A stretch of 10,675 nt of DNA. Origin: Planctomycetota bacterium (GTDB lineage Bacteria > Planctomycetota > GCA-002687715 > DRQF01). Under the pieces are notes generated by a model that was not told the origin of the DNA, did no database searches, and saw only the letters and a program-made list of their open reading frames with translations. Below are positions 1 through 10,675 of this stretch, piece by piece. The stretch spans positions 1 through 10,675 of the forward strand of contig JAZGFI010000120.1 of assembly GCA_036479435.1 (NCBI GenBank), read 5' to 3'. The position numbers were made by a program, and so were the translations under genes. Every line of letters begins with the position of its first letter. Position 1 is the stretch's first letter.

Positions 1-42
1 GCCAGCCAACGCCGCCCTCATCTCAACTTCTACGCTCTTCAT
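1..42 (-). CDS. N-terminus of a hypothetical protein running off the left edge (MKSVEVEMRAALAG...)
   Basis: On the minus strand GAGGAGTGATCGCA-ATG gives a strong Shine-Dalgarno before the ATG at 42-40; the frame stays open to base 1. Only 14 codons are visible. Confidence 0.5.
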   Translation of the reverse strand, partial: MKSVEVEMRAALAG

Positions 43-180
43 TGCGATCACTCCTCAGGAACAAAAGAGGAGGTATCTTGTGCTCTGTCAGCGCGACAAA
101 AAGATGGGGTTCACCGGACAGTTACAGCGGGAATGCTTTTTAGGGCCTTGGCACTAGGCTCCAGACCCCGCGCGGTCGCC

Positions 181-213
181 AAAAAGAAAGGCGGCCCTGA
201 TGAACCGCCCTCC
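181..213 (-). terminator. Rho-independent terminator of the AT-hook/wHTH gene
   Basis: Minus strand reads GGAGGGCGGTTC-ATCA-GGGCCGCCTTTCTTTTT: a GC-rich stem with G-U pairs followed by a U tract, about 25 nt after the stop at 238. Confidence 0.75.
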
Positions 214-237
214 CCTAATTCGCAATTTTCCCTTTGA

Positions 238-735
238 CTAAGCTACGTGATATTCGGTTCCACGCGCCTGTCCCTGGCGTTTCACCATCTTCTGGTCCAC
301 TAAGGATTGCAAGGCTCTGCGCACCTGCGGTGATTCGCCGCCGACTTCCGCTCGTATCGTTTCCGCGCCGAGTTGCCCGCCGTTCGCCGACAAAACCGCA
401 AAGACATCACGCACCAACTCTTCTCTTCCGGCAGCCGTGCGCGTGTTGCGGGCGCGACCCTTCATCGTCTTCGTAGCTGGCTTGTCCGCCTTCGCAGTTG
501 ACCCCTTGGGACGACCAGGTCCGCGCTTCTTCGGCACTGCGCCAACCGCCGCCATGAAGTCCTTCACGCTCAAGGAATTGAGCTCTGCCGCAAAGTCCGC
601 GGCTTTGAAACCATCAATGATCTCCCCCATCGTTGCCGACTGCGGGATCGCTGCCAGCGCCCTGTTGACGATCTCTGCGTTTACCTTCTCAATGGCGTCT
701 CCGATGACGCTCTCAATTCTTGTCTGCTTAGCCAT
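238..735 (-). CDS. Basic DNA-binding protein with an AT-hook-like motif and C-terminal winged helix (nucleoid-associated-protein-like), 165 aa
   Basis: KKRGPGRPKGS contains the GRP AT-hook core; K/A/T-rich linker; C-terminal GAETIRAEVG...VRRALQSLVDQKMVKRQGQARGTEY fits a wHTH plus wing. Start placed at ATG 735 because GGAGTGAT precedes it; the ORF track start is 756. Confidence 0.75.
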   Translation of the reverse strand: MAKQTRIESVIGDAIEKVNAEIVNRALAAIPQSATMGEIIDGFKAADFAAELNSLSVKDFMAAVGAVPKKRGPGRPKGSTAKADKPATKTMKGRARNTRTAAGREELVRDVFAVLSANGGQLGAETIRAEVGGESPQVRRALQSLVDQKMVKRQGQARGTEYHVA

Positions 736-791
736 AGCGGGATCACTCCGGTGCATACTTCATTCCCCACGCCGATGGAAACTTAGTACCG

Positions 792-820
792 AGTATCCCC
801 TCAATATGCTATTAATTCAA
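792..820 (-). promoter_or_regulatory. Putative sigma70 promoter for the AT-hook/wHTH gene
   Basis: Minus strand TTGAAT (820-815), 17-nt spacer, GATACT (797-792), in an AT-rich divergent intergenic region. Confidence 0.55.
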
Positions 821-879
821 TGGCATTCCTTCCGAGTCATCATTCCAAGTCGCCATAATCACCGACTGCGAGATTGGAC

Positions 880-2100
880 ATGACTGACACATTGATCACC
901 GAGACGGTCAAACTTGATCGCCTCTTCCCCAACCCTTCAAATCCCCGCTTCAACGACGAAGCCGTTCCGCACGTAGCAGCATCTCTACAGAGATTCGGAT
1001 GGCAGCAACCTGTCGTTGCGAAGTTGAGCGGCGAGATCATTGCCGGACACACTCGGTTCTTGGCGGCCCAGTCTCTCTCGATGCAGGAGATCCCCGTCGT
1101 GTGGTTCGAAGGCGATGATTTGGAAGCCGTGGCCTTTGGCATTGCCGACAATAGAACCGGCGAGTTCGCGTCATGGGACGACGAGGCATTAGCGAAACTC
1201 CTAAGCGAGCTTCGAGACGAAGACGCCCTCGATGGCGTTGGCTATGACGACAAGGAGATCGATGCCCTCCTCCACTCCGTCTTGGAGGAATCGGATCTCG
1301 AAGATCCTGGCGCTGAGGAGCCGCCGGAAAACCCTGTCACAAAAGAAGGGGATCTTTGGCTACTCGGCAAGCATCGCCTTTTGTGCGGCGATGCCACCAA
1401 CGAGCGCGACGTCGAGACTCTGTTTGCTGGCAAGCGCCCGGGCCTCATGGTCACCGACCCGCCCTACGGCGTGAGCTACCGACCCGAGTGGCGACAAGAG
1501 GCGGGCCTGGCTGACGGCGGCAAAACCGCCGAGGTCGCCAACGATGAGCGCGTGGACTGGACCGATGCCTGGCGTTTATTCCCAGGCGAGGTCGCCTACG
1601 TTTGGCACGCGGGCGTGCATTCACCATCGGTTGGCCAGCAGCTCCAAGACGTCGGCTTCGACATCCGTTCCCAGATTATCTGGGCCAAGAATCGCTTTGC
1701 CATTAGCCGTGGCCACTACCACTGGCAACACGAGCCCTGTTTCTACGTTGTTCGCTCGAGTGCCACGGCATCTTGGGGCGGAGACCACGCTCAATGCACG
1801 TTGTGGCCCATCGCGCAAGATAAAGCCGACCAGACGGAGCACTCAACCCAGAAGCCCCTGGAGTGCATGCTGCGACCCCTTCGCAACCACGACATCCATG
1901 ATGTCTATGACCCTTTCCTTGGCTCAGGCACGACGATGATCGCGGCCGAGAAGCTCAATCGGCGTTGTTTCGGCTTGGAGCTAACGCCGAGGTTTTGCGA
2001 TGTAATCATCTCCCGTTGGGAAAAGGCCACGGGACAAGAAGCGATACTCGAAGCGAGTAACGAGAGCTTCCTCATCACCGCGGAGCGCCGCGCCGACTGA
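880..2100 (+). CDS. ParB/Srx N-terminal domain fused to a beta-class N6-adenine/N4-cytosine DNA methyltransferase
   Basis: N-terminus NPSNPR...SLQRFGWQQPVV...IIAGHTRFLAA...IADNR is ParB-like. C-terminus has HRLLCGDA, catalytic TDPPY, HSTQKP and SAM-binding DPFLGSGTT in beta-class order. ATG at 880 (in-frame TTG at 874). Confidence 0.92.
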   Translation: MTDTLITETVKLDRLFPNPSNPRFNDEAVPHVAASLQRFGWQQPVVAKLSGEIIAGHTRFLAAQSLSMQEIPVVWFEGDDLEAVAFGIADNRTGEFASWDDEALAKLLSELRDEDALDGVGYDDKEIDALLHSVLEESDLEDPGAEEPPENPVTKEGDLWLLGKHRLLCGDATNERDVETLFAGKRPGLMVTDPPYGVSYRPEWRQEAGLADGGKTAEVANDERVDWTDAWRLFPGEVAYVWHAGVHSPSVGQQLQDVGFDIRSQIIWAKNRFAISRGHYHWQHEPCFYVVRSSATASWGGDHAQCTLWPIAQDKADQTEHSTQKPLECMLRPLRNHDIHDVYDPFLGSGTTMIAAEKLNRRCFGLELTPRFCDVIISRWEKATGQEAILEASNESFLITAERRAD

Positions 2101-2705
2101 TGAGTGCAAAGCTCCCAAGCGAAGCCGTCGACTATTACCTCTCGTTGGGGGCAGAGCGAAGCTACATCGCGGTGGCGAAGCATTTCGAAGTTTCGAAGCG
2201 CACTGTCTCCCGACGAGCGGCTGAGGAGGACTGGCAATCACGGATTGAGGAGCTGGAGAGGCCGGATCGGGAGCAAGCCTTCGGGCAAGCAAAGGTCCTT
2301 CAGGCCGTCGAGGTAACTCGGGTCAACGGTCTACAAGACGCCTTCCGGGAAGTCATCACGCCGCAGCGCATGAAGGCTCTAGTCGCGACTATGTTTAAGA
2401 ACGCGGTCCAAAAAGACGATGTGCGAGCCGCCAAGTTTCTAATCGAACGCTCGCTCGGGCGCGTGCGCAATGAGCCCTTGAGCCCCGTTAACTTGGATCT
2501 CCCGAACGGCCTGGAAACCACCACCGACATCCGCCGGGCCGCCAACTCGTTGCTGCAGAGCATCGCCGACGGAAGCCTCACTCCGGAAGACGCGCAGAAA
2601 TCCGCCATGGTTTTGGAGGCGGTTCGCACGTCGATTGAAACGGAAGACCTTGAGAATCGCCTGATCGAACTCGAAGAGCAATTGAAGCGGCAGGGGAAAC
2701 AATGA
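2100..2705 (+). CDS. HTH protein, terminase small subunit-like / DUF5681-type C-terminus (tentative)
   Basis: N-terminal HTH (RSYIAVAKHFEVSKRTVSRRAAEEDW) resembles phage TerS N-termini; DVRAAKFLIERSLG and a coiled-coil tail IETEDLENRLIELE. TGATG overlap with the MTase stop. Confidence 0.6.
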   Translation: MSAKLPSEAVDYYLSLGAERSYIAVAKHFEVSKRTVSRRAAEEDWQSRIEELERPDREQAFGQAKVLQAVEVTRVNGLQDAFREVITPQRMKALVATMFKNAVQKDDVRAAKFLIERSLGRVRNEPLSPVNLDLPNGLETTTDIRRAANSLLQSIADGSLTPEDAQKSAMVLEAVRTSIETEDLENRLIELEEQLKRQGKQ

Positions 2706-2926
2706 GGCTGGCGCGGCGAGTACAGCGTGTCTCTCGTCTCATCGAAGTCGAACCTCCTAAGGACCTGGGCTTTCTTCCGACCTGTCTCGCCGAGGACGTC
2801 GCCGGTTACGAAATAGGCACGATGTCGCTCCGCGCCCGGCTTAAGTCTCACACCCGCTACTGCGAAGCAGCGGCGCCGGTGATCGCTGGAATTGAAGCGG
2901 CAATGGCACAGGAGGCTACACCTTGA
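2702..2926 (+). CDS. Small hypothetical protein, 74 aa
   Basis: ATGA overlap with the upstream stop and TTGA overlap with the next gene indicate translational coupling. Confidence 0.65.
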   Translation: MRLARRVQRVSRLIEVEPPKDLGFLPTCLAEDVAGYEIGTMSLRARLKSHTRYCEAAAPVIAGIEAAMAQEATP

Positions 2927-3276
2927 GAATGGTAAACCGGGTGCGAAGAGTGGAATCCGGTCTTGGCCTCACCAACCATGGCCCCATGCCCATCGTCTGG
3001 AATGGGAAGATGGATGACGAATGGCAAAGGCGAGCGGAGATCGCCAAGAAGCGCGGCTGCGGGATCCACCTGATCACCTTTGCCCACACCACTTGCGCCG
3101 ATTCGAAGGAGGAAGCGGACGCGCTTATCGAAGAACGCATTGAGCAAGGCATGGGCTTTGCCGCCATTGTTGTCCGCCATCGCGATGACCCCGACAAAAC
3201 GCTGGCCGTACACGAGCCTGTACTGCCGGACTGGCTCAAGAACTTTGAAGACAGTGAAGAGGGCTCAACTAAATAG
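2923..3276 (+). CDS. Hypothetical protein, about 117 aa
   Basis: AGGAGG lies just upstream; TTG at 2923 overlaps the previous stop (alternative ATG at 2929). Its N-terminus resembles that of the preceding ORF. Confidence 0.65.
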   Translation: MRMVNRVRRVESGLGLTNHGPMPIVWNGKMDDEWQRRAEIAKKRGCGIHLITFAHTTCADSKEEADALIEERIEQGMGFAAIVVRHRDDPDKTLAVHEPVLPDWLKNFEDSEEGSTK

Positions 3277-3356
3277 CGGAATGTGACTTCATGTTTGGGG
3301 CGAAGGGAGCGTGTATGGCGTTCACGAAACCTGATCCTCAAACATGGAGAAACGCG

Positions 3357-3785
3357 ATGAACGCTAAGACGAACGAAACCGCTGCGAAGAAGGCCAGCCC
3401 GAAGCCCAAGAAGAAGAAAGAGCAAGCAAAGGTCCCAACGGCCATCACAACCTTGGCAGATTTGACGCTCGCTTACCCACCCCACCTAACAGCGATTGGA
3501 AAGAGCGAGAGCACGGCATCGAGTTACCGCGGCGACTTGAAGGTGGCGGCCAAGCACTTCGGTGAAACCACCAAGATTTCGGCGCTCACCGAGCGAAAAG
3601 TAAAGGCCTACTTCGAGAGCGACTTGGTCACGAAGACGCGCAAGGGTGAACCCAAAAACCCGATCACCACTGCGAAGCTCTGCCGAGTGTTTCGCCTGGG
3701 CCTCGTCTGGCTCGCTGAAGAGGGCCATCTCGCCGAAGCGCCGATTCCCGGCGACGACATCTCCCGACAGAAGAAGAGCGAATGA
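3357..3785 (+). CDS. Stand-alone phage-integrase N-terminal SAM-like/core-binding domain protein with a Lys-rich N-tail and no catalytic domain
   Basis: TLADLTLAYPPHLTAIGKSESTASSYRGDL...ISALTERKVKAYFES...KGEPKNPITTAKLCRVFR aligns by eye with the N-terminal ~100 aa of the downstream recombinase. GGAG precedes ATG 3357; alternative starts at 3315 and 3291. Confidence 0.7.
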   Translation: MNAKTNETAAKKASPKPKKKKEQAKVPTAITTLADLTLAYPPHLTAIGKSESTASSYRGDLKVAAKHFGETTKISALTERKVKAYFESDLVTKTRKGEPKNPITTAKLCRVFRLGLVWLAEEGHLAEAPIPGDDISRQKKSE

Positions 3786-3859
3786 CCAGCCGCTGAGGGC
3801 CTTCACCGCGCTGGCCCCTAAACCGGTCCGGCGTTTTTACAACTAAGTCCGAGAACCCC

Positions 3860-4732
3860 ATGACCTTCCAAGACACCTTCCAAGCCTACATGCTCCAGCT
3901 TGCTGCCGATGGGCGCTCGGGGCACACGATCAACCAATACCGTCGGCACCTTGCGCGCTTTGCAAACTGGCTTGACGAGACGAACCGCCCCACCGAGATT
4001 CACGACATTGACCATCAGGATCTCGCCGCATTTCTTGCCTCTGAAAGCGCCACGCACGATGCCGCGGGCAAAAAGAAGCGCCCCACCTCGATCAACACGA
4101 TCCGATCCTCGCTGAAGACCTTCTTTTGCTTCGTCCACGCCGCGGGCTACGCGCCCCGCAACGCCGGGCGTCTGATCCGGCGAGCGATCTGTGGCGATCC
4201 TCCGCCCCGGGCGATGAGCGAGTCTGAAGAACTACGATTCAAGAAAGCTCTCAAGGATCATCCCTGCAAACGAGATCGCGTGCTCTTTCGGCTCATGCTC
4301 CAGACAGGCATTCGGATCGGGTCGGCGCTGGGGCTCGACATCGAGGACTTGGACTTCGAGAATGGAAGGATCTGGCTCCGGACTATGAAGGGGGCGCGGG
4401 TCGATGCAAAAGGAATCCCCGAGCCCGTCAGCAACGAGGTTTCGGGTTACGTAGACGGCCAAGGTCGAGGGGCGGTGTTTCAGGGCCGGGACGGGCGAAG
4501 GCTCTCAGCCCGGCATGCTCAACGAGTTTTTTCGAGGATTGTCGAAAAGGCTGGCCTTGGTGATTGGATAACGCCTCATTGCCTGCGACACACTTACGCC
4601 ACAAGGCTCTACGAAGCTTCGAACGACCTAATACTGGTCAAGGAGGCGATGACCCACCGATCAATTTCCTCAACGGTGGTTTACCTCAGCTCGGTACAAA
4701 CTGTTCGCAGTTCGTGCATTCTTGTCGGATAA
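3860..4732 (+). CDS. Tyrosine recombinase/integrase, XerC/XerD-like, 290 aa
   Basis: Complete catalytic set: R (TGIRIG), K (MKG), HxxR (PHCLRHTYAT), H (MTHRS) and Y (TVVY), plus an N-terminal SAM-like domain. Confidence 0.93.
   Translation: MTFQDTFQAYMLQLAADGRSGHTINQYRRHLARFANWLDETNRPTEIHDIDHQDLAAFLASESATHDAAGKKKRPTSINTIRSSLKTFFCFVHAAGYAPRNAGRLIRRAICGDPPPRAMSESEELRFKKALKDHPCKRDRVLFRLMLQTGIRIGSALGLDIEDLDFENGRIWLRTMKGARVDAKGIPEPVSNEVSGYVDGQGRGAVFQGRDGRRLSARHAQRVFSRIVEKAGLGDWITPHCLRHTYATRLYEASNDLILVKEAMTHRSISSTVVYLSSVQTVRSSCILVG
4703..4718. repeat. Left arm of an imperfect inverted repeat (GTTCGCAGTTCGTGCA)
   Basis: Matches the reverse complement of 5763-5779 (GTTCGCAAGTTCGGGCA) at 15 of 17 positions, with one gap and one mismatch. 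Confidence 0.65.
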
Positions 4733-4777
4733 GGCGCTTATGGTCGTAAAACGCCAATTCTCTCCAAGGAGCCTAGA

Positions 4778-5671
4778 ATGCATGATTTGAAAGAACTATT
4801 TGCCAAGAGAAACTCGCAGAACAATGCAATCAAGCTTTCGAAGCAACGAGCCATCGCAGAAAGGCGACGCGAGTTAGTTCGGCTTGTTAACTTGGAGACG
4901 GTTTTTTGGGAGGCTTGCTGGTCGCTCAAATCGCTCGCTGGTCCACATGGTGACTTGGATCGAATAAAGAGCATTGCCATGCTTCGTGCTCCCGCTTGCT
5001 CAGGTTTCGACCGTCTTGCCATCGACTCCACGGAGCTTGCCCAACGAATCTCGAGGGCTGCGAAACTCATGAAGCGACTTGCGCCCGACGACCTCCAACG
5101 GCTCCAAGCTAACCAAGACGGTGACTACCCCATGATTGCATGCAAAATCATCAAGGCAGCTGCATTCGGCATGTCAGTTGAGGAAATCGAAAGCTGCCTT
5201 AACGATGCAATTTCTTGCCAAAGAGAGATCCCCACCGACTTTTTTGAAGAGCATCTCCAAGGCGACGGCGAAGACATGCGCGGATTCATGGGTGAGCTTC
5301 GAAGGATCGCAACCAGGTACACAGATCAGATCGAGTGCCTTTTTAGCCGCCCCATTCCGTTTCATGATGAATATCGGTGCGATGCGATCATTGACGCCCA
5401 AGATGCCGGAGATGAGTTGCGCCGTTCGGGTCGCGCTGAAAATCAAATCATGCGGATCCAAGAGATCATTTCGACCATCAGACGCGGTGGCGCTGCCAGA
5501 ATTGCACGAACCGAACTCGTCAAAATGGGCATGCCGAGCAGCACTGTGAACAAGATCTACAACGATCTCCACCTGAAAGGATCCCGAGGCGATGACGAGC
5601 GTCAGGAGTTCACCTCCGACGTAGCCATCCAGATCGCGATGAATTGGAAACCAAAGTCATCGAAGGCCTGA
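4778..5671 (+). CDS. Hypothetical protein, 297 aa, mostly helical with a possible C-terminal HTH
   Basis: Long ORF with AAGGAG before the ATG. C-terminal IARTELVKMGMPSSTVNKIY is HTH-like. No family recognised. Confidence 0.75.
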   Translation: MHDLKELFAKRNSQNNAIKLSKQRAIAERRRELVRLVNLETVFWEACWSLKSLAGPHGDLDRIKSIAMLRAPACSGFDRLAIDSTELAQRISRAAKLMKRLAPDDLQRLQANQDGDYPMIACKIIKAAAFGMSVEEIESCLNDAISCQREIPTDFFEEHLQGDGEDMRGFMGELRRIATRYTDQIECLFSRPIPFHDEYRCDAIIDAQDAGDELRRSGRAENQIMRIQEIISTIRRGGAARIARTELVKMGMPSSTVNKIYNDLHLKGSRGDDERQEFTSDVAIQIAMNWKPKSSKA

Positions 5672-5762
5672 CCAAGCAGCGTGAACGCCGACTCTTCGGT
5701 TCCCGAAAGTCATGAACTCGGAGTTTCGGATGGCCGATTCTTGTGATTTCGGCCTCGTTTCT

Positions 5763-5779
5763 TGCCCGAACTTGCGAAC
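5763..5779. repeat. Right arm of the imperfect inverted repeat (TGCCCGAACTTGCGAAC)
   Basis: Inverted counterpart of 4703-4718. Confidence 0.65.
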
Positions 5780-5823
5780 TGCCACCAGCAATCCTTCGGA
5801 TCTGTAAACACCATGAACTCCCT

Positions 5824-5853
5824 TTGAAACTCGGTACCAAACCGCGTCATTCT
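5824..5853 (+). promoter_or_regulatory. Possible sigma70 promoter for the replication operon
   Basis: TTGAAA (5824-5829), 18-nt spacer, CATTCT (5848-5853), followed by GGAGG at 5871-5875 and the GTG start at 5882. Confidence 0.35.
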
Positions 5854-5881
5854 CCGTTGAACAAGGCAACGGAGGCTCAAA

Positions 5882-8575
5882 GTGAGCATCATTCAAAGCA
5901 CCGACCAAGACAGCCTGGCGACCGGCAAGACGCCCACCGCAACCCGAATGGCCTACCTCGCGGACAACCACCGACAGCTGATTGACGAATCGGCGGTCTC
6001 TGAGGCAATTCTGGCGCAAAGAGGATATTGGACCGCCACGAAGAAATCCCAACTGAGTGAACTCGGATTCGGAAGGAGCCAACAGCGCACTCCGGCTCTT
6101 GTGATCCCGATTCACGGTGTCCACGGGAGCGTCGTCCTGCATCAAATCCGTCCGGATTCCCCGAGGGAAAAAGACGGCAAGAAGCTGAAATACGAGACTC
6201 CACACAACGCCCGCATGGCCGTTGACGTTCCGCCCGCAGCCCGTCCTGACATCGACGACCCCAAGATACCTCTCTTCATCACCGAGGGAGCGCGCAAAGC
6301 AGACGCAGCGGTCTCGAAGGGCCTTTGTTGCATCGGGCTACTGGGGGTCTGGAACTTCCGCGGAACGAATTCAAAGCAAGGAAAGACCGTTCTAGCCGAT
6401 TGGGAGAGCATCGCCCTCAACGATCGGAAGGTCTACATAGCCTACGACAGCGATGTGATGTCCAAGCAAGGCGTGTTTTTGGCTCTAAAGCGAATATCCG
6501 AATTCCTAAAGTCCCGCGGCGCAATAGTCACATTCATCTATCTGCCCGTGGCGAAAGATGGCGGCAAGGTCGGCTTGGATGATTTCTTCGCGTCGGGAAA
6601 AACGGTTGACGATCTTCTTTGTCACTCATCGGCCTCGCTGATCCAACCCACCACCATTCAGAAAGTGCAACCGTCTCCGTACGCCATGCACGACGACGGC
6701 TTCTACTGGTTTGGACCGGCGGGCTACCAGCAGGATCCAGTTCGGCTTTCAAACTTCACCGCGACAATCACCTGCGAAAGGGCATTGGACGATGACATCG
6801 AGTCCTTCCGTGAGTTTGAAATCACTTGCAAGGTCTCGGGCCGCGAGATTCTAATTCGAGTCCGAGCTGACGAGTTCGACGCGATGGCCTGGCCAACCAC
6901 GATGCTTGGATCTGGTGCAGTCGTCATGGCCGGTAGAGCGACCCGGGACCATCTCCGAGTGGCGATCCTCGATCATTCAGACAGCACCATCCGAAAGACG
7001 ATCTACACCCACCTCGGCTGGCGGAGAATCTCTGGCGAGTGGGTCTACCTCAGCGCAGCTGGGACAAATGGGACGGCTGGGACGCCAACTACGGCGGACA
7101 CTTCTCTACCTGCACCGCTCATGTCGGCAACACTTCCGGCCACGCCGAATCAACAAGAACTGGCTGCCGCGATTCGAGCCACCCTCCGCCTCACAGAGGG
7201 CCTGACTTCGGACGAGATCGCCTTCACTCTGATCTCATTGGTTTTTAGGGCAGCGATTAATCGATCCGACTTCACCGTCTGTCTCGTGGGAGAAAGCGGC
7301 ACCTTCAAGACCGAGTTGGCCACCTTGTGCCAACAGTTTTTCGGCGAAGGTTACAACTCCCGAAACCTCCCGGCCAACTGGTCCAACACAGCGAACTTCA
7401 ATCGATCCCTGGCGTTCTCGGCCAAGGACAGCCTCTTGGTCGTGGATGACTTCGTACCGGGAGGAACCTCCCAAGATCGAGCCAAGCTCCAACGGAATGC
7501 CGAAGAGCTACTACGTGGTCAAGGCAACGCCGCTGGCCGGGGTCGTATGAACGCCAACGCCACGCTCCAAACTCAAAGTCCTCCTCGCACGACAATCCTG
7601 ATGACCGCAGAAGAGCTTCCCCAAGGACAATCATTGCGTTCGAGAATGCTAGTGCTGGAGATCTCACGAAGATCGGTTGATGTCGAAGCCTTAACCGAAA
7701 TGCAAGAGCTCGCGCGACAGGGCCGGTTCTCAGCTTGCATGGCGGGATATGTCGCTTTCCTTGCGCCAAACATCCGCTCGATCAGAACTGGTCTTTCGAA
7801 GAGATCCGAAGACCTCCGGGCGACAATCGACATCTCTATCGGTCACGCTCGAATCCCGGAGACTCTCGCGCAACTCTTGATTGGCATAGATCACTTTCTC
7901 AAATTTGCGGAAGAATCCGAAGCGATCAGCTCCGAGGAACGCCACGCGCTACTCCAGCGAGGACGCCGAGCCTTGACTATGACTGGGGCTGGCCAGAACG
8001 AAGATCAGCGCCGCCTGGATCCTTGCCAACAATTTCTGGAGTTCTTGCGTTCCGCGATACTTAGCGGTGTGGCGCACATCGCATCTCTACGCGCCCCCAC
8101 AACGGCTCAATCTGCTTCATCAAATTTTCGCAGCGGCTACCCCGAGCATGCGAACGGCGCGGGAAGTCGAGTCGGTTGGGCCAAAGGCGACGAGGTCTAC
8201 TTGGATCCAAGATCCGCGTTTCGGGTCGCAAGCCGTTTCGCATCAGACTGTGGCGAGAGTTTCACCCTGGGGTTCTCAACTCTTGGAAAGCGACTTCAAG
8301 ACAACGGGATTCTCCTCGCTTCAGAAAAACAACGAGGTCGTGCGACAACTCGAAAGAGCATCGGAGGCAAACGTGTTGGTGTCTGGGTAGTTGACCGATC
8401 CTCTTTATTCCCTAAGGAAGACGTCCCAGCTGTCCCAACTGGCCCAGATCGCTCAACAAGTGACGCGAAGACTCCACTCCGCGACTACATGATTCCGTCG
8501 GCTGTTAGTGCCGAGGACTCCAAGGCCCCCGCAGAATTTGATCGAACTACCCACGACAAGGAGAGCACTGAATGA
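5882..8575 (+). CDS. Primase-helicase replication protein: DUF3854-type TOPRIM primase, DUF927-like region, P-loop ATPase/helicase and C-terminal HTH, 897 aa
   Basis: QIRPDSP..KY, TOPRIM motifs LFITEGARKA and IAYDSD, KVGLDDF; YTHLGWR; Walker A GESGTFKT; Walker B LLVVDDF; LRSR arginine-finger-like motif. GGAGG precedes the GTG. Confidence 0.88.
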   Translation: MSIIQSTDQDSLATGKTPTATRMAYLADNHRQLIDESAVSEAILAQRGYWTATKKSQLSELGFGRSQQRTPALVIPIHGVHGSVVLHQIRPDSPREKDGKKLKYETPHNARMAVDVPPAARPDIDDPKIPLFITEGARKADAAVSKGLCCIGLLGVWNFRGTNSKQGKTVLADWESIALNDRKVYIAYDSDVMSKQGVFLALKRISEFLKSRGAIVTFIYLPVAKDGGKVGLDDFFASGKTVDDLLCHSSASLIQPTTIQKVQPSPYAMHDDGFYWFGPAGYQQDPVRLSNFTATITCERALDDDIESFREFEITCKVSGREILIRVRADEFDAMAWPTTMLGSGAVVMAGRATRDHLRVAILDHSDSTIRKTIYTHLGWRRISGEWVYLSAAGTNGTAGTPTTADTSLPAPLMSATLPATPNQQELAAAIRATLRLTEGLTSDEIAFTLISLVFRAAINRSDFTVCLVGESGTFKTELATLCQQFFGEGYNSRNLPANWSNTANFNRSLAFSAKDSLLVVDDFVPGGTSQDRAKLQRNAEELLRGQGNAAGRGRMNANATLQTQSPPRTTILMTAEELPQGQSLRSRMLVLEISRRSVDVEALTEMQELARQGRFSACMAGYVAFLAPNIRSIRTGLSKRSEDLRATIDISIGHARIPETLAQLLIGIDHFLKFAEESEAISSEERHALLQRGRRALTMTGAGQNEDQRRLDPCQQFLEFLRSAILSGVAHIASLRAPTTAQSASSNFRSGYPEHANGAGSRVGWAKGDEVYLDPRSAFRVASRFASDCGESFTLGFSTLGKRLQDNGILLASEKQRGRATTRKSIGGKRVGVWVVDRSSLFPKEDVPAVPTGPDRSTSDAKTPLRDYMIPSAVSAEDSKAPAEFDRTTHDKESTE
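7059..7084 (+). repeat. Three TGGGAC units at 9-bp period (iteron-like)
   Basis: CTGGGACAAATGGGACGGCTGGGACG; 22/26 identical to the reverse complement of 8422-8447. Confidence 0.75.
8422..8447 (-). repeat. Inverted copy of the 9-bp-period GGGAC array
   Basis: CGTCCCAGCTGTCCCAACTGGCCCAG, whose reverse complement is CTGGGCCAGTTGGGACAGCTGGGACG. Confidence 0.75.
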
Positions 8576-8742
8576 GCCGCCACCCCTCCACCGAACTCGT
8601 CTGCCCCGATTGCTTAGGTCGTTGCCGCCAAAAAGCACCCTTTTGGGCCGCCTGCACTTGGTGCAGTTGGCAGGGCCACCCCGTGGAAGCCGCGGACCTC
8701 GGCCCACCGACCTCTTACACAGAAACGAATCGCCCTTCCTAA
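8572..8742 (+). CDS. Zinc-ribbon microprotein, 56 aa (absent from the ORF track)
   Basis: Hand translation: MSRHPSTELVCPDCLGRCRQKAPFWAACTWCSWQGHPVEAADLGPPTSYTETNRPS*. CxxC-x13-CxxC pattern; ATGA overlap with the primase stop. Confidence 0.7.
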   Translation: MSRHPSTELVCPDCLGRCRQKAPFWAACTWCSWQGHPVEAADLGPPTSYTETNRPS

Positions 8743-8765
8743 TCACCACTTTGGAGAACACCACG

Positions 8766-9032
8766 ATGACCACATCACCAACAAACTATGACCTCAGTCA
8801 GGTCCTGGAGCTCGGCTCACTCAAGACCACCGACGGCCTCAGAACTCTTCACGCTCTTCGGAAAAACATCCAAGACCTCGCCGCAGTCATGGACCACGAA
8901 CTTATTGAGTGCGGCGACCGCAACGACGACATGCGGACCATCGAGATCTTTGCCACAGAGTTCAAGATGTCGATCGACCTCGCAATTGCAGCTCACGCCG
9001 ATAAGGAGACCACCGTATGCGGGCAGCCGTAA
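8766..9032 (+). CDS. Hypothetical helical protein, 88 aa
   Basis: GGAG precedes ATG 8766 (MTTSPTNYDL...). The upstream extension to 8508 overlaps two better-supported genes. Confidence 0.65.
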   Translation: MTTSPTNYDLSQVLELGSLKTTDGLRTLHALRKNIQDLAAVMDHELIECGDRNDDMRTIEIFATEFKMSIDLAIAAHADKETTVCGQP

Positions 9033-9316
9033 GCGCACTCACCGTCAGCAACATCACCTTCATTGCGGGCAGCGACGCAGACATCGATTCCGGTCTTCTT
9101 TGCTTCGTCAAGTTCACGCTCAATGACCAGATCGCTATCGACGGCGTGACTTTGCGGCTGACGAGTTCAGGAAAGTTGACCCTCAGTTTTCCGAAACGGA
9201 AAGACCGAACGGGAAACGAACACCCTTTCCTTTACCCCATCAATGCCACGGCTCGGGCCAACATCGAAGAGCAAGTATTCGCTCGCTTGCCAAGGCGCGC
9301 GGCCCAACGACGATGA
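9017..9316 (+). CDS. SpoVG-family nucleic-acid-binding protein
   Basis: LLCFVKFTLNDQIAIDGVTLR...LTLSFPKRKDRTGNEHPFLYPINATARANIEEQV matches the SpoVG pattern. TAAGGAG precedes the start. Confidence 0.8.
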   Translation: MRAAVSALTVSNITFIAGSDADIDSGLLCFVKFTLNDQIAIDGVTLRLTSSGKLTLSFPKRKDRTGNEHPFLYPINATARANIEEQVFARLPRRAAQRR

Positions 9317-9444
9317 ACCGCCTCGACTCAGATCAAATGAGCAAAGAAGAGCGCCTCAAAGAGCTATCCGAGATCCTCGCACTGGGAATCTTGCGCCGTC
9401 ACCAGATTCAACTGGATACCGACCCCCAAGTTGAGGCTCTATGA
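9313..9444 (+). CDS. 43-aa microprotein of the kind found upstream of DUF2924 genes (absent from the ORF track)
   Basis: Hand translation: MNRLDSDQMSKEERLKELSEILALGILRRHQIQLDTDPQVEAL*. ATGA overlap with the SpoVG-like stop; amphipathic M..EERL.EL..ILA.GILR helix. Confidence 0.7.
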   Translation: MNRLDSDQMSKEERLKELSEILALGILRRHQIQLDTDPQVEAL

Positions 9445-9475
9445 GCACCACCTGTTTAACAGCGAGAAGACCAAA

Positions 9476-9991
9476 ATGTCCAAGCCCCTTCCAAGCGGTC
9501 GGCTCAAACCCCTGGAGTTGATGCGAGCCGATCCCTTCATGGCCGAGCAACTCGAACGGCTTCAAGCGATGTCGATGCCCGAACTACTCGACGAACACAT
9601 TCGCCTGTGGGGCAAGCCATCACGGGTGAAGCACCGTGCCTACATTTGGAAACGATGCGCTCGAAAAATCCAAGAACTGAGATATGGCGGCCTCAGTCGA
9701 AAGGCCCAAGAGCGGCTTGAGGAGCTGATCGGCATGCTTGGCATCGACTTCTCGAGGCCCATCAACGAAGCAGCGCAGGCCGTCCTGAAGCACGACGGCG
9801 GCCTCATCTCTGGCACGACCTTGGTCCGCGAGTGGAAAGGGACTCAGATCATCGTTCACATCCTCGCCAAGGGCTTTGAATACGACGGTGACCACTACCG
9901 AAGCCTCTCCGCGATCGCCAAGGAGATCACGGGATCCCACTGCAATGGCAGAGCTTGGTTCAAACTCACGGAGCGGAAGAAAAGAGCATGA
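9476..9991 (+). CDS. DUF2924 domain-containing protein
   Basis: IQELRYGGLS and GTTLVREWKG...GFEYDGDHYRSLSAIAKEITGSHCNGRAWF signatures; directly upstream of a serine recombinase. Start uncertain (9476 or a later ATG). Confidence 0.88.
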   Translation: MSKPLPSGRLKPLELMRADPFMAEQLERLQAMSMPELLDEHIRLWGKPSRVKHRAYIWKRCARKIQELRYGGLSRKAQERLEELIGMLGIDFSRPINEAAQAVLKHDGGLISGTTLVREWKGTQIIVHILAKGFEYDGDHYRSLSAIAKEITGSHCNGRAWFKLTERKKRA

Positions 9992-10675
9992 CGGCGGCAA
10001 GGAAACGCTCGCACCTCCGCGCCATTCCCCAGGACCAGCCGAAACGGGTCGCCGTTTACACGAGAAAATCGACGACGAAGGGACTGGACGCGGCCTTCAC
10101 GAGCCTCGATAGCCAACGGGAATCCATCCTCGCCTACATCACATCGCAAACGCACCAGGGCTGGGCAGCCATCGAAGAGACCTACGACGACGGCGGTTTC
10201 TCCGGCGGCACGACCGATCGGCCCGCGTTTCAACGCTTGCTCAAAGACGTTCGGGACGGGCGAATCGACGTGATCGCCTGCTACAAAATCGACCGCGTCA
10301 GTCGGTCGCTCCCTGACTTCACCAACATCATGGCGGAGTTCGAAAAACACGGAGTCGCGCTGGTCTCGATCACCGAGAGTTTCGACACCTCTTCTCCGAT
10401 GGGCCGGATGACGCTCAACTTGCTAGCGACTTTCGCGCAGTTCGAACGCGAGATGATTTCCGAACGCACGCGCGACAAAATGGCAGCGACCCGAAGAAAA
10501 GGAATGTGGGCGGGCGGAACGCCGCCACACGGGTTCCGCGCCGTCGATCAAAAGTTGGTGCCGGATTCAGAATATGCCGAGCAGGTTCCAGAGATGTTTC
10601 GCGAGTATCTTCGAATCGGAACGCTCAAGGGATTAGCCCAGGAGTTTCACCGCCGCGGCTGGCGCACTCGAAGAG
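9988..10675 (+). CDS. Large serine recombinase (resolvase domain plus start of recombinase domain), truncated by the window edge
   Basis: Hand translation from ATG 9988 (ATGA overlap): VAVYTRKST (catalytic Ser), SLDSQRE, YDDGGFSGGTTDRPAFQRLL, YKIDRVSRS, FAQFEREMISERTRDK, GMWAGGTPPHGF. Open to the window end, so missing from the ORF track. Confidence 0.95.
   Translation, partial: MTAARKRSHLRAIPQDQPKRVAVYTRKSTTKGLDAAFTSLDSQRESILAYITSQTHQGWAAIEETYDDGGFSGGTTDRPAFQRLLKDVRDGRIDVIACYKIDRVSRSLPDFTNIMAEFEKHGVALVSITESFDTSSPMGRMTLNLLATFAQFEREMISERTRDKMAATRRKGMWAGGTPPHGFRAVDQKLVPDSEYAEQVPEMFREYLRIGTLKGLAQEFHRRGWRTRR

Follow-up and report, generated by a model that had tools for sequence, protein, structure and literature searches.

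A tyrosine recombinase that stands between a small putative DNA-binding protein and a gene bracketed by inverted repeats raises the question of which DNA the enzyme acts on, the neighbouring gene or the element that carries it. In the window (the whole 10,675-nt stretch of DNA analysed here, with all genes and directional motifs named below on the forward strand), an earlier note described three open reading frames, at 3357-3785, 3860-4732 and 4778-5671, which are present as first described, and proposed that the recombinase encoded by the second flips or exchanges a 4.7-5.8 kb segment holding the third between two arms containing GTTCG units. Our analysis does not support this inversion or cassette reading, the arms being at chance level and unconserved.

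The letters of the arms are not in dispute. The left arm (4703-4718) matches the reverse complement of the right arm (5763-5779) at 15 of 17 positions, with one gap and one mismatch, and the two 5-bp dyads just inside them are present as well, at 4729-4741 (spacer of 3, overlapping the recombinase stop codon) and at 5715-5725 (spacer of 1). Of the inverted matches between the sequences on either side of the 297-aa gene, the arm pair scores highest, and its score was matched in 25 of 1000 shuffles of these hand-picked flanks, giving p ~0.025-0.04 uncorrected for flanks that were picked post hoc from 11 genes in two orientations as possible choices. Over the region as a whole, with one half of 3357-5881 set against the other, 56 of 60 shuffles matched the score; the pair is absent from the 25 longest inverted pairs that an ungapped repeat finder returned for the region, and an unrelated gene at 8766-9032 is surrounded by a direct match that scores about as high (21). 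Perfect 5-bp dyads number 106 in the window, about one per 100 nt, and the 12-13-nt core of the arms recurs at four further sites of the genome, on four other contigs. The crossover site of a tyrosine recombinase is an inverted pair flanking a spacer of 6-8 bp. Each arm is itself a direct pair, not an inverted pair, while the dyads are unlike one another in sequence and spacer and stand 10 bp and 37 bp from their respective arms; the arms lack crossover-site geometry. A dif-like reading of the dyad at 4729 was dropped on account of its 5-bp centre and lack of conservation. The right arm and the dyad at 5715-5725 fall within a cluster of TTCGG/CCGAA units at 5694-5799, upstream of the primase gene (p=0.03 over the 120 nt that follow the 297-aa gene), and no sigma-70 consensus promoter was found at the arms. 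The arms may plausibly be element-specific operators of the protein encoded between them or, equally, chance matches.

Comparison with relatives points the same way. Homologous loci were drawn from related genomes, metagenomes (the best 80 of 156) and viral contigs, and 90 of them, including a few duplicates or near-duplicates, offered the complete end of the recombinase gene and 150 nt beyond. At these ends the arm motif occurred in no case with up to one mismatch, once with two mismatches and 21 times with three, against one and 20 occurrences with two and three mismatches in the mid-gene control; the ATAAG dyad of 4729-4741 was at 0 of the 90, and similarity among the loci ends at the recombinase stop codon. 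Beyond it, the first downstream gene (hereafter the slot gene) differs between relatives, so that the expectation of conserved arms around a varying gene held for the gene and failed for the arms. To allow for arms peculiar to each element, we then had 24 slot genes, taken from 51 first downstream open reading frames as co-oriented genes of ~240-630 aa, whose upstream and downstream flanks could be aligned with each other: inverted matches reached p<0.05 at three, namely the window and two long gappy matches. The closest recombinase homolog (P0012) is 84% identical, and conservation of the arms at close range is judged only from a sister island in the same genome, which has a nearly identical core-binding domain and no arm pair. 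Moreover, the tail of the window enzyme past Tyr275 deviates from the family consensus, and since several homologs end at most three residues past that tyrosine, the tail that contains the left arm is dispensable, which leaves the suggestion that inversion would rewrite the enzyme's own C-terminus without evident meaning.

The assembled contigs showed no second orientation. A single contig runs across both arms in three runs (4093-9497 in X1 and X5, 4555-9497 in X2), the arm-spanning contigs having depths of 19, 30 and 73, and in a further run (X7) the region is covered in pieces. No inverted or excision joint between the arms was present in the assembled contigs of these four runs, of which X1 and X2 may be the source runs; the one joint listed, 2710 to 3306, belongs to the sister island. 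As assembled contigs lose rare variants, they show that there is no common inversion of the 4.7-5.8 kb segment and do not imply its absence. An integron-type arrangement fared no better: the weak NCBIfam matches of the enzyme fall far under their cut-offs (59.5 of 222 bits, and 64.2 against 265 bits for TIGR02249), the locus has one variable gene with no repeated sites or cassette array, and no Rfam match was obtained. The earlier note had said that unconserved arms, an invariant gene between them and an absence of inversion or excision would speak against it, and this is largely what we found, the gene apart. The GTTCG arms are very probably not sites of the 3860-4732 recombinase.

The 297-aa protein (4778-5671) is an orphan in a hypervariable slot. 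No true relative was found among 1.84 billion representatives, two phmmer matches being rejected as repeat artefacts, and its single-sequence model (pLDDT 48) gave a best Z of 6.7 in an uninformative fold search. Other slot genes are nearly all orphans too, with 2 of 26 scanned passing a Pfam cut-off. A slot protein with a C-terminal helix-turn-helix (HTH), perhaps a regulator, is a weak lead, drawn from gene position, from Atlas leads (at most 0.80 for the window protein) and from sub-cutoff HTH-type matches at the C-termini of 3 of 22 slot proteins, that of the window giving none. In several loci, element-specific short repeats were seen by eye after the slot gene. Such repeats reached p<0.05 at 4 of 24 slot genes versus 1 of 24 in each coding control, and when 22 of the loci were tested again post hoc, without L082 and L102 because their slot genes are doubtful, the pooled p was 0.003, with the same result in a coding control inside the recombinase; overall, short repeats after slot genes are weakly enriched.

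Gene content suggests that the window covers the greater part of a phage-satellite-like island of the terminase type, without capsid genes. Its packaging block begins with a ParB-N / N6-N4 DNA methyltransferase (889-2100; PF02195 and PF01555) and a terminase-small-subunit-like HTH protein (TerS; 2100-2705), which matched phrog_6299 (E 6e-8) when window proteins were compared with PHROGs. Downstream of the slot gene lie a DUF3854 primase-helicase (5882-8575), which forms the replication module and varies in type among relatives, a SpoVG-like protein (9017-9316) conserved before the integrase, a DUF2924 protein (9476-9991; family match) and a large serine recombinase, probably the integrase (9988-10675), inside which the contig ends, leaving the right flank unseen. 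Relatives have the order methyltransferase, TerS, large terminase (TerL), partner, recombinase, variable gene of 250-490 aa, xis-like HTH, primase-helicase of one of several types, SpoVG and integrase, the last being of the tyrosine type or DUF2924 plus a serine type. TerL follows TerS in many relatives and is absent from the window copy, in which no xis-like HTH was recognised either. Of 30 loci with at least 3 kb upstream, 21 have packaging genes there, and the 24 loci with at least 5 kb downstream carry SpoVG in 18, a primase in 14 and another integrase in 14, in agreement with the idea that integration is the task of a separate enzyme. A Pfam scan of 71 proteins from nine loci found no capsid, portal or conjugation families, and the flanks of these loci carry defence-type genes (TIR/Thoeris, Mrr, TerB). 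The names of two homologs point to Planctomycetota, to which the island family probably belongs. Four relatives lie on contigs of viral collections, which is only suggestive of a link to helper phages, and several relatives are frameshifted or interrupted by insertion sequences (IS).

The sister island (C245 and C250) carries an unrelated slot gene and primase. Its identity to the window is 90-100% over 3651-4190, ~50% over the catalytic half of the recombinase and 89% again over 9039-10675, which places the variable segment at ~4.2-9.0 kb instead of 4.7-5.8 kb. A block that ends inside conserved genes suggests homologous exchange rather than a cassette between arms.

The enzyme itself is a Xer-like simple tyrosine recombinase (3860-4732) with a core-binding domain (PF02899, residues 9-93, E 5.5e-12), an atypical C-terminal tail, no arm-binding domain and an intact R152-K177-H240-R243-H266-Y275 set. 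R152, H240, R243 and H266 occur in all 97 of 97 homologs, and K177 and Y275 in 96 of 97, at a mean identity of ~50%; because the catalytic residues are near-invariant, the recombinase is not a pseudogene split in two, nor is it a regulator that has lost its activity. A scan of the genome contigs with the recombinase as query returned four distant loci only, and no conserved inverted core crossover site was recognised near the recombinase gene.

The 142-aa protein upstream (3357-3785), which begins with a Lys-rich tail, had been read as a core-binding-only companion of the recombinase, and this reading holds. It aligns with the N-terminal 102 columns of the recombinase family (hhalign 97.8%, E 1e-12), and its predicted model (pLDDT 91.7, 51 alignment rows) superposes on 3nrw (Z 13.6, rmsd 1.9 over 96 residues) and on the core-binding domain of lambda Int, 2oxo (Z 12.4, rmsd 2.1 over 93), with Foldseek agreeing on an integrase core-binding fold at weak E-values. 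Alignment and model together indicate that the protein is truly a paralog of the N-terminal domain of the recombinase, core-binding only and lacking the catalytic domain. In loci found with the recombinase alone and with at least 600 nt upstream, the partner is present in 28 of 52, within 200 nt in 18 of the 28, and absent from 24, making it optional; with loci found through the partner added, it is present in 49 of 75. In homologs it is a separate open reading frame with its own stop, and in 22 of 38 loci (z below -2) a sense-strand hairpin lies between it and the recombinase gene, that of the window not being significant. Upstream of the pair is a promoter-like motif, GAGC(G/C)nn(n)ATG (3307-3317), of putative function, which is found in 23 of the 76 regions compared upstream and in 7 of 112 controls from mid-gene sequence. 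Matches to the partner profile were obtained in 7 of 23 genomes from the order and in 18 of 401 sampled across the phylum, and tblastn of the partner among plasmids and annotated phages gave no match; the sister-island partner is interrupted by an IS. Partner and recombinase similarities correlate with Spearman coefficients of 0.36 and 0.30 (0.53 within the enzyme), and a complex prediction for the two proteins scored 0.00, neither support nor counter-evidence.

Aligned loci place the conserved DNA signal of the module at the 5' end of the recombinase gene and not at its 3' end. Three TCC(A/G)AG direct repeats (at 3848, 3867 and 3879, within 3848-3884) span the start codon, and two more (831-849) lie immediately downstream of a -10-like box in the leader of the methyltransferase gene. 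The looser motif TCC(A/G)(A/G)G is found at 55 of 97 recombinase starts, with at least two copies, mostly 12-13 bp apart, at 39 of 97, compared with at least two copies in 0 of 96 mid-gene and 6 of 81 downstream controls. The loci, 673 kb in total, contain 37 strict pairs, of which 29 lie within 200 nt of a recombinase start, and the strict motif is near the gene start in 47 of 83 cases for the recombinase, 18 of 19 for the methyltransferase and 13 of 43 for the partner, as against 2 of 21 for TerL, 2 of 22 for TerS and 0 of 15 for the integrase; all these repeat counts span kin loci and are non-independent. Aligned methyltransferase leaders of recombinase-linked loci carry the motif in 24 of 25, with at least two copies in 19. 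Twenty further methyltransferase loci were fetched without the recombinase as query, of which 18 aligned: the three carrying the recombinase family all have the motif (at least two copies in 2 of 3), and the 15 without that recombinase family have at least two copies in none and a single copy within 130 nt in four, one copy being present at the recombinase-free locus L210. The repeats do not track the partner, a non-coding copy occurring in 19 of 47 loci with it and 13 of 26 without. Of the copies at the recombinase start, the one at +7 falls within coding sequence and the one at -16 on the ribosome-binding site; in 11 of 25 loci an inverted copy also lies over the ribosome-binding site of the methyltransferase, making an RNA hairpin possible, and the repeats may be RNA-level signals. 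No Rfam match was obtained in 11 loci or the window at E up to 1, so the repeats correspond to no RNA catalogued there.

The reading that we prefer, tentatively and at somewhat less than an even chance, is that of a resolvase-type recombinase working on the island's own DNA, with the partner as an optional DNA-binding helper. The enzyme would act on excised, replicated island DNA and not on the 4.7-5.8 kb gene, and would either resolve its dimers or close the circle again once a helper phage capsid has transferred it, a role that Cre performs for P1. Core-binding domains would bind the TCC(A/G)AG repeats at the recombinase start and in the methyltransferase leader, their occupancy leading to autoregulation, to accessory sites like the direct repeats of TnpI, or to both, and the partner, having no catalytic half, would modulate the action of the recombinase at these repeats. 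The slot gene and primase would vary because co-resident islands recombine homologously in their conserved flanks and swap the block that lies between these. A more specific version, which we regard as unlikely, would have a duplicated, catalysis-free core-binding domain co-assemble with its parent enzyme on TCC(A/G)AG arrays and set the directionality or timing with which satellite DNA is circularised or resolved, in an undescribed group of planctomycete terminase-bearing satellites.

It is doubtful that the partner is instead a stand-alone repressor or excision cofactor that arose by duplication and is co-transcribed with the recombinase without acting on it, the repeats then being RNA or operator signals for another factor such as SpoVG. 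Its optional presence (28 of 52), the repeats' independence of it, the hairpin that separates the genes in 22 of 38 loci and the modest correlation of similarities would all suit such a protein; however, it is a paralog of the very enzyme's domain and, where present, lies directly upstream, within 200 nt in 18 of 28 loci. Distinctly improbable is a mobilisation system in which the recombinase serves as a relaxase of the tyrosine-recombinase type, assisted by an MpsB-like partner, with the upstream repeats forming an oriT for hitch-hiking on a conjugative element. SGI1 pairs such a relaxase with a core-binding-like accessory and has its oriT upstream (PMC9299015), and 96% of MOB_M relaxases have an integrase nearby (10.64898/2026.01.13.699239); the island likewise has a separate integrase and a conserved signal upstream. 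Against this, MpsA, TcpM and MobK are without a core-binding domain (PMC9299015), whereas the window enzyme has PF02899, and the recombinase sits within a terminase block with no conjugation genes seen among the 71 proteins of nine loci. We give little credence to a decaying prophage remnant in which the recombinase pair has no current role: the missing TerL and the frameshifted or IS-interrupted relatives would fit decay, but the gene order is compact and fixed, structural genes are missing from all nine loci and the catalytic residues are near-invariant at ~50% mean identity. Scarcely credible, finally, is the idea that the GTTCG arms serve the recombinase to invert or exchange the 4.7-5.8 kb gene, for which the best inverted flank match before correction, a hypervariable downstream gene and an intact enzyme are outweighed by chance-level arms built as direct pairs, 0 of 90 homologs, a sister island with no arm pair and spanning contigs in three runs with no joint.

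The preferred reading, a resolvase-type enzyme with an optional helper, can be set beside several known systems. In SGI1, the tyrosine-recombinase-like relaxase MpsA works with a core-binding-like accessory, MpsB, and an oriT upstream, in an island with its own integrase; common to both is a tyrosine-recombinase-family enzyme joined by a separate core-binding-domain protein. MpsB supplies the core-binding domain that MpsA lacks (PMC9299015), whereas the window enzyme has retained that domain and its partner, encoded upstream within a terminase block, is an additional and optional paralog. Such a partner next to an enzyme that is already complete would, if true, be a different control of a tyrosine recombinase than MpsB complementing an incomplete one. 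TnpI with irs (Tn4430, Tn5401) is likewise a simple, non-integrating tyrosine recombinase with an upstream site containing direct repeats, and TnpS with rst (Tn4651) one with a helper protein, TnpT (PMC7157771). Unlike them, the window family has no Tn3 transposase and no inverted core site was found: direct repeats are present upstream, a conserved core like IR1-IR2 was not recognised, and the 5' repeats are candidate binding sites. The tnpT gene is transcribed divergently and its product resembles no other protein (PMC7157771), while the window partner is a co-oriented core-binding paralog. FimB/FimE, the Rci shufflon and the integron IntI share the tyrosine recombinase fold, with weak NCBIfam matches far under cut-off, and differ in that the window has no conserved paired sites, no attC-like element or cassette array and no second orientation seen. 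Neither a core-binding-only paralog beside a complete recombinase nor the island family is described in the literature searched, most subscription papers lying outside its scope. The island resembles the phage-inducible chromosomal islands (PICIs), which combine an integrase, a xis/AlpA/MerR-like regulator, a primase-replicase and a small terminase with no virion genes (PMC10085698); the window has an integrase, a primase-replicase and a small terminase, with no virion structural or lysis genes seen in the Pfam scan of nine loci or among the window proteins compared with PHROGs. Relatives differ from PICIs in adding TerL, a ParB-methyltransferase, SpoVG and a second recombinase with its partner, and a family of such capsid-less islands adds to the scant description of mobile elements in the phylum. 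Our verdict is that the surviving module is a variant of the helper-assisted tyrosine recombinases, carried in a PICI-like island.

The tyrosine recombinase of the window and its co-resident counterpart from the sister island, a second related island in the same genome that carries a different slot gene, are chimeric relative to each other: their core-binding halves are near-identical (window 3860-4210 vs L005:519-868, on contig C250), and their catalytic halves are about 50% identical. The partner gene of the sister island, encoding the core-binding-only protein, is broken by a multi-copy insertion element, with the interruption located at the end of contig C245 (L006:10828-10957) and the start of C250 (L005:1-130). 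The termini of this element read TGT...ACA and its insertion is marked by a target duplication of 6 bp; dozens of contig ends in the same genome match its ends.

Elsewhere in the genome, contig C23 (25034-25047; locus L009) carries an inverted pair that resembles dif and has a centre of 6 bp. It lies roughly 150 nt upstream of the gene for another tyrosine recombinase, and C188 carries a similar site. Related islands are flanked by defence-type genes, namely Thoeris/TIR, Mrr and TerB (L161:12128-15456; L141:12798-14039; L162:4754-7606).

Within the window, a possible -35/-10 pair was recognised by eye ahead of the slot gene (4722-4752), its 19-bp spacer holding the ATAAG dyad; a promoter scan using 16-18 nt spacers did not report it. 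At the left end, positions 1-125 are the terminal part of a further multi-copy element and match at least seven other contigs. Next to it, the reverse strand (238-756) encodes a basic protein of histone-like character whose C-terminus gives a weak winged-HTH signal; its gene is divergent from the methyltransferase gene and present in four copies in the source genome. The primase gene contains inverted GGGAC-type repeat clusters (7056-7084 and 8419-8447; 26 nt, 85% complementary), which may represent replication-origin iterons.
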